Origin: Patescibacteria group bacterium
GTDB taxonomy: Bacteria; Patescibacteriota; Minisyncoccia; Phycocordibacterales; UBA1550
DNA: 56,005 bases
Assembly: GCA_038063615.1 (NCBI GenBank)
Contig: JBBTUT010000003.1
Span: 67,352-123,356 of the forward strand
Direction: 5' to 3'
Under the pieces are notes generated by a model, which had not been told where the DNA came from, searched no databases, and saw only the letters and a program-made list of their open reading frames with translations. Both the position numbers and the translations under genes were made by a program. Below are positions 1-56,005 of this stretch, piece after piece (position 1 is the stretch's first letter; every line of letters begins with the position of its first letter).

Positions 1-11
1 CGGTCGAGAGC

Positions 12-644
12 TTGGAGGGACAGAGTGCCGGAGGCAGGGCTCTCGCTTATGAAGAAATAATGTCGTATGGAATGGGAGAAATATCAGAATTATTGAAAGA
101 CTACATTCCATATTTTCACCCACACTATTTGGACCACTACGGGTTAGCAATGTTTGTTAAAAAAGATTTAGTTGTTACAGAAGAGGGGGAAGAGTTTGTC
201 TATAAGTATAAAGGGTACTTACCCGAGGGGGACCTTGGTAATCACGCGCGTAATATCCAATATGTTACCCTTAACATAGATGATAAACCTCTTACGGTAA
301 TTAACTTTCATGGTTTATGGAACGGCAAAGGAAAAAAGGATTCAGAAGATAGGATAAACCAGTCAAAAAATATTCTAGAATTTACTAGAAGGATTTCTGG
401 AGAGTTTGTACTCTGTGGTGACTTCAACCTTTCTCCAGAAACAGAAAGCTTGAAAATGTTTGAGGTCAATGGGCTGAGGAACTTAATAAGGGAATATGGA
501 GTCACTTCAACTAGGACATCTCACTATACAAAGGAAGAGAAATTTGCCGATTATGTATTTACTACTAAGGGCATAGCGGTCAAAGATTTTAGAGTTCTCC
601 CCGAGGAAGTTTCTGACCATGCAGCCATATTTTTGGAATTATAG
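12..644 (+). CDS. Endonuclease/exonuclease/phosphatase (EEP) family protein, probably 5'-truncated by the window edge
   Basis: N-x-H (NFHG), GDFN, FADYVF and C-terminal SDH motifs; true start uncertain. Confidence 0.8.
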   Translation: MEGQSAGGRALAYEEIMSYGMGEISELLKDYIPYFHPHYLDHYGLAMFVKKDLVVTEEGEEFVYKYKGYLPEGDLGNHARNIQYVTLNIDDKPLTVINFHGLWNGKGKKDSEDRINQSKNILEFTRRISGEFVLCGDFNLSPETESLKMFEVNGLRNLIREYGVTSTRTSHYTKEEKFADYVFTTKGIAVKDFRVLPEEVSDHAAIFLEL

Positions 645-700
645 TGGTCAGTAATTTTGTGTCGCAAACAGAGCGTATTATGTTAGAATAGTAGAAACAT

Positions 701-1261
701 ATGGAACTTTCTCGACAAATTGAAGCGCTTTTATTTTTCAAGGGCGAGCCGGTGACGGCGGGCTTTTTGGCGAAGACGCTTGGCGTGTCGGAGGACGAGG
801 TGCGCGGAGGACTGGCAGAGCTTGAGCAGGCGCTTTCTTTGCGGGGGATTATTTTGATGCGGAATGGTGACGAGTATACGCTCGGCACGGCACCGCAGAT
901 GGGTGTTACTATCGAGGCGCTTCTCAAGGATGAGTTGAGCAAAGACCTCGGCAAAGCGGGGCTCGAGACGCTCGCGACGGTGCTCTATCGCGGACCGATA
1001 TCGCGAAGCGAGATCAACTATCTTCGCGGGGTCAATTCGAATTACATTTTGCGCGCGCTTTTGGTGCGCGGGCTTATTGAGAAGGTGGATCAGGGAGGGC
1101 GGAGCACCACCTATCGCCCGACATTTGAGCTCTTGTCCTATATGGGCGTGGCAAAGGTCGAGGACTTGCCCGGGTATGAGGAAACGACAAAAGCGGTCGA
1201 GGAATTTAAGCAATCAGAAATAAACGATAAAGAAAACAAAAATGAACACGAGGAAGAATAG
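701..1261 (+). CDS. scpB: SMC-Scp complex subunit ScpB
   Basis: IEALLF...LETLATVLYRGPISRSEINYLRGVNS...Y.PT.ELL pattern. Confidence 0.92.
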   Translation: MELSRQIEALLFFKGEPVTAGFLAKTLGVSEDEVRGGLAELEQALSLRGIILMRNGDEYTLGTAPQMGVTIEALLKDELSKDLGKAGLETLATVLYRGPISRSEINYLRGVNSNYILRALLVRGLIEKVDQGGRSTTYRPTFELLSYMGVAKVEDLPGYEETTKAVEEFKQSEINDKENKNEHEEE

Positions 1262-2249
1262 GGAAGAGATTACCGCGAAGAAGCTGAGAGCGCTTGCGAT
1301 AGTGCTCGGCGGTGGCGCATTTCTTGCGGTATCACTGCAGACATTTCTTGTATCCGCGCTTCCCACGCAGGCGCAAATGCAGACGCAAGCGGATACTCAA
1401 GAGGAACTCCGCGCGCTTGCAACCGCAAATCCATTTGAAGATATTTCTCTCGAGGCGCGCGCCGTATTCGTTTTTGACCTCAAAAAAAGGTCGGTCCTTT
1501 TTGCGCGCAATGAAAACGAGAAGCTTCCCCTTGCGTCTGTCACAAAAATAATGACTGCGCTTGTCGCGCGAGAGCATATGAGTGAAAGTGTGGTAGCGAC
1601 ACTCACCGGCGATGATATTTCTGTGGAGGGCGACTCTGGGCTTCGCACCGGAGAGCGGTGGCGTTTGGGAGACCTCATCAGCGTCATGCTTCTCGTTTCG
1701 TCGAATGACGCGGCACATGCAGTGGCCGGCTTTGTGGGGAGCGAGGGACAGCCGAATGCGGACAGGGAAAATGCGCGAGTGAAATTCATCGGTATGATGA
1801 ATGAAAAAGCGCTCGCCCTCGGACTCGCTCAGACGCAATTTTTTAATGAATCGGGGCTTGATATCAAAGAGTTGCGGGCGGGCTTGCCCGTAGCTACCTC
1901 GGCAACGGCGGGCGGGTATGGTTCCGCGCACGATGTCGCGTTCCTTTTTGCGGAACTGTGGAATAATTATCCCGAGACGATCGAGATCACCGCGCGCAAA
2001 GACGCGCGCATCATTTCCCAAGACGACATCGCGCACATTCTTCCAAATACAAACGAGATAGTGGGAAAGATCTCCGGCCTTGTCGCTTCAAAGACAGGGT
2101 ACACCGATCTTGCCGGAGGGAACCTCGCCATCATTTTTGACCGCGGTATCGGCGACCCAGTTGTCGCAGTCGTCCTCGGCTCAACATACAAAGGCCGCTT
2201 TGACGATATGGAGAAGCTGGTGGAGGCGTCGCGCAAGACAGCAGAGTAA
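1242..2249 (+). CDS. D-alanyl-D-alanine carboxypeptidase (peptidase S11)
   Basis: N-terminal TM/signal; SxxK (ASVTK), SxN (SSN) and KTG motifs. Confidence 0.9.
   Translation: MNTRKNREEITAKKLRALAIVLGGGAFLAVSLQTFLVSALPTQAQMQTQADTQEELRALATANPFEDISLEARAVFVFDLKKRSVLFARNENEKLPLASVTKIMTALVAREHMSESVVATLTGDDISVEGDSGLRTGERWRLGDLISVMLLVSSNDAAHAVAGFVGSEGQPNADRENARVKFIGMMNEKALALGLAQTQFFNESGLDIKELRAGLPVATSATAGGYGSAHDVAFLFAELWNNYPETIEITARKDARIISQDDIAHILPNTNEIVGKISGLVASKTGYTDLAGGNLAIIFDRGIGDPVVAVVLGSTYKGRFDDMEKLVEASRKTAE
1883..1916 (+). repeat. Short variant of the CCTGCCCG...GGCAGGCGGG palindromic element, inside the S11 peptidase CDS
   Basis: CTTGCCCGTAGC-TACCTCG-GCAACGGCGGGCGGG; ends resemble the 54-bp copies in recR and uvrA. 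Confidence 0.5.
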
Positions 2250-2254
2250 TTTTA

Positions 2255-2269
2255 AGGAGGTGCGACCTC
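2255..2269. repeat. GGAGG-N5-CCTCC short palindrome (REP-like family), coordinates approximate
   Basis: GGAGGTGCGACCTCC between the S11 peptidase gene and ftsW. Confidence 0.4.
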
Positions 2270-2288
2270 CATATTAGCCAATAAATAT

Positions 2289-3398
2289 ATGCCTAGTTTA
2301 AAAAAAGAACTCTCCATCGACAAAGTGTTCCTTGGGCTCACGGTGCTCCTCGCATCAGTGGGACTTTTTGTTTTTACTTCGGCTTCGTTCGGGCTTTTTG
2401 CGCGCAAAGGACTCTCTCTCAAGGATCTGTTTTTTGATCAGGTCGGACTCGGTTTTCTTTTGGGGATCGTACTGCTCATTGTCATGCTCAATGTTCCGCT
2501 TAAACTACTGCGCACCTATGCACTCCATATTTTCATTGGGTCGGCACTCCTCACCTTGCTCGTATTTGTCCCCGGAATCGGCGCTGAGCATGGCGGAGCG
2601 AAGCGGTGGCTATGGTTTAAAACGGCATCTTTTCAGCCGTCCGAAGCGCTCAAGCTCGGCACCGTTATTTATTTTGCGGCGCTCCTGCCTCTTTTTAAAG
2701 ACCGTATAAAGACGATAAAATATGCAATCGGCATATTTTTGGGGGTCATAGCCATGCCCGCAGTCATTCTCCTCGCACAGCCGGACAATGGCACACTCGC
2801 AGTGCTTTTTGCCACTATGTGCGCGATGCTCCTTTCGAGCGGGGCGAAATTGCGTCATTTTTTTATTCTAGTCGTCATCGGCGTCTTTTCCGTCGGAGCG
2901 CTCACTCTGGTCAGCCCTCATGTGAAATCGCGCGTGCTCACTTTTTTCGACCAATCGCGCGACCCGCAAGGGGCGAGCTATCAAATACAAAAATCATTCC
3001 TCGCTATCGGGTCCGGCGGGATCACGGGGCGCGGATTTGGACAGAGCATCCAAAAATTCGGTTCGTTGCCGGAGCCGACAGGAGACTCCATCTTTGCGGT
3101 GGTGGCGGAGGAGTTCGGATTTATCGGCGGAACAATCCTCATCATCCTTTTCGTCTTGTTTGGCATTCGCGGACTTCAGATAGCACGGCGCGCGCCCGAT
3201 ATGTGGAGTGGACTTTTGGCCGTTGGAATTGTTATACTGATCGTATCGCAGTCATTTGTGAACATTGCGGCGATGCTCGGCGTGGTCCCGCTCAAGGGAA
3301 TCCCCCTCATTTTTGTGAGCAAGGGCGGGTCGGCGCTCATCTTTGCTTTTCTGGAGATCGGCATACTTCTTAATATTTCTAAACTTAAACGGACATGA
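2289..3398 (+). CDS. ftsW: SEDS family peptidoglycan glycosyltransferase FtsW
   Basis: GAKRW, FQPSE, QPD.GT, LPEPTGDSIF, EEFGF motifs; directly upstream of murG with ATGA overlap. Confidence 0.88.
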   Translation: MPSLKKELSIDKVFLGLTVLLASVGLFVFTSASFGLFARKGLSLKDLFFDQVGLGFLLGIVLLIVMLNVPLKLLRTYALHIFIGSALLTLLVFVPGIGAEHGGAKRWLWFKTASFQPSEALKLGTVIYFAALLPLFKDRIKTIKYAIGIFLGVIAMPAVILLAQPDNGTLAVLFATMCAMLLSSGAKLRHFFILVVIGVFSVGALTLVSPHVKSRVLTFFDQSRDPQGASYQIQKSFLAIGSGGITGRGFGQSIQKFGSLPEPTGDSIFAVVAEEFGFIGGTILIILFVLFGIRGLQIARRAPDMWSGLLAVGIVILIVSQSFVNIAAMLGVVPLKGIPLIFVSKGGSALIFAFLEIGILLNISKLKRT

Positions 3399-4528
3399 AA
3401 ATTCTATTTACCGGCGGGGGCAGTGGCGGACATTTCTACCCGATTATTGCCGTCGCAGAAAAACTCAATAAAATGCTCGAGCGCGAGCGGGTTGCGAATG
3501 TGGAGCTCTACTATATGTCGACCGAGCCCTATAATGAACGGCTTTTGTATGACAATAAGATGACATTCAAGCGCGTGACCGCGGGGAAAGTCCGCGCGTA
3601 TTTCTCGATTCAAAATTTCTTCGACCTGTTCAAAACGGCATGGGGCGTTTTCAAAGCATTTTTCCAATTATTTTTCTTGTACCCCGATGTTGTTTTTGGA
3701 AAAGGAGGATTTCCAAGCTTCCCCGTGCTTTTTGCCGCGCGATTTTTCCGCATTCCCGTCATCATCCACGAGTCGGACAGCGTACCGGGGCGCGTGAACG
3801 CATGGGCGGGAAAGTTCGCGCAGAAAGTCGCGATATCATATCCGGAAGCGGCACAGTTTTTCCCGGCGGGGAAGACCGCGCTCACGGGCAATCCCATCCG
3901 CGAAGACTTCTTGCGTTCGTCTGGAAAAGACGCGTTCAAGGAGCTCGGCCTCGACCCAAACATTCCCGTCCTCCTCGTTCTCGGCGGGTCGCAGGGGGCG
4001 CAAAAGATAAATGGGCAAATGGAAACGCTCGCTCCACGCCTTGTTGAAAAGTACCAAGTCATTCATCAGACGGGCGAGGCGAATATGACGGAGGTGCAGG
4101 CCACGGTAAACGGGCTTTTGGGCGGGAATCCGAATGCATCGCGGTACCATATCTACGGCTATCTCGATACGGAAACGATGAAGCTTGCGGCGGAGGCGGC
4201 GACCATCGTCGTCTCGCGCGCGGGGTCGGCAATATTTGAGATTGCGGCATGGGGAGTGCCGGCGATATTGATCCCCATCGCCAACCATGTCGGCGACCAC
4301 CAGCGCAAAAACGCATTCGCGTACGCGCGGGCGGGAGGCACCGCCGTCATTGAAGAGGCAAATCTCGGACCGAACATTTTGATGTCGGAAATCGACGGGC
4401 TCATGGGCGACGCGACGCGCCGGAGTGCGATGAAAGAATCGGCAAAAGCATTTGCGCGCGCGGATGCGGCAGAAAAGATTGCGGAACAGCTCGTCGCCGT
4501 CGTCTTGCGCCACCGAATTTCAGAATAA
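3395..4528 (+). CDS. murG: Undecaprenyl-PP-MurNAc-pentapeptide GlcNAc transferase MurG
   Basis: TGGGSGGH, HESD..PG..N, GNPIR, GGSQGA, HQ..NA motifs. Confidence 0.95.
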   Translation: MKILFTGGGSGGHFYPIIAVAEKLNKMLERERVANVELYYMSTEPYNERLLYDNKMTFKRVTAGKVRAYFSIQNFFDLFKTAWGVFKAFFQLFFLYPDVVFGKGGFPSFPVLFAARFFRIPVIIHESDSVPGRVNAWAGKFAQKVAISYPEAAQFFPAGKTALTGNPIREDFLRSSGKDAFKELGLDPNIPVLLVLGGSQGAQKINGQMETLAPRLVEKYQVIHQTGEANMTEVQATVNGLLGGNPNASRYHIYGYLDTETMKLAAEAATIVVSRAGSAIFEIAAWGVPAILIPIANHVGDHQRKNAFAYARAGGTAVIEEANLGPNILMSEIDGLMGDATRRSAMKESAKAFARADAAEKIAEQLVAVVLRHRISE

Positions 4529-4532
4529 AAAA

Positions 4533-5876
4533 ATGACAAAAGTAATCACACGATTTGCACCGTCGCCAACGGGGGTGCTCCATATCGGCTCCGTGCGCAC
4601 CGCGCTCTACTCGTGGCTTTATGCGCGCCAGCACGAAGGCACATTCATCCTCCGCATCGAGGATACCGACAAGGAGCGCTCGACGCGTGAGTTCGAGGAG
4701 AACATCATCGACGGGCTCTCGTGGCTCGGGCTCACGCACGATGAATTTTACCGACAGTCCGAGCGAAGTGCAATCTACAAAAAACATCTTGAAAAGCTCA
4801 TCGCCGACGGCACGGCGTATGTTTCTAAAGAAGAGCCGAAAGAAGAGGGTCAGCTTGCCGAAGTGATCCGTTTCAAAAATCCAAATCGCGTCGTGACCTT
4901 TCGCGACGAGGTGCGCGGAGATATTTCATTCGATACGACCGAGCTCAAGGATTTTGTAATCGCAAAGGACCTCGAGACGCCTCTCTACCATTTCGCGGTG
5001 GTGGTGGATGATTTTGAAATGGGTGTCACGCACATCATTCGCGGCGATGACGGCATCTCAAATACACCGCGTCAGATCCTTATCCAAGAAGCGCTCGGCG
5101 CACCCCGCCCGTCCTATACGCACCTCCCGATGATCCTCGCTCCCGACAAGTCCAAGCTCTCCAAACGCCACGGCGCGCTTGCGGTGACCGAGTATCGAGA
5201 CGAGGGATATTTGCCGGAAGCGATACTCAACTTTGTCGCGCTGATGGGCTGGAACCCGGGCAATGACCAAGAAGTCATTTCCGTCGATGAAATGCTCAAG
5301 CTTTTTACGCTCGAAAAAGTTCACAAAGGGGGCGCCGTATTCAACATTGATAAATTAAAATGGCTCAACAAGCATTATTTGAAACTTCTTCCTATGGATA
5401 GGGTAGGGGAGCAGATCCTCGCGCGACTTCCCGATGATCTGCGCGCTTCGGCAAAAAATGTTCCGGAGATATTTGCAAAAGTCGTGCCGGTTATTCTCGA
5501 ACGCATCAGTAGTTTCGGTGAAGTTGCGGAGCTCGCAAGCGGGGGAGAGGTCGGGTATTTTTTCAATGACCCCGCGTATCCGGCAGAAGCGCTTTTTTGG
5601 AAGGACGACAAAGATGCGGGACATACGCGCGCGCACCTTGACAAAGTAACAGAAACATTACAAAAGATAAATCCCGCGGATTTCACGGCAGATACCGTCA
5701 AGACCGCTTTGTGGGACTATGCGACAGAGGTTGGGCGGGGGAATGTCCTCTGGCCGATGCGGTACGCGCTCTCAGGGCGCGACAAATCGCCCGATCCGTT
5801 CATGCTCGCAGAGATCCTCGGCAAAGAAACAACGCTTCGCCGTATCGAACATGCGGTCAAGATTTTGGGCTCGTAA
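4533..5876 (+). CDS. gltX: Glutamate--tRNA ligase
   Basis: TRFAPSPTG.LHIG, LRIEDTD, KLSKR; start moved to ATG 4533. Confidence 0.95.
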   Translation: MTKVITRFAPSPTGVLHIGSVRTALYSWLYARQHEGTFILRIEDTDKERSTREFEENIIDGLSWLGLTHDEFYRQSERSAIYKKHLEKLIADGTAYVSKEEPKEEGQLAEVIRFKNPNRVVTFRDEVRGDISFDTTELKDFVIAKDLETPLYHFAVVVDDFEMGVTHIIRGDDGISNTPRQILIQEALGAPRPSYTHLPMILAPDKSKLSKRHGALAVTEYRDEGYLPEAILNFVALMGWNPGNDQEVISVDEMLKLFTLEKVHKGGAVFNIDKLKWLNKHYLKLLPMDRVGEQILARLPDDLRASAKNVPEIFAKVVPVILERISSFGEVAELASGGEVGYFFNDPAYPAEALFWKDDKDAGHTRAHLDKVTETLQKINPADFTADTVKTALWDYATEVGRGNVLWPMRYALSGRDKSPDPFMLAEILGKETTLRRIEHAVKILGS

Positions 5877-5884
5877 ACTAACCT

Positions 5885-7162
5885 ATGCGCCTTTTCTACC
5901 AATTTTTCATCCTCATAGTCCTCGGTGCGGCGGCGCTCTCCGCGGATTCTTTTGCGCGCGCACAGACGGTGGACGACTTGAAAGAAAAAATATCCACAAA
6001 GACCGATGAATTGCAAAAACTGGAACCAATAATCAAACAACTGGAAAAAGATATTGATAGTACGGTCGCGAAGAAAAAGACGCTGGGTACCGAAATAAAA
6101 ACGCTGGACCTCACCAAAAAGAAGCTCGAGACGGACATCAAGATCACTCAGACAAAAGTGGATACGACCGACCTCAAGATTCGCCAGTTGAGCTCGGAGA
6201 TCGCGTACAAAGAAGACGAGATCGATTCCCGTATGTACGCGCTCAGAGAAGCCGTGCGTGCGATCTATGAAAGCGATGCGAATTCATTGCCCCAAGTCGC
6301 TCTCTCGAACGAAAGTTTTTCAGGGCTTTGGAACGACCTCGATACGCTCGAGCAATTTAGCTCTATGGTGAATGAAAATGTCGAAGTGCTCAAATCCCTC
6401 AAGATAGACCTCGAGGAGAAGAATGAAAAGAAGCAGACGGAAAAAGAAAAGTTACTGGGGCTGAAGGGCGAGCTTGGTGATCGCAAGAAAATAACGGAGG
6501 ACAATAAAAAACAAAAAGCACAGCTTCTGGTCCAGACAAACAATCAAGAATCAAAATACCAAAAAGACCTCAAGCAGAAACTTGCCCTCAGGGACGCGCT
6601 CGAAAAAGAGATCAGCGACTATGAATCAACGCTAAAGTTCATTCTTGACCCCACGACTATTCCGCCTCGCGGGACAAAAGTGCTTGAGTCGCCGGTCGAC
6701 AGCGTGCACATCACCCAGCAGTTCGGCAAAACAAATGCATCCGTGCGCCTATACACTTCGGGAACGCACAATGGCACAGATTTTCGCGCAACGACCGGTA
6801 CGGCGGTGAGAGCGATGCGCGGTGGCGTGGTCGTTGGAACAGGGAACACCGACCTCACTTGTCCGGGGGCATCCTTTGGCAAATGGGTGCTCATTGATCA
6901 TCAAAATGGACTGGCAAGCATCTCGGCGCATCTGTCCCTCGTGAGCGTTTCCGCGGGTGATGTCGTCACGACGGGTCAGCGCATCGCGTACAGCGGGAAT
7001 ACCGGCTACTCGACAGGCCCGCACCTCCATATTTCCGTGTACGCAAGCAGGGCAGTGCGTATCGAAACACGCCCAAGCAAAGCGTGTGGCGGGAGCACCT
7101 ACACCATGCCCATCGCCGCGCTCAATGGCTATCTTGACCCGTTGGATTACATTAGGATTTAA
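5885..7162 (+). CDS. Coiled-coil + peptidase M23 protein (EnvC/CwlO-like)
   Basis: Signal peptide, long coiled coil, HNGTD and STGPHLH M23 motifs. Confidence 0.88.
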   Translation: MRLFYQFFILIVLGAAALSADSFARAQTVDDLKEKISTKTDELQKLEPIIKQLEKDIDSTVAKKKTLGTEIKTLDLTKKKLETDIKITQTKVDTTDLKIRQLSSEIAYKEDEIDSRMYALREAVRAIYESDANSLPQVALSNESFSGLWNDLDTLEQFSSMVNENVEVLKSLKIDLEEKNEKKQTEKEKLLGLKGELGDRKKITEDNKKQKAQLLVQTNNQESKYQKDLKQKLALRDALEKEISDYESTLKFILDPTTIPPRGTKVLESPVDSVHITQQFGKTNASVRLYTSGTHNGTDFRATTGTAVRAMRGGVVVGTGNTDLTCPGASFGKWVLIDHQNGLASISAHLSLVSVSAGDVVTTGQRIAYSGNTGYSTGPHLHISVYASRAVRIETRPSKACGGSTYTMPIAALNGYLDPLDYIRI

Positions 7163-7177
7163 TATATAATTAAAATA

Positions 7178-7405
7178 ATGAAAAAGATTTCTCGACAGCA
7201 AGGGTTTGCAAAGGTCATATTTTTGGCGATCGTGATCATCGGCGGGCTCGCATATTTCAATATCGACCTGCGCGCCATTCTGGGAACCATTTTTGAAAAT
7301 CCTATCGTCCAAAAAGTCTGGCATATTTTCGTTGTCGCGTGGGCTACCTACATCAAACCGCTCTTCGTCTACCTCTGGACGAGCATTGCAGGGCTGTTTA
7401 AATAA
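7178..7405 (+). CDS. Small membrane protein
   Basis: 75 aa with two hydrophobic segments; QQG-F leader reminiscent of a prepilin. Confidence 0.65.
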   Translation: MKKISRQQGFAKVIFLAIVIIGGLAYFNIDLRAILGTIFENPIVQKVWHIFVVAWATYIKPLFVYLWTSIAGLFK

Positions 7406-7415
7406 AGTTTTTCAT

Positions 7416-7553
7416 ATAAAGGATCCTCGGGGCATAGCCCCGAGGTATTGTTGGAGCTCGCTTTGCTCGCACGGTATCGTACCTATATTTCGTCGTCGCT
7501 CGGACGCTGTGTGCGAGAGTACTCGTCCACGCGCTCCTCGCTAGCCGAAATAA
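7416..7553 (+). repeat. 138-bp structured interspersed repeat, copy 1
   Basis: 132/138 identical to 29896-30033; hairpin CCTCGGGGC-ATA-GCCCCGAGG and a long stem closed by TATTTCG/CGAAATA. Confidence 0.9.
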
Positions 7554-7594
7554 GTCCCTTGTGCGACATTGAGCGATAGACTACACTATAGGGT

Positions 7595-8263
7595 ATGGAA
7601 CACTTACGCATACAGAAAGCAGGAGGGCAGAGGCGGTGGAAAATTGAGGAATTGCGCGCAGGACTTGAAAATTTTTATGAAAAGAACGGGCGCTATCCGA
7701 CAGCTCCCGAGGTTGATGCGCACCCATATCTGCCGTCAGCGCGTTCCATCGAACGAAGCCTCGGCGGACTCGTTGAATTGCGAAAAACTCTCGGTCTTGA
7801 TACTCAATCTGATTTTCGAGAGGGTGCGCACAGCAGTGCACGAGCTTACAAGATCAACGCGCGTGCTCACAAAAACGAACAAGAAGTATACACATTTCTG
7901 CAAGAGCGCTTTGGCAAGCAATTTGTTCACCGCGAGTACTTTTTTCTTGACGACAAGCGTACACGAGCTGACTTTTTTGTGTACGATAAGACGAGCGGAT
8001 TTTGCGTAGATGTGTTTTATCCAAGCGACAGGAGGAATCTCATCGGATGTCTCAATAGTAAGCTTGCGAAATATCAAGGACCGCAAATGAATCAGTATCC
8101 GGTTATTTTTTTACAGATGAACAAAGGAATCGACCAGTCTGTGCTGGATACTATTGTAAAAAATAAAACAAAGAAACTTTTAGCAGGACACCGGCTCTTC
8201 GCATGGGATTCATTCAAAGAGTTTTGTCTAAAAAGGGACCCGTTAAAGATTCAGCAGGGATAG
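7595..8263 (+). CDS. Putative nuclease: homing-endonuclease-associated repeat-like N-terminus + PD-(D/E)XK-like C-terminus
   Basis: FYEKNGRYPT...LPSARSIERSLGGL...LGL resembles the HNH_repeat module; RADFFV...CVDV resembles a restriction-fold core. Confidence 0.55.
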   Translation: MEHLRIQKAGGQRRWKIEELRAGLENFYEKNGRYPTAPEVDAHPYLPSARSIERSLGGLVELRKTLGLDTQSDFREGAHSSARAYKINARAHKNEQEVYTFLQERFGKQFVHREYFFLDDKRTRADFFVYDKTSGFCVDVFYPSDRRNLIGCLNSKLAKYQGPQMNQYPVIFLQMNKGIDQSVLDTIVKNKTKKLLAGHRLFAWDSFKEFCLKRDPLKIQQG

Positions 8264-8494
8264 AATGAACAGATAGGGAGAGGCATCATCGTCCGTAGCA
8301 CCTTATCAGGATTCACCAGAATCAGGTACTTAACCATGCATTCACTTAATCCAGAGCACCCAACAGTTACCCTCTCAGTTTCAGTGATTGTACATCAATG
8401 TCGTATAACGCACTCGCGCAAAAGATATATTGTGCGACACTCAACCTATAATAAAGACCTAGGGACACGGGCTCTTCCCTTTTCCCAACTTTAC

Positions 8495-8533
8495 AAAAAA
8501 AGACCCATCAAAGTTTACAGCTTTTGATGGGTC
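8495..8533 (-). terminator. Intrinsic terminator for the small Zn-finger gene
   Basis: GACCCATCAAA/TTTGATGGGTC stem with 7 T on the minus strand. Confidence 0.7.
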
Positions 8534-8561
8534 ACGGCGAGGCTGGGTTCGGCTCTTTGCA

Positions 8562-8759
8562 TTAATCTTCTCGCTCCATCCTCAACAAACATGAGGAGCA
8601 AAATTTTTCACATCCTGGCGTACTGTCTATCGTTGCTTGTTCATACCACTTGTTGACTTGTTCGCCACACCCTTTGCACTTAAATTTAAGATTGCGTTTT
8701 GTCGGTTTTTCAGACCATGGGTTCGAGCTTTCTCGATACAAATCATCATAATCGTTCAT
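8562..8759 (-). CDS. Small Cys-rich (Zn-finger-like) hypothetical protein
   Basis: CKGC...CEKFCSSC; GGGGGT SD upstream; own terminator. Confidence 0.6.
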   Translation of the reverse strand: MNDYDDLYRESSNPWSEKPTKRNLKFKCKGCGEQVNKWYEQATIDSTPGCEKFCSSCLLRMERED

Positions 8760-8818
8760 AAGACCCCCCATTCTTTTTCTTTCAGATTGACTTCTGATAC
8801 AAAGATATCACTTATCCT

Positions 8819-10675
8819 CTATTTGTCAAGCCATTTTGCAAACTCCTCCCTCCACAGCGCGAGCATCAAAAGCGCGTAGATCTTTCGCGAGTTGTCCGCC
8901 TTCCCGCTCTCGTGATCGTCGAAAAGATTTTTTGCAATATCCATATCAAGATATTTTTTCAAGAATGCGCTTTCGAGCACTTGGGTGCGCACCTCTTGCC
9001 TGCCTTTTAGCCAGCGACGAATAGGTGTCGGGAAGCCGAGCTTTCGGCGATGGCGCGTCGCTTCAGGGATGACCGACTCCATCGCTTTGCGGAAAAGATA
9101 TTTCGTCGTACCACCTATCCATTTGGGACGAAACTTCAGATTGTCGGGCAGGGTGCGCGCAAAGTTTGCGACGGCGATGTCGAGAAACGGCACACGAAGC
9201 TCGAGCGAATGTGCCATCGTCATCTTGTCCGCCTTGGCGAGAATGTCGCCGATGAGCCAAGTGTTGATGTCGACGAATTGCATAGTAGTCGGTTCACTCC
9301 ACCCATTTGTTTGCGCTGTCTGATAGAGTGCGTGGAGTGACGGAAGTTTCGGCATATCCCCTTTCCATAGTTTTGTGATTTCGTTTGCAGTAAAAATGGA
9401 TGCATTGCCGATGTAGCGTTCCTCGAGTGTCTGCAATGCGCGTTCGATATAGTGCACTCCGCGCGCACCGGGAATAGCGCGGAGCAGGGCAAGCTTCACG
9501 CGAAGTATCGATTTCGGCACCCACGCAATGCGTGCGCGCGCATACGGTTCCAGATAGATATTGTATCCGCCAAAAAGCTCGTCCGCACCCTCGCCCGAGA
9601 GCACCACTTTCACATGCTTCACCGCCTCTTGCGCGAGAAAATAAAGACCGATGGCCGACGGGTCCGCGACGGGCTCATCAAAATGCCAGACTGCTTTGCG
9701 GAGTGATGCGAAGTACTCATCGGCCGAAACTGTGATCTCGGTGTGCTTGCTCCCGATTGCTTCTGCGGTAGGGCGTGCTTCTTCTCCCTCGCTTAGCCCC
9801 TCAAAACCAACAGTAAAGGTCTGAATCGGCTCCCCTTTTCTCTCAGCCGCCATGAGCGATGCGATAGCACTGCTGTCGATACCTCCGCTCAAAAACGAGC
9901 CCACTGGCACATCGCTGACCATATGGTGTCGCACCGAATCAGCAAGGACTTCGCGGAGTTTCTGTGCGCGCTCATCCTCGCTCCCCTCTTCTTTTTGTAA
10001 GAATGAAAAATTCCAATACTGTTTTATCGCAAACACTCCCGTTTTCACATCGATGAGCATCGAGTGTCCGGGAGCCAACTTTTTAATCCCCGCAAAAAAC
10101 GATTCTTCATGCTGATTGTATTGAAAGCGCAGGTACGAGGCGATCGCGTTTTCATTCACGCGTGCTTTGTATTCAGGATACTCAAGCAAACTTTTTATTT
10201 CCGAACCGAAGGTACGCACGGTGTCCCCTTCTTGCCAATAGTAAAGCGGTTTGATTCCGAAAAAATCTCGTGAGATAAAAACAGTCCCCGCAACCGCATC
10301 GTAGATGGCAAAGGCAAACATACCGCGAAGCTTGAGTACGGAATGCTCGCCATCTTTCTCGTAGAGTCGCAAAATGACTTCAGTGTCGGTGTGTGTAGTA
10401 AAATGCACACCTTGTGCTTCAAGCTCTGCACGAAGCTCTCGGTAATTGTAGATCTCACCGTTGAAAACAATGACCTTCGTTTTATCACTCGAAAAGATTG
10501 GCTGTTTGCCGCCCGCAAGGTCGATGATGGAGAGCCGGCGCATCGCAATCGCCACGAAATCGTCGACAAAAACACCGTCGTCATCCGGTCCGCGGTGAAT
10601 GATACGGTCGTTCATCGCACTGATGATCTCCCGCTTCCCTTCCCCTTTTTCTATAATACCAACGATGCCACACAT
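8819..10675 (-). CDS. asnB: Asparagine synthase (glutamine-hydrolysing)
   Basis: MCGI start, HRGPD, FNGEIYN, LSGGIDSS, SGEGADELFGGY, ELRVPFLD. Confidence 0.95.
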   Translation of the reverse strand: MCGIVGIIEKGEGKREIISAMNDRIIHRGPDDDGVFVDDFVAIAMRRLSIIDLAGGKQPIFSSDKTKVIVFNGEIYNYRELRAELEAQGVHFTTHTDTEVILRLYEKDGEHSVLKLRGMFAFAIYDAVAGTVFISRDFFGIKPLYYWQEGDTVRTFGSEIKSLLEYPEYKARVNENAIASYLRFQYNQHEESFFAGIKKLAPGHSMLIDVKTGVFAIKQYWNFSFLQKEEGSEDERAQKLREVLADSVRHHMVSDVPVGSFLSGGIDSSAIASLMAAERKGEPIQTFTVGFEGLSEGEEARPTAEAIGSKHTEITVSADEYFASLRKAVWHFDEPVADPSAIGLYFLAQEAVKHVKVVLSGEGADELFGGYNIYLEPYARARIAWVPKSILRVKLALLRAIPGARGVHYIERALQTLEERYIGNASIFTANEITKLWKGDMPKLPSLHALYQTAQTNGWSEPTTMQFVDINTWLIGDILAKADKMTMAHSLELRVPFLDIAVANFARTLPDNLKFRPKWIGGTTKYLFRKAMESVIPEATRHRRKLGFPTPIRRWLKGRQEVRTQVLESAFLKKYLDMDIAKNLFDDHESGKADNSRKIYALLMLALWREEFAKWLDK

Positions 10676-10780
10676 ATCTCGCCATTGTAGCATAGGGAGA
10701 ACAACCTACAATATTTTATGTCCAAGACACGAATCAGCTGATTCGCAATTGACGCACTGGCTTAGTAAACACTTGACAAC

Positions 10781-10816
10781 TATCACCTATTTGCCCGATA
10801 GGAAAAATAGGTGATA
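10781..10816. repeat. 12-bp inverted repeat / hairpin of unknown role
   Basis: TATCACCTATTT-N12-AAATAGGTGATA. Confidence 0.55.
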
Positions 10817-10825
10817 AGAAGGAAC

Positions 10826-10860
10826 AAAAAAGGACCACTCGCATTAAAAACGAGTGGTCC
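10826..10860 (-). terminator. Intrinsic terminator
   Basis: GGACCACTCG/CGAGTGGTCC stem followed by T6 on the minus strand. Confidence 0.75.
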
Positions 10861-10879
10861 ATGCGCCCAACTATCAGCA

Positions 10880-11251
10880 CTAGGTAACCTTCTTTGTATT
10901 CCCGTCGGGAGACAGCCAGAGCAGTTTCTTGCAATAGAAGCAGTTGCAATTTTTCCCGCCTTGCAAGAGCTCGCAAGCCATGAAAAAATTCCTCTGCGAA
11001 ACTCCGCAATAAGGACATTCCATCCCAACCTCTTTTATTGCAATGTCGTACTCTTGCAATATTTTTCCTGTTTCATCACCTCGAACACTTTCACCGGTCA
11101 CGCGACTAAATACGCGGTGTGTTATCGGCCTCGATGTCGATTTAACGAGTAATGTATCCCCCGAGGCGACTTCAACCTCCCAGATTTCAGCATACACACC
11201 AGACACTGTCGACACTGCGACACGATCCCTATTCTTCAAATCTTTAAACAT
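10880..11251 (-). CDS. Hypothetical protein with C-terminal Zn-ribbon
   Basis: CPYC...CNCFYC; AGGGGGTG SD; TTGCCA-N17-TACACT promoter upstream; own terminator. Confidence 0.7.
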   Translation of the reverse strand: MFKDLKNRDRVAVSTVSGVYAEIWEVEVASGDTLLVKSTSRPITHRVFSRVTGESVRGDETGKILQEYDIAIKEVGMECPYCGVSQRNFFMACELLQGGKNCNCFYCKKLLWLSPDGNTKKVT

Positions 11252-11325
11252 CTCACACCCCCTGTTTTTTAATTTACAAAACTACCTAACACAAGTGTAG
11301 CACAAAAAGCCAATTTTGGCAATGC

Positions 11326-12408
11326 CTATCCAGCCAGAGCAATCACCACGCCGACGATCGCGAAAATGACCGAGATGATCCAGTATCGCATAGTCACTTT
11401 GTACGACGGCCAACCGAGGGCTTCAAAGTGATGATGGAGAGGCGCCACCAGAAAGACGCGTTTTCCACGGAGCCGTTTTGAGGACATTTGGATGATGACG
11501 GAAGCCGAAGTTGCGACCAATGGAAAAGCGATGATGGGGAGCACGAGTACGGTATCGGTGAGAAATGCAAGCGTCGAAAGCGTTACCGTGAGGGCGAGCA
11601 TCCCTGTCTCCCCCATATAGAATCGTGCTGGAGGGATGTTGAACCAGAGGAATGCCAAAATGCCACCGGAGACAACGCCAGAAAATGCCGCGAGGTCGAT
11701 CTGATGTTGGAAAAAAGCGATCACCGCATATGCGCTGAAAATGGTCGCAAGCACGCCACCCGAGAGGCCGTCGATACCGTCGATGACGCTTCCAGAAAAA
11801 GTCGCGAGCATGACGATGATGAACGCGGGAATGAAAAGCAGTCCGAGCTCGAGACGCATATCGCTGAATGGAATTGCCAGCGAGGACATGCCGAGTTTTG
11901 AATAGAACCACCAGCCCACGAGCGCACCGAGGACAACGAGCGTCACGATTTTTACCTTGCGATAGACGATACTGTCGAGCGCGTAGCTCCCCTTCCCCGC
12001 GATTTGCAGTGCATCATCCACCAGCCCCACGAGCGCGGCAAAGATGAGCGTGAAGAAAGGCAGGATCGTCTGATTACGGCTCAAAAAATTGAGCTTGCGC
12101 GTGAGGTCGGATGGAAAAATGATAGAAATAAGAAACACAATAAAGAGCGTGACCGCAACGGAAATCCAAATGACCACCCCGCCCACGCGCGGTGTCGAGA
12201 GCTCCCCTACTTCGTTGTGGACTTGTTTAAAAACATGCGAAACTTTGTCTGACTCCTTCTTTTCGGAGTCATCGCGTCGCGACTTCTTTTTCCACAATCG
12301 ATACTTGTAAAAATAGTGCGTCAAAATCGGCGTAATCCCAATACCGATAAAAAAGCACAGCGCCGTCGGAAAGAAAACTTTGATGATGTCTAGGGTCATA
12401 TTGTGCAA
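11326..12408 (-). CDS. mraY: Phospho-N-acetylmuramoyl-pentapeptide transferase MraY
   Basis: TP..GG, GL.DD, DGIDGL, FYMGETG, APLHHHFE motifs; start may be a few codons downstream. Confidence 0.93.
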   Translation of the reverse strand: MHNMTLDIIKVFFPTALCFFIGIGITPILTHYFYKYRLWKKKSRRDDSEKKESDKVSHVFKQVHNEVGELSTPRVGGVVIWISVAVTLFIVFLISIIFPSDLTRKLNFLSRNQTILPFFTLIFAALVGLVDDALQIAGKGSYALDSIVYRKVKIVTLVVLGALVGWWFYSKLGMSSLAIPFSDMRLELGLLFIPAFIIVMLATFSGSVIDGIDGLSGGVLATIFSAYAVIAFFQHQIDLAAFSGVVSGGILAFLWFNIPPARFYMGETGMLALTVTLSTLAFLTDTVLVLPIIAFPLVATSASVIIQMSSKRLRGKRVFLVAPLHHHFEALGWPSYKVTMRYWIISVIFAIVGVVIALAG

Positions 12409-12461
12409 TTACAAAGATTGTAGCATGAAAAAAGACCTCTGAAAATATAAATGTTTTACTT

Positions 12462-12956
12462 TCATGCGATCTTACTCTTTAGATCCAATGCTCGACTGAT
12501 AATCCTCTCTCCAATCTTGCCCCAATCAAAATATTGCTTATAATCTTTCGGATTGATCAATTTAATTTCTATAATAGATTCGGCGGGGTCCGACACAAAT
12601 GGACCGTACGGGCGAGCGGTGCAAACATACCTGAGCTGGTAAATGAAGCTATCGTCTCGCGTATCGATCATTTTTTGGTAACCGACAGGGAGTAATTTTA
12701 AGACTTCCATATTGGATTCCTCTTGGATTTCTCGCTTGAGAGTTTGCTCGAAATCTTCTCCTTCCTCTATCGTTCCGCCGATGAGACCCCAGCTATTTTT
12801 GTGACCACCATATCCTATGACCATCTTGTCAGCACAAAAACAGACGGCATATGCTTGTCGACAGCGAAAATAGTCCAAGTGAGTGAAAGAATCGGCTTCC
12901 GAATATTCAAAAATGTATTCAACCCCACTTTCCCCTTTGTAATTTTCCGTGATCAT
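12462..12956 (-). CDS. NUDIX hydrolase
   Basis: Nudix box GGTIEEGEDFEQTLKREIQEES; start at MITENY. Confidence 0.85.
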   Translation of the reverse strand: MITENYKGESGVEYIFEYSEADSFTHLDYFRCRQAYAVCFCADKMVIGYGGHKNSWGLIGGTIEEGEDFEQTLKREIQEESNMEVLKLLPVGYQKMIDTRDDSFIYQLRYVCTARPYGPFVSDPAESIIEIKLINPKDYKQYFDWGKIGERIISRALDLKSKIA

Positions 12957-12970
12957 TTTCTGATGACTTT

Positions 12971-13618
12971 TTAATTGCGATTGTAGCGACCAATGAGTGT
13001 TGCTTTTTCGATGAGGTGCGGAGCGAGTGCCTTCAATAGCTCTTCTTTTGTCGTGCCTTCTGGGAGAGGTAGTGTCGCATCGAGCGCGTACAGGGTAAAG
13101 AAGTAGCGATGCTCGCGGTCGGGAGGGCATGGGCCGAGATACGACGCTTTGCCGTTTGTCCCCTTGCCGACGAGGACTGATGGCGTTGCTCCCTCAGCGA
13201 TACGAGTAGTTGTGGGTGGCATATTCCATACGACCCAGTGGTTCCACATACCGTCGGCGCGCACCGTACGCGGCACATCGGGGTCTTCGAGGGTGAGGGC
13301 GAGACTCTGCGCGCTCTCCGGCACATTTCCGAAGACAAGCTCGGGAGAGATGTTCTTACCGTCACAGGTGAAGCGCGGGGGGATCATTCCGTTTGCGGAA
13401 AATGCGGTACTGGTGATAGAAAGTGGCATAGTTTGTTGCGGAGGTTTTGGTGGCGTTTCTCTCTTCTTTTCTGCCACGGTGTCTGGCGTGATTTGTCCAG
13501 TGACGGATGTCTCAATATGTGGCTTTGCTGTCTGCTCACTTATGAGTATTAAATATCCTCCTATAGCAAGGAGAATAATAAGTGCTACGATGAATAATAT
13601 CTGGCCTGCGCTTCGCAT
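12971..13618 (-). CDS. YbhB/YbcL (PEBP/Raf kinase inhibitor-like) protein with N-terminal membrane anchor
   Basis: DPD, HWVVWN, YLGPCPP, HRYFFTLYALD motifs. Confidence 0.9.
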   Translation of the reverse strand: MRSAGQILFIVALIILLAIGGYLILISEQTAKPHIETSVTGQITPDTVAEKKRETPPKPPQQTMPLSITSTAFSANGMIPPRFTCDGKNISPELVFGNVPESAQSLALTLEDPDVPRTVRADGMWNHWVVWNMPPTTTRIAEGATPSVLVGKGTNGKASYLGPCPPDREHRYFFTLYALDATLPLPEGTTKEELLKALAPHLIEKATLIGRYNRN

Positions 13619-13656
13619 AACAAAATTGTACCACAAGCCCACGATTTTAACAGAGC

Positions 13657-13784
13657 CAACTGACTATGTATACGGTACTATATAACTTGGTACAATATAG
13701 TTTGCGTTCGCTCGGAAAAGAAAGAGATTACTTTTTCTTTTCTCTCGCTCACTTAACTATAGTTACTGTATACATAGTCAGTTG
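13657..13784. mobile_element. MITE-like element with 17-bp terminal inverted repeats
   Basis: CAACTGACTATGTATAC...GTATACATAGTCAGTTG; same ends at 18413-18458. Confidence 0.65.
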
Positions 13785-13802
13785 AAGTAGCGGGCACATA
13801 AA

Positions 13803-14993
13803 TCAAACCCCACGCTCCGCTTTTATCGAGAGTGCCGTAAAAGCGAGTGATGCCACCGCACCGATGAGAAATGTCCATTTGAGACTTACAAAGAGCGCGA
13901 GGATCGCTACCGACCCCATTGCGATGATCTTGCCTATCTGGATCGCCATCTCGCCGAGAACGGTGAACTCGTCTACGAAGTGCCCTTGGTCGGCCGCCAG
14001 CTCGTAAAAGATCGCATCATACGAAGTATCGGTTACTACCTTTGTGATCTTGTGATAGAGACCGGCGATGAATACATGAAATGCCGTGACCACAAAAATC
14101 TTCACGATCCATCCGAGCGCATAGAGGATACTCCCCGCTTTGAGTGCCCGACCTTTTTCTCCTATTCGGTCGAGATAGCGACCGAACATAAATTGCATGA
14201 TGACCGTGACACCGACGATGAAGCTCGAGAGCGCGCCGACCTTGAAATAGTCGCCGTCGAGAAGGAGGAAAATAAAAATAGGCCAGACGATGAAGCCGAT
14301 CGTATCCTCCGCGCCTGCGGCGACGGATGCCCATACCACACCGCGATTCTTTTTTGCAAAGAGCTCTCGCCATGAGTGCGCATAGCTCCAGCTAAATCGT
14401 TCATTGGTTCGCGGTACGGACCCAAACGGGATCATGCCGAGAGCGTAGGTGATGATGGCGATGGAAAAGAGTACCTGCATGGACCATATTTCGATGAAGT
14501 ATCCGGCGATCATCGGCCCGATGATGCCGAGGAAGGTGATGGTCGAAAGCAGAAGTCCCACTTGTCCTCCTCTTTTTCCGCCATTGGTGAATACCGCAAA
14601 ATCAACATGGTACGGGATCCAAAAAAGAAGGCGGAAGATTACCAAAAATACGAGAGAGATCGGCAAGAGTACAAGCATATTTTCTTTTGTCGTAAAAAAG
14701 TATGCGCCGTTGATGGTCGCCGCGCTGATACTTGCGAGCACGAGCGCTTTGCGAAAACCAAAGCGATTCAAAAACTGCGCGCCGAATGCGACGAGGAAGA
14801 GGTAAGCAACACACGAGGACGCATAATACGCCATCACGAGCGATATGTTTCCGTCGAGAATGTTGTAAAGAAAAATAGGGAGGAATATGCCGAGGAGTCC
14901 ACTCGCCACAGCCATCACGACGCGCCCGAAATAGAGGCCGAGGAAACCTTTTCGAAGTTCTTTGTTGGTGAGCAAATGATCTGAATCTTTCAT
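13803..14993 (-). CDS. MFS transporter
   Basis: 396 aa, about 12 TM segments, motif-A-like GAQFLNRFGFRK and GRYLDRIGEK. Confidence 0.85.
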   Translation of the reverse strand: MKDSDHLLTNKELRKGFLGLYFGRVVMAVASGLLGIFLPIFLYNILDGNISLVMAYYASSCVAYLFLVAFGAQFLNRFGFRKALVLASISAATINGAYFFTTKENMLVLLPISLVFLVIFRLLFWIPYHVDFAVFTNGGKRGGQVGLLLSTITFLGIIGPMIAGYFIEIWSMQVLFSIAIITYALGMIPFGSVPRTNERFSWSYAHSWRELFAKKNRGVVWASVAAGAEDTIGFIVWPIFIFLLLDGDYFKVGALSSFIVGVTVIMQFMFGRYLDRIGEKGRALKAGSILYALGWIVKIFVVTAFHVFIAGLYHKITKVVTDTSYDAIFYELAADQGHFVDEFTVLGEMAIQIGKIIAMGSVAILALFVSLKWTFLIGAVASLAFTALSIKAERGV

Positions 14994-15063
14994 AAAAGTC
15001 CTTATACTTTAACATAAAAACAAACAAGTTGATGTTCCTCGGCTTTTTGTGACTTTTTCATAA

Positions 15064-15109
15064 CCGCTATCCCCAATTTCCAGCCATAGCTGGAAATTGG
15101 GGATAGCGG
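15064..15109. repeat. Perfect 21-bp hairpin downstream of nth
   Basis: CCGCTATCCCCAATTTCCAGC-CATA-GCTGGAAATTGGGGATAGCGG. Confidence 0.8.
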
Positions 15110-15121
15110 AATCATGCTTTA

Positions 15122-15748
15122 TTATTTTATGTAAAATTGCGCAAGCGGGCAGTTTTGGTGGTTATGCTTTTTCGCGGGGCAATATTCACGACCATAGAGA
15201 ATGAGCGAATGTGAAAATCGCACCCAATCTTTTTTGGGGATGATCGCCATCAGGTCGCGCTCTATTTTGGTCGCGTCGGCATGCTTGGTGAGTCCGAGGA
15301 GTCGCGAGAGACGGATGACATGCGTGTCCACGGCGATACCCTCGGTGCTTCCGTACAATTCTCCTAGTACGACATTTGCCGTCTTGCGACCGACGCCGGG
15401 GATGGCGAGCATTTCCTTCATTGTTTTTGGCACCTTGCCATCGAAGTCTTTTTTAATAGTGCGCGCCGCCGCGAGAATATTTTTTGTCTTCGCGCGATAA
15501 AAACCGGTCGAGTAAATATCGCGCTCAAATTCAGCAGGATTCGCATTTACATAATCATCAAGAGTCTTATATTTTTTGAAAAGTTCTTTGGTGACCTCAT
15601 TCACCTTTTTGTCAGTGCATTGCGCCGACAAAATGACTGCGACAAGCAGCTGCCATGGTGTGCGATAGTGAAGCGCGCATTTTGGGTCGGGGTACAGTCG
15701 CGCAAGGATGCGCATTATGTTAGGCAAGTTGGTATTTTCTCTTTTCAT
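15122..15748 (-). CDS. nth: Endonuclease III
   Basis: LLVAVILSAQCTD, HhH PGVGRKTANVV, AVDTHV. Confidence 0.92.
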   Translation of the reverse strand: MKRENTNLPNIMRILARLYPDPKCALHYRTPWQLLVAVILSAQCTDKKVNEVTKELFKKYKTLDDYVNANPAEFERDIYSTGFYRAKTKNILAAARTIKKDFDGKVPKTMKEMLAIPGVGRKTANVVLGELYGSTEGIAVDTHVIRLSRLLGLTKHADATKIERDLMAIIPKKDWVRFSHSLILYGREYCPAKKHNHQNCPLAQFYIK

Positions 15749-16553
15749 ACTTGATGAGTTTATCTTTGACGAGTGCGTCGAGGGCTTCTTTGGTACGCAA
15801 ATCATTGCCGCATACTCGTTTGAGTGCGATGAAAGTCTCCGGCTTTTCGGCAAGTATCCGAATTATCTTCCCGCGCAATTCACGAAGCGACCCTTTGAAC
15901 GCGCTTTGCTTCACATAGTGCTTGCTTTGCGTATTCGGATTTTTGCGTGCGATTTTTGGCAAATGCGCGCCGTAATCCATAAGCGCATAATACCACTCGC
16001 GCGGATTTTTGTGATCAAGCGTCGCTTCCACGAGCGGCAAAATATTCTTGTCGCTCACTTTTCTCTTGTTCCCAAAAAAGTGATGAATGAAAGCGCGTCG
16101 AATATTGGTTTCGATGAACACCCGCGGTTCGTTGTGCGCAAAAGCAAGGATTGCGTTCGCGGTATAGTGTCCGATACTCGGAAGCGTGCGAAGTTCTTGC
16201 TCGGTTTTCGGTACGCGCCCCCTGTGTTCGCTCGCAATCTTTTGCGCCGCATCACGCAAATATCGCGCCCGACGATTGTACCCCATCCCCTGCCAGACGC
16301 GCAAAACCTCGGCAAGCGACGCATTCGCCAGTGCCTCAACACTTGGGAACGCCTTTAAAAATTCCGTATATTTTTCAATCACCCGCGCCACCTGCGTCTG
16401 CTGAAGCATCACTTCGGAAACGAGGATTTTGTACGGATTTTTCGTCTTCCGCCACGGCAAGTCGTGCCTCCCCGAACCCTCATAAAACGCCCAAATTTGG
16501 GCTTGGAAGGCCGTTTTTTGTTTGGCTCGTGGTTTGGGCGCCAATGTCTCCAT
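15720..16553 (-). CDS. mutY: A/G-specific adenine glycosylase (short MutY)
   Basis: RHDLPWR, VSEVMLQQTQV, WQGMGY..RA, LPSIGHYTA. Confidence 0.88.
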   Translation of the reverse strand: METLAPKPRAKQKTAFQAQIWAFYEGSGRHDLPWRKTKNPYKILVSEVMLQQTQVARVIEKYTEFLKAFPSVEALANASLAEVLRVWQGMGYNRRARYLRDAAQKIASEHRGRVPKTEQELRTLPSIGHYTANAILAFAHNEPRVFIETNIRRAFIHHFFGNKRKVSDKNILPLVEATLDHKNPREWYYALMDYGAHLPKIARKNPNTQSKHYVKQSAFKGSLRELRGKIIRILAEKPETFIALKRVCGNDLRTKEALDALVKDKLIKYEKRKYQLA

Positions 16554-16585
16554 TTTTGTATTTTAGCATATGCTACAATACCCCC

Positions 16586-17791
16586 ATGCGAACATCATAT
16601 TCGGCGCTCGAAACTTACAAAACTTGCCCGCTCAAGTACAAATATCAGGACATCGACAAGATTCGTGCGCCGAAGAATATCACGGCTGTTTTCGGCACGC
16701 TCATACATTCAGCGCTCAAGTTTATGTTCGAGAGGAATCCGCTCTATCCCACCTTGGACGAAGTGCTCAATTTTTACACCGAGCATTTCCACGAGAAATC
16801 TGAAAAAATCGAGTGGGCAAATCCGGACAGCAAAGAAGCGGAAGAAAAGTTGTATTTTGAGGAGGGATTGAAACTTCTCAAGAATTTCTATAATAAAAAT
16901 CAGCCGTGGACCTTCAATGTGGTGGAGCTTGAGGGGCGGTTTTCACTCGAACTTCCCGATGAAAAAAGCGGTACAACGCACACTTTAGCGGGCATCATCG
17001 ACCGCCTCGATAAAGACCCCGAGTCCGGTGCGTACGAAATCATCGACTACAAAACCGGCAAACGCATGCCCGGAGAAGCGGAGCTCGCGGAGAATTTACA
17101 GCTTGGCGTGTACCACCTCGCTCTCTCGACGCGCTGGCCGTCATTCGACCCCGAGAATTTCACGACGAGTCTCTACTTTTTGAAACATAATGAAAAAGTC
17201 TCGGTAAAGCCCTCGCGTGAGACCCTTGCCCGTACACGCGACTTTGTTCTAGCCACTATCCGCGAGATCGAGGAGCATATCGAGAAAAACGATTTCCCTC
17301 CGACGCCGGGACCGCTCTGCGGATGGTGCTCATACCAGCGTATCTGCCCAATGTGGGCGCACGAGTTCAAGGACAAGGAGACGAAGACCGCGAGCGATGA
17401 AGAAGTCGCCGAGGCGATCCGTGAGTTTTTCGAGATTAAAAAGTCCGACGACAAAAACAAAAAACGCCTCGCCGACATCCGCGCCGTCATTTTGAATTAC
17501 ATGCAACAGGAAAATCTCGCCCGCGTATTCAGCGACAGCGGATACATTACGAAAAATGTACAAGAGCGCGTGAGTTTTGATATTGAAAGAGCGCAGCCAA
17601 TACTCGAACAGGCGGGAGTATGGGAAAAGATATTGGAACCGAGCGAGAAAAAACTCGAGAAAATCCTTTCTTCCTTGCCCCAAGACATTCAAGAAGAAAT
17701 TCTCAAATTCGAAACCAAAAAAATGATCACCGTCCTCAAGCCGACCAAAAAGAAAGGCGGCGTCGCGGACGAGGAGGAAGACGAAGAGTGA
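16586..17791 (+). CDS. RecB/AddB-like PD-(D/E)XK nuclease with Cys cluster
   Basis: SYS.L..Y..CP, G..IH, GIIDRLD, IIDYKTG, QL..Y, C..C.Y...CP; acidic tail. Confidence 0.85.
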   Translation: MRTSYSALETYKTCPLKYKYQDIDKIRAPKNITAVFGTLIHSALKFMFERNPLYPTLDEVLNFYTEHFHEKSEKIEWANPDSKEAEEKLYFEEGLKLLKNFYNKNQPWTFNVVELEGRFSLELPDEKSGTTHTLAGIIDRLDKDPESGAYEIIDYKTGKRMPGEAELAENLQLGVYHLALSTRWPSFDPENFTTSLYFLKHNEKVSVKPSRETLARTRDFVLATIREIEEHIEKNDFPPTPGPLCGWCSYQRICPMWAHEFKDKETKTASDEEVAEAIREFFEIKKSDDKNKKRLADIRAVILNYMQQENLARVFSDSGYITKNVQERVSFDIERAQPILEQAGVWEKILEPSEKKLEKILSSLPQDIQEEILKFETKKMITVLKPTKKKGGVADEEEDEE

Positions 17792-18379
17792 TTACGAGCG
17801 AGGGATCGGATACTCTGCAAACTCGGGTAATAAATTTTTGCCATGGAGAAGCCGCGAAAATGCTTCAGCTTCCAGTTTTGCGCCCATGAGCCCGTGGTGC
17901 GGCTTTGGTTCCTCGGGTAGCCCCACATATTTTAAAATGGTATCGAGAGAAAGATCCGCGCGGTCATTTTTGTGCTGAATTGGAAGCCCGCGTTTGGTCA
18001 TATCCATATATGCCATTGAGTTTAGGTCGAGCGTGCGGTATGAAAAATGCCAGCCGATGCTTGAGCGCGCAAATGAATTATTTAAAAAATCACGGTCAAA
18101 CGATGGGTTTTGTCCCGCGAGCGTTTTGTCCTCGCATTGCTCGATCCAATGCAAAAAATCATTCATCAAGTCCGAGAGAGAATGTTTTTTAGGGTCGGCG
18201 CATTCTTCTTTGGTGAAGCCATTGACCGCGATAGCATCGGTCATAATGCTTGCCCCCTCCCACATACGACATTCACCGTAAAACTGCCGCTCCGGATGTT
18301 CGAGCTCCACCGCCCCAATACTCAAAAGCGAGTGTTTGTGCGGGTCGAGCCCCGTTGCTTCGATGTCTGCGACGATCAT
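17792..18379 (-). CDS. DEDDh 3'-5' exonuclease (DnaQ/RNase T-like)
   Basis: DIEATG, GQNPSFD, H.GL.GA..EA. Confidence 0.82.
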   Translation of the reverse strand: MIVADIEATGLDPHKHSLLSIGAVELEHPERQFYGECRMWEGASIMTDAIAVNGFTKEECADPKKHSLSDLMNDFLHWIEQCEDKTLAGQNPSFDRDFLNNSFARSSIGWHFSYRTLDLNSMAYMDMTKRGLPIQHKNDRADLSLDTILKYVGLPEEPKPHHGLMGAKLEAEAFSRLLHGKNLLPEFAEYPIPRS

Positions 18380-18412
18380 AGAAATCATTGTACCACAAAC
18401 CAACTTCACACA

Positions 18413-18458
18413 AACTGACTATGTATACAGCCCTATAGTATCGTATACATAGTCAGTT
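18413..18458. repeat. Short member of the GACTATGTATAC inverted-repeat family
   Basis: AACTGACTATGTATAC-N14-GTATACATAGTCAGTT. Confidence 0.75.
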
Positions 18459-19476
18459 AGTTGGGTGAAGAAAATCTTTTGCTCGCGCCGACTCTTTCGA
18501 GAATATTTGCGGTAAACCCTGCGCTTTCTCCGGAGTACCAATCATTTTCTATATATGATTCAAGATCTTCTTTTTTGTGAGTATCGGCTCCGCCAGAAAT
18601 AACAGCGCCGTATTTTTTAGCGAGGTCGCTGAGCGCTTGTCGCTCCGTATCAATCAGATCTTTTGCGTCTGTTTCGTATTCATGAAATCCGTAAATTGTT
18701 TCAACTCCGTCGATGCGTTTTTCTGCGAGAAGTTTTTCGATCATATCCATCGGTATTTTTGAACGGACAGTGTGGTAGTGGGCAAGGATGGCGATTCCTC
18801 CAGCTCCGCGAACGAGGGACACGCCGAGATCGAGGTCGGGCATATAGTCGTGGTCGAAGTAAACACTGCGGAATGCATCGTCGCTCAAAAAAAGCATATA
18901 CGGATATTGTTGCTCCCCTTTTTGTATCATATTATCGTACTGTTCTTTCACTTTCGAATCGTGCTCGGCGACCGTCCTCATTTCGATTCTCAATTTTTCC
19001 ATCACCATATTGTTTTCGGTGCGCTTTTTGAGCGCTTCGACAATGTGCGGTCTGCCGATGGATTCACCACCAGATACAGCGAGACAATCTTCTGCGGTAA
19101 TAATAAACCCGAGACCTTGAAGCCCCTCGACGATCTGCCGCATCCTTTTTATCCGCGACTTCTGTGCACGCTCGCAATGCTTGAGCAATGCTTCATTTTG
19201 CGGGTCGACAAAAAGTCCGATGATATGCACGGCTGCGGAGTTTGGCGCAAGCTCGCGCGGCAAATCCGTGGTGAGTTCGATTCCGATGACCCACTTCGTA
19301 TCGCGTCCGCGAAGAGTTTCAATCTCAGCAAGAATAGTTTGCGGAGGCACGGCATCGTGGTCGGTAAAAGCAAGCACGGAAATACCGAGCGATTCCGCAA
19401 GATCAAAAAGCTCTCGATGCGAAAGCGTGCCGTCAGAAAGCGTGGTGTGGTTGTGGAGGGATTCAACGGAGCGCAT
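18457..19476 (-). CDS. PHP-domain phosphoesterase (TrpH/YciV-like)
   Basis: LHNHTTLSDG, TDHD, GRPHI, LAH, GGADTH. Confidence 0.88.
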   Translation of the reverse strand: MRSVESLHNHTTLSDGTLSHRELFDLAESLGISVLAFTDHDAVPPQTILAEIETLRGRDTKWVIGIELTTDLPRELAPNSAAVHIIGLFVDPQNEALLKHCERAQKSRIKRMRQIVEGLQGLGFIITAEDCLAVSGGESIGRPHIVEALKKRTENNMVMEKLRIEMRTVAEHDSKVKEQYDNMIQKGEQQYPYMLFLSDDAFRSVYFDHDYMPDLDLGVSLVRGAGGIAILAHYHTVRSKIPMDMIEKLLAEKRIDGVETIYGFHEYETDAKDLIDTERQALSDLAKKYGAVISGGADTHKKEDLESYIENDWYSGESAGFTANILERVGASKRFSSPN

Positions 19477-19504
19477 GATTTTGTCGGATTATAGCATAGC
19501 CTAA

Positions 19505-19533
19505 GTTTTAGGAAGGGCGGTCCTTCCTAAAAC
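19505..19533. repeat. REP-like palindrome AGGAAGG-N5-CCTTCCT
   Basis: GTTTTAGGAAGG-GCGGT-CCTTCCTAAAAC. Confidence 0.8.
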
Positions 19534-19540
19534 ACTACAG

Positions 19541-20008
19541 CTACAGCCCCTTGCAGGTTGCTGATGGAGTATATCCTCGTGTCTCAGCCTCAGATTTCGA
19601 CGCAAAATAAATACGGTTTTCTTCTTTTATTTTTTGCACGCCGGCGCACCACGGATAGTAATATTTTTTGCCGGATTTTGAGGCGACGAGCTGTTCTGTC
19701 GTCGCGCCGATGACACTTGCCGACTGAGCGGTATTGGTCAATCCTTTTTTGTTATTGACAGAAGTCTTGAATGTGTCAGCCGTCACTTCAGGCGCATTTT
19801 CAATACGAATGGGGGTTTTTGCTCCCTCAATCTTCGAAAGCCGTCCAAGCCCAAATGACCCAAATGCGACGAGGACGACAACAAGCCCCAAAAAGAGGTC
19901 GTCTGGAATAATATTCAATTTTGGCAGACGAAAACCCGTGAACCCTCGGTCGTCGCCCTTGTGGGCGAATAGGCCCTTGATTTTTTTTGTAATATCTTCT
20001 ATACTCAT
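19541..20008 (-). CDS. Membrane-anchored protein with Ada metal-binding-like C-terminal domain
   Basis: TM segment; VASKSGKKYY.PWC...I..EN..YF.S..EA...GY.P...C. Confidence 0.75.
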   Translation of the reverse strand: MSIEDITKKIKGLFAHKGDDRGFTGFRLPKLNIIPDDLFLGLVVVLVAFGSFGLGRLSKIEGAKTPIRIENAPEVTADTFKTSVNNKKGLTNTAQSASVIGATTEQLVASKSGKKYYYPWCAGVQKIKEENRIYFASKSEAETRGYTPSATCKGL

Positions 20009-20038
20009 CGGTATTGTAACTAATCGAGTAATTATACC

Positions 20039-20311
20039 ATGGCACATAAAAAAGCGGGCGGGACAGCCCAAAATCTAACCGATTCCAAGGCAAAGTACCT
20101 CGGAACCAAACTCTATGACGGCGAAGTCGCAAAGGCCGGTTCTATCATCGTGCGTCAGCGCGGGACGAAGATCCTCGCCGGAGCCAATGTCGGCATCGGT
20201 GTCGACCACACCCTCTTCGCCCTCAAAAACGGCATCGTCTCGTTCAGCGAAAAGCGCAAAGGAAACTTTGATGGTACGACGACAAGACGCAAAGTAGCGA
20301 GCGTGAAGTAG
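20039..20311 (+). CDS. rpmA: 50S ribosomal protein L27
   Basis: MAHKKAGG...IIVRQRGT...DHTLFAL. Confidence 0.97.
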
Positions 20312-20340
20312 GGTAGCGAAATAGTAAATATCAGAATAGC

Positions 20341-20382
20341 AAAACAAAAAACTGCCTCATTGCTGAGGCAGTTTTTTGTTTT
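20341..20382. terminator. Bidirectional intrinsic terminator
   Basis: AAAACAAAAAACTGCCTCA-TTGC-TGAGGCAGTTTTTTGTTTT between convergent genes. Confidence 0.85.
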
Positions 20383-20387
20383 TAGAA

Positions 20388-20633
20388 TTATGAGTTTTTC
20401 CCACTTATACCAAACAATATTTTTAATTTATTTTTATCTTTTTTCTTTATTTCGATTCCATAATTTGAAGATAAAATAAGGACATTTTTGAACAGCCAAA
20501 AACGAAAATAAAATCCTGTTATTTTACTTGGGAAAATAAATTTTGGAATTCTATATTCGTTGTTCCCTTCTTCAAACTCCGTAGAAAGAAAAGTGTTATT
20601 TCCAATTCCTATTTCTGCAAAAATTTTTTTCAT
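20388..20633 (-). CDS. Small low-GC protein resembling DUF3977
   Basis: EIGIGN.TFLSTE.E...K.LFGI pattern; co-oriented with rplI. Confidence 0.6.
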   Translation of the reverse strand: MKKIFAEIGIGNNTFLSTEFEEGNNEYRIPKFIFPSKITGFYFRFWLFKNVLILSSNYGIEIKKKDKNKLKILFGISGKNS

Positions 20634-20635
20634 AA

Positions 20636-21079
20636 TTATTCCCCTTTCTCTACAACCACCGTAAATGTCACCCTATTTTTTTCAATCACAACAGGAACTT
20701 CGTAGGTGCCGAGCTCTTTGAGCGGGCGGTCGAGGATGACATAGTCGGGGTGCATATCGAGGTGGGTTGTGCGCTTGAGTTCAGCCAAGACTTCTTCCTT
20801 GTGAATGCTTGCAAAGAGGTGCCCTTTTTCATTTGCTTTGCCACGAAGGGTGACGGTCGTGCCACTGAGTGCCTCGAGATTTTTCAACAAGAGGTCGGTG
20901 TGGACTTTTTTGAGCGAGGCGTCGGTCGCCATTTTGTTTTGGATGCGCACGACCGTTTCTTTTGTTGCCGGCTCCGCGAGCTTTTGCGCGACAAGGTGCC
21001 GACCGTATCCATCAGCAACCTCCTTCACTTCATACTTCTTGCCGATTCTCGGCACATCTTTCAAAAAAATAATTTTCAT
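20636..21079 (-). CDS. rplI: 50S ribosomal protein L9
   Basis: MKIIFLKDV..IGK...VKEVADGYGR; GHLFASI; PLKELG.Y. Confidence 0.95.
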   Translation of the reverse strand: MKIIFLKDVPRIGKKYEVKEVADGYGRHLVAQKLAEPATKETVVRIQNKMATDASLKKVHTDLLLKNLEALSGTTVTLRGKANEKGHLFASIHKEEVLAELKRTTHLDMHPDYVILDRPLKELGTYEVPVVIEKNRVTFTVVVEKGE

Positions 21080-21194
21080 CCCGTTTAGAGGTAGGTCGCG
21101 GTCGCCCGCAGTCCTAACCATAAGTTATTTTAATAATTTATCTACCCATCCTAACATATTTTTTCTACTTTGAGCGACCGCGGCCTCTAACGGG
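21080..21194. mobile_element. MITE-like element CCCGTT(T)AGAGG...CCTCTAACGGG abutting the rplI start codon
   Basis: Imperfect ~21-26 bp terminal IRs around an AT-rich core; flanked by AT on both sides. Confidence 0.65.
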
Positions 21195-21214
21195 ATTCAT
21201 AATGGTATTGTTTT

Positions 21215-21262
21215 TAGGAAGGACCGCCCTTCCTAGGATTTCTAGGAAGGGCGGTCCTTCCT
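21215..21262. repeat. Inverted doublet of the AGGAAGG-N5-CCTTCCT palindrome (REPIN-like)
   Basis: TAGGAAGGACCGCCCTTCCTA...TAGGAAGGGCGGTCCTTCCT; the two units are reverse complements. Confidence 0.8.
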
Positions 21263-21268
21263 GAATGA

Positions 21269-22501
21269 TTAGTGCTTAAAATTCGGGTCTCTTAATATCT
21301 CCGCCGCTTTTTCCATCTGCGGGTCGAGCTTTTTTTCGAGGTCTTTTTTAGTGATCTCGACTTTCACATCAGGTTCGAGTCCGTTTTCAGAAATGGATTT
21401 TCCTTTCGGGGTGAGCCAGCGCGCGATGGTCACCTTGAGCGATGTTTCCGGCGTAATCTCGATGAGCTCTTGCACCGACCCCTTGCCGAAACTTTTTTCT
21501 CCGACGAGTTTCGCGATGCCATGTTCGTGGAGCGCGCCTGCGAGGATCTCCGACGCCGATGCCGAGCCCTCGTTGATTAGGACGACCATTTTTAAATTTT
21601 CAGTGAATACATTGTATCCCCTGCTTCGTTCCGGCTGTTGTTTTGTCTTACTGCCACCGTCCTCGATGACGACCGTCTTGCCCATCGGGAGAAAAAAGCT
21701 TGCCATGTCGACGGCGGCTTCAAGGTACCCGCCGGGGTTTCCGCGCAGGTCGAGCACGAGCTTGTCAGAGCCCGAAAGGATGAATTCGCGGAGGGCATTG
21801 CGGAAAAGCTCCGGCGAACCCGCTGAAAAGGTGTAGAGTGAGACCACAAAGACGCCGTCATCGCGGAGCTTGGTGTCGATGGTCGGGATGTTGATGACAT
21901 CACGGACGACTTTGATATCCTCCGTCCCGCCGTTCCTCTTGACTGTTAGCGTCACCGTCGTCCCTTTTGGTCCGCGAATATGTTTGATTGCTTCTTCGAC
22001 CGTCATGCCCATTGTAAAGGTCTTGTCTATCTTTAATATCTGATCCCCCGGCTTCATCCCCGCGCGCTCGGAAGGCGTGCCCTTGAGCGGAGCCACGACG
22101 GTAAGCACTTTATCTTTGATTGCAATCTCCATTCCGACACCCTCAAAATTCCCGCGAACCTCTTCTTCAAAAGCTGTTGTTTCTTTCGGCGGAAAAAAAA
22201 CGGTATACGGGTCGCCGTATGATGCGGTCATACCCTCTATTGCGCCCCACACCTTATCCTCGCCACTTGGCACAGATGATGAAGCGGTCGTGGAGATGAA
22301 TTTGGTATCGAGCACCTCCAGCGTTTTCCAAAATGGTTCGAGGTCGAGGTCGCCGACCGATGCGGTTTGCGAAGCCGCCATATCCGCGACCAACACCTCA
22401 TTCACTCGTCGTTCACCGACTGCAATCCCCGTACCAAATGCACCAACAATGGCAACAATAATGAGCGCGGTGATGGTGGATTTATTGAGATTGTATTTCA
22501 T
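21269..22501 (-). CDS. ctpA: Carboxyl-terminal processing protease (S41) with PDZ domain
   Basis: DPYT, GVGMEI, LDLRGNPGG, SASASEI, FGKGSVQ. Confidence 0.92.
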   Translation of the reverse strand: MKYNLNKSTITALIIVAIVGAFGTGIAVGERRVNEVLVADMAASQTASVGDLDLEPFWKTLEVLDTKFISTTASSSVPSGEDKVWGAIEGMTASYGDPYTVFFPPKETTAFEEEVRGNFEGVGMEIAIKDKVLTVVAPLKGTPSERAGMKPGDQILKIDKTFTMGMTVEEAIKHIRGPKGTTVTLTVKRNGGTEDIKVVRDVINIPTIDTKLRDDGVFVVSLYTFSAGSPELFRNALREFILSGSDKLVLDLRGNPGGYLEAAVDMASFFLPMGKTVVIEDGGSKTKQQPERSRGYNVFTENLKMVVLINEGSASASEILAGALHEHGIAKLVGEKSFGKGSVQELIEITPETSLKVTIARWLTPKGKSISENGLEPDVKVEITKKDLEKKLDPQMEKAAEILRDPNFKH

Positions 22502-22657
22502 GGTCGTAGTATCGCAAAAGATTAAGCGAAGGTCAACAATCCGCACTTACTCACCTAAAAAGGACCAACCTTTATTTTTCATTGACTTTTGGTCACAAAC
22601 CTGCAAGTATGTAAAGAGAAATTAAAGTCCTATAAAAATTTAAAGAGGGGGTGAAAT

Positions 22658-23275
22658 ATGGCTTTCTATGCCAAAAAGATTAGATATGGTGCAAATGATG
22701 AGGTTGGTGCATATGTCGCCCTCATCGCGGTCGCAAAGAAAAAAGGGGGTAAGCCAATCAGGTTCGTGCTGTATCGCTTTCTTAGTGTCGGACTGAAAGG
22801 AGTGTTTGAGAGTGTAGAATTTTCAAGCTCTCAGGAAAAGGAGGCGATGGAAGCTTTCCCTTTTGGACCAGTCGTCTATCGACCGATAGAGGAAGAGCTT
22901 GAAGGACTGCAAGGACTTATGGAGGAAGGGAAATTGCCGCGTACACGCATTAGCCAATGGAAAATGACTACGGATTGGCTTAGCAATGTTGCGGTAGGAG
23001 GTTCGCGTTACCCAAGAGGAACATGGGTAAAGCTTAGGAAGCGTCCATACACATGGCGCAAAAGCGGACCGCGAAAAAAGAAAAAACTTCGTCTAAAGTT
23101 CGGCAGTCTTGAGCACAAGCTCTTGGTTGTCCGCGAGGAGTTAGCTTATCACAAAGGACAGCCCTCTGAAAAAAGAAAGGAAGAGGAGATTGATAACATG
23201 GAAGCAAAAGAAAGCGGGATCGTCGCGGAAATGATATACATTCGCGATAAAAAGTTCGCGTCTGCTACCGCATAG
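22658..23275 (+). CDS. Basic hypothetical protein
   Basis: 205-aa ORF, GAGGGGGTG SD, downstream terminator. Confidence 0.7.
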   Translation: MAFYAKKIRYGANDEVGAYVALIAVAKKKGGKPIRFVLYRFLSVGLKGVFESVEFSSSQEKEAMEAFPFGPVVYRPIEEELEGLQGLMEEGKLPRTRISQWKMTTDWLSNVAVGGSRYPRGTWVKLRKRPYTWRKSGPRKKKKLRLKFGSLEHKLLVVREELAYHKGQPSEKRKEEEIDNMEAKESGIVAEMIYIRDKKFASATA

Positions 23276-23293
23276 ATCATCACACCTCTCCCG

Positions 23294-23322
23294 TCCCCTG
23301 CAATCTTTTGCAGGGGATTTTT
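23294..23322 (+). terminator. Intrinsic terminator
   Basis: TCCCCTGCAA-TCTT-TTGCAGGGGA then T5. Confidence 0.75.
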
Positions 23323-23359
23323 GTTTGAATTGCATATTGGGTATGCTACAATGTTTTGT

Positions 23360-24277
23360 ATGATTTCCCGCTACCCATACAAAGACCTCGTCTGGATCGA
23401 TGTGCAGTCGCCGACACAGGATGAGGTGCGCTCTCTCATGGAGGAGTTCAGTATTCACCCGCTCGTGGCGGATGAGCTCCTCTCCCCCACTCTTCGCCCA
23501 AAAGTGGATCTCTATCCCAATCTCATTTATCTCATCCTCCATTTTCCGGTCATCTCGCACAGACACGATGGCGGGCACGAGCAGGAGATCGATTTCATCG
23601 TCGGCAAAAACTTCCTCATCACCACGCACTATGGCTTCGTCGATCCGCTCCACGAGTTCTCCAAAGTATTCGAGGTCAATTCTATACTCGAAAGATCCAA
23701 TATCGGCGACCATGCGGGGTTCCTTCTCTTCTATATCATGCGCGAGCTCTACAAAATGCTCGATCGCGAGCTCGACCACATCGACCGCGACTTCGGCAAC
23801 ATCGAGTCAAAGATCTTTGCCGGCAAAGAGCGCGCTATGGTCAATGCGATATCACACCTCAATCGCGACCTCCTCAATTTCAAACAGATACTCCGTCCCC
23901 ACAAAGAAGTGCTCGAGTCCTTCGAGCTCGCCGGCACGAAATTCTTCGGCGAGGAATTTTCCTACTATTTGCATACAATCGTCGGCGAATATTACAAAGT
24001 TTCAACGATGCTTGACGGACACCGCGAGACACTCCTCGATCTCCGCGACACAAACGACTCGCTCCTCACGACCAAGACGAATGAGATCATGAAAACGCTC
24101 ACCGTGATGGCCTTCGTTATCCTACCGCTTACTTTTGTCGTGTCTCTTTTTGGGATGAATGTGCCAGGCATCCCCATCGTCGATCAAGCGGGCGGTTTCT
24201 GGATCATTAGCGGTATTACGGTCGTTCTCGGCTTCTGCCTCTTTAGCTACTTCAAGTTTTTCAAGAAATGGATGTAA
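23360..24277 (+). CDS. corA: CorA family Mg2+/Co2+ transporter
   Basis: WIDV..P, IHPL, NEIMKTLT, GMN motif, two C-terminal TMs. Confidence 0.92.
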   Translation: MISRYPYKDLVWIDVQSPTQDEVRSLMEEFSIHPLVADELLSPTLRPKVDLYPNLIYLILHFPVISHRHDGGHEQEIDFIVGKNFLITTHYGFVDPLHEFSKVFEVNSILERSNIGDHAGFLLFYIMRELYKMLDRELDHIDRDFGNIESKIFAGKERAMVNAISHLNRDLLNFKQILRPHKEVLESFELAGTKFFGEEFSYYLHTIVGEYYKVSTMLDGHRETLLDLRDTNDSLLTTKTNEIMKTLTVMAFVILPLTFVVSLFGMNVPGIPIVDQAGGFWIISGITVVLGFCLFSYFKFFKKWM

Positions 24278-25605
24278 CATTGTTCAACACGCTCTCGCGC
24301 ACCCTCGAAAAACTGGAGCCGCTCCACGACCGCGAAGTGCGAATGTACCACTGCGGTCCGACGGTGTATGACTATGCGCACATCGGCAACTTGCGTTCTT
24401 TTATCTTTGCAGACATTCTTCGTCGCACACTTGAGTATGCGGGATATTCGGTCAAGCAGGTGATGAACATCACCGACATCGACGACAAGACCATCAAGAG
24501 AAGTCGTGATGAAGGAGTCACCCTCGCAACGATTACCAACCGCTACGAAGATATTTTTCTTGCCGATTTGCGACATTTGAATATCAAGGTTCCCGAACGA
24601 ATGCCTCATGCGACCGAACATGTCGGCGGGATGATCGCACTTATCGAGAAGCTTCTGCGAGAGGGGTTTGCATATACCGCTGACGATGGCGTGTACTTCG
24701 ATATCGCAAAATCAAAGGGGTACGGCACGCTTGCCGAGCTCGACCTCAACGCAGTGACCGAGTCGCGCATAGGAAACGACGAATACGATAAAAAGAATGC
24801 GCGGGATTTCGCCCTCTGGAAGTTTTGGACGCCGGAAGACGGCGAGAATGTTTTTGACGCATCGTTTGGCCGCGGTCGTCCCGGCTGGCATATCGAGTGC
24901 TCCGCGATGGCGATGAGCGAGCTTGGTGATGAAACGATAGACATTCATACCGGCGGCATCGACCTCGTCTTCCCCCATCATACAAACGAGATCGCACAGT
25001 CTGAAGCGGCGACCGGAAAACAGTTCGCAAAATATTGGCTCCACAATGAGTTCGTCATGGTTGACGGGCAAAAAATGTCAAAGTCTCTCGGCAATATCAC
25101 GACGCTCAAAACGGTCGCCGAGCATGGGATCAATCCGCTCGCCTTTCGCTACTTCATTCTCGGAACGCACTACCGCGCGAAAGCAAACTTCACTTGGGAA
25201 GGGCTCGCGGGTGCGCAGACGGCACTCATACGGCTCAGCGACCATTTGGGGGAAGAAATCGGCACGGTACATAAAGAGTATCAAAAAAGATTTGCAGAGT
25301 TCGTCGCAAGCGACCTCGACACGCCCCGCGCGCTCGCCCTCGCATGGGAAGTTGCAAAAGACCCTTCCCTCTCGACTGCCGACAAAACGGCGACCCTCCT
25401 CGACTTCGACCGTGTGCTCGGACTCGGACTCACCGTGCGCGTCCCCGAGAAAATTCCGGCAGAAATCAGTTCACTCGTCGGCACACGCGAAGAAGCCCGC
25501 CAAAACAAAGACTGGGCGAAATCCGACAAAATCCGTGACAAAATAAACGCCCTCGGCTGGGACATTTTAGACACGGACAAAGGGTCAGAAATACGCCGTA
25601 AATAA
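24268..25605 (+). CDS. cysS: Cysteine--tRNA ligase
   Basis: CGPTVY..HIGN, DFALWK, GRPGWHIECS, KMSKS. Confidence 0.96.
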   Translation: MDVTLFNTLSRTLEKLEPLHDREVRMYHCGPTVYDYAHIGNLRSFIFADILRRTLEYAGYSVKQVMNITDIDDKTIKRSRDEGVTLATITNRYEDIFLADLRHLNIKVPERMPHATEHVGGMIALIEKLLREGFAYTADDGVYFDIAKSKGYGTLAELDLNAVTESRIGNDEYDKKNARDFALWKFWTPEDGENVFDASFGRGRPGWHIECSAMAMSELGDETIDIHTGGIDLVFPHHTNEIAQSEAATGKQFAKYWLHNEFVMVDGQKMSKSLGNITTLKTVAEHGINPLAFRYFILGTHYRAKANFTWEGLAGAQTALIRLSDHLGEEIGTVHKEYQKRFAEFVASDLDTPRALALAWEVAKDPSLSTADKTATLLDFDRVLGLGLTVRVPEKIPAEISSLVGTREEARQNKDWAKSDKIRDKINALGWDILDTDKGSEIRRK

Positions 25606-25635
25606 AAAAGCCCCGTGGAGTGTATCCACGGGGCT
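25604..25635 (-). terminator. Intrinsic terminator for the kinase gene
   Basis: AGCCCCGTGGA/TCCACGGGGCT stem with T-run on the minus strand. Confidence 0.7.
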
Positions 25636-25651
25636 CGATGCTTTAAATTTC

Positions 25652-26908
25652 CTACTTTGTACGATAGCGTGGAAGGGTTATTTCAAAGACAGTTTTGCCG
25701 TCTTTACTATGAACTTTTATTTCCCCACCGTGTCCATTCACGATATGCCTCGCCGTCGGCAACCCCAGCCCTGTTCCCCTTGGCTTCCCTTTGGTCATAA
25801 ACATTTCGAAAATGTCTTCCTGATCTCGCGGGTCAATATCATGACCATTGTTTATGACCGCAATGATGCACTGTGTTTTTGTTAGTTTGGTCTCTATGGT
25901 TACGATAGTGGCTCCCGCTTCATAGGCATTGGAGACGAGATCGCTGATACAAATTTGCAAGCCGTACCTATCTATCATCAGTGATACGCCTGACAAACGC
26001 CAATCGAGGTTTGAATAGAACGAAACTCCGCTGTAAGAAACTCGGTATTTCCCTATCTCTTTCATTAAGAGGTTATTCACGCTGCACCTCTCAAGGTTCA
26101 GCACAGCCGGCTTTGAAATATCCAGAACGGTGGAGACAATGTATTCCATCATCTCAATATCGTCGACGATAATTCTGCTGTACCGTTCGAGCGCTTTTAG
26201 TTTCTCCTCGAGCACTTCACCGAAGACCTCTTTATTGGATGTTATTATTCTTTCTGATCTTGAAGCAAATCCGCCAATGGAAGTCAGCCGGTTTCTGAGG
26301 GCATGCGCCATCCTGAGAGAGTTTTTTCCCAAAGTGGCCAGTCTCTCCATTTCTACCGCTTTCGCCAGTCGCGCCTCTTCTTGGAGCTCTCTGCATAGTG
26401 CCGACGAGGCGATACGAGAGATTGTTTTTACAAGCTGTTTGTCTTCGGGAGAAAATATCCTCTCTTTGAGGGCGTCCACGACGAGAAGCCCAAAGTTGGT
26501 TCCGTCCGCACATCGAAGCGGAGAAAACATTATCGCTGAGATTTGATATCTCTCAATGAGTGCTTTCAGGTAATCAAGTCGCTTGTCGGAATGCGGGTTA
26601 TTAACGACGATTGTTTTTCCACCATCAATAACGCTTTTCAAGAAGAACTTCCCCATCTTGGTCGTAATGACTTCCCCTACGCCGTGACCATTTGGGGGGA
26701 TTCCATCCTCGACGGACAGTTTTCCATCTTTCAACCCAATGAAACAAATCCGGCATTCAGGGAAAATATCACTTGTTTTTTCCAGTACCGCCCTGATCGT
26801 TTCTTGGCGGTTACTTCCCATCAAGATCTCAGATAATTTGATGACCTGAGATAGTGCCCCGCCTGAACTCACACTCCGTCGATCGACTGCTACTCCTTGC
26901 GTTTCCAT
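25652..26908 (-). CDS. Cytoplasmic GAF-domain sensor histidine kinase (orphan)
   Basis: GAF-like N-terminus; H-box MAHALRN; N-box LVSNAYEA; F-box IFEMF; G2 GTGLGL; GGGGGGAG SD. Confidence 0.88.
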   Translation of the reverse strand: METQGVAVDRRSVSSGGALSQVIKLSEILMGSNRQETIRAVLEKTSDIFPECRICFIGLKDGKLSVEDGIPPNGHGVGEVITTKMGKFFLKSVIDGGKTIVVNNPHSDKRLDYLKALIERYQISAIMFSPLRCADGTNFGLLVVDALKERIFSPEDKQLVKTISRIASSALCRELQEEARLAKAVEMERLATLGKNSLRMAHALRNRLTSIGGFASRSERIITSNKEVFGEVLEEKLKALERYSRIIVDDIEMMEYIVSTVLDISKPAVLNLERCSVNNLLMKEIGKYRVSYSGVSFYSNLDWRLSGVSLMIDRYGLQICISDLVSNAYEAGATIVTIETKLTKTQCIIAVINNGHDIDPRDQEDIFEMFMTKGKPRGTGLGLPTARHIVNGHGGEIKVHSKDGKTVFEITLPRYRTK

Positions 26909-27066
26909 AACTCCCCCCTTTTTTTCCTTTTATTTTATATGTGCAAATCTGCGATGTTTATAGCACAGATTTATATATTTTGCAAGGGCTTTAGGTTTTG
27001 TCGATATCATACTATACTATATTGTATTAAAGTATCAGCTAATATCTTAACTAATTATTTAAAAAT

Positions 27067-27660
27067 ATGGGAGAAAAAATGAATGAAACTATCGATGATT
27101 TTGAAAAAAATTTAGACAAAACTCCTATTGAAACGCTACCAAACGAATCGCGAGAAAAAATCGCGAAGGACCTGCTTTTGGGTATTTTAGAGCATGAACT
27201 GATGGAAAATTTGACTTCGCAGGGAACTTCAGAAGCCATAAATAGAATAATGGGAAACATGGAAGCGAGTGCGTCCTTGGCAGAGGACCTAAAAGTTTTT
27301 GCTAAAATATTGGTCAACCAGGAATTGAACGCAAAGCCGGGGAATAGTGCTGAGGAAATTTTAGAATGTACCTCAATGTGTTTGTTTGCTTATCTTAAGC
27401 GCGTAAAAGATGGCAAAGAAAGCCTAAATAATGAAAAAGTTATAAAGGAAAGTTATTCCTCTGTAGTTGAATATCTTCATTTGTTGATAAGCTACCCTGA
27501 ATTTGCAAAAGCAGAGCTTGGTGGCAGATTTGGTTTTTTAAAAGGTCGCATATCGGATGAAGAGCTTTTTAACCTGACTAGCACAAAGTTCCATTATGTT
27601 GAATTATGCAAAAAAATGATTGAGTATACTGAGGGCGGAGAAAGAGCAACTAAGCACTAA
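27067..27660 (+). CDS. Low-GC hypothetical protein
   Basis: 197-aa ORF in AT-rich DNA; alternative start at 27079 has a GGGAG SD. Confidence 0.65.
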   Translation: MGEKMNETIDDFEKNLDKTPIETLPNESREKIAKDLLLGILEHELMENLTSQGTSEAINRIMGNMEASASLAEDLKVFAKILVNQELNAKPGNSAEEILECTSMCLFAYLKRVKDGKESLNNEKVIKESYSSVVEYLHLLISYPEFAKAELGGRFGFLKGRISDEELFNLTSTKFHYVELCKKMIEYTEGGERATKH

Positions 27661-27783
27661 ATTTCCCCAAAAAGTGAGTTTTTTCACGGCTTTTGTGGTC
27701 TAATTCCCCTATCCACCGCTTGTCCACCCTCTTTTCCCCGACTAAATTTTTTGATGGCTTGCCCCTGTGCTACAATGGCAAGA

Positions 27784-29190
27784 ATGGCAAACATCGTAGA
27801 CCGTAAGTTCAAAACGAGGGATATTCGCATCCCTCCGCAAAATATCGACTCTGAAAAAGCGCTCCTTGGGTCGCTCATGCTTCGCCCTGACGGGATGTAC
27901 GATGTGAGCGATGTGGTGACGCGCGAATCTTTTTATGTCGACAAGCACCGCATCGTTTTTGATGCGATGCTCGAGCTCCACAGCCGGCACGAGCCGATTG
28001 ACCTCCTCTCCGTATCCACGCGCCTGAAAGAACGAGGCAAGTTTGACAGCATCGGCGGCGGGAGCTATCTCGCCGAGCTTGTCGACGGCGTTCCATCTTC
28101 AACAAACGCAAAGTATTATGCGGAGATGATCCGACGCAAGCATGTTTTGCGCACGCTCATCGAAGCCGCCGAGCACATCTCCGAGCTTGGATACAATGAA
28201 GCCGAGGAGATCGAGACAGTACTCGACGAAGCGGAAAAAAAGATCTTTTCGATCACCAATGCGAGCGTTACCAAAAAATTCGTCAATATCAAAGACACTC
28301 TGGAGGAAGCGTGGGAGCGCCTCGACAAAATGCACAAAGACGGCGGAGAGCTCCGTGGCGTCCCCTCCGGCTTCCCCGCTCTCGACACACTCCTCTCCGG
28401 TTTTCAAAACTCCGATCTCATCATCCTCGCCGCTCGCCCCTCGATGGGTAAAACGACACTTGCCCTCGACATCGCGCGCCAAGCGGCGATCCACCACAAT
28501 ATCCCCGTCGGCATTTTCTCTCTCGAAATGAATACACAACAGCTCGTGGATCGTATGCTCTCCGCCGAAGCGCGCGTGAATGCGTGGAAGCTCCGCACAG
28601 GCAAGCTTTCTCTCGACGAGGATTTCGACAAATTGCGCAACTCGCTCGACCGACTTTCCAAGGCGCCGATATTCATCGACGACCAAGCGGGAAACTCCAT
28701 TATGAAAATGCGCTCCGCCGCGCGCAAGCTCAAGAGCGAGCACGGCCTCGGCCTCATCGTCATCGACTACCTCCAGCTGATGAGCACGGCAAAACAATAT
28801 GACTCGATGGTCAACCAAGTCACCGAGATTTCCCGTTCGCTCAAAGCCCTCGCAAAAGACCTCGATGTCCCCGTCATCGCGCTTTCACAGCTCTCGCGCG
28901 CCATCGAGTCGCGCGGAGGCAAGCCGAAGCTCTCCGACCTCCGCGATTCGGGCTCCATCGAGCAGGACGCCGATGTCGTGATGTTCATCCACCGCGAGGA
29001 CAAGATGGACAAAAATGCGGAAAAGACGAACATCGCCGAGATCCTCGTCGAAAAACACCGCAACGGTCCCGTCGGCTCCATTCAGCTCTACTTCGACGAA
29101 GAGAAATCAACATTTATGTCAATCGACAAACAGCACGAATTCGGCGCCGGTCAGGGACACAGGGCGGGTGGCAATGTTGATGATTTCTAG
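27784..29190 (+). CDS. dnaB: Replicative DNA helicase
   Basis: PPQN...E, AARPSMGKT, IDYLQLM, LSQLSR, LRDSGSIEQDAD, KHRNGP; no intein. Confidence 0.97.
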   Translation: MANIVDRKFKTRDIRIPPQNIDSEKALLGSLMLRPDGMYDVSDVVTRESFYVDKHRIVFDAMLELHSRHEPIDLLSVSTRLKERGKFDSIGGGSYLAELVDGVPSSTNAKYYAEMIRRKHVLRTLIEAAEHISELGYNEAEEIETVLDEAEKKIFSITNASVTKKFVNIKDTLEEAWERLDKMHKDGGELRGVPSGFPALDTLLSGFQNSDLIILAARPSMGKTTLALDIARQAAIHHNIPVGIFSLEMNTQQLVDRMLSAEARVNAWKLRTGKLSLDEDFDKLRNSLDRLSKAPIFIDDQAGNSIMKMRSAARKLKSEHGLGLIVIDYLQLMSTAKQYDSMVNQVTEISRSLKALAKDLDVPVIALSQLSRAIESRGGKPKLSDLRDSGSIEQDADVVMFIHREDKMDKNAEKTNIAEILVEKHRNGPVGSIQLYFDEEKSTFMSIDKQHEFGAGQGHRAGGNVDDF

Positions 29191-29197
29191 TTTTTTG

Positions 29198-29232
29198 ACT
29201 TTACACTTTCCACTTTCCACTTTTCACTCTTT
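29198..29232 (+). repeat. Heptamer tandem repeat (ACTTTCC-like x5)
   Basis: ACTTTAC ACTTTCC ACTTTCC ACTTTTC ACTCTTT between dnaB and recR. Confidence 0.75.
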
Positions 29233-29233
29233 T

Positions 29234-29899
29234 ATGACCTCAATCGACACTCTCTCCCAACTCTTCATAAAATTCCCCGGCATCGGGACGCGCCAAGCAA
29301 AACGCTTCGTGTATTTTCTCCTCGCTCAGGATCCGCGCTTTGTCGAAACCCTCGCACACGAGATTGCCGAGCTCAAAAAAACGATTGCGCAATGCTCCGA
29401 GTGTTTTCGCTTTTATCCTCGTTCAGGTACCGGCACCTTGTGCGATGTTTGTATAAGCGATGCTGACCACGCAACCCTCCTCGTCATCGAAAAAGACACC
29501 GACTTCGAAAGCGTGCGCCGAAGCGGAAGCTACGCCGGTCGCTACTTCATTCTCGGAGGCACCATCCCCATCCTCGAGCGCGACCCCGCCTCAAAGATTC
29601 GCATACGCGAGCTCCTCGCGCGCGTAGCGAGCGGTACTGCGGACGGACCTGCCCGCCACTGCCTATCGCACGATGGAAGCAGTCAGGCGATGGCAGGCGG
29701 GCTCTCCGAGGTCATCCTCGCCCTTTCCGCAAACCCCGAAGGCGACTTCACGCGCGAATATGTCGCAAAGACACTCGCCCCCCTAGCCGAAAAGCACGGC
29801 ATCACCATCACCGCTCTCGGCCGCGGTCTCTCCACCGGCACCGAGCTCGAATACTCCGACAGTGACACTCTTAGGCATGCGTTCAAAAACAGAGGATAA
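29234..29899 (+). CDS. recR: Recombination mediator RecR (with in-frame palindrome insertion)
   Basis: FPGIG.RQA.R, CxxC..CxxC, Toprim EVILALSA.PEGD, GL..G.ELEY.D. Confidence 0.93.
   Translation: MTSIDTLSQLFIKFPGIGTRQAKRFVYFLLAQDPRFVETLAHEIAELKKTIAQCSECFRFYPRSGTGTLCDVCISDADHATLLVIEKDTDFESVRRSGSYAGRYFILGGTIPILERDPASKIRIRELLARVASGTADGPARHCLSHDGSSQAMAGGLSEVILALSANPEGDFTREYVAKTLAPLAEKHGITITALGRGLSTGTELEYSDSDTLRHAFKNRG
29648..29701 (+). repeat. 54-bp palindromic element in frame in recR
   Basis: CCTGCCCGCCACTGC...GCAGTCAGGCGATGGCAGGCGGG; 49/54 identical to the copy in uvrA. Confidence 0.9.
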
Positions 29900-30033
29900 A
29901 GGATCCTTGGGGCATAGCCCCGAGGTATTGTCGGAGCTCGCTTTGCTCGCGCGGTATTGTACCTATATTTCGTCGTCGCTCGGACGCTGTGTACGAGAGT
30001 ACTCGTCCACGCGCTCCTCACTAGCCGAAATAA
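29896..30033 (+). repeat. 138-bp structured interspersed repeat, copy 2
   Basis: 132/138 identical to 7416-7553; overlaps the recR stop codon. Confidence 0.9.
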
Positions 30034-30061
30034 AAAAACCGGCAGCGATGTCGGTTTTTTT
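30032..30061. terminator. Bidirectional terminator between recR and rplU
   Basis: A7-CCGGCA-GCGA-TGTCGG-T7. Confidence 0.75.
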
Positions 30062-30066
30062 AGGAG

Positions 30067-30384
30067 TTACTTGATTGCCGCAATCTTCACTTTCATAAAT
30101 GGTTGGCGATGACCGTTCTTTTTGAAGTGACGGCTTTTTTGGCGGTAGTGGATAACCACAACTTTGTCCGCGCGACCTTCTTCTTCAAATGTCGCCTCCA
30201 CGGTTGCCCCGGGAACGAGCGGTGCGCCGACGAGGGTCTTTGAACCATCGTTTACAAGGAGGACTTGGTCAAAAACGACCTTGTCGCCCTTTTTTAATTC
30301 GCCGGGAAGCTTCTCGATGAGGAGCGTTTCGCCCGGAGCGACCTTATATTGCTTGCCTCCTGTCTTTATTACTGCAAAATTCAT
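30067..30384 (-). CDS. rplU: 50S ribosomal protein L21
   Basis: FAVIKTGGKQYKV...GHRQ. Confidence 0.96.
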   Translation of the reverse strand: MNFAVIKTGGKQYKVAPGETLLIEKLPGELKKGDKVVFDQVLLVNDGSKTLVGAPLVPGATVEATFEEEGRADKVVVIHYRQKSRHFKKNGHRQPFMKVKIAAIK

Positions 30385-30433
30385 AGTAACTTGTATTCTA
30401 CACGATAAAAAAAGAAATGCAAGCGTTTTGGCA

Positions 30434-30468
30434 GAATATTGAATATAGAATGTTGAATATAGAATGGA
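30434..30468. repeat. Heptamer tandem repeat (GAATATA-like x4-5)
   Basis: GAATATT GAATATA GAATGTT GAATATA GAATGGA between the divergent rplU and ncRNA promoters. Confidence 0.7.
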
Positions 30469-30489
30469 TTCAGAACAAAAAACAGAAAT

Positions 30490-30518
30490 TTGACAAAAAT
30501 ACGACAATCTGCTACTAT
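30490..30518 (+). promoter_or_regulatory. Sigma70-type promoter for the putative ncRNA
   Basis: TTGACA(30490)-17 nt-TACTAT(30513) with extended TG; no + strand CDS follows. Confidence 0.75.
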
Positions 30519-30524
30519 CCAATA

Positions 30525-30681
30525 AGTCAGGGTGCTCGAAACAGTCTTTCCCCTCCTCCTGCATTGAGGTAATTCATTTAAGGGTTTAAACCTGCCCTTA
30601 ATTTGAGAGAGACTCAAGCAGGTGTTGTTAGAGCACCCTGGCTACTTTTTGTACAAAGCACGCTTCGCGTGCTTTTTTTTT
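30525..30681 (+). ncRNA. Putative structured small RNA with exposed anti-SD-like bulge (novel, or a divergent 6S RNA)
   Basis: Own promoter; long hairpin 30525-30643 (AGTCAGGGTGCTC/GAGCACCCTGGCT, AACA/TGTT, CCTGC/GCAGG, TTGAG/CTCAA, TAAGGG/CCCTTA); + oriented terminator between two minus-strand genes. Confidence 0.7.
30655..30681 (+). terminator. Intrinsic terminator on the + strand
   Basis: AAAGCACGC-TTC-GCGTGC followed by T9. Confidence 0.8.
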
Positions 30682-30701
30682 GCCAATTTTTAGAGTTGGC
30701 C

Positions 30702-31814
30702 TTACTCCTCAAGATGCGGTTTTTCGATAAGGAGCGGCTCTATCCCCGCAGTTTCGCCCGTGATCTTCACGACATCCTTGTCCACCTTTTTGAGCTCCTT
30801 ATATGCTGCGGTATAGTGGTTGACCGTGGTTCCCAGCGCATTGCCGAGTTTTTTCATATAGTCCTCATAGGCGACCAAGTGCTTGCGAAGCTCCTCCACG
30901 CGCCCAATGATGAGCTGTGCGGACTCCTCAATCTTGAAAGCGCGAAAACCATAGAGCACTGATTGCAAGTATGCGGAAAATGTCGTCGGAGATACGATGA
31001 TGACTTTCTTTTCGTTCGACGCATAGTCGATGAGCGAGCGTGTATTCACTTTCACCGCGCCGACTTCGTTGATGAGGAGGTCGTAGTAGATGCCCTCGGC
31101 GGGAATGAACATAAACGCAAACGGCAGCGTGCCTTCGGCGGGACGCACATATTTCGCGGTCTCATCGATGCGTTTTTTGAGGTCGTTCCTGAATTCTTTT
31201 TCGAGCTCTTCTTTTCGCGTTTCATCCGATTCATTCACCACGCGATTGTAATTGTCGAGAGAAAATTTCGCGTCTACGGGGATCAATCCGTCTTTGGTAA
31301 TGATGACCGCATCCACCGTCTCGCCATTTTTGAATTGATGCTGGAGCTTATACGCATTTGGCGGGAGAATGTTTGAGAGAATGAGCTCGAGCGCCGCCTC
31401 TCCCAAGTTCCCTCTCTGTTTTTGGTGCTTCAAAACTTTTTCGAGATTTTGAAGCTGGTCGGTGATGCCGAGGACTTGCTTACTCGTTTCGTTCGCCGCG
31501 GTCATTTCCTTTGCGACATTTGAGAGATTGCGCTCGACCTGCTCATTGATCTCGCGGATAAGCTTTTGCGATTCGCTAAACTGCATATGCACCGCCTGTT
31601 GCATTTCTTTATTCGACGAGCCGACTTTCGCATCGACCGTTTTCATAAAATCGCCCAACTGCGACTGGAAATTGCCGATCTGGTTTTGAATGAGGCGAAG
31701 TGCGTCATTTTGCGGTTCGGTCGAAACTTCTTTTTTACGAAGGAGTGTTACCAATACCACCGCAACAATTGCGCCGAGGATGAGTCCAATAAGGATGTAA
31801 GCAATTGACGACAT
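30702..31814 (-). CDS. rmuC: DNA recombination protein RmuC
   Basis: N-terminal TM, coiled coil, RGNLGE..L, PVDAKF, FMFIP.EG, VSPTT. Confidence 0.9.
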   Translation of the reverse strand: MSSIAYILIGLILGAIVAVVLVTLLRKKEVSTEPQNDALRLIQNQIGNFQSQLGDFMKTVDAKVGSSNKEMQQAVHMQFSESQKLIREINEQVERNLSNVAKEMTAANETSKQVLGITDQLQNLEKVLKHQKQRGNLGEAALELILSNILPPNAYKLQHQFKNGETVDAVIITKDGLIPVDAKFSLDNYNRVVNESDETRKEELEKEFRNDLKKRIDETAKYVRPAEGTLPFAFMFIPAEGIYYDLLINEVGAVKVNTRSLIDYASNEKKVIIVSPTTFSAYLQSVLYGFRAFKIEESAQLIIGRVEELRKHLVAYEDYMKKLGNALGTTVNHYTAAYKELKKVDKDVVKITGETAGIEPLLIEKPHLEE

Positions 31815-31815
31815 A

Positions 31816-32013
31816 TTATATTCCATATGCACTTCCGAGTGTGGTCAAAAATGCGGGGATTACGAACACGAGCCCCACGAGCGGAAGAAGTACGACCGCG
31901 ACACTGATGATAAGCGTCCACATAAAATACTTGCGCGTCTTTTCCGCCGAAACGAACACTTTTTGCAAAAGCTCTTCTTGCGCCTGCAGGCGATTCAAAA
32001 TTTCTTGTTCCAT
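31816..32013 (-). CDS. Small membrane protein
   Basis: 65 aa, amphipathic N-terminus plus TM; TAGAAT 6 nt upstream of the ATG. Confidence 0.7.
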   Translation of the reverse strand: MEQEILNRLQAQEELLQKVFVSAEKTRKYFMWTLIISVAVVLLPLVGLVFVIPAFLTTLGSAYGI

Positions 32014-32040
32014 TGCCCCATTCTACTACAAATACGCAGG

Positions 32041-32075
32041 AAAAGAAAAAGCCGCTAAACAGAAGTCTAGCGGCT
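32041..32075 (-). terminator. Intrinsic terminator for the GGDEF gene
   Basis: AGCCGCTA/TAGCGGCT stem with T-rich tail on the minus strand. Confidence 0.65.
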
Positions 32076-32091
32076 CAATTTGTGGCGGGTT

Positions 32092-32694
32092 TTACTCCAC
32101 CTTTTTTGTCACTTCGCCCGCCTCTCTCATGCGGGCTTTGTCTTCGTACATCGCTTGGTCTGCGCGATGCATCAGCGTTGAGGCGGTCGTACAGTCAGGA
32201 CCCGCTGTGCCCACTCCCATTGCTGCCTGAATGGCGAAAGTCTGACCTTCACCAATCTCGAAGATTTCGTCCCTGAGATTATTCTTTATGGTAGCAACAA
32301 ATTCGAGGGCCTCTTCTTCTCTGGCATAAGGCATGAGAACGGCAAATTCGTCTCCGCCGAGACGCGCCAGAGTGATAAGAATGCCACTCTCGCCGAGAAT
32401 ATCTTTTTGTCTTTTTAGAAATTCGCTGAACTGAATCAGCAATAAATTTCCGTGTAGATGTCCAATCGTATTATTGATATCCGCAAATCCATTGATATCC
32501 ATAAAAATCAACGATGCTGGTGACTGCTTATTAAGCAAGTGCTGTGCCTCCTCGACAAGCTGAAATCTCTTCGGAAGACCGGTGAGGTCATCCATCTGGG
32601 CGATCCTCAGATTTGCCTTGAGGTCGGCGATTTCACGGTCCTTCGCCTCGATGATCGCCCGCAACTTTTGCGGGTCATTTATTGTTTTGCTCAA
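32092..32694 (-). CDS. Diguanylate cyclase (coiled coil + GGDEF)
   Basis: D.LTGL, DINGF..IN...GH..G, RLGGDEF, AD.AMY..K; TTG start with AAGGAGGT SD. Confidence 0.9.
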   Translation of the reverse strand: MSKTINDPQKLRAIIEAKDREIADLKANLRIAQMDDLTGLPKRFQLVEEAQHLLNKQSPASLIFMDINGFADINNTIGHLHGNLLLIQFSEFLKRQKDILGESGILITLARLGGDEFAVLMPYAREEEALEFVATIKNNLRDEIFEIGEGQTFAIQAAMGVGTAGPDCTTASTLMHRADQAMYEDKARMREAGEVTKKVE

Positions 32695-32959
32695 AATTAC
32701 ACCTCCTTTTTACAGATTGTTTGAGTGGTTTTTCTTTGAATCTGCTATCCCGAGAAAATCCTCTCTGCCAAGGGGAATCCTCTTTCTTTTTGAAAAGCAC
32801 AGGGGATGGACTTGCCAGCAACCCCCCAGTTTCGAGACTCAACGAAAGTGGTGTTGACTCATTTTTCATTGGCTGAACCATCTCCATCTCAGCGTGTCTC
32901 AGCAGTGTTTCTACAACCCCATGTTGATGGTCTCCCGCAACAAGAATCACCAGTACCAT
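32675..32959 (-). CDS. Hypothetical protein upstream of the GGDEF gene
   Basis: AAGGAGGG SD before ATG 32959; TTGACG-N18-TATACT promoter upstream. Confidence 0.55.
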   Translation of the reverse strand: MVLVILVAGDHQHGVVETLLRHAEMEMVQPMKNESTPLSLSLETGGLLASPSPVLFKKKEDSPWQRGFSRDSRFKEKPLKQSVKRRCNFEQNNK

Positions 32960-33090
32960 ATTCCCTCCTTTTTTATAGAACAAATTAATTATCTGATACA
33001 AGTATACCATATATCGCATACAAGCGTCAAGCTTTGTGTTTTGTGTAAAAAACATTATAATGAAAGAACTATTTATAATATATTTTTATT

Positions 33091-33546
33091 ATGACATTAC
33101 ACGAACAGATTAAAGGCGAGATAAAGACGGCGATGCTTGCGAAGGCCGCGGTGCGGCTCTCGGTGGTGCGCGGGATGCTCGCGGCATTCACTAATGAGCT
33201 CGTGGCGACCGGCAAAACCCCGCAAGACATCCTCGACGATGCGAGCGCCCTCAAGGTCATCAAGCGCCTATCCAATCAGCGCAAGGACTCCATCGAGCAG
33301 TTTGAAAAAGGCGGCCGCCCCGAGCTCGCCGCAAACGAAAAAGCCGAGCTCGCCATCCTCGACATCTACCTCCCCACCCTCATGTCGCGCGAAGAAATCA
33401 TGGTTGTTGCTCTCGCAAAGAAAGATGCTCTCGGTGTGACCGACAAATCAAAGTCAGGCCAGCTCACCGGTGCTATCATGAAAGACCTCGCCGGCAAAGC
33501 GGATGGCGGAGATGTAAAAGCGGTAGTGGACGCGTTGTTTGCTTAG
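33091..33546 (+). CDS. GatB/YqeY domain protein
   Basis: K.AM..K, QRKDSIEQF..GGR.ELA..E..E...L..YLP, G.ADG..V. Confidence 0.92.
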   Translation: MTLHEQIKGEIKTAMLAKAAVRLSVVRGMLAAFTNELVATGKTPQDILDDASALKVIKRLSNQRKDSIEQFEKGGRPELAANEKAELAILDIYLPTLMSREEIMVVALAKKDALGVTDKSKSGQLTGAIMKDLAGKADGGDVKAVVDALFA

Positions 33547-33571
33547 TAGTCCCTGTTTCGATTTCCATTAT

Positions 33572-34885
33572 TTAATATTTGAAATTTCCGCGGAGTTTGC
33601 GATGATATGCGATTGCGAAACGATGCGCTTCGCTGTTAGCAAGGAGAATTATGCGGTCGTGTACTTGGATAAGTTTTTTGTCGCCAAGAAAACCTTTTGG
33701 CTTGTGGTGTTCGTCCTTAACGACGCCGACGACGGGAATGGCTATTCCCCACTCTTTTAATGCCCTCTCAGCTGTGTTCACTTGTGCTTTGCCACCATCA
33801 ACGACAATGAGTTTCGGCATCGGCCACTCTGGGTGCTCGAAACGGCGCGAAAGCATCTCACGAAGTGATGCATTGTCATCATTCGTACTCGTTTTGATTT
33901 TGAACTTTCTGTAGTCGCTCTTTTTCGGCTCGCCATCTTCAACGACAACCATCACACCGACGGTATTTGTTCCGGAAATATGCGCGACATCGTAAGCTTC
34001 GATGCGGAAACTTTTTTCAGGAAATCCCGGATTTCCCCCAAAGGAAGTCCGGGACTTCCTGAAAAAATCTGCTTTCAACAGTGCGACATCCTGAATATGA
34101 TTGAGCGCGAAGATCATTCTTTTAATTTGCCCCGCTTCCTCAAATTTAAAATTCTTCGCCGCCGCGTTCATTTCTCTCTCGAGCCCAATGATAAGTGTTT
34201 TCTTCTTTCCTTCAAAAAATAATTTGATGCGCTTTATTGTTTTTGCGTACTCGGCGCGCGAAATCGTTCCCGCACACACGCCGGGGCAAAGCCCGATTTG
34301 TGCATTGAAACATGGCTTGCATCTTGTTGTCTGTCGTTTGTTGTCTGTCGTCAGCTGCCCGCATGGCTTGCACTTGTCTCGAAATGGAAAAATTTTGCGC
34401 ACGATTTTCAATGCCTCGCGCAAAACACTCCCTTGTGGAAATGGACCGAAGATAGCTTTTAGGTTTGAGGTGTTAGGTGTTAGGTCAGATTCATTTAATT
34501 CACTATCACTTGGAGGTTGAACCTCCAAGTGACGACCGCGCATTATGAGAACCCGCGGAAAATCCTCTTTGGTGATAACAACGAAATTAAAACTTTTATT
34601 GTCTTTCTCTTTTGTATTGTAGGGCGGTTGATGTTTTTTAATGAGATGTGCCTCGAGAATCAGCGCTTCAAGCACAGAATCGGTCTCGACAAAATCGACA
34701 GATTTCGCCGTCTCCACCATCCCCACAATAATAGGTCCACGAGTAGCAATGAGGTCACCGCGAAAATAGCTCGCCACGCGAGTACGAAGTGAAGTTGCCT
34801 TGCCAATATACAAGATTGCGCGTTTTGGACCGCGAAAGATATACACACCGGGATGATCAGGTAATTTTCTTGTCAGTTTTTCCAT
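33572..34885 (-). CDS. uvrC: Excinuclease ABC subunit C (short form with several repeat-derived insertions)
   Basis: GIY-YIG LP..PGVY...YIGKA, C...C.G, UVR helix, RNase H-like IEAYD, VDGGKAQ, EAHRFA; no C-terminal HhH. Confidence 0.9.
   Translation of the reverse strand: MEKLTRKLPDHPGVYIFRGPKRAILYIGKATSLRTRVASYFRGDLIATRGPIIVGMVETAKSVDFVETDSVLEALILEAHLIKKHQPPYNTKEKDNKSFNFVVITKEDFPRVLIMRGRHLEVQPPSDSELNESDLTPNTSNLKAIFGPFPQGSVLREALKIVRKIFPFRDKCKPCGQLTTDNKRQTTRCKPCFNAQIGLCPGVCAGTISRAEYAKTIKRIKLFFEGKKKTLIIGLEREMNAAAKNFKFEEAGQIKRMIFALNHIQDVALLKADFFRKSRTSFGGNPGFPEKSFRIEAYDVAHISGTNTVGVMVVVEDGEPKKSDYRKFKIKTSTNDDNASLREMLSRRFEHPEWPMPKLIVVDGGKAQVNTAERALKEWGIAIPVVGVVKDEHHKPKGFLGDKKLIQVHDRIILLANSEAHRFAIAYHRKLRGNFKY
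34012..34067. repeat. REPIN-like palindrome doublet in frame in uvrC
   Basis: TTTTTTCAGGAAATCCCGGATTTCC...GGAAGTCCGGGACTTCCTGAAAAAA. Confidence 0.75.
34506..34532. repeat. CTTGGAGG-N5-CCTCCAAG palindrome in frame in uvrC
   Basis: TCACTTGGAGG-TTGAA-CCTCCAAGTGA; relatives at 53538 and 55466. Confidence 0.8.
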
Positions 34886-34887
34886 TG

Positions 34888-34955
34888 TTTTTAGGAAGGC
34901 CCGCCCTTCCAGAATCCTGGAAGGGCGATTCTGGAAGGGCGGGCCTTCCTAAAAA
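34888..34955. repeat. REPIN-like doublet with perfect 29-bp inverted repeat between uvrA and uvrC
   Basis: TTTTTAGGAAGGCCCGCCCTTCCAGAATC-N10-GATTCTGGAAGGGCGGGCCTTCCTAAAAA. Confidence 0.85.
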
Positions 34956-37574
34956 TTACTTCCGTTTGAGGACCTTCTTCAAATATTTACCAGTGTACGA
35001 GTTTGAGCTTGCGGCGATTTGCTCGGGGGTACCGCGGGCGACGATTTGCCCGCCACCTTCTCCGCCTTCAGGACCAACATCGATGACATAGTCCGCGCTC
35101 TTGATGACATCCATATTGTGCTCGATGAGGACGACACTATTGCCTTTATCCACCAACTTTTGGAGAATTTCAATGAGTTTGCGCACATCCTCGTAGTGGA
35201 GACCGACGGTCGGTTCATCCAAAAGGTAGATTGTTTTCTCAAGATGCGGGCGGTACAGCTCAGATGATATTTTCACGCGCTGTGCTTCCCCGCCGGAAAG
35301 TGTGGTGGCGGACTGCCCGAGCTTCAAATAGCCGAGCCCGACATCATTCAGCGTTTTTAAACGGTCGTAGATCGCGGGAATATCTATGAAAAAGTCGAGT
35401 GCTTCTTCCGCCGTCATTTCGAGGACTTCATAAATATTTTTCTTTTTGTATTTTATCTCGAGCGTGTCTTTTTCAAAGCGCTTGCCACGGCATACATCGC
35501 AAGTCACATAGACCGTCGGCAAAAAATGCATCTCGACAGCAATGGTGCCGTTGCCTTGGCAAGTTTCGCATCGTCCGCCTTTCACATTGAAAGAAAATCT
35601 CCCCGGTCCCCACCCACGCAAACGCGCCTCTGCAGTCTCGGCGAATAGGTCGCGCATAAAAGTGAATGCTCCTGTGTAAGTCGCGGGGTTTGAGCGCGGT
35701 GTGCGACCGATAGCCGACTGGTCGATGAGTACGGTGCGCGAAAGGTACTCGGTACCCGTGAAGCTTTCACAATTGTAAATATCATTCGTACGATATTTGT
35801 ACTCCAATCGCGCCTGCAGATTTTTGTGGATGAGCTCGTACATCAAGGTCGACTTACCTGAGCCGGAAACGCCCGTGATGGCGACGAGCTTGCCGAGCGG
35901 AATATCCGCGTTCATGCGTTTGATATTGAAAACGGTGCCCTCGCGGATGCGCAAGTGCCCGCGATCTGTGTCGCGCCGTTTTGGAATAGGCACGGAAACA
36001 TCCCCGCGCAAGTAGTCGAGGGTGAGCGATTTATATTTTTTTGTATTCGTGATGAGTTCATCAAGCTCCCCCGAAACGACGATGTTACCGCCGTGCACGC
36101 CTGCGCCGGGACCGATGTCCACCATATAGTCCGCGGCAAAGATCGTGTCCTCGTCATGCTCGACGACGATAATTGTATTGCCCATATCGCGGAGCTCTTT
36201 GAGTGTTTTGATGAGGCGGTCATTGTCGCGCTGATGAAGACCGATGGTCGGCTCGTCGAGCACATAGAGCGCCCCCACGAGTCGCGAGCCGAGCTGGGAC
36301 GCGAGGCGGATGCGCTGACCCTCCCCGCCTGAAAGCGTCCCCGCACGGCGACTGAGCGTGAGGTAGTTGAGCCCCACCTCGAGCATAAACGAAAGCCGAC
36401 TTTGGATTTCTTTAACCACCGGCACAGAAATGTCCTTGTCGCGCGATGAGATTTTTAGGTTTGCGAAAAAGTCCGAAGCGTCTTGGATCGTCATATTCAC
36501 CAAGTCCACGATATTTTTCCCGCTTACAAAGACGCTGAGCGCCTCTTTGCGAAGGCGCGCGCCGTCGCAGTCGGGGCAGTTTTCTTTTCCAAAAAAATGC
36601 TTGGTGCCGAGGCCGTTGCAGAGAGGGCACGCGCCATAGGGTGAGTTGAAAGAGAAAAGTCGTGGCTCGATCTCGGGATATGAAAAACCGTCATTCGGGC
36701 AAGCGAAGCGATTGGACATAATGAAGTCTTTTCCGTCGGATCCGCTTTTATTGAAAACGACACGCACCAAACTCTCGGATTCACCGAGAGCTTTTTCGAC
36801 AGCTTCACCGAGGCGCTCGCGGCCTTTTTCTTTTCCTTTAAAATCTGCAATTAAAATCTCGTCTACAAGCACATCGATCTCATGCTTCTTCGTCTTGGAA
36901 AGAACAATTTGTTCGCGCAAATTTTTCATCTCACCGTCAACGCGCACCATCAAATATCCTTTGCCGAGGAGATCGTATAGGAGCTGATAGTATTCGCCTT
37001 TTCGTCCGCGCACAAGAGGGGCGAAGATACGAATCGAGGTCGCCTTTCCCGCCTGCCATCGCCCGACTGCTTCTTTTGAGCGATAGGCAGTGGCGGGCAG
37101 GTTCCCCGCATCGCCTTTTACATCGTCCATAATGAAGTTCAAGATCTCTTCATTGCCGAGGCGTTTGATCTCCGTACCGCACACGAGACAATGCGGTTTT
37201 CCGATGCGCGCAAAAAGCACGCGCAAGTAATCGTATATTTCGGTAATGGTCGCCACCGTCGAGCGCGGATTCGACGAGTGAGACTTTTGGTCGATGGATA
37301 TGGACGGCGAAAGACCCGTGATCTCATCGACATCGGGCTTCTGCATTTGGTTCAAAAACTGCCGTGCATATGCCGACAGCGACTCGACATAGCGCCTCTG
37401 CCCTTCGGCAAAAATCGTATCAAAAGCAAGCGAAGACTTCCCCGACCCAGAGAGTCCGGTAAACACTATCATTTTGTTCCTCGGCATCTCCACCGAAATA
37501 TTTTTTAGATTATGCGTGCGCGCCCCGCGGACCGTAATCTTATCCAATGCCTTATTTTTCTTGCTTTCTGTCAT
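34956..37574 (-). CDS. uvrA: Excinuclease ABC subunit A
   Basis: GAR.HNLKN, two Walker A motifs ([18 protein letters not shown]), LSGGE, Zn fingers. Confidence 0.97.
37048..37101 (-). repeat. 54-bp palindromic element in frame in uvrA
   Basis: Reverse complement is 49/54 identical to the recR copy; read in a different frame ([18 protein letters not shown]). Confidence 0.9.
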
Positions 37575-37603
37575 CGAGTGTAGCGTACCACACGCGCGAT
37601 AGA

Positions 37604-37632
37604 TTGACAAATATGTTTTATTGGGCTAGTAT
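37604..37632 (+). promoter_or_regulatory. Sigma70-type promoter
   Basis: TTGACA-N17-TAGTAT. Confidence 0.6.
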
Positions 37633-37697
37633 CAAAATTAGAATAGTTACGACAAATCCGACAAAAATCGGAAATACATTGAAAAATGGAGGGGAAA

Positions 37698-38216
37698 ATG
37701 AAGATCTCAACGAAGATTTCAAAAAAAGGGAAAAAAGGGGAAATTGTTACAACAAGGGTTTCTACGAAAAGAGTCATCTTAAAAAAGATGCTCAAAAAAG
37801 AGATGCTGCTCGTTCTCGTTGAACGAGTTAAAAAGGAACTGCATGAGGACCTCGACCCGAAGAACTGCGAGAGCATCGGGAGTTTACACCTCGTTGGCGC
37901 GGTTGTCTCCCCTTATCTTTTAAAATTCGGAGTGGTCAACGAAGCAGAGGGCACATGGACTGCAAAGAAAGAGAAAAAGATAATATTATTCGAATTGTTC
38001 TCCGGTGTCGGCAACAATGCGTGTGATGACGAGGGGAATATGTATTTTTTACTGAAAGTTCCTCGCCGTGGAGAGTTCTTTGTGAGACTCGGGGAAAAGT
38101 TTGAAATAGTGAGGCATATCCCTGTTTCCGTTGCGACAGATATTGCAAACGGCCTATTGTTGGACTATTTCTTTAAAGCGTTAAAAAAGGAACAACGCGC
38201 ACATCTAGAAGGTTAG
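37698..38216 (+). CDS. Hypothetical protein with basic N-terminus
   Basis: GGAGGGGAAA immediately before ATG 37698; own promoter and terminator. Confidence 0.7.
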   Translation: MKISTKISKKGKKGEIVTTRVSTKRVILKKMLKKEMLLVLVERVKKELHEDLDPKNCESIGSLHLVGAVVSPYLLKFGVVNEAEGTWTAKKEKKIILFELFSGVGNNACDDEGNMYFLLKVPRRGEFFVRLGEKFEIVRHIPVSVATDIANGLLLDYFFKALKKEQRAHLEG

Positions 38217-38223
38217 GGTTTTG

Positions 38224-38264
38224 AGAGGGTTACCAGCGATGCATCGCTGGTAACCCTCTTTTTT
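38224..38264 (+). terminator. Perfect 36-bp palindrome followed by a T-run
   Basis: AGAGGGTTACCAGCGATG/CATCGCTGGTAACCCTCT-TTTTT. Confidence 0.75.
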
Positions 38265-38303
38265 GTACTGGAAATTCCAATGGTGGACTGGTATACTTCA
38301 CAA

Positions 38304-38546
38304 ATGAATATCGAGGAACAAAACGAAAAAATCATAAAGCAGTTGGAAATCTTAAACGCGAGCATTAAACATCAAGAATCCATAAAGCACCTCATGACTA
38401 CGGGGATCATTTACGGTATCGGATTTTTCATCGGCTCCGCGATCATCGCGACGATTGCGCTGGGCTTTCTCGGTCCTATTTTTGGAAAGATCTCCTGGGT
38501 GGGAGAAAACTTTGAGAGAGGGACCTCAATACTGCAACCTCGATAG
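38304..38546 (+). CDS. Small membrane protein
   Basis: Coiled N-terminus plus GIIYGIGFFIGSAII TM; TATACT 6 nt upstream. Confidence 0.7.
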   Translation: MNIEEQNEKIIKQLEILNASIKHQESIKHLMTTGIIYGIGFFIGSAIIATIALGFLGPIFGKISWVGENFERGTSILQPR

Positions 38547-38578
38547 AAATTCCGCCAGTGAAATGCTATACTCTCCCC

Positions 38579-39175
38579 GTGAAAAAGGAGTCTCTCGAAA
38601 AAATAGCAAACTTTCTCTTTGAAACGGGAATGCTCGCAAAAACTCCCCGAAGCGGATTCTTCTTCTTGGGGAGCGGTGAACAGAGTGTTGCGGAGCATTT
38701 GAACCGTGCCACATATATCGGATATTCCTTGGCACAGCTCGCAGGAGATGTGGATGTGGGGAAAGTTGTACAAATGTGCATGTTCCACGATATCTCGGAA
38801 GCAAGAATTTCTGACTTGAATTATGTCCATCAAAAATACACTGAACGGCTGGAGGAAAAAGCTCATGAGGATTTGGTAGCGTCTCTGCCATTTGGCGGAG
38901 AGGTCAAAAAATTGATCGACGAGTACGAAGAAAGAAAAACAAAAGAAGCCAAGCTCACAAAAGATGCTGACAACCTTGAATTCCTCCTCTCTCTCAAAGA
39001 GCAAGTTGACATAGGAAACGAGCGGGCGCGCACATGGATTCCACCGCTTATGGGAAGATTTTTGACCGACGAGGCGCGCCAACTTGCTGAAGTGATTATC
39101 GATACAGACTCAGACGGTTGGTGGTTTGGCGACAAAAATGACGAGTGGTGGACGCACAGGAATAATAAAAAGTAA
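38579..39175 (+). CDS. HD-domain hydrolase (YfbR/HDDC2-like)
   Basis: L..TPRSG, SVAEH, HD..E...D, KDAD.LE; GTG start inferred from -10 spacing. Confidence 0.88.
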   Translation: MKKESLEKIANFLFETGMLAKTPRSGFFFLGSGEQSVAEHLNRATYIGYSLAQLAGDVDVGKVVQMCMFHDISEARISDLNYVHQKYTERLEEKAHEDLVASLPFGGEVKKLIDEYEERKTKEAKLTKDADNLEFLLSLKEQVDIGNERARTWIPPLMGRFLTDEARQLAEVIIDTDSDGWWFGDKNDEWWTHRNNKK

Positions 39176-39176
39176 A

Positions 39177-39440
39177 ATGTACATACAAATATTTGTCACC
39201 TTGATGGGGATACTTATGTCGGTCGGTTACTATCCGCAAGCATACGCGATTTGGAAAAATAAATCATCACAAGGTATCTCGATTTTGACCTACTCAATAT
39301 TCAGCGCGGGAACTTTTGTGTGGACAATCTACGGGTTCTATCTTCGTGACTTACCAATCATATTAAGTTTTATTCTTGGGGCAATAGGTTCGTGGCTTGT
39401 TTTAGGATTGACTCTTTATTATAGAAAGCAGAAACAATAA
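39177..39440 (+). CDS. SemiSWEET / PQ-loop transporter
   Basis: YPQA..IWK.KS..GIS, W..YG...D.P.I; 3 TMs. Confidence 0.85.
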   Translation: MYIQIFVTLMGILMSVGYYPQAYAIWKNKSSQGISILTYSIFSAGTFVWTIYGFYLRDLPIILSFILGAIGSWLVLGLTLYYRKQKQ

Positions 39441-39457
39441 AATTTTTTAGGAAGTAG

Positions 39458-41473
39458 CTACTTTATAAGTTGCTCCTTGAGCAACACAATCTCATCCCGC
39501 AATATCGCCGCGGTCTCAAAGTCGAGCTCTTTCACCGCTTTCGACATTTCTTTTTCTTTGAGCTTGATGAGTTTTTGCGGGTTTTTTGCGAAGACTTGCG
39601 CGTCGATATCGAGATTCATTCGAACCGCTTTCATGTGGTCGGTCTCGAGGTGCTCGGTGATGTCTTTGATTTGTTTGATGATAGTTTTTGGGGTGATGTT
39701 ATGCTCTTTATTGTATGCCACCTGAATGGCGCGACGACGGTTGGTTTCGCCGACAGCTCGTTCTATCGAGCCGGTGATGGTCTCGGCGTAGAGAATGACG
39801 CGACCTTCCACATTGCGTGCGGCACGACCAATGGTTTGAATGAGTGCCGTTTCAGAGCGAAGGAAACCCTCTTTGTCGGCATCGAGAACACCGATGAGGG
39901 TGACCTCGGGCAGGTCGAGCCCCTCGCGCAGAAGATTGACGCCGACAATGCAGTCGAATGCCCCCTTGCGGAATTCAGTGAGGATCTGGATGCGTTCGAT
40001 GGTTTTGATGTCGCTGTGCAGGTATTCGGCTTTGATTCCCTCCCCTTTCAAATATTCGGAAAGGTCCTCCGCCATTTTTTTGGTGAGTGTCGTTGCGATG
40101 ACGCGACCATTTTTTTTGACCGCCTTTTTTGTTTCAGCGATGAAGTCTTGGATTTGCCCTTTATAGACACCCTTTTCCAAAATCGGTCGAATCGAAATCT
40201 CCGGATCTATGAGCCCCGTCGGACGAATCACCTGCTCGACGACTTGCTCGCTATTCTCGCGCTCGTATGTCGCGGGTGTTGCCGAAGTAAAGATCACTTG
40301 CCCCACGCGCTCGTGAAATTCCTCGGAGCGAAGTGGGCGGTTGTCCATCGCGGACGGCAAGCGAAAGCCGAATTCAACGAGTGTCTTTTTACGCGACTGG
40401 TCGCCCGCATACATACCGCCGATTTGCGGAATCGTCACATGGGACTCATCAATGACGGTGAGGAAGTCCGGCTTGCCATCTTTTGTTTTTGGAAAATACG
40501 AAAGGAGCGTGTCGGGAGCCGACCCCGCGTCACGCCCCGACATATGACGAGAATAGTTTTCAATGCCGTTGCAATAACCCACCTCGCGAATCATGGCGAG
40601 GTCGTATGTCGTGCGACGACCGATGCGCTCCGCTTCGAGGAGCTTGCCCTCTTTTTCAAACTTTTTGAGCTGAGTCCCGAGCTCGGCTTTGATAGCTTTC
40701 ATCGCACGGTCTTTTTCCGCTTTGTTCGTGATGAAATGTTTAGCGGGGAAAATAAAAATTGATTGCGGGGTGTCCACGATTTTTTGCGACACGGGATCGA
40801 CTTTGTTGATGGAGGATATTCCGTGCATATCCAGCGTGATACTCCATACTATTTTTTCCGACACCGGCATAATCTCGACGAGCGAACCGATTGAGCGAAA
40901 TGTGCCGGGTGTGAGGTCGGCATTGGTGCGGTCGAAATGGATCGCAATAAGTTTTTGCATCAACTCTTTGCGGTCAATTTTAGTGCCGACAGAGAGTTTC
41001 AAATTCTCCTTTTCATATTCTGCGGGAGAACCGAGACCATAGATGCACGACACCGACGCTACGATGATGACATCGCGACGCGTGAGGAGTGCCTGCGTGG
41101 ATGCGTGACGAAGACGGTCGATCTCCTCGTTGATCTGCGCGTCCTTTTCGATATAGGTATCGGTCGTCGGCATATACGCCTCGGGCTGGTAGTAATCGTA
41201 ATACGAAACAAAATAATGCACCGCATTGTTAGGAAAAAACTCTTTGTATTCCTGAGCGAGCTGTGCGGCAAGCGTTTTATTGTGCGCGATGACAAGCGTC
41301 GGCTTGCCGACAGAAGCAATGACATTCGCCATCGTGAAAGTCTTACCCGACCCGGTAACCCCAAGCAAAGTCTGCGCGCGCATCCCCTTTTTGAGCCCCC
41401 TAAGAAGCGCCTCAATAGCCTTCGGCTGGTCCCCTGCTGGCGACCATTCTGATTTAAGATTAAAAATGGACAT
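39458..41473 (-). CDS. uvrB: Excinuclease ABC subunit B
   Basis: GDQP.AI, GVTGSGKT, YYDYYQPEAY, DESH, GRAARN, UVR tail. Confidence 0.97.
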   Translation of the reverse strand: MSIFNLKSEWSPAGDQPKAIEALLRGLKKGMRAQTLLGVTGSGKTFTMANVIASVGKPTLVIAHNKTLAAQLAQEYKEFFPNNAVHYFVSYYDYYQPEAYMPTTDTYIEKDAQINEEIDRLRHASTQALLTRRDVIIVASVSCIYGLGSPAEYEKENLKLSVGTKIDRKELMQKLIAIHFDRTNADLTPGTFRSIGSLVEIMPVSEKIVWSITLDMHGISSINKVDPVSQKIVDTPQSIFIFPAKHFITNKAEKDRAMKAIKAELGTQLKKFEKEGKLLEAERIGRRTTYDLAMIREVGYCNGIENYSRHMSGRDAGSAPDTLLSYFPKTKDGKPDFLTVIDESHVTIPQIGGMYAGDQSRKKTLVEFGFRLPSAMDNRPLRSEEFHERVGQVIFTSATPATYERENSEQVVEQVIRPTGLIDPEISIRPILEKGVYKGQIQDFIAETKKAVKKNGRVIATTLTKKMAEDLSEYLKGEGIKAEYLHSDIKTIERIQILTEFRKGAFDCIVGVNLLREGLDLPEVTLIGVLDADKEGFLRSETALIQTIGRAARNVEGRVILYAETITGSIERAVGETNRRRAIQVAYNKEHNITPKTIIKQIKDITEHLETDHMKAVRMNLDIDAQVFAKNPQKLIKLKEKEMSKAVKELDFETAAILRDEIVLLKEQLIK

Positions 41474-41476
41474 TTA

Positions 41477-42700
<1,224 letters not shown>

Positions 42701-42709
42701 CTAGCATCA

Positions 42710-42738
42710 TTGACGCGCTTCGTAAACACTGGTAGTGT
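42710..42738 (+). promoter_or_regulatory. Sigma70-type promoter for folA
   Basis: TTGACG-N17-TAGTGT with extended TG. Confidence 0.55.
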
Positions 42739-42787
42739 GGAGGAAGATTGTTCAGGAAACTCAAAAATCGAAACAAAGGAGGGAGTT

Positions 42788-43312
42788 ATGAATTTTTTGA
42801 TCGAAATGATAGCAGCCGTCTCCGACAACAATGTCATTGGGTACAAAGGAAAGATGCCATGGGGTCGCATCCCCCGCGACCTCGCCCACTTCAAAAAGAT
42901 AACGAAGGGGCACACGGTAGTAATGGGATACAAAACACTCGTTTCCATCGGCGGAGCACTACCGGAGAGGACAAATCTTGTTCTTACAAGCGAGCCGGAA
43001 AAGGTAAGGGCTTTCCCCGGATGTATTGCTGTTTCAAGCCCGGACGAAATTCTAAAACGGGCAAAATATGAAAAAGTATTTGTTATAGGCGGAGAAGCCG
43101 TCTACCGACAGTTTCTCCCCTACACAGATGTTATTCACCTCACGAGAATCCAAGTAGCTCTTGATGGAGACGCGAATTTCCCATGGCTCTCCCCAGACGA
43201 ATGGCATCGCATCCGGCATACATTCCATCACCCGAGCGAAAAGAACAAATACCCACTGACCTTCGAAACATGGGTTCGCAGGGAGTGTGTCGAGGAAAGA
43301 AAAGCAGCGTAG
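42788..43312 (+). CDS. folA: Dihydrofolate reductase
   Basis: IAAVS.N.VIG..G.MPW..IP.DL.HFK, VMG.KT, LPER.N, VIGG, D..FP; AAGGAGGGAG SD. Confidence 0.93.
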   Translation: MNFLIEMIAAVSDNNVIGYKGKMPWGRIPRDLAHFKKITKGHTVVMGYKTLVSIGGALPERTNLVLTSEPEKVRAFPGCIAVSSPDEILKRAKYEKVFVIGGEAVYRQFLPYTDVIHLTRIQVALDGDANFPWLSPDEWHRIRHTFHHPSEKNKYPLTFETWVRRECVEERKAA

Positions 43313-43333
43313 AGTTTCGACAGTTTAGCTAAG

Positions 43334-43370
43334 AGCCCCGCATCCGAAACGGAACGGGGCTTTTTTTTTT
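43334..43370 (+). terminator. Intrinsic terminator
   Basis: AGCCCCG...CGGGGC followed by T10. Confidence 0.8.
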
Positions 43371-43388
43371 GTAAAATATTCTCCGTTC

Positions 43389-43428
43389 CTGTCACACATT
43401 CGTGGTTATAACCACGAATGTGTGACAG
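43389..43428. repeat. Perfect 40-bp palindrome with no loop
   Basis: CTGTCACACATTCGTGGTTA/TAACCACGAATGTGTGACAG. Confidence 0.85.
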
Positions 43429-43437
43429 TGTTGAAAA

Positions 43438-44577
43438 CTAATCACGAATCGCGTCTTTGACGACTGCGACAATGCCTTTGTCGAAAAGCGGGGGGAGCAC
43501 TTGGTTTGGCTCTGGGTCGGTGACATGTGCGGCGAGGGCTTCTGCTGAGCGGAGAAACATCGCTTCGGTGAACTGCTTGATGCGGTGGTCGAGGGCGCCG
43601 CGGAAAATACCGGGATACACCAGAGCATTGTTGATTTGGTTTGGGAAATCGGAACGACCGGTCGCCACGACGAACGCACCTGCTTCTTTTGCGAGGTCTG
43701 GCATAATCTCGGGGACTGGATTTGCAAGCGCAAAAATGATCGGCTTCTCCGCCATCGTGCGCACCATCTCTGCTGTGAGGAGCCCGCCTTTTGAAACGCC
43801 GATGAAAATATCCGCGCCGGCGAGGACTTCGGCGAGCGTCCCGCCTTGTTTGTCATGATTGGTAATCCGCGCCAGCGCTTCTTTTTCAAAATTCAAATCT
43901 CCGCGCCCTTCATACACCGCGCCTTTTGAATCGCAAACGATGAAGTTCTTGAACCCGTAGGCAAGAAGAAGTTTTGTGATAGCCGTGCCCGCCGCCCCTG
44001 CCCCGCTCATCACGACGCGCACGACTTCTTTTTTACTTCCCCGAAGTTTGAGCGCATTGATGAGTCCCGCAAGCACCACGACCGCGGTGCCGTGCTGGTC
44101 GTCGTGCATCACCGGAATGGGAAGCTCGGCGCGCAATCGTTCTTCTATTTCAAAACAACGCGGTGCAGAAATATCCTCAAGGTTGACCGCACCAAAAACC
44201 GGCGCGATATTTTTCACGAGAGCGATAATCTCATCGACATCTTGCGTATTCACGCAGATCGGAAATGCATCAATACCCGCGAACTCTTTGAAAATTGCCG
44301 CCTTCCCCTCCATCACAGGTATCGCCGCATGCGCGCCGAGATTGCCCAGCCCCAATATCGCGGAGCCGTCGGAAACGATGGCGACCGTGTTCCCCTTTAT
44401 CGTATAGTCATACGCAAGCTCTGCATCGCGCCCGATCTCACGGCACACTTCAGCAACCCCCGGCGTATACGCAAGCGAAAGTTCAGCTTTGTTCGTGAGG
44501 AGCACCTTGCTCACCACCTCGATCTTTCCGTGATGCTTTCGATGAAGCTCGAGAGATTGTTTGTATACATCGTCCAT
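43438..44577 (-). CDS. NAD(P)-dependent malic enzyme (short form)
   Basis: AYTPGVA, PVMEGK, NLEDI.APRCF, HDDQHGTA, GAGAAG, ANP.PEI, SDFPNQINN. Confidence 0.95.
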   Translation of the reverse strand: MDDVYKQSLELHRKHHGKIEVVSKVLLTNKAELSLAYTPGVAEVCREIGRDAELAYDYTIKGNTVAIVSDGSAILGLGNLGAHAAIPVMEGKAAIFKEFAGIDAFPICVNTQDVDEIIALVKNIAPVFGAVNLEDISAPRCFEIEERLRAELPIPVMHDDQHGTAVVVLAGLINALKLRGSKKEVVRVVMSGAGAAGTAITKLLLAYGFKNFIVCDSKGAVYEGRGDLNFEKEALARITNHDKQGGTLAEVLAGADIFIGVSKGGLLTAEMVRTMAEKPIIFALANPVPEIMPDLAKEAGAFVVATGRSDFPNQINNALVYPGIFRGALDHRIKQFTEAMFLRSAEALAAHVTDPEPNQVLPPLFDKGIVAVVKDAIRD

Positions 44578-44582
44578 GTTGC

Positions 44583-45005
44583 TTATAAATTAGATTTTAA
44601 AACATTCAGGATTTCAGAAAAAGTTTCTTCAGAAACTCTGTTTGCCATCGTCTCTGTTAAATGATAATGGTCGCCAAAATTGTGATCCTTGAACACTAGG
44701 CCTCCGACCAGCACTTCTTTTTCGTAGCGAGGACGAACATGAAAATGAACTTGTGGTGTATATGGTTTTTCTCTGTACGCATGATTCATTAAGCACGCCC
44801 AGTTGAACAATGTGGCTTTGAAAGTTTTTTTCAGAAGGTCCTCATACTTCTTTATCGTGGTATGTAGATCAGAAAACTCTTCGTCTGTTAGTTCTGACAA
44901 AGATTCTCTTTTAGTCTTACAGGTAACATACGACCTACCCAAATATAGTTGGTCTCCAGAGAGGGTGACTTCCCAATATTTTGATTCGAATATTTGTCTA
45001 TGCAT
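44583..45005 (-). CDS. HIT family protein
   Basis: DQ.YLGR, FNW.CL.N, QVHFHVRPRY; low GC. Confidence 0.75.
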   Translation of the reverse strand: MHRQIFESKYWEVTLSGDQLYLGRSYVTCKTKRESLSELTDEEFSDLHTTIKKYEDLLKKTFKATLFNWACLMNHAYREKPYTPQVHFHVRPRYEKEVLVGGLVFKDHNFGDHYHLTETMANRVSEETFSEILNVLKSNL

Positions 45006-45018
45006 AACATTCTGTTCT

Positions 45019-45858
45019 TTAGTAATAATAATGCGTCCGTGCGAAAAAGAGTGCTCCGTACAGACCGCCAAAATCCTGAAGTTCGGCTTTTTCAATAAGC
45101 GGTGGTGTGGGAAAAATTTTTAAAATTTCAGCGAGATGCTTGCGGACGGCGGGAAGGGGAATACCGATTTCTTTCATCATCGAACCGCCGAGCACAATGA
45201 TGTCGGGCGACCAATGTACGATAGTATTGTTGAGTCCATATGCGAGAAACTTTGCGAGCTCGTCCCAGACCGCATCGTCGTGAATATCATAGGGCTTTAC
45301 GCCAAAGCGTTTTTCAATAGCCGTGCCGGACACATACGCCTCGAGGTCGTTTCCGGCGCACTCCGGGCAGAGGGAATTGTCGGGGTCGATGATCTGATGT
45401 CCCGGCTCAAAACCGAGCACATTTTTGTCGATAGCCCCGTCCACGATGCGCACTCCGCCAACACCCGTACTTATCGTCATATAAACGACAATAGACTTGC
45501 CTCGCCCCGCACCAAAGTTTGCCTCGCCGAGCCCCACGAGTGCCGTATCGTTTTCGATTGATACGGGAACGGCAAAGGCTTCCGCGAGTGCTTTTTTGAT
45601 ATCATGCCCCATCCAACCGCTCAAGTTTGGGCTATTCACGAGCATCGTTTTTTCAGCATTAAGCGGTCCCGCAATGCCCCCGACAATCGCCTCGATCTTC
45701 TCTCCATGAGACAAATTCCCCACGATTCGTTTCAAAGTCTCGACTCCTTCATCAAAATCCTGCGGCGTATTTACCACAATAGGCTCAGCCAAAAACTTCG
45801 TGCGGTCCGCCGAAGCAACCCGCATCTTCGTCCCCCCAATATCAAATAGAATATACAT
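45019..45858 (-). CDS. ROK family sugar kinase (glucokinase-like)
   Basis: DIGGT, END, STGVGG, E.GH, C..C...LE...SG. Confidence 0.9.
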   Translation of the reverse strand: MYILFDIGGTKMRVASADRTKFLAEPIVVNTPQDFDEGVETLKRIVGNLSHGEKIEAIVGGIAGPLNAEKTMLVNSPNLSGWMGHDIKKALAEAFAVPVSIENDTALVGLGEANFGAGRGKSIVVYMTISTGVGGVRIVDGAIDKNVLGFEPGHQIIDPDNSLCPECAGNDLEAYVSGTAIEKRFGVKPYDIHDDAVWDELAKFLAYGLNNTIVHWSPDIIVLGGSMMKEIGIPLPAVRKHLAEILKIFPTPPLIEKAELQDFGGLYGALFFARTHYYY

Positions 45859-45915
45859 ACCCCCTATTCTAATACACTTGGCACGCAAATCAAAATCACT
45901 GTATGACCGCACCCA

Positions 45916-45952
45916 ACTTTATGGACTTTATGGACTTTCGACTTTATAGACT
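45916..45952. repeat. Short tandem repeat (ACTTTATGG-like)
   Basis: ACTTTATGG ACTTTATGG ACTTTCG ACTTTATAG ACT. Confidence 0.7.
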
Positions 45953-45954
45953 GG

Positions 45955-47949
45955 CTAGTTCTCCTTATACAGCGGATTGCACTTGAGGCAGATGCCGAGC
46001 TCCTCGAGGCGGTCGAGGTACTTGATGACGGTCATAATATATTCGGAGTGGCTCCAAGTGAGGGGCGTTGCGGAGAGCTGCTCGCCACTGTAAGGATGGA
46101 GCTGTTCCGAAAAGACGCCCGACGGTCCCGCGTGCTTTGCTGCCCACGCGAGCCACTGATGCACGGGAGCGAAGTCCGCTTCATTTTTTGCGCGCGCAAT
46201 ATAGTATTGTGCAAGCCACATTGTGGTGATGATCCACGGGTTTCCGGGAACATTGGTTCCTTGGCGGAAGTAAGCATCTCCTTCATACCGCGCGACACCG
46301 CCCACATCGGTTTTGACGAGGATGCGGTCTTCAACCTGTTTTATTACGCGCGCAAGTCGCGGGTCATCGACATCGAGCACCCCGAATGCAAAGATGCCGT
46401 ACACGCTCGACATATCGAGCGTCTTGTCATACACCAGAGTGCCGTCGTCCGTGACATTGAGCATTTTTACAAAAATCCCCGCCCCTTCATCATAGAGATA
46501 GGTAAGTATCGATTGACGAATTTCAAATGCGGCTGTCGTGTAAATGTGCTCGCTTTTTTCCTTACCCAAAAGCTTTGCAAACTTTGCCGCAGCCATCAGG
46601 GCGCCATACACCGAAGCCGCGGTAAAAGTGTGGATGCCGAATTTTTCCTCCCAGAGATCGTACGACGCTTTCGGAAGCCGTGTCTTCGGGTCGCGGTATG
46701 AGACCATAAAATCAGCGGCTCGTTTTACCAACGAATTGTATACCTTTTCGATAAACTCGAGGTCTTTTGAATGCTCGTAGTGGTGCCCGAGCGCAATGAG
46801 GACAAGCGCTGTTTCGTCCTCTTGAATAGGGAGCTCTATTTTGCCATGGCGCATCCACGGATGCCACGAGCTTCCGAGGGACTCGTCGGGGCGATACTTG
46901 TGCATAAAATATCCGTCGTCGGTGATGACATGATTGCAAAAGTCAAAAAATCGTTCGGCAACATTGAAATTCCCCGCCATGTTGAATGCCATCGCCGAAA
47001 ACGCGCCGTCGCGCGGCCACATATAGCTATAGGTATCACGGCCATTTTGGAGCATATCCGAATCAGCCGACGCGATGATCGCCCCGCGGTTGTCGGCATG
47101 CGTGCGAATGATAAGGAGAGATTTTTTGAAGAGTGCAATCTCGTCCTGTGTGAGTCCATAGAAACTGAAATTATATTTGTTTACCCATGCGTGCCAATAA
47201 TCGCGGGTCGTACGAACAATGTGCTCGGGCTTTTTCTCAAGCACATAGGCGTTAAGCGCGAGTGCGTCTTTGATAGACTCCGCCGCCGCCATCCAATAAT
47301 AAACAGTTTTTGATTCATGCGGAGCGAGATCGATATAAAAGCCGATGACCGAGTCTGACGGTCCATGCTCTATCAAATTTTTTGCAAGGACGCCGTCTTC
47401 AGCATCTTTGAAACTCCCCTCTCTCCCCTCTATTTTAAATATTCCCGCTGTATAGTCGTCGAAGCTACCCTTGTCCGAAAGTCCGTTCACCATAAACACA
47501 CGCTTGCCATTGTAATGGGCGATGACATGGTTGATCGGGTCGAAATATGCGGTGTCCCCGCGATGGGACTCGTATATCTCAAACTCATGCGCAAAGAAAA
47601 GTTTGACGGTGCGCGCTCGGTCGATATCATTGGTCACTTTTACTTCTCGCAGAAAAATATTTTTCTCGTTGTATACCGCATCGGAAAAGTTGAGCGTGAC
47701 GCCGAGGGCTCTGTTCTTCGCGACGGTCTCCCCTATCATCGATTCATTCGCCAAACGAATTTGTATGTCCCAGTTTGAATGATCGAACCAATTGAGCTGG
47801 TAGTCCACAAAGACACCGACGCGATGCGTATAGTGTCCGCCGACATGATTTTCAAGTCCGACATATGGGAAATAAAAGTCCCGCACCTGCGCGCGCTTGT
47901 CCGTGCAGACAAGAATATTTCCATTACCGAGTGAAAGGGACTTTGACAT
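45955..47949 (-). CDS. Glycoside hydrolase family 15 (glucoamylase-like)
   Basis: Y.Y.WPRD, Q.DETA, DLWEE, SEQ, PLTWSH. Confidence 0.9.
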   Translation of the reverse strand: MSKSLSLGNGNILVCTDKRAQVRDFYFPYVGLENHVGGHYTHRVGVFVDYQLNWFDHSNWDIQIRLANESMIGETVAKNRALGVTLNFSDAVYNEKNIFLREVKVTNDIDRARTVKLFFAHEFEIYESHRGDTAYFDPINHVIAHYNGKRVFMVNGLSDKGSFDDYTAGIFKIEGREGSFKDAEDGVLAKNLIEHGPSDSVIGFYIDLAPHESKTVYYWMAAAESIKDALALNAYVLEKKPEHIVRTTRDYWHAWVNKYNFSFYGLTQDEIALFKKSLLIIRTHADNRGAIIASADSDMLQNGRDTYSYMWPRDGAFSAMAFNMAGNFNVAERFFDFCNHVITDDGYFMHKYRPDESLGSSWHPWMRHGKIELPIQEDETALVLIALGHHYEHSKDLEFIEKVYNSLVKRAADFMVSYRDPKTRLPKASYDLWEEKFGIHTFTAASVYGALMAAAKFAKLLGKEKSEHIYTTAAFEIRQSILTYLYDEGAGIFVKMLNVTDDGTLVYDKTLDMSSVYGIFAFGVLDVDDPRLARVIKQVEDRILVKTDVGGVARYEGDAYFRQGTNVPGNPWIITTMWLAQYYIARAKNEADFAPVHQWLAWAAKHAGPSGVFSEQLHPYSGEQLSATPLTWSHSEYIMTVIKYLDRLEELGICLKCNPLYKEN

Positions 47950-47980
47950 ACATACAGTATACTAAATATTTTTTTGTAAA

Positions 47981-48014
47981 GAAAGAAAAATGCCCCCCGT
48001 GTGTACGGAGGGCA
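47981..48014 (-). terminator. Intrinsic terminator
   Basis: TGCCCCCCGT/ACGGAGGGCA stem with T-rich tail on the minus strand. Confidence 0.6.
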
Positions 48015-48048
48015 AGTGCTTCATTGCTGACGACTCATCTGTCGTAAT

Positions 48049-48336
48049 TTAAATTGATACCGCTAAAATTGATTCTAGGGCACTTCTTCCGATTTCATCG
48101 TATGTGTGTCCAGTGGCAGCATAGGTGTGTGGCAAGAATTGAAACTGCCTATTCGGATAACGCCTGCGCACCTCAGCGAAGATTTCATGCCACGCCCTCA
48201 CCGCCTCCCAGCGTCCTTGGGTTGCCCCGTCAGGAAGCATGAGAAGAAGCGTCTGATGATTTTTACCGTCTTCTTCTATCTCTCTAATTAAATCATCGAA
48301 AAAATCTGAACCTTCCATCGAAGCATTACTCATCAC
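48049..48336 (-). CDS. Small hypothetical protein
   Basis: AAGGAGGAAG SD, TGGACA-N17-TATAGT promoter, own terminator. Confidence 0.65.
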   Translation of the reverse strand: MMSNASMEGSDFFDDLIREIEEDGKNHQTLLLMLPDGATQGRWEAVRAWHEIFAEVRRRYPNRQFQFLPHTYAATGHTYDEIGRSALESILAVSI

Positions 48337-48438
48337 TTCCTCCTTTGAACAAGATTTTTACTTCTGATTTGAACTATACCAACCCCCCTCCAATTTGTCC
48401 AGCCCATCCTAGCTTTTAACCACACTACCCTGCTCTCC

Positions 48439-49104
48439 CCGCCACAAACTTTATCTATAGTTGAAGTTTGTGGCGGGAAATGCGTCGTATACATAATGAT
48501 GGCTACTCAGTAATTTTAAAATGACGCTTTATCTTTTCCGCCCCCTCAATGTCTTTTGCGGTAACATAAATAAGGTGGCTGCGTACATTAAAAAATTCGC
48601 CCACAAAATCGATTTCTTCCCTGCATGGGTACGGTGAAACAAAAACAGATTTCTGAAGCGGGAACAATCCAATTTCGCGAATCTTTTGACTCAGCGCCAT
48701 GCGTGCTTTCTTCTTCGATTCAGGAATATCAAACATAATAAGATGCCACTCTTTGTTCCACTTTCGAGTGTGCTTCAATTTCATCTCGTCAATATTATAG
48801 GAGAGAACTTTACGCTTACCCTCCTGCGTGATTTCAACAATATCTTGCCCATCTTTTTGATAAATACGGACAAGTTTTTTCTTTTGCAAGTTCCTCAATG
48901 AACGATCAAATCGATACCGCTCTTTTGGGTTTTTCGCCTGAAAAAGTTTCGCCACCTGTGCAAGGTTTGGCATCGCAAAACAGAGAACAATAAACCCTCC
49001 AAGGGCAAGCCCCTTCAAAATCTCCTTTGCCAATTCCCCATGTTCGTAATTTTTCATACTTTAATTCTACCACAAACTTCGGCTATAGATAAAGTTTGTG
49101 ACGG
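48439..49104. mobile_element. Candidate single-gene element bounded by 35-bp self-palindromic inverted repeats
   Basis: 48439-48473 and the reverse complement of 49070-49104 match at 32/35; each folds as CACAAACTT-N12-AAGTTTGTG. Confidence 0.55.
48503..49057 (-). CDS. PaaX-like protein (winged helix + Cas2/VapD-like ferredoxin domain)
   Basis: L..L.KKKLV...VEIT.EG wHTH; W...WHLIMFDIPE.KK.AR..L...I...G..PLQKSVFV.PYPC. Confidence 0.8.
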   Translation of the reverse strand: MKNYEHGELAKEILKGLALGGFIVLCFAMPNLAQVAKLFQAKNPKERYRFDRSLRNLQKKKLVRIYQKDGQDIVEITQEGKRKVLSYNIDEMKLKHTRKWNKEWHLIMFDIPESKKKARMALSQKIREIGLFPLQKSVFVSPYPCREEIDFVGEFFNVRSHLIYVTAKDIEGAEKIKRHFKITE

Positions 49105-49179
49105 CTTTTTGTTTATTACTATTCAACACAAGTCGTTATGGTCCGTGTCAAGATACTGAAGACTTTCAATTGTTATGAT

Positions 49180-50415
49180 TTATGCCAACTCCTTTACCTT
49201 GATCTTCTTTGCATACGAGGGGTGCCCGACCACGCGGAGGCGGAGGTCTTGGAGGGCGTTCATGTAGGCGATGAATGCTTCGTAGGGGGTGTTGTAGGGA
49301 TTGAAATATTTGTGCACATCGCCGTCGTTGAACCATTTGGTGCACATATAGTAGAAGTGATCCGAGGTCTGGAGTTTGCGCCAGTCGCTGATGAGCTTTT
49401 CGTCGTGCGTTTCAATCACATCTTTTTCGAGATTGTAGACGCTCTGAATCGCATCGTGTTGCATCGGGTTCGAGAGCCATGCGGACAGATCGCGCTCGAC
49501 ATCCGCCCATGACATATAGTTGTGCACATCGAGCTCGGACACCGGCTCATAGCGAGCGATGGCCTCGCTCGGTGTCACGAAGTCATTGTCAGGATGCTTG
49601 TAGATTTCCTCGGGCAAGTGGCGGAGGAAGTTGAAGATGCCCGTATCCTCCCATTGGTGCTCGCCAAATGTCTCATAGTCCATAAAAAGGTTGATGAGGT
49701 TGCCATTGCCGTTGACTTGGTTCGCCCACTCTGCAAACTTGGGTGCGGTGAGCGGAAAGTCCGCCCAGTCTTTTGAAGAAAAGCGGAAAGCGATGTCGTC
49801 CGAGAGGCGATAGTTTTTAAGAAGGAGTTTCAAATTCTCCGTTCCCTGCGGTCGGTACAAAAAGTTTGGGCTCCTCCAGCCGAGGACATGGTCGGCTCCC
49901 TCGGCGATGATGCCTTTATACCCCATTTTCTCCACCTCGTGCGCGAGCGCGTTGTTGTAGATGAGCTCAGTATTGCGAAAAACGGTCGGCGTCACGCCAA
50001 AAAGCTCTTGGATTTTATCGCGATGCATTTTTACCTGTCGGCGAAATTCGTCGGGCGAGTACAGAAATGAGAGTGAATGGTAGTAGGTCTCCTCAAGCAC
50101 CTCCACTCGCCCCGTCGCCACTAGTTTTTGGAATGACTCGAGCGTTTCAGGGCTAAACTCCTGAAGTTGGTCGAGGAAAACGCCGGAAAACGAGAAGCTG
50201 ATCTTGAATTCCGGATGCTTGTTCAAAAGCTCAAGCATCACCGCATTTGCCGGCAAATAGCACTTCCCCGCTACTTTGTTTAATATTTTTTTATTGTTGA
50301 TAGAGCGGTCGGAATCATCATTGAAATACTCGCTGTCATTCCCAATATCAAAAACGCGATAATCTTTCACGCGATAGGGCTGGTGAACTTGGAAGTAAAA
50401 GCAAATGGAGGCCAT
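49180..50415 (-). CDS. Glycoside hydrolase family 57 (alpha-amylase-like)
   Basis: FQVHQP, ETYYHSL, FRNTEL, MDYETFGEH, LQTSDHFYYM. Confidence 0.92.
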   Translation of the reverse strand: MASICFYFQVHQPYRVKDYRVFDIGNDSEYFNDDSDRSINNKKILNKVAGKCYLPANAVMLELLNKHPEFKISFSFSGVFLDQLQEFSPETLESFQKLVATGRVEVLEETYYHSLSFLYSPDEFRRQVKMHRDKIQELFGVTPTVFRNTELIYNNALAHEVEKMGYKGIIAEGADHVLGWRSPNFLYRPQGTENLKLLLKNYRLSDDIAFRFSSKDWADFPLTAPKFAEWANQVNGNGNLINLFMDYETFGEHQWEDTGIFNFLRHLPEEIYKHPDNDFVTPSEAIARYEPVSELDVHNYMSWADVERDLSAWLSNPMQHDAIQSVYNLEKDVIETHDEKLISDWRKLQTSDHFYYMCTKWFNDGDVHKYFNPYNTPYEAFIAYMNALQDLRLRVVGHPSYAKKIKVKELA

Positions 50416-50421
50416 TAGACT

Positions 50422-50452
50422 AGTTGAAAGTTAAAAGTGTAAAGTTGAAAGT
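50422..50452 (-). repeat. Heptamer tandem repeat (ACTTTCA-like x4)
   Basis: AGTTGAA AGTTAAA AGTGTAA AGTTGAA AGT on the + strand; same family as 29198. Confidence 0.7.
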
Positions 50453-50482
50453 AAATACGAATACGGACTCAGACTCATTATA

Positions 50483-51715
50483 TCAGATATACCGCACATC
50501 CTGACCAACCCCGCAATCACACATTATTTTCTCATAATAATCAATGCACTTTTTGCTTGCGGCGTCCCATGTGACTTTTTTTACTTCCTCGCGACTGTTG
50601 CCCCAGAGTGTCTGCCAAAGGGAGCGATGCGAAACGACGCTCAATATCTTGTTTGCCATATCTTCCGTATCCCAAAAGTCTGCTTTGAGCGCATGGGTGA
50701 GAACTTCGGACACACCGGACTGTTTGGAGATGAGGACGGGCGCGCCGGCAATGATCGACTCGAGCGGAGTGAGCCCAAAAGGCTCGGACACCGACGGCAT
50801 GACAAAAAGATCCGCTACGCGATATGCAGCATTCAAGTCATCGCCACGGAGAAAACCAACGAAAAGGACATGGTCAGAGATGCCGAGGGACGCGGCTTCG
50901 AACATCATCTGCCTTTCCATATCACCGCTTCCCGCGACAAGAAAAAGTACATTAGGATTGACATCGAGAACCCGTTTTGCGGCACGGATAAAATACTCGG
51001 GACCTTTTTGGATGGTGATGCGTCCCGCAAAGAGCACAATCTTTTGTCCCGCGCGTTTGAGCTCAGAAAGCTTGTCGGGAATATTCGCATAGTCGCATTC
51101 ATCGATGCCATTGTGCACGACCTCTATTTTCTCCGCGGGGATGCCGTAGTGCTCGACGATCTTTTGTTTGGTATGGTTCGAGACCGCGATGATGCCGTCG
51201 GCAAACTGCATTCCGGCGCGCTCAATGTTGTAGACTTCCTGATTCACACCCTGCCCGCCCGTACGGTCAAACTCGGTCGCATGCATATGGAGGATGAGCG
51301 GTTTGCCGGAGATCTTTTTCGCTTCGACTCCCGCGAGGAAAGAAAGCCAATCGTGCGCGTGGATGACATCAAACTTTTCTTTCTTTGCGATATCGCGCGC
51401 ACGGAGAGCATAGCGGCGCACTTCCTGCATCAGAGTATTTCCGTAAATATCCGAAATGATTTTGTCGCGCTCGCGGATGTATCCCTCTGAGGTCACATAC
51501 GGCTTGAGCGTCGTCTCGATTTCGTGGAATTTCACCCGTCGCTCGTCAGCAAAAAGAATGTTCATAAAAGAAGCTGATACGCCGACTTTTTTCGGGAGAA
51601 CAAAGAGGACTTCAATATTTCTGTTTGCAAGCGCACGAGTGAGTCCAAAACACGCAGTGCCGAGGCCACCGCTGTTATGAGGAGGAAATTCCCATCCGAA
51701 CATAAGTACGCGCAT
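50483..51715 (-). CDS. GT4 glycosyltransferase (glycogen synthase-like)
   Basis: GWEFPP...GGLG, HAHDW, GR...QKG, PS.SEPFG. Confidence 0.9.
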   Translation of the reverse strand: MRVLMFGWEFPPHNSGGLGTACFGLTRALANRNIEVLFVLPKKVGVSASFMNILFADERRVKFHEIETTLKPYVTSEGYIRERDKIISDIYGNTLMQEVRRYALRARDIAKKEKFDVIHAHDWLSFLAGVEAKKISGKPLILHMHATEFDRTGGQGVNQEVYNIERAGMQFADGIIAVSNHTKQKIVEHYGIPAEKIEVVHNGIDECDYANIPDKLSELKRAGQKIVLFAGRITIQKGPEYFIRAAKRVLDVNPNVLFLVAGSGDMERQMMFEAASLGISDHVLFVGFLRGDDLNAAYRVADLFVMPSVSEPFGLTPLESIIAGAPVLISKQSGVSEVLTHALKADFWDTEDMANKILSVVSHRSLWQTLWGNSREEVKKVTWDAASKKCIDYYEKIMCDCGVGQDVRYI

Positions 51716-51854
51716 ATTTTTGTATAGAAACTTAGTCCATTGTAACATACTCATACAAAAAAATGACAAGAAATGTGTGGACAATGCGATTTCTTGCGCC
51801 TGTATAAGATGATATACTTGAAAAAAGGTCGCGGACAAGAAAAAAAATAAAAAT

Positions 51855-52046
51855 ATGCTTAATAATCACATTTACAATCTGCTCCTTCAGGCAACCCAAG
51901 AACATAAGAGCCTTTGGCGCATCAAGAGCGATTATCGCGAAGACGCAAAAGACTGCGCTGAATGCTCTGCGTTCTGGGAAAAATTAGAGAAAGACAAAGA
52001 GAATCATGTTGCCGAGCTTGAGGAGATGATCAAGAAACATCTTTAG
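51855..52046 (+). CDS. Small helical ferritin-like protein
   Basis: N..YNL.....E.KSLWRI...Y..DA..C..C..FW..L.....H. Confidence 0.7.
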   Translation: MLNNHIYNLLLQATQEHKSLWRIKSDYREDAKDCAECSAFWEKLEKDKENHVAELEEMIKKHL

Positions 52047-52081
52047 GAACAAGGGGAACGCTCGGGACAGGGGGAACAATG

Positions 52082-52116
52082 AAAAACACGCAATCGCTTA
52101 GCGACTGCGTGTTTTT
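52082..52116. terminator. Intrinsic terminator
   Basis: AAAAACACGCA...TGCGTGTTTTT. Confidence 0.7.
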
Positions 52117-52163
52117 GTGTGGGATTGCATTTTTACGCTAGATATGGTCTAATGCATACACTT

Positions 52164-52964
52164 ATGAAACACATCAAAAGAAAAAAACAGACTTCGTTCA
52201 AAAAGACGACCGTACCAGCAAAAAAGCCACAGCTGGCGTCTAAAGAAACGATTCCTCTCGAGTTCCCCATTCGCCTCAACCGCTACCTCGCACACAAAGG
52301 TTTTTCCACGCGCCGTGGCGCCGATGAGCTCATTACGAAAGGTCTGGTGAAAATAAATGACAAGGTTGCGGTGCTTGGCGACCAAGTGAAGTCATCTGCC
52401 GATGTCGTTGTCGTATCGCCAAAAGTCATTACGAAAATGGAAGGCGCGTACCGCTATGTCGCATACTACAAGCCACGGGGCATTTCGACCGACGCGCAAA
52501 AAGAAGGCGAAAGCATCAAAATGGCTCTCCCCGCTCTCCGCGGACTCTTCCCGCTCGGTCGTCTCGACAAGGATTCACAAGGACTCATCATCCTCACCAA
52601 CGACGGCCGCCTTACCGACCGCGTCCTCTCCCCCGACCGCGCGCACGAAAAAGAATATCTAGTGAGAGTGGACAAACAAATAAGCGACACATTCATCCGC
52701 CATCTCGAGCGCGGCATTTTGATCGAGACCTACAAAACAAAACCCGCAAAAGCGCGTCGCTCCGGCGAAACTATTTTTCATATCACGCTCACCGAAGGCA
52801 AAAAGCACCAGATCCGCCGTATGTGCACCGCCGAGGGATACCAAGTACTCCAACTCACCCGCGTCCGCATTATGAACATCAAACTCGACAACCTCAAAGA
52901 AGGCGCCTACCGCGACATCACGGGGACAGAGCTTGCAACACTCAAGAAAAGTATTGGGTTGTAA
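52164..52964 (+). CDS. RsuA-family pseudouridine synthase (RluB/RluF-like) with S4 domain
   Basis: RLNRYLA...RR.AD, YKPRG, GRLDKDS.GL, EG.K.QIRRM. Confidence 0.92.
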   Translation: MKHIKRKKQTSFKKTTVPAKKPQLASKETIPLEFPIRLNRYLAHKGFSTRRGADELITKGLVKINDKVAVLGDQVKSSADVVVVSPKVITKMEGAYRYVAYYKPRGISTDAQKEGESIKMALPALRGLFPLGRLDKDSQGLIILTNDGRLTDRVLSPDRAHEKEYLVRVDKQISDTFIRHLERGILIETYKTKPAKARRSGETIFHITLTEGKKHQIRRMCTAEGYQVLQLTRVRIMNIKLDNLKEGAYRDITGTELATLKKSIGL

Positions 52965-52989
52965 TTTACGAAGGACGGTCCTTCGTAAA
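52965..52989. repeat. REP-like GAAGG-N5-CCTTC palindrome
   Basis: TTTACGAAGGACGGTCCTTCGTAAA; a second hairpin at 53006-53032. Confidence 0.75.
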
Positions 52990-53162
52990 ATCATTTTGCG
53001 CATCCTTCGCTGGAAAGGACCGCTCCAGCGAATGCATCGCCATAAGTTGCACCCCGATTAGGAATATCTAATGTTGCAGTGGTTATTCTTTGTGGTCAAA
53101 AATATATACCATGTATATTCAGTGTCAATAAAATCAAAGGTACCTGATCTCTTTGATCTTTT

Positions 53163-53495
53163 TTATGACACAACGGACAACAAAACAATGAAGGCTACCA
53201 ACGGTATCAAAATGACCAAGCTAGACACTCGCATAAATGACTTGCTCAATTCCGTCTTTTTTATGCTCAAATAAATACGCACAAGCAATACGAGCGGTGA
53301 GACGATGAGCCCGAACAGTGCAAGGGGTATCAAAACAAATACACCCTGGGCTTCTCCCTGTACTTGAACTGCAGAAATTGTCGAAAAAACCAACAAAGGG
53401 AGCATTGCGTAGAAGAAAAAATACATGACTGAATTTAGGAAAAAATGCTTGGGTATTTTTTCATCAAAAAAGAAAATTTCTTTTAAAAAGGACAT
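53163..53495 (-). CDS. Small multi-pass membrane protein
   Basis: About 3 TMs; TATAAT 6 nt upstream of the ATG. Confidence 0.7.
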   Translation of the reverse strand: MSFLKEIFFFDEKIPKHFFLNSVMYFFFYAMLPLLVFSTISAVQVQGEAQGVFVLIPLALFGLIVSPLVLLVRIYLSIKKTELSKSFMRVSSLVILIPLVAFIVLLSVVS

Positions 53496-53568
53496 ACATG
53501 TATTATACATCACCAAACCACTCACAACAACTTCCTATCACTTGGAGGCCTGGACTCCAAGTGGAGAC

Positions 53569-53697
53569 TTAGAAATATTTAGAAAAAATCAAAATACCGA
53601 CGATTGCCGCACCGAGAGCGACCACAAAAACAAACCCTCACATCGTGTCTTTGATCTTGCCTATTGAGGGGTCAGTGTTCGACTCGACTTTGTTGCA
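53569..53697 (-). pseudogene. dgkA: Duplicated 3' fragment of dgkA with internal TGA
   Basis: Translates CNKVESNTDPSIGKIKDTM*GFVFVVALGAAIVGILIFSKYF; 37/42 aa identical to the intact C-terminus. Confidence 0.85.
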
Positions 53698-53708
53698 AAT
53701 AATTCTCG

Positions 53709-54368
53709 TTAATTCTTTTGCAATTTTATTTTTAATAATTCTGCAATTCTCATAATTTTTAAAGGGTATAAGGTGATAGATTTTTTAATATCATTATCCA
53801 TAAATTCAATTCCTAATTTCGTTATGCCAATATTATAAAATAAATTCATAATAATATTTATTGGCCACGGGAAGTTAGCGAGTATTTTAAATATTTTATC
53901 CGCATATTCATTTACCTTAATATCAAATGTTACTATATCTTTATAAGCTATCTTGACAGGCATTTCAAATCCAGCAACAACAATAACATCATTGTATAAA
54001 CTTACTTTTATAAATGGTACTGTCGCATGTTGTGCCTCATAGTAACCACCACTATATGCGACTAGTAACGGGTTTACTCTCACTAATTCATCGAGCTTGT
54101 CCTCTCTTTTTCTTGTGGCTATAATCAATGAAAAAACGAGCACGGTGAATACCAATATAAACATGGCAATTAAAATATATACGCTCGAAGAATCGAGGCA
54201 TGAACCTCCAATAGGGAGCTGTTTAATATTTCTTCCAGATAATACCTGATCCCATTTCTGGAATTCCGCTTTCTTGCAAGATATCTGGTACAACACGAAA
54301 GAGGCTATCGATAAAAAAGTAACACAAAATAATATTAATCTGACTTTAATAATTTTATCTTTTTTCAT
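53709..54368 (-). CDS. Low-GC membrane protein
   Basis: 219 aa with two N-terminal TMs. Confidence 0.7.
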   Translation of the reverse strand: MKKDKIIKVRLILFCVTFLSIASFVLYQISCKKAEFQKWDQVLSGRNIKQLPIGGSCLDSSSVYILIAMFILVFTVLVFSLIIATRKREDKLDELVRVNPLLVAYSGGYYEAQHATVPFIKVSLYNDVIVVAGFEMPVKIAYKDIVTFDIKVNEYADKIFKILANFPWPINIIMNLFYNIGITKLGIEFMDNDIKKSITLYPLKIMRIAELLKIKLQKN

Positions 54369-54374
54369 AAAAAA

Positions 54375-55397
54375 CTACTCAGACACTACCATCTTTTTTT
54401 TAACTTGAGTTCGTATGAACGAATTAGGGATTAACGGTCCACGCGATGCAGTATAAGACATTAAGCTGCCAATTTCATCATTCCCGTAATCTTGGTTTAG
54501 AACATTACCCTTAGAGTCTTTGTTTACTTCCTCGTCCCAAGGATGCGGGATGCTCAAGGCATGCCCAAACTCGTGTGCTGATCCTATATAGCCAGAGTAG
54601 TCTGTCCCAACTTTAGTTGTTACAGTACCAAGAGATTCAGGGTCAAGCCAAAACCAAGAGTTCATAGCAGACGAGCTATTTTCTACTATTGGTCCTCCAC
54701 CGTAAAGACCGGTAGCTCGTTTGTCATTTTCACCCTGAATAGGGTAAAACATTAAAACTACAAAATTATTTGTTGAGTTAATTTGTACTTTTTGTCTTAT
54801 CTCTCGCTCTATGGCAAATTGGTCGTACTCCTCAATATTTTTATCTCCATAGATAATAATAGGGGTGCTTATGGTAATGTTGGTCTTATTATTAAACTGA
54901 CCCTCGTAAAAGTTTTTTATCTGCATAAAAATATCCAACATACTGCTTTGCCAATATGATTTAATGCCTGTAACTTGATTTTTAGCCACAAAGTATACTC
55001 CTTGTATCATGATTTTATTTAGACAACGCTTGTCCCCTCCCCCAAAATAAAATTTATCTTGGTAAGTATAAATTCTACAGTCTTCGATTGCAGATATTAT
55101 TTTTACAGGAATGAGAGATTGTGATGATGTTGAAGTTGGCGTGCGTGCGAGAGTATGTAACGATGTAGGTATTGATTTTGTTGCATGTTGGGTCTCCTGT
55201 GTTGCCACTTGCTTGGTGGTCGTAGTAGGTTGAAATAAAACGCTCTGTGTTTGAGTAGGCGTACTTGATGTCTTAACTAATGCTGGAATAGGAACTACAC
55301 TTGCTTCGTCCGCTTTCATTTGTTGATATGCCCACATTCCACGCCATAGAATAACAACAAGAATAATTCCACCTACGATAAAAATAATTTTTTTCAT
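54375..55397 (-). CDS. Membrane-anchored metzincin-like zinc metalloprotease
   Basis: N-terminal TM, Thr-rich stalk, HEFGHALSIPH and Met-turn SLMSY. Confidence 0.8.
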   Translation of the reverse strand: MKKIIFIVGGIILVVILWRGMWAYQQMKADEASVVPIPALVKTSSTPTQTQSVLFQPTTTTKQVATQETQHATKSIPTSLHTLARTPTSTSSQSLIPVKIISAIEDCRIYTYQDKFYFGGGDKRCLNKIMIQGVYFVAKNQVTGIKSYWQSSMLDIFMQIKNFYEGQFNNKTNITISTPIIIYGDKNIEEYDQFAIEREIRQKVQINSTNNFVVLMFYPIQGENDKRATGLYGGGPIVENSSSAMNSWFWLDPESLGTVTTKVGTDYSGYIGSAHEFGHALSIPHPWDEEVNKDSKGNVLNQDYGNDEIGSLMSYTASRGPLIPNSFIRTQVKKKMVVSE

Positions 55398-55496
55398 TAA
55401 AATTTTATGACTACCTAGCTAATAAAGGTGTTCATATTATAGCACTAAACCCCTCACTCCCCCAATCACTTGGAGGCCAGACCTCCAAGTAGAAAC

Positions 55497-55841
55497 TTAG
55501 AAATATTTAGAAAAAATCAAAATACCGACAATCGCCGCACCGAGAGCGACAATAAAAACAAACCCACCCATCGTATCCTTTATCTTGCCTATCACAGGGT
55601 CGGTATTCGGCTGGACTTTATTGCATAGGTCCTCTATTGCCGTATTCACCATCTCGGCAGAGAGGACAGCGGTGATACATTCGACAACAATGACCCATTC
55701 AATGAGTCCTAATTTGAAATAAAAACCGAGCACCACCACAACTAACCCGACAAAAAGCTCGATGCGAAAATTCACCTCCTCGCTCCACACGGTGCGAACC
55801 CCATGCATCGCCCACCCGAAACTTTTGATTAATTTGCTCAT
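55497..55841 (-). CDS. dgkA: Diacylglycerol/undecaprenol kinase
   Basis: F..A..G...E.NFR, E..NTAIE..C, IG.IKD...G.V. Confidence 0.9.
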   Translation of the reverse strand: MSKLIKSFGWAMHGVRTVWSEEVNFRIELFVGLVVVVLGFYFKLGLIEWVIVVECITAVLSAEMVNTAIEDLCNKVQPNTDPVIGKIKDTMGGFVFIVALGAAIVGILIFSKYF

Positions 55842-55920
55842 TGGTTTACATTGTAACAAAATTTGCTCAAAAAATCATTATGCATCAAGTGTGCACGAAA
55901 CCATTTTTTACCCCAACTGT

Positions 55921-55952
55921 TATCTATTTCAAGTCATGACTTGAAATAGATA
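55921..55952. repeat. Perfect 32-bp palindrome
   Basis: TATCTATTTCAAGTCA/TGACTTGAAATAGATA. Confidence 0.8.
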
Positions 55953-56005
55953 GGTCTAATGGTAATTTAAGCAGTCTGTTTTCTCAGAATCTCTGTCGCA
56001 ATCTT

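Follow-up and report, generated by a model that had tools for sequence, protein, structure and literature searches.

What is the role of a short, stand-alone transcription unit that lies between rplU and rmuC in a Patescibacteria group bacterium? In the 56,005-nt stretch of DNA analysed here (the window), both genes are encoded on the minus strand: rplU at 30067-30384, recognised from its translation and from the loci of relatives, and rmuC at 30702-31832 (Pfam RmuC E = 2.5e-52), converging with the unit. The initial annotation had noticed a near-consensus promoter pointing into the gap between two minus-strand genes, and proposed an unannotated small RNA (sRNA) with an anti-Shine-Dalgarno (anti-SD) bulge that globally gates the class of SD-led genes, either by occluding their SD sites or by supplying anti-SD function in trans. 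The two genes are those named above, and a pattern scan recovers the same sigma-70-type promoter on the plus strand (30490-30518; 10/12 matches), with a -35 box TTGACA at 30490-30495, a 17-nt spacer and a -10 box TACTAT at 30513-30518, extended by a TG at 30510-30511 (TGcTACTAT). The predicted transcript of about 157 nt (30525-30681, plus strand) begins at a +1 placed 7 nt past the -10 box and ends within the T9 run of a plus-oriented intrinsic terminator (30655-30681), which consists of a stem-loop at 30655-30675 with a 9-bp stem and a 3-nt UUC loop, followed by T9 to 30681. As had been claimed, no credible open reading frame is found inside the unit; the overlapping frames start upstream of the promoter or run antisense. 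Beyond rmuC lies a gene for a GGDEF protein (32092-32694, minus strand; Pfam GGDEF E = 9e-27), and from the gene order it is likely that this gene, a 65-aa ORF and rmuC form one operon that converges on the terminator of the sRNA. A search for RNA runs containing the stretch listed none. Among assembled contigs from four DNA runs covering 30380-30720, three contain the sRNA stretch with no differences, one of them (that of X10) stopping within the terminator at 30665, and the fourth, a contig of 151 nt, has two differences; these contigs gave no usable within-species variation.

The predicted fold is a stable rod. The whole 157-nt unit, including the terminator, has a minimum free energy (MFE) of -65.7 kcal/mol (z = -7.37), and the 119-nt rod at 30525-30643 has one of -52.9 kcal/mol (z = -6.48), a stability reached by none of 200 dinucleotide shuffles. 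Its two ends pair over the 13 bp that the initial annotation had folded by hand: the closing stem P1 joins 30525-30537 to 30631-30643. Inside it, the P2 strand AACAG (30540-30544) pairs with 30625-30629 and the P3 strand CCUGC (30558-30562) with GCAGG (30618-30622), so that the 3' strands of P3, P2 and P1 together occupy 30618-30643. Between P2 and P3 the C/U-rich stretch UCUUUCCCCUCCU (30545-30557) is predicted to form a one-sided bulge, our putative seed; it holds two overlapping copies of CCUCC, extending into P3. The bulge core, UCUUUCCCCUC (11 nt, 30545-30555), is unpaired in both the MFE and the centroid structure with a per-base probability of 0.95-1.00. The exposed bulge of the initial annotation therefore stands, although its width, given as 30544-30557, was one to two bases too large: G30544 is the closing base of P2, and C30556 takes part in an isolated pair, its unpaired probability being 0.45. 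P3 is capped by a branched apical domain of nested hairpins (30563-30617), which is the variable part of the molecule, and a single-stranded, U-rich linker, CUACUUUUUGU (30644-30654), connects the rod to the terminator.

A blastn search with the window RNA against 60 relatives gave no matches. The initial annotation had suggested looking for homologues near rplU, and we inspected the sequence upstream of rplU, in the orientation of the window, in all 28 relatives of the genus. At 15 of 24 informative loci a promoter is followed by a structured RNA, 64-255 nt long, and by an intrinsic terminator, in the same place and the same orientation, the promoter layout in these 15 relatives being TTGACAAAA-N17 -10, that is, TTGACA(AAA)-N17 -10. 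Among the remaining rplU loci, four are cut by contig ends, one is ambiguous (L022) and eight carry no unit at this locus. Most of the longer relatives are modular, beginning with a 5' hairpin that has (C)CUCCC(U) as its loop, and the long forms have an extra central hairpin with a second stretch, CUCCCCU. Their 3' part is a conserved CCCACUUUUUACCAC...GACCACCC module followed by the terminator, the loop of which is often CCCCCUUU. The single-stranded CCCACUUUUUACCAC keeps its sequence while its pairing partner varies among the relatives; RNAalifold recovered just six pairs from a MAFFT alignment of these 3' modules, an alignment that is not structure-aware. The window RNA is missing the CCCACUUUUUACCAC motif and has one exposed C-rich stretch only, and its apical domain is built unlike the relatives; by eye, its linker CUACUUUUUGU may be a diverged version of CCCACUUUUUACCAC.

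A metagenome scan with L21 as the query, in which copies identical to genome loci were counted once, gave three useful additional loci. One of these, L070 (L21 97% identical), is a true homologue of the window RNA; L072 is of the L003 type with the loop UAACCUCCCUA; and L085 (L21 69% identical) has a hairpin with the loop GUCUACCCCCGA and a terminator, between rplU and rmuC. The pattern of the CCCACUUUUUACCAC...GACCACCC module (module C) was found only in this genus, in 2 of 4 sampled other genomes of the genus and in none of the 296 genomes searched from other genera in the order. The unit belongs to a new, genus-restricted and fast-evolving small-RNA family of a known functional kind.

Does this family hide a known housekeeping RNA? 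The initial annotation had offered a short, divergent 6S RNA as its alternative and had named 6S and SRP as the Rfam families to check, and neither was matched. With Rfam 15 at gathering scores there were no matches in the whole window or in the loci of 16 relatives, and a search of the 361-nt region at E <= 10 returned only terminator-type chance matches, with 6S, SRP, RsaE/RoxS (RF01820) and 6C (RF01066) all unlisted. In the genome itself (751 kb in 28 contigs, with a completeness of 95%) 16S, 23S, RNase P RNA and tmRNA can be recognised; 6S (RF00013), small SRP (RF00169) and large SRP (RF01854) RNAs were all unmatched in it at E <= 10, and among the 29 genomes of the genus none matched small SRP RNA at E <= 1. 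That 6S and SRP RNAs went undetected speaks for a divergent form of one of them at this locus, and the size of the rod would suit a 4.5S-type RNA. Like 6S, the unit also forms a rod closed by a long stem, and it has a promoter and a terminator of its own. However, 6S has a two-sided central bubble and about 180 nt, whereas the bulge of 11 nt is one-sided in both the window RNA and L070, the rod measures 119 nt, and the unit is unconserved across the genus. The GNRA-capped helix and loops of SRP RNA were not seen by eye. Of 24 informative relatives, 8 are without the unit at this locus, and where present it ranges from 64 to 255 nt with differing architectures, which would be unexpected for an essential RNA. 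Together with the lack of a 6S or SRP match in the 361-nt region at a threshold as permissive as E <= 10, this makes a divergent 6S or SRP RNA extremely improbable, and the 6S alternative in particular falls away.

The comparison with L070 indicates which part of the RNA is kept. Both RNAs have the same predicted architecture of P1, P2, P3 and bulge. By hand count, 12 of 13 pairs of P1 are kept, with a double change from A-U to G-C, three changes on one side only and a single broken pair, and all five pairs of P2 are kept, with two one-sided changes; in P3, CCUUAC/GUAAGG stands in place of CCUGC/GCAGG, a compensatory replacement. As there is a single close homologue, the covariation of the rod rests on two sequences and amounts to consistency, not to statistical proof. 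The interior, about 55 nt, is unalignable between the two. In the bulge, UCUUUCCCCUCC of the window corresponds to UCUUUACCCUCC of L070 (AGUCUUU-N-CCCUCC).

The same preference for exposed C-rich motifs runs through the family. We counted motifs in 18 family RNAs (2,896 nt with U tails removed, some members being closely related to each other; L022 and L027 were left out, their structure or coding status being ambiguous) and took the expected counts from the genome rate. CCUCC occurs 14 times against 3.1 expected, CUCCC 21 times against 2.6 and CCCCC 14 times against 1.8, an over-representation of 4.5- to 8-fold across the 18 members; GGAGG occurs once against 3.1 expected and GGGAG twice against 2.6. 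At least one C-rich pentamer is present in 17 of the 18 RNAs, and in 14 of the 18 it lies within the first 50 nt, in CUCCC or CCUCC loops, with a mean unpaired probability of at least 0.77. The predicted unpaired bases of the family are 34% C, 35% U, 23% A and 8% G; among the paired bases G makes up 33%. A C-rich stretch, exposed and depleted of G, that persists amid such turnover is the signature of a base-pairing seed. The initial annotation had made its reading depend on a conserved and unpaired bulge, and this it appears to be: kept in L070, exposed in the predicted fold and echoed in nearly every member. The exposed C/U-rich stretch is probably the conserved and functional part of the RNA.

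These features bear on the idea of a purely local element, in which the act of transcription, or a two-way terminator, would insulate or interfere with the rplU promoter and the GGDEF-rmuC operon while the RNA itself would have no role. The tight spacing would fit, since about 70 nt separate the sRNA promoter from the divergent rplU promoter and 21 nt separate the terminator from the rmuC stop codon (30702). Such an element would nevertheless leave unexplained why the C-rich motif is conserved and exposed, why the loops are poor in G and why the rod shows compensatory changes, and antisense overlap with either neighbour is absent; we therefore regard it as very unlikely.

A C-rich motif displayed in loops could also be read by a protein. 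The loops with CUCCC or CCUCC, one to four per RNA, might act as a sponge that titrates a pyrimidine-binding protein, for instance a KH protein of the KhpA/B type. The long members, with two to four C-rich motifs in separate loops, terminator loops included, would be suited to this, and the second motif, CCCACUUUUUACCAC, is conserved in sequence despite its changing partner, which is what a protein-binding site would show. The genome encodes one KH protein of the KhpA/B type (G000:C2:25220-25432), and other KH proteins bind C-rich RNA, which is the basis of the link. The repetition of a short motif in the hairpin loops of the longer members recalls CsrB and RsmZ, which display GGA for CsrA, whereas the motif here is CUCCC and the window RNA shows a single exposed stretch. 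Against a sponge stands this same window RNA, with one exposed C-rich stretch and without CCCACUUUUUACCAC, and no protein partner is linked to the family by gene position. We consider a protein sponge unlikely.

If the seed pairs with RNA, the natural question is what its G-rich counterparts are in this host. The 3' end of the 16S rRNA past helix 45 reads GUGAAUCAAUUCAAAA, compared with the usual tail GGAUCACCUCCUUU. The initial annotation had proposed to check this end for CCUCC, and the motif is absent, not only here but in every recovered 16S 3' end of the genus (this genome and 16 relatives); G006, the 17th relative matched by blast, offers contig fragments and a divergent copy, with CCUCC in none of them. 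Loss of the anti-SD in some Parcubacteria is already published: Tsurumaki et al. found the motif in only 48% of Parcubacteria and associated its loss with the group lacking uL1 (PMC9297842). In this genome uL1 was not found. We considered two substitutes for the missing motif and rejected both. A CCCUCCC in the 16S trailer at +81 might be a displaced anti-SD, but its variable bases co-vary within a helix (by eye) and its variants do not track SD counts. A separate RNA bearing the canonical GAUCACCUCCUU tail was sought among the CACCTCCT sites, with none found.

Translation starts were surveyed in a crude gene set of 691 ORFs of at least 100 aa, taking the first start codon, with motif counts over 681 of them. 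No peak of G is seen upstream of the starts in this set, and TAnnnT boxes peak 6-18 nt before them, which is the leaderless type. A conserved -10 box lies about 10 nt before the ATG of rplU in every relative's locus listed. The view that many core genes are leaderless thus finds support, and so does that of an SD-led minority beside them. The positions from -13 to -7 are sharply enriched in SD-like pentamers, with a count of 20 at -11 compared with about 2 at each position farther upstream; such a pentamer is present in 42 of 681 ORFs with a wider motif set and in 39 of 681 with a narrower set, about 6% of the genes tested. Many of these sites are a perfect AAGGAGGT, and AAGGAGG-N4-9-ATG occurs 59 times in this genome against 14 in the reversed control.

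The SD-led genes are a mixture of hypothetical proteins and enzymes. That they might form a foreign island was tried and rejected, with a GC content of 0.469 vs 0.481 (p = 0.046) and 2 adjacent pairs vs 2.1 expected. One of them, a lysyl-tRNA-synthetase-like gene (G000:C3:50041), has no close orthologue in the 28 relatives; its best matches are to the housekeeping enzyme at about 40% identity, and the genome's own housekeeping copy (C11:22529) is without an SD. By these comparisons the SD-led gene is clearly an acquired extra copy. The commonest SD, AAGGAGGUG, has a 9-nt fit to the canonical 16S tail and a 6-nt fit to the sRNA (hand comparison), which suggests that many SDs came with acquired genes.

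Some of the G-rich elements appear to be under selection all the same. The GGDEF gene has orthologues or homologues (30-45% identity) in 8 relatives, at least 6 of them within a few kb of rplU, and (A)GGAGG lies 4-8 nt before the start in all nine GGDEF genes, the upstream sequence being otherwise unrelated; in this genome GGAGG stands 7 nt before the start at 32694. As a control, the core gene tgt (75-86% identity), which has a -10 box immediately before its ATG, shows an SD-like motif in just 3 of 23 orthologues. Since GGAGG is kept in nine of nine genes while the 16S rRNA cannot pair with it, some GGAGG elements would seem to be functional. In a lineage without an anti-SD something must read them, and the sRNA is a concrete and natural candidate: it exposes CCUCC twice, it shares a conserved neighbourhood with the GGDEF gene, and no Hfq or ProQ was found in the genome.

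One way of reading these elements would be as true ribosome-binding sites, with the RNA lending its CCUCC to a ribosome that has no anti-SD and so enabling SD-led translation. Such a trans-acting adaptor would account for a 16S tail without CCUCC in this genome and 16 relatives, for canonical SDs that are enriched and, at the GGDEF gene, conserved, and for the two overlapping CCUCC copies in the sRNA. It would also predict that SD-led genes follow the RNA, and they do not: across 29 genomes the excess of SD-plus-ATG ranges from none to about 45, independent of the presence of the RNA at the locus. With the RNA missing from the locus, AAGGAGG-N4-9-ATG counts against the control are 30/7 in G013, 54/14 in G025, 43/11 in G028 and 50/16 in G004; with the RNA present, they are 17/16 in G027, 17/15 in G022 and 19/14 in G007. 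Several of the 8 relatives (out of 24 informative) without the RNA at the locus match this genome in their number of SD-led genes, and G025 retains GGAGG before its GGDEF gene with the RNA absent from the locus. By eye, no segment that the family conserves could pair with the invariant 16S tail, so that a docking site on the ribosome is not apparent; the rod interior is unconserved even in the closest homologue, L070; and AAGGAGGUG fits the canonical tail over a longer stretch than it fits the sRNA. To our knowledge an anti-SD adaptor RNA acting in trans has no precedent. We give this half of the initial proposal hardly any credence. As for the rest, a stand-alone, unannotated sRNA is supported, and occlusion of G-rich start regions is its most likely mode of action; the idea of a global gate is not supported, as the SD counts vary independently of whether the RNA is present at the locus.

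Individual target sites are harder to single out, and the specific tests of the sRNA as the reader of these elements were all neutral or negative. Of the sites named in the initial annotation, the following are present: GGAGGGGAAA at 37688-37697, complementary to the seed at 10 of 10 positions, GAGGGG before ORF 22658, and AGGAGGG before ORF 32959, at 32963-32969 on the minus strand. Yet seed-complementary sites of at least 10 nt number 39 (non-self) vs 25 in a reversed-sequence control and are not clearly enriched, so the 10/10 match at 37688 is not significant alone. Target prediction is unspecific because any C-rich loop matches SD-like sites. For seven sRNA/GGDEF pairs the duplex energy does not differ between cognate (-22.4 kcal/mol) and non-cognate combinations (-21.6 kcal/mol), in a calculation that ignores intramolecular structure. 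In G006, the seed of which is C7, G6-plus-ATG occurs 39 times against 24 in the control, which is unexceptional. The adjacent rplU was considered as a conserved target and rejected: the GGAGG in its Gly-Gly codons is not conserved, and most relatives, as well as L070, read GGTGG.

The explanation that we favour, with moderate confidence, is a trans-acting, chaperone-independent antisense sRNA whose C-rich seed pairs with G-rich, SD-like start regions. A sigma-70-type promoter of its own would drive transcription of the sRNA in the direction leading away from rplU, and the transcript would end at the intrinsic terminator shortly before the convergent rmuC. Its stable P1-P2-P3 rod would present a pyrimidine stretch of 11-13 nt as a one-sided bulge, and this seed would, unaided by Hfq or ProQ, pair with GGAGG or GGGAG around the start codons of some of the mRNAs. 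As neither chaperone was found, G-C-rich pairing that needs none, of the 6C type, is the expected mode; and as the host 16S rRNA is without CCUCC, there would be no competition from a ribosomal anti-SD for the sites. Pairing would block initiation or alter mRNA stability within a limited regulon, blocking of the G-rich start regions, as known from other sRNAs with a C-rich seed, being the most likely mode of action. Candidate targets are the GGDEF-rmuC operon, the ORF at 37698 and a PlsC-like gene (G000:C3:29827), and the neighbouring GGDEF-rmuC operon is the single best candidate among them. Transcription, pairing, targets and the direction of regulation are all matters that we infer. Whatever likelihood this reading and the alternatives above leave over falls to some other explanation.

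Such an RNA would have close counterparts in other phyla. The 6C sRNA (B11) of actinobacteria (RF01066) is likewise a short, stand-alone sRNA with a C-rich seed for G-rich sites, and its hosts have many leaderless genes. It differs in that its seed is displayed in two hairpin loops, whereas here it is a one-sided bulge in a rod, and in that the RNA described here belongs to another phylum, in a host whose 16S rRNA has no anti-SD. The C-rich loops of 6C bind G-rich sites in mRNAs through several G-C pairs, and they do so independently of Hfq and ProQ (PMC6486639). RsaE/RoxS (RF01820) and the other Rsa RNAs of Staphylococcus with a UCCC motif also have C-rich unpaired motifs, their own promoter and an intrinsic terminator. 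The target sites of RsaE/RoxS lie at SD regions, and the terminator loops CCCCCUUU of the relatives are, we presume, similar to the RsaE repeat. In contrast to RsaE, which is highly conserved in sequence across Firmicutes, the present family changes its architecture within one genus. For RsaE/Rsa-type RNAs, G-rich motifs in the target mRNAs are mentioned in PMC6158497. Since there is no Rfam match, the sRNA is a member of neither the 6C nor the RsaE/RoxS family.

In the portion of the full-text literature on Parcubacteria and sRNAs surveyed here, there seems to be no account of a regulatory small RNA from Parcubacteria. The locus thus offers a well-delimited candidate sRNA family with a clear putative seed. 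If it is merely an ordinary sRNA with a C-rich seed, this would be a modest addition, a known mechanism in a new phylum. The locus also sharpens the puzzle posed by the host, as canonical GGAGG is kept before some genes, with selection at one syntenic gene, in a lineage that has lost the anti-SD. A bolder reading, which we hold to be rather improbable, is that the surviving GGAGG elements are response elements of the sRNA family rather than ribosome-binding sites, and that the sRNA, as the carrier of an exposed CCUCC in the cell, would switch the SD-led class on or off as a block. If this were true, the pairing of SD and anti-SD would have moved from the ribosome to a riboregulator.

The 16S rRNA gene of the genome under study (G000) lies outside the window, on the minus strand of contig C2 (105406-107125, locus L032), and its 3' tail reads GUGAAUCAAUUCAAAA instead of GGAUCACCUCCUUU, so that CCUCC is absent. 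This type of tail is common to all 3' ends recovered in the genus, namely those of G000 and 16 relatives. A 16S tail without the anti-SD is already known for one Parcubacteria subgroup (PMC9297842). The ribosomal protein uL1 was searched for in the G000 genome and was not found.

The tail is followed by an RNA of ~290 nt that extends up to a terminator (L032 about 1215-1500, corresponding to C2 about 105120-105405, minus strand) and is conserved genus-wide. It looks structured: the 16S tail pairs with UGAAUUGGU further downstream in this region, and two pseudoknot-like helix pairs co-vary among the relatives, the first combining AGAUG/CAUCU with GGYYC/GRRCC and the second CCCUU/AAGGG with ACCGG/CCGGU. 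Comparison of the RNA with Rfam gave no match. Nor is it the 23S rRNA, which is 13 kb distant.

Within the window, the promoter of rplU (TTGCAT-17-TAGAAT, 30385-30425, minus strand) has a -10 box that ends ~10 nt upstream of the ATG; the leader is therefore absent or very short. Both the -10 box and its spacing are conserved in all of the relatives' loci listed. Nearby, at 30430-30466, we observed an array of heptamer repeats of the TGAATAT/AGAATGT type, with more than 40 further sites dispersed over the G000 genome, frequently as inverted pairs with ~100 nt between the partners. The array at 30430-30466 lies 25 nt upstream of the -35 box of the predicted small RNA between rplU and rmuC, and another immediately upstream of the tmRNA gene (C12:4649-4747). 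The arrays may be regulator-binding or promoter-upstream elements. For the window stretch that carries the array, contig depth was 5-8x higher in other samples.

Searches for known RNA families gave no match to 6S or large SRP RNA in the G000 genome, and none of the 29 genus genomes had a match to the small SRP RNA at E <= 1. This lineage must either have a very divergent SRP RNA or lack one.

Genes led by an SD motif include a group outside the window (C3:42902-51440) with an ABC-F-type ATPase and two class-II aminoacyl-tRNA-synthetase-like genes, names that were assigned by eye from the translations. The synthetase-like gene at C3 50041 is a divergent extra copy with a close orthologue in none of the 28 relatives; the housekeeping LysRS gene (C11:22529) has no SD. 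Beside rmuC, in turn, is a GGDEF gene (window 32092-32694, minus strand) with orthologues in loci L180-L187, and (A)GGAGG is kept 4-8 nt upstream of its start in nine of nine genomes, while the control gene tgt carries the motif in only 3 of 23. The GGAGG of the GGDEF gene is kept although the anti-SD is absent from every 16S tail recovered in the genus.
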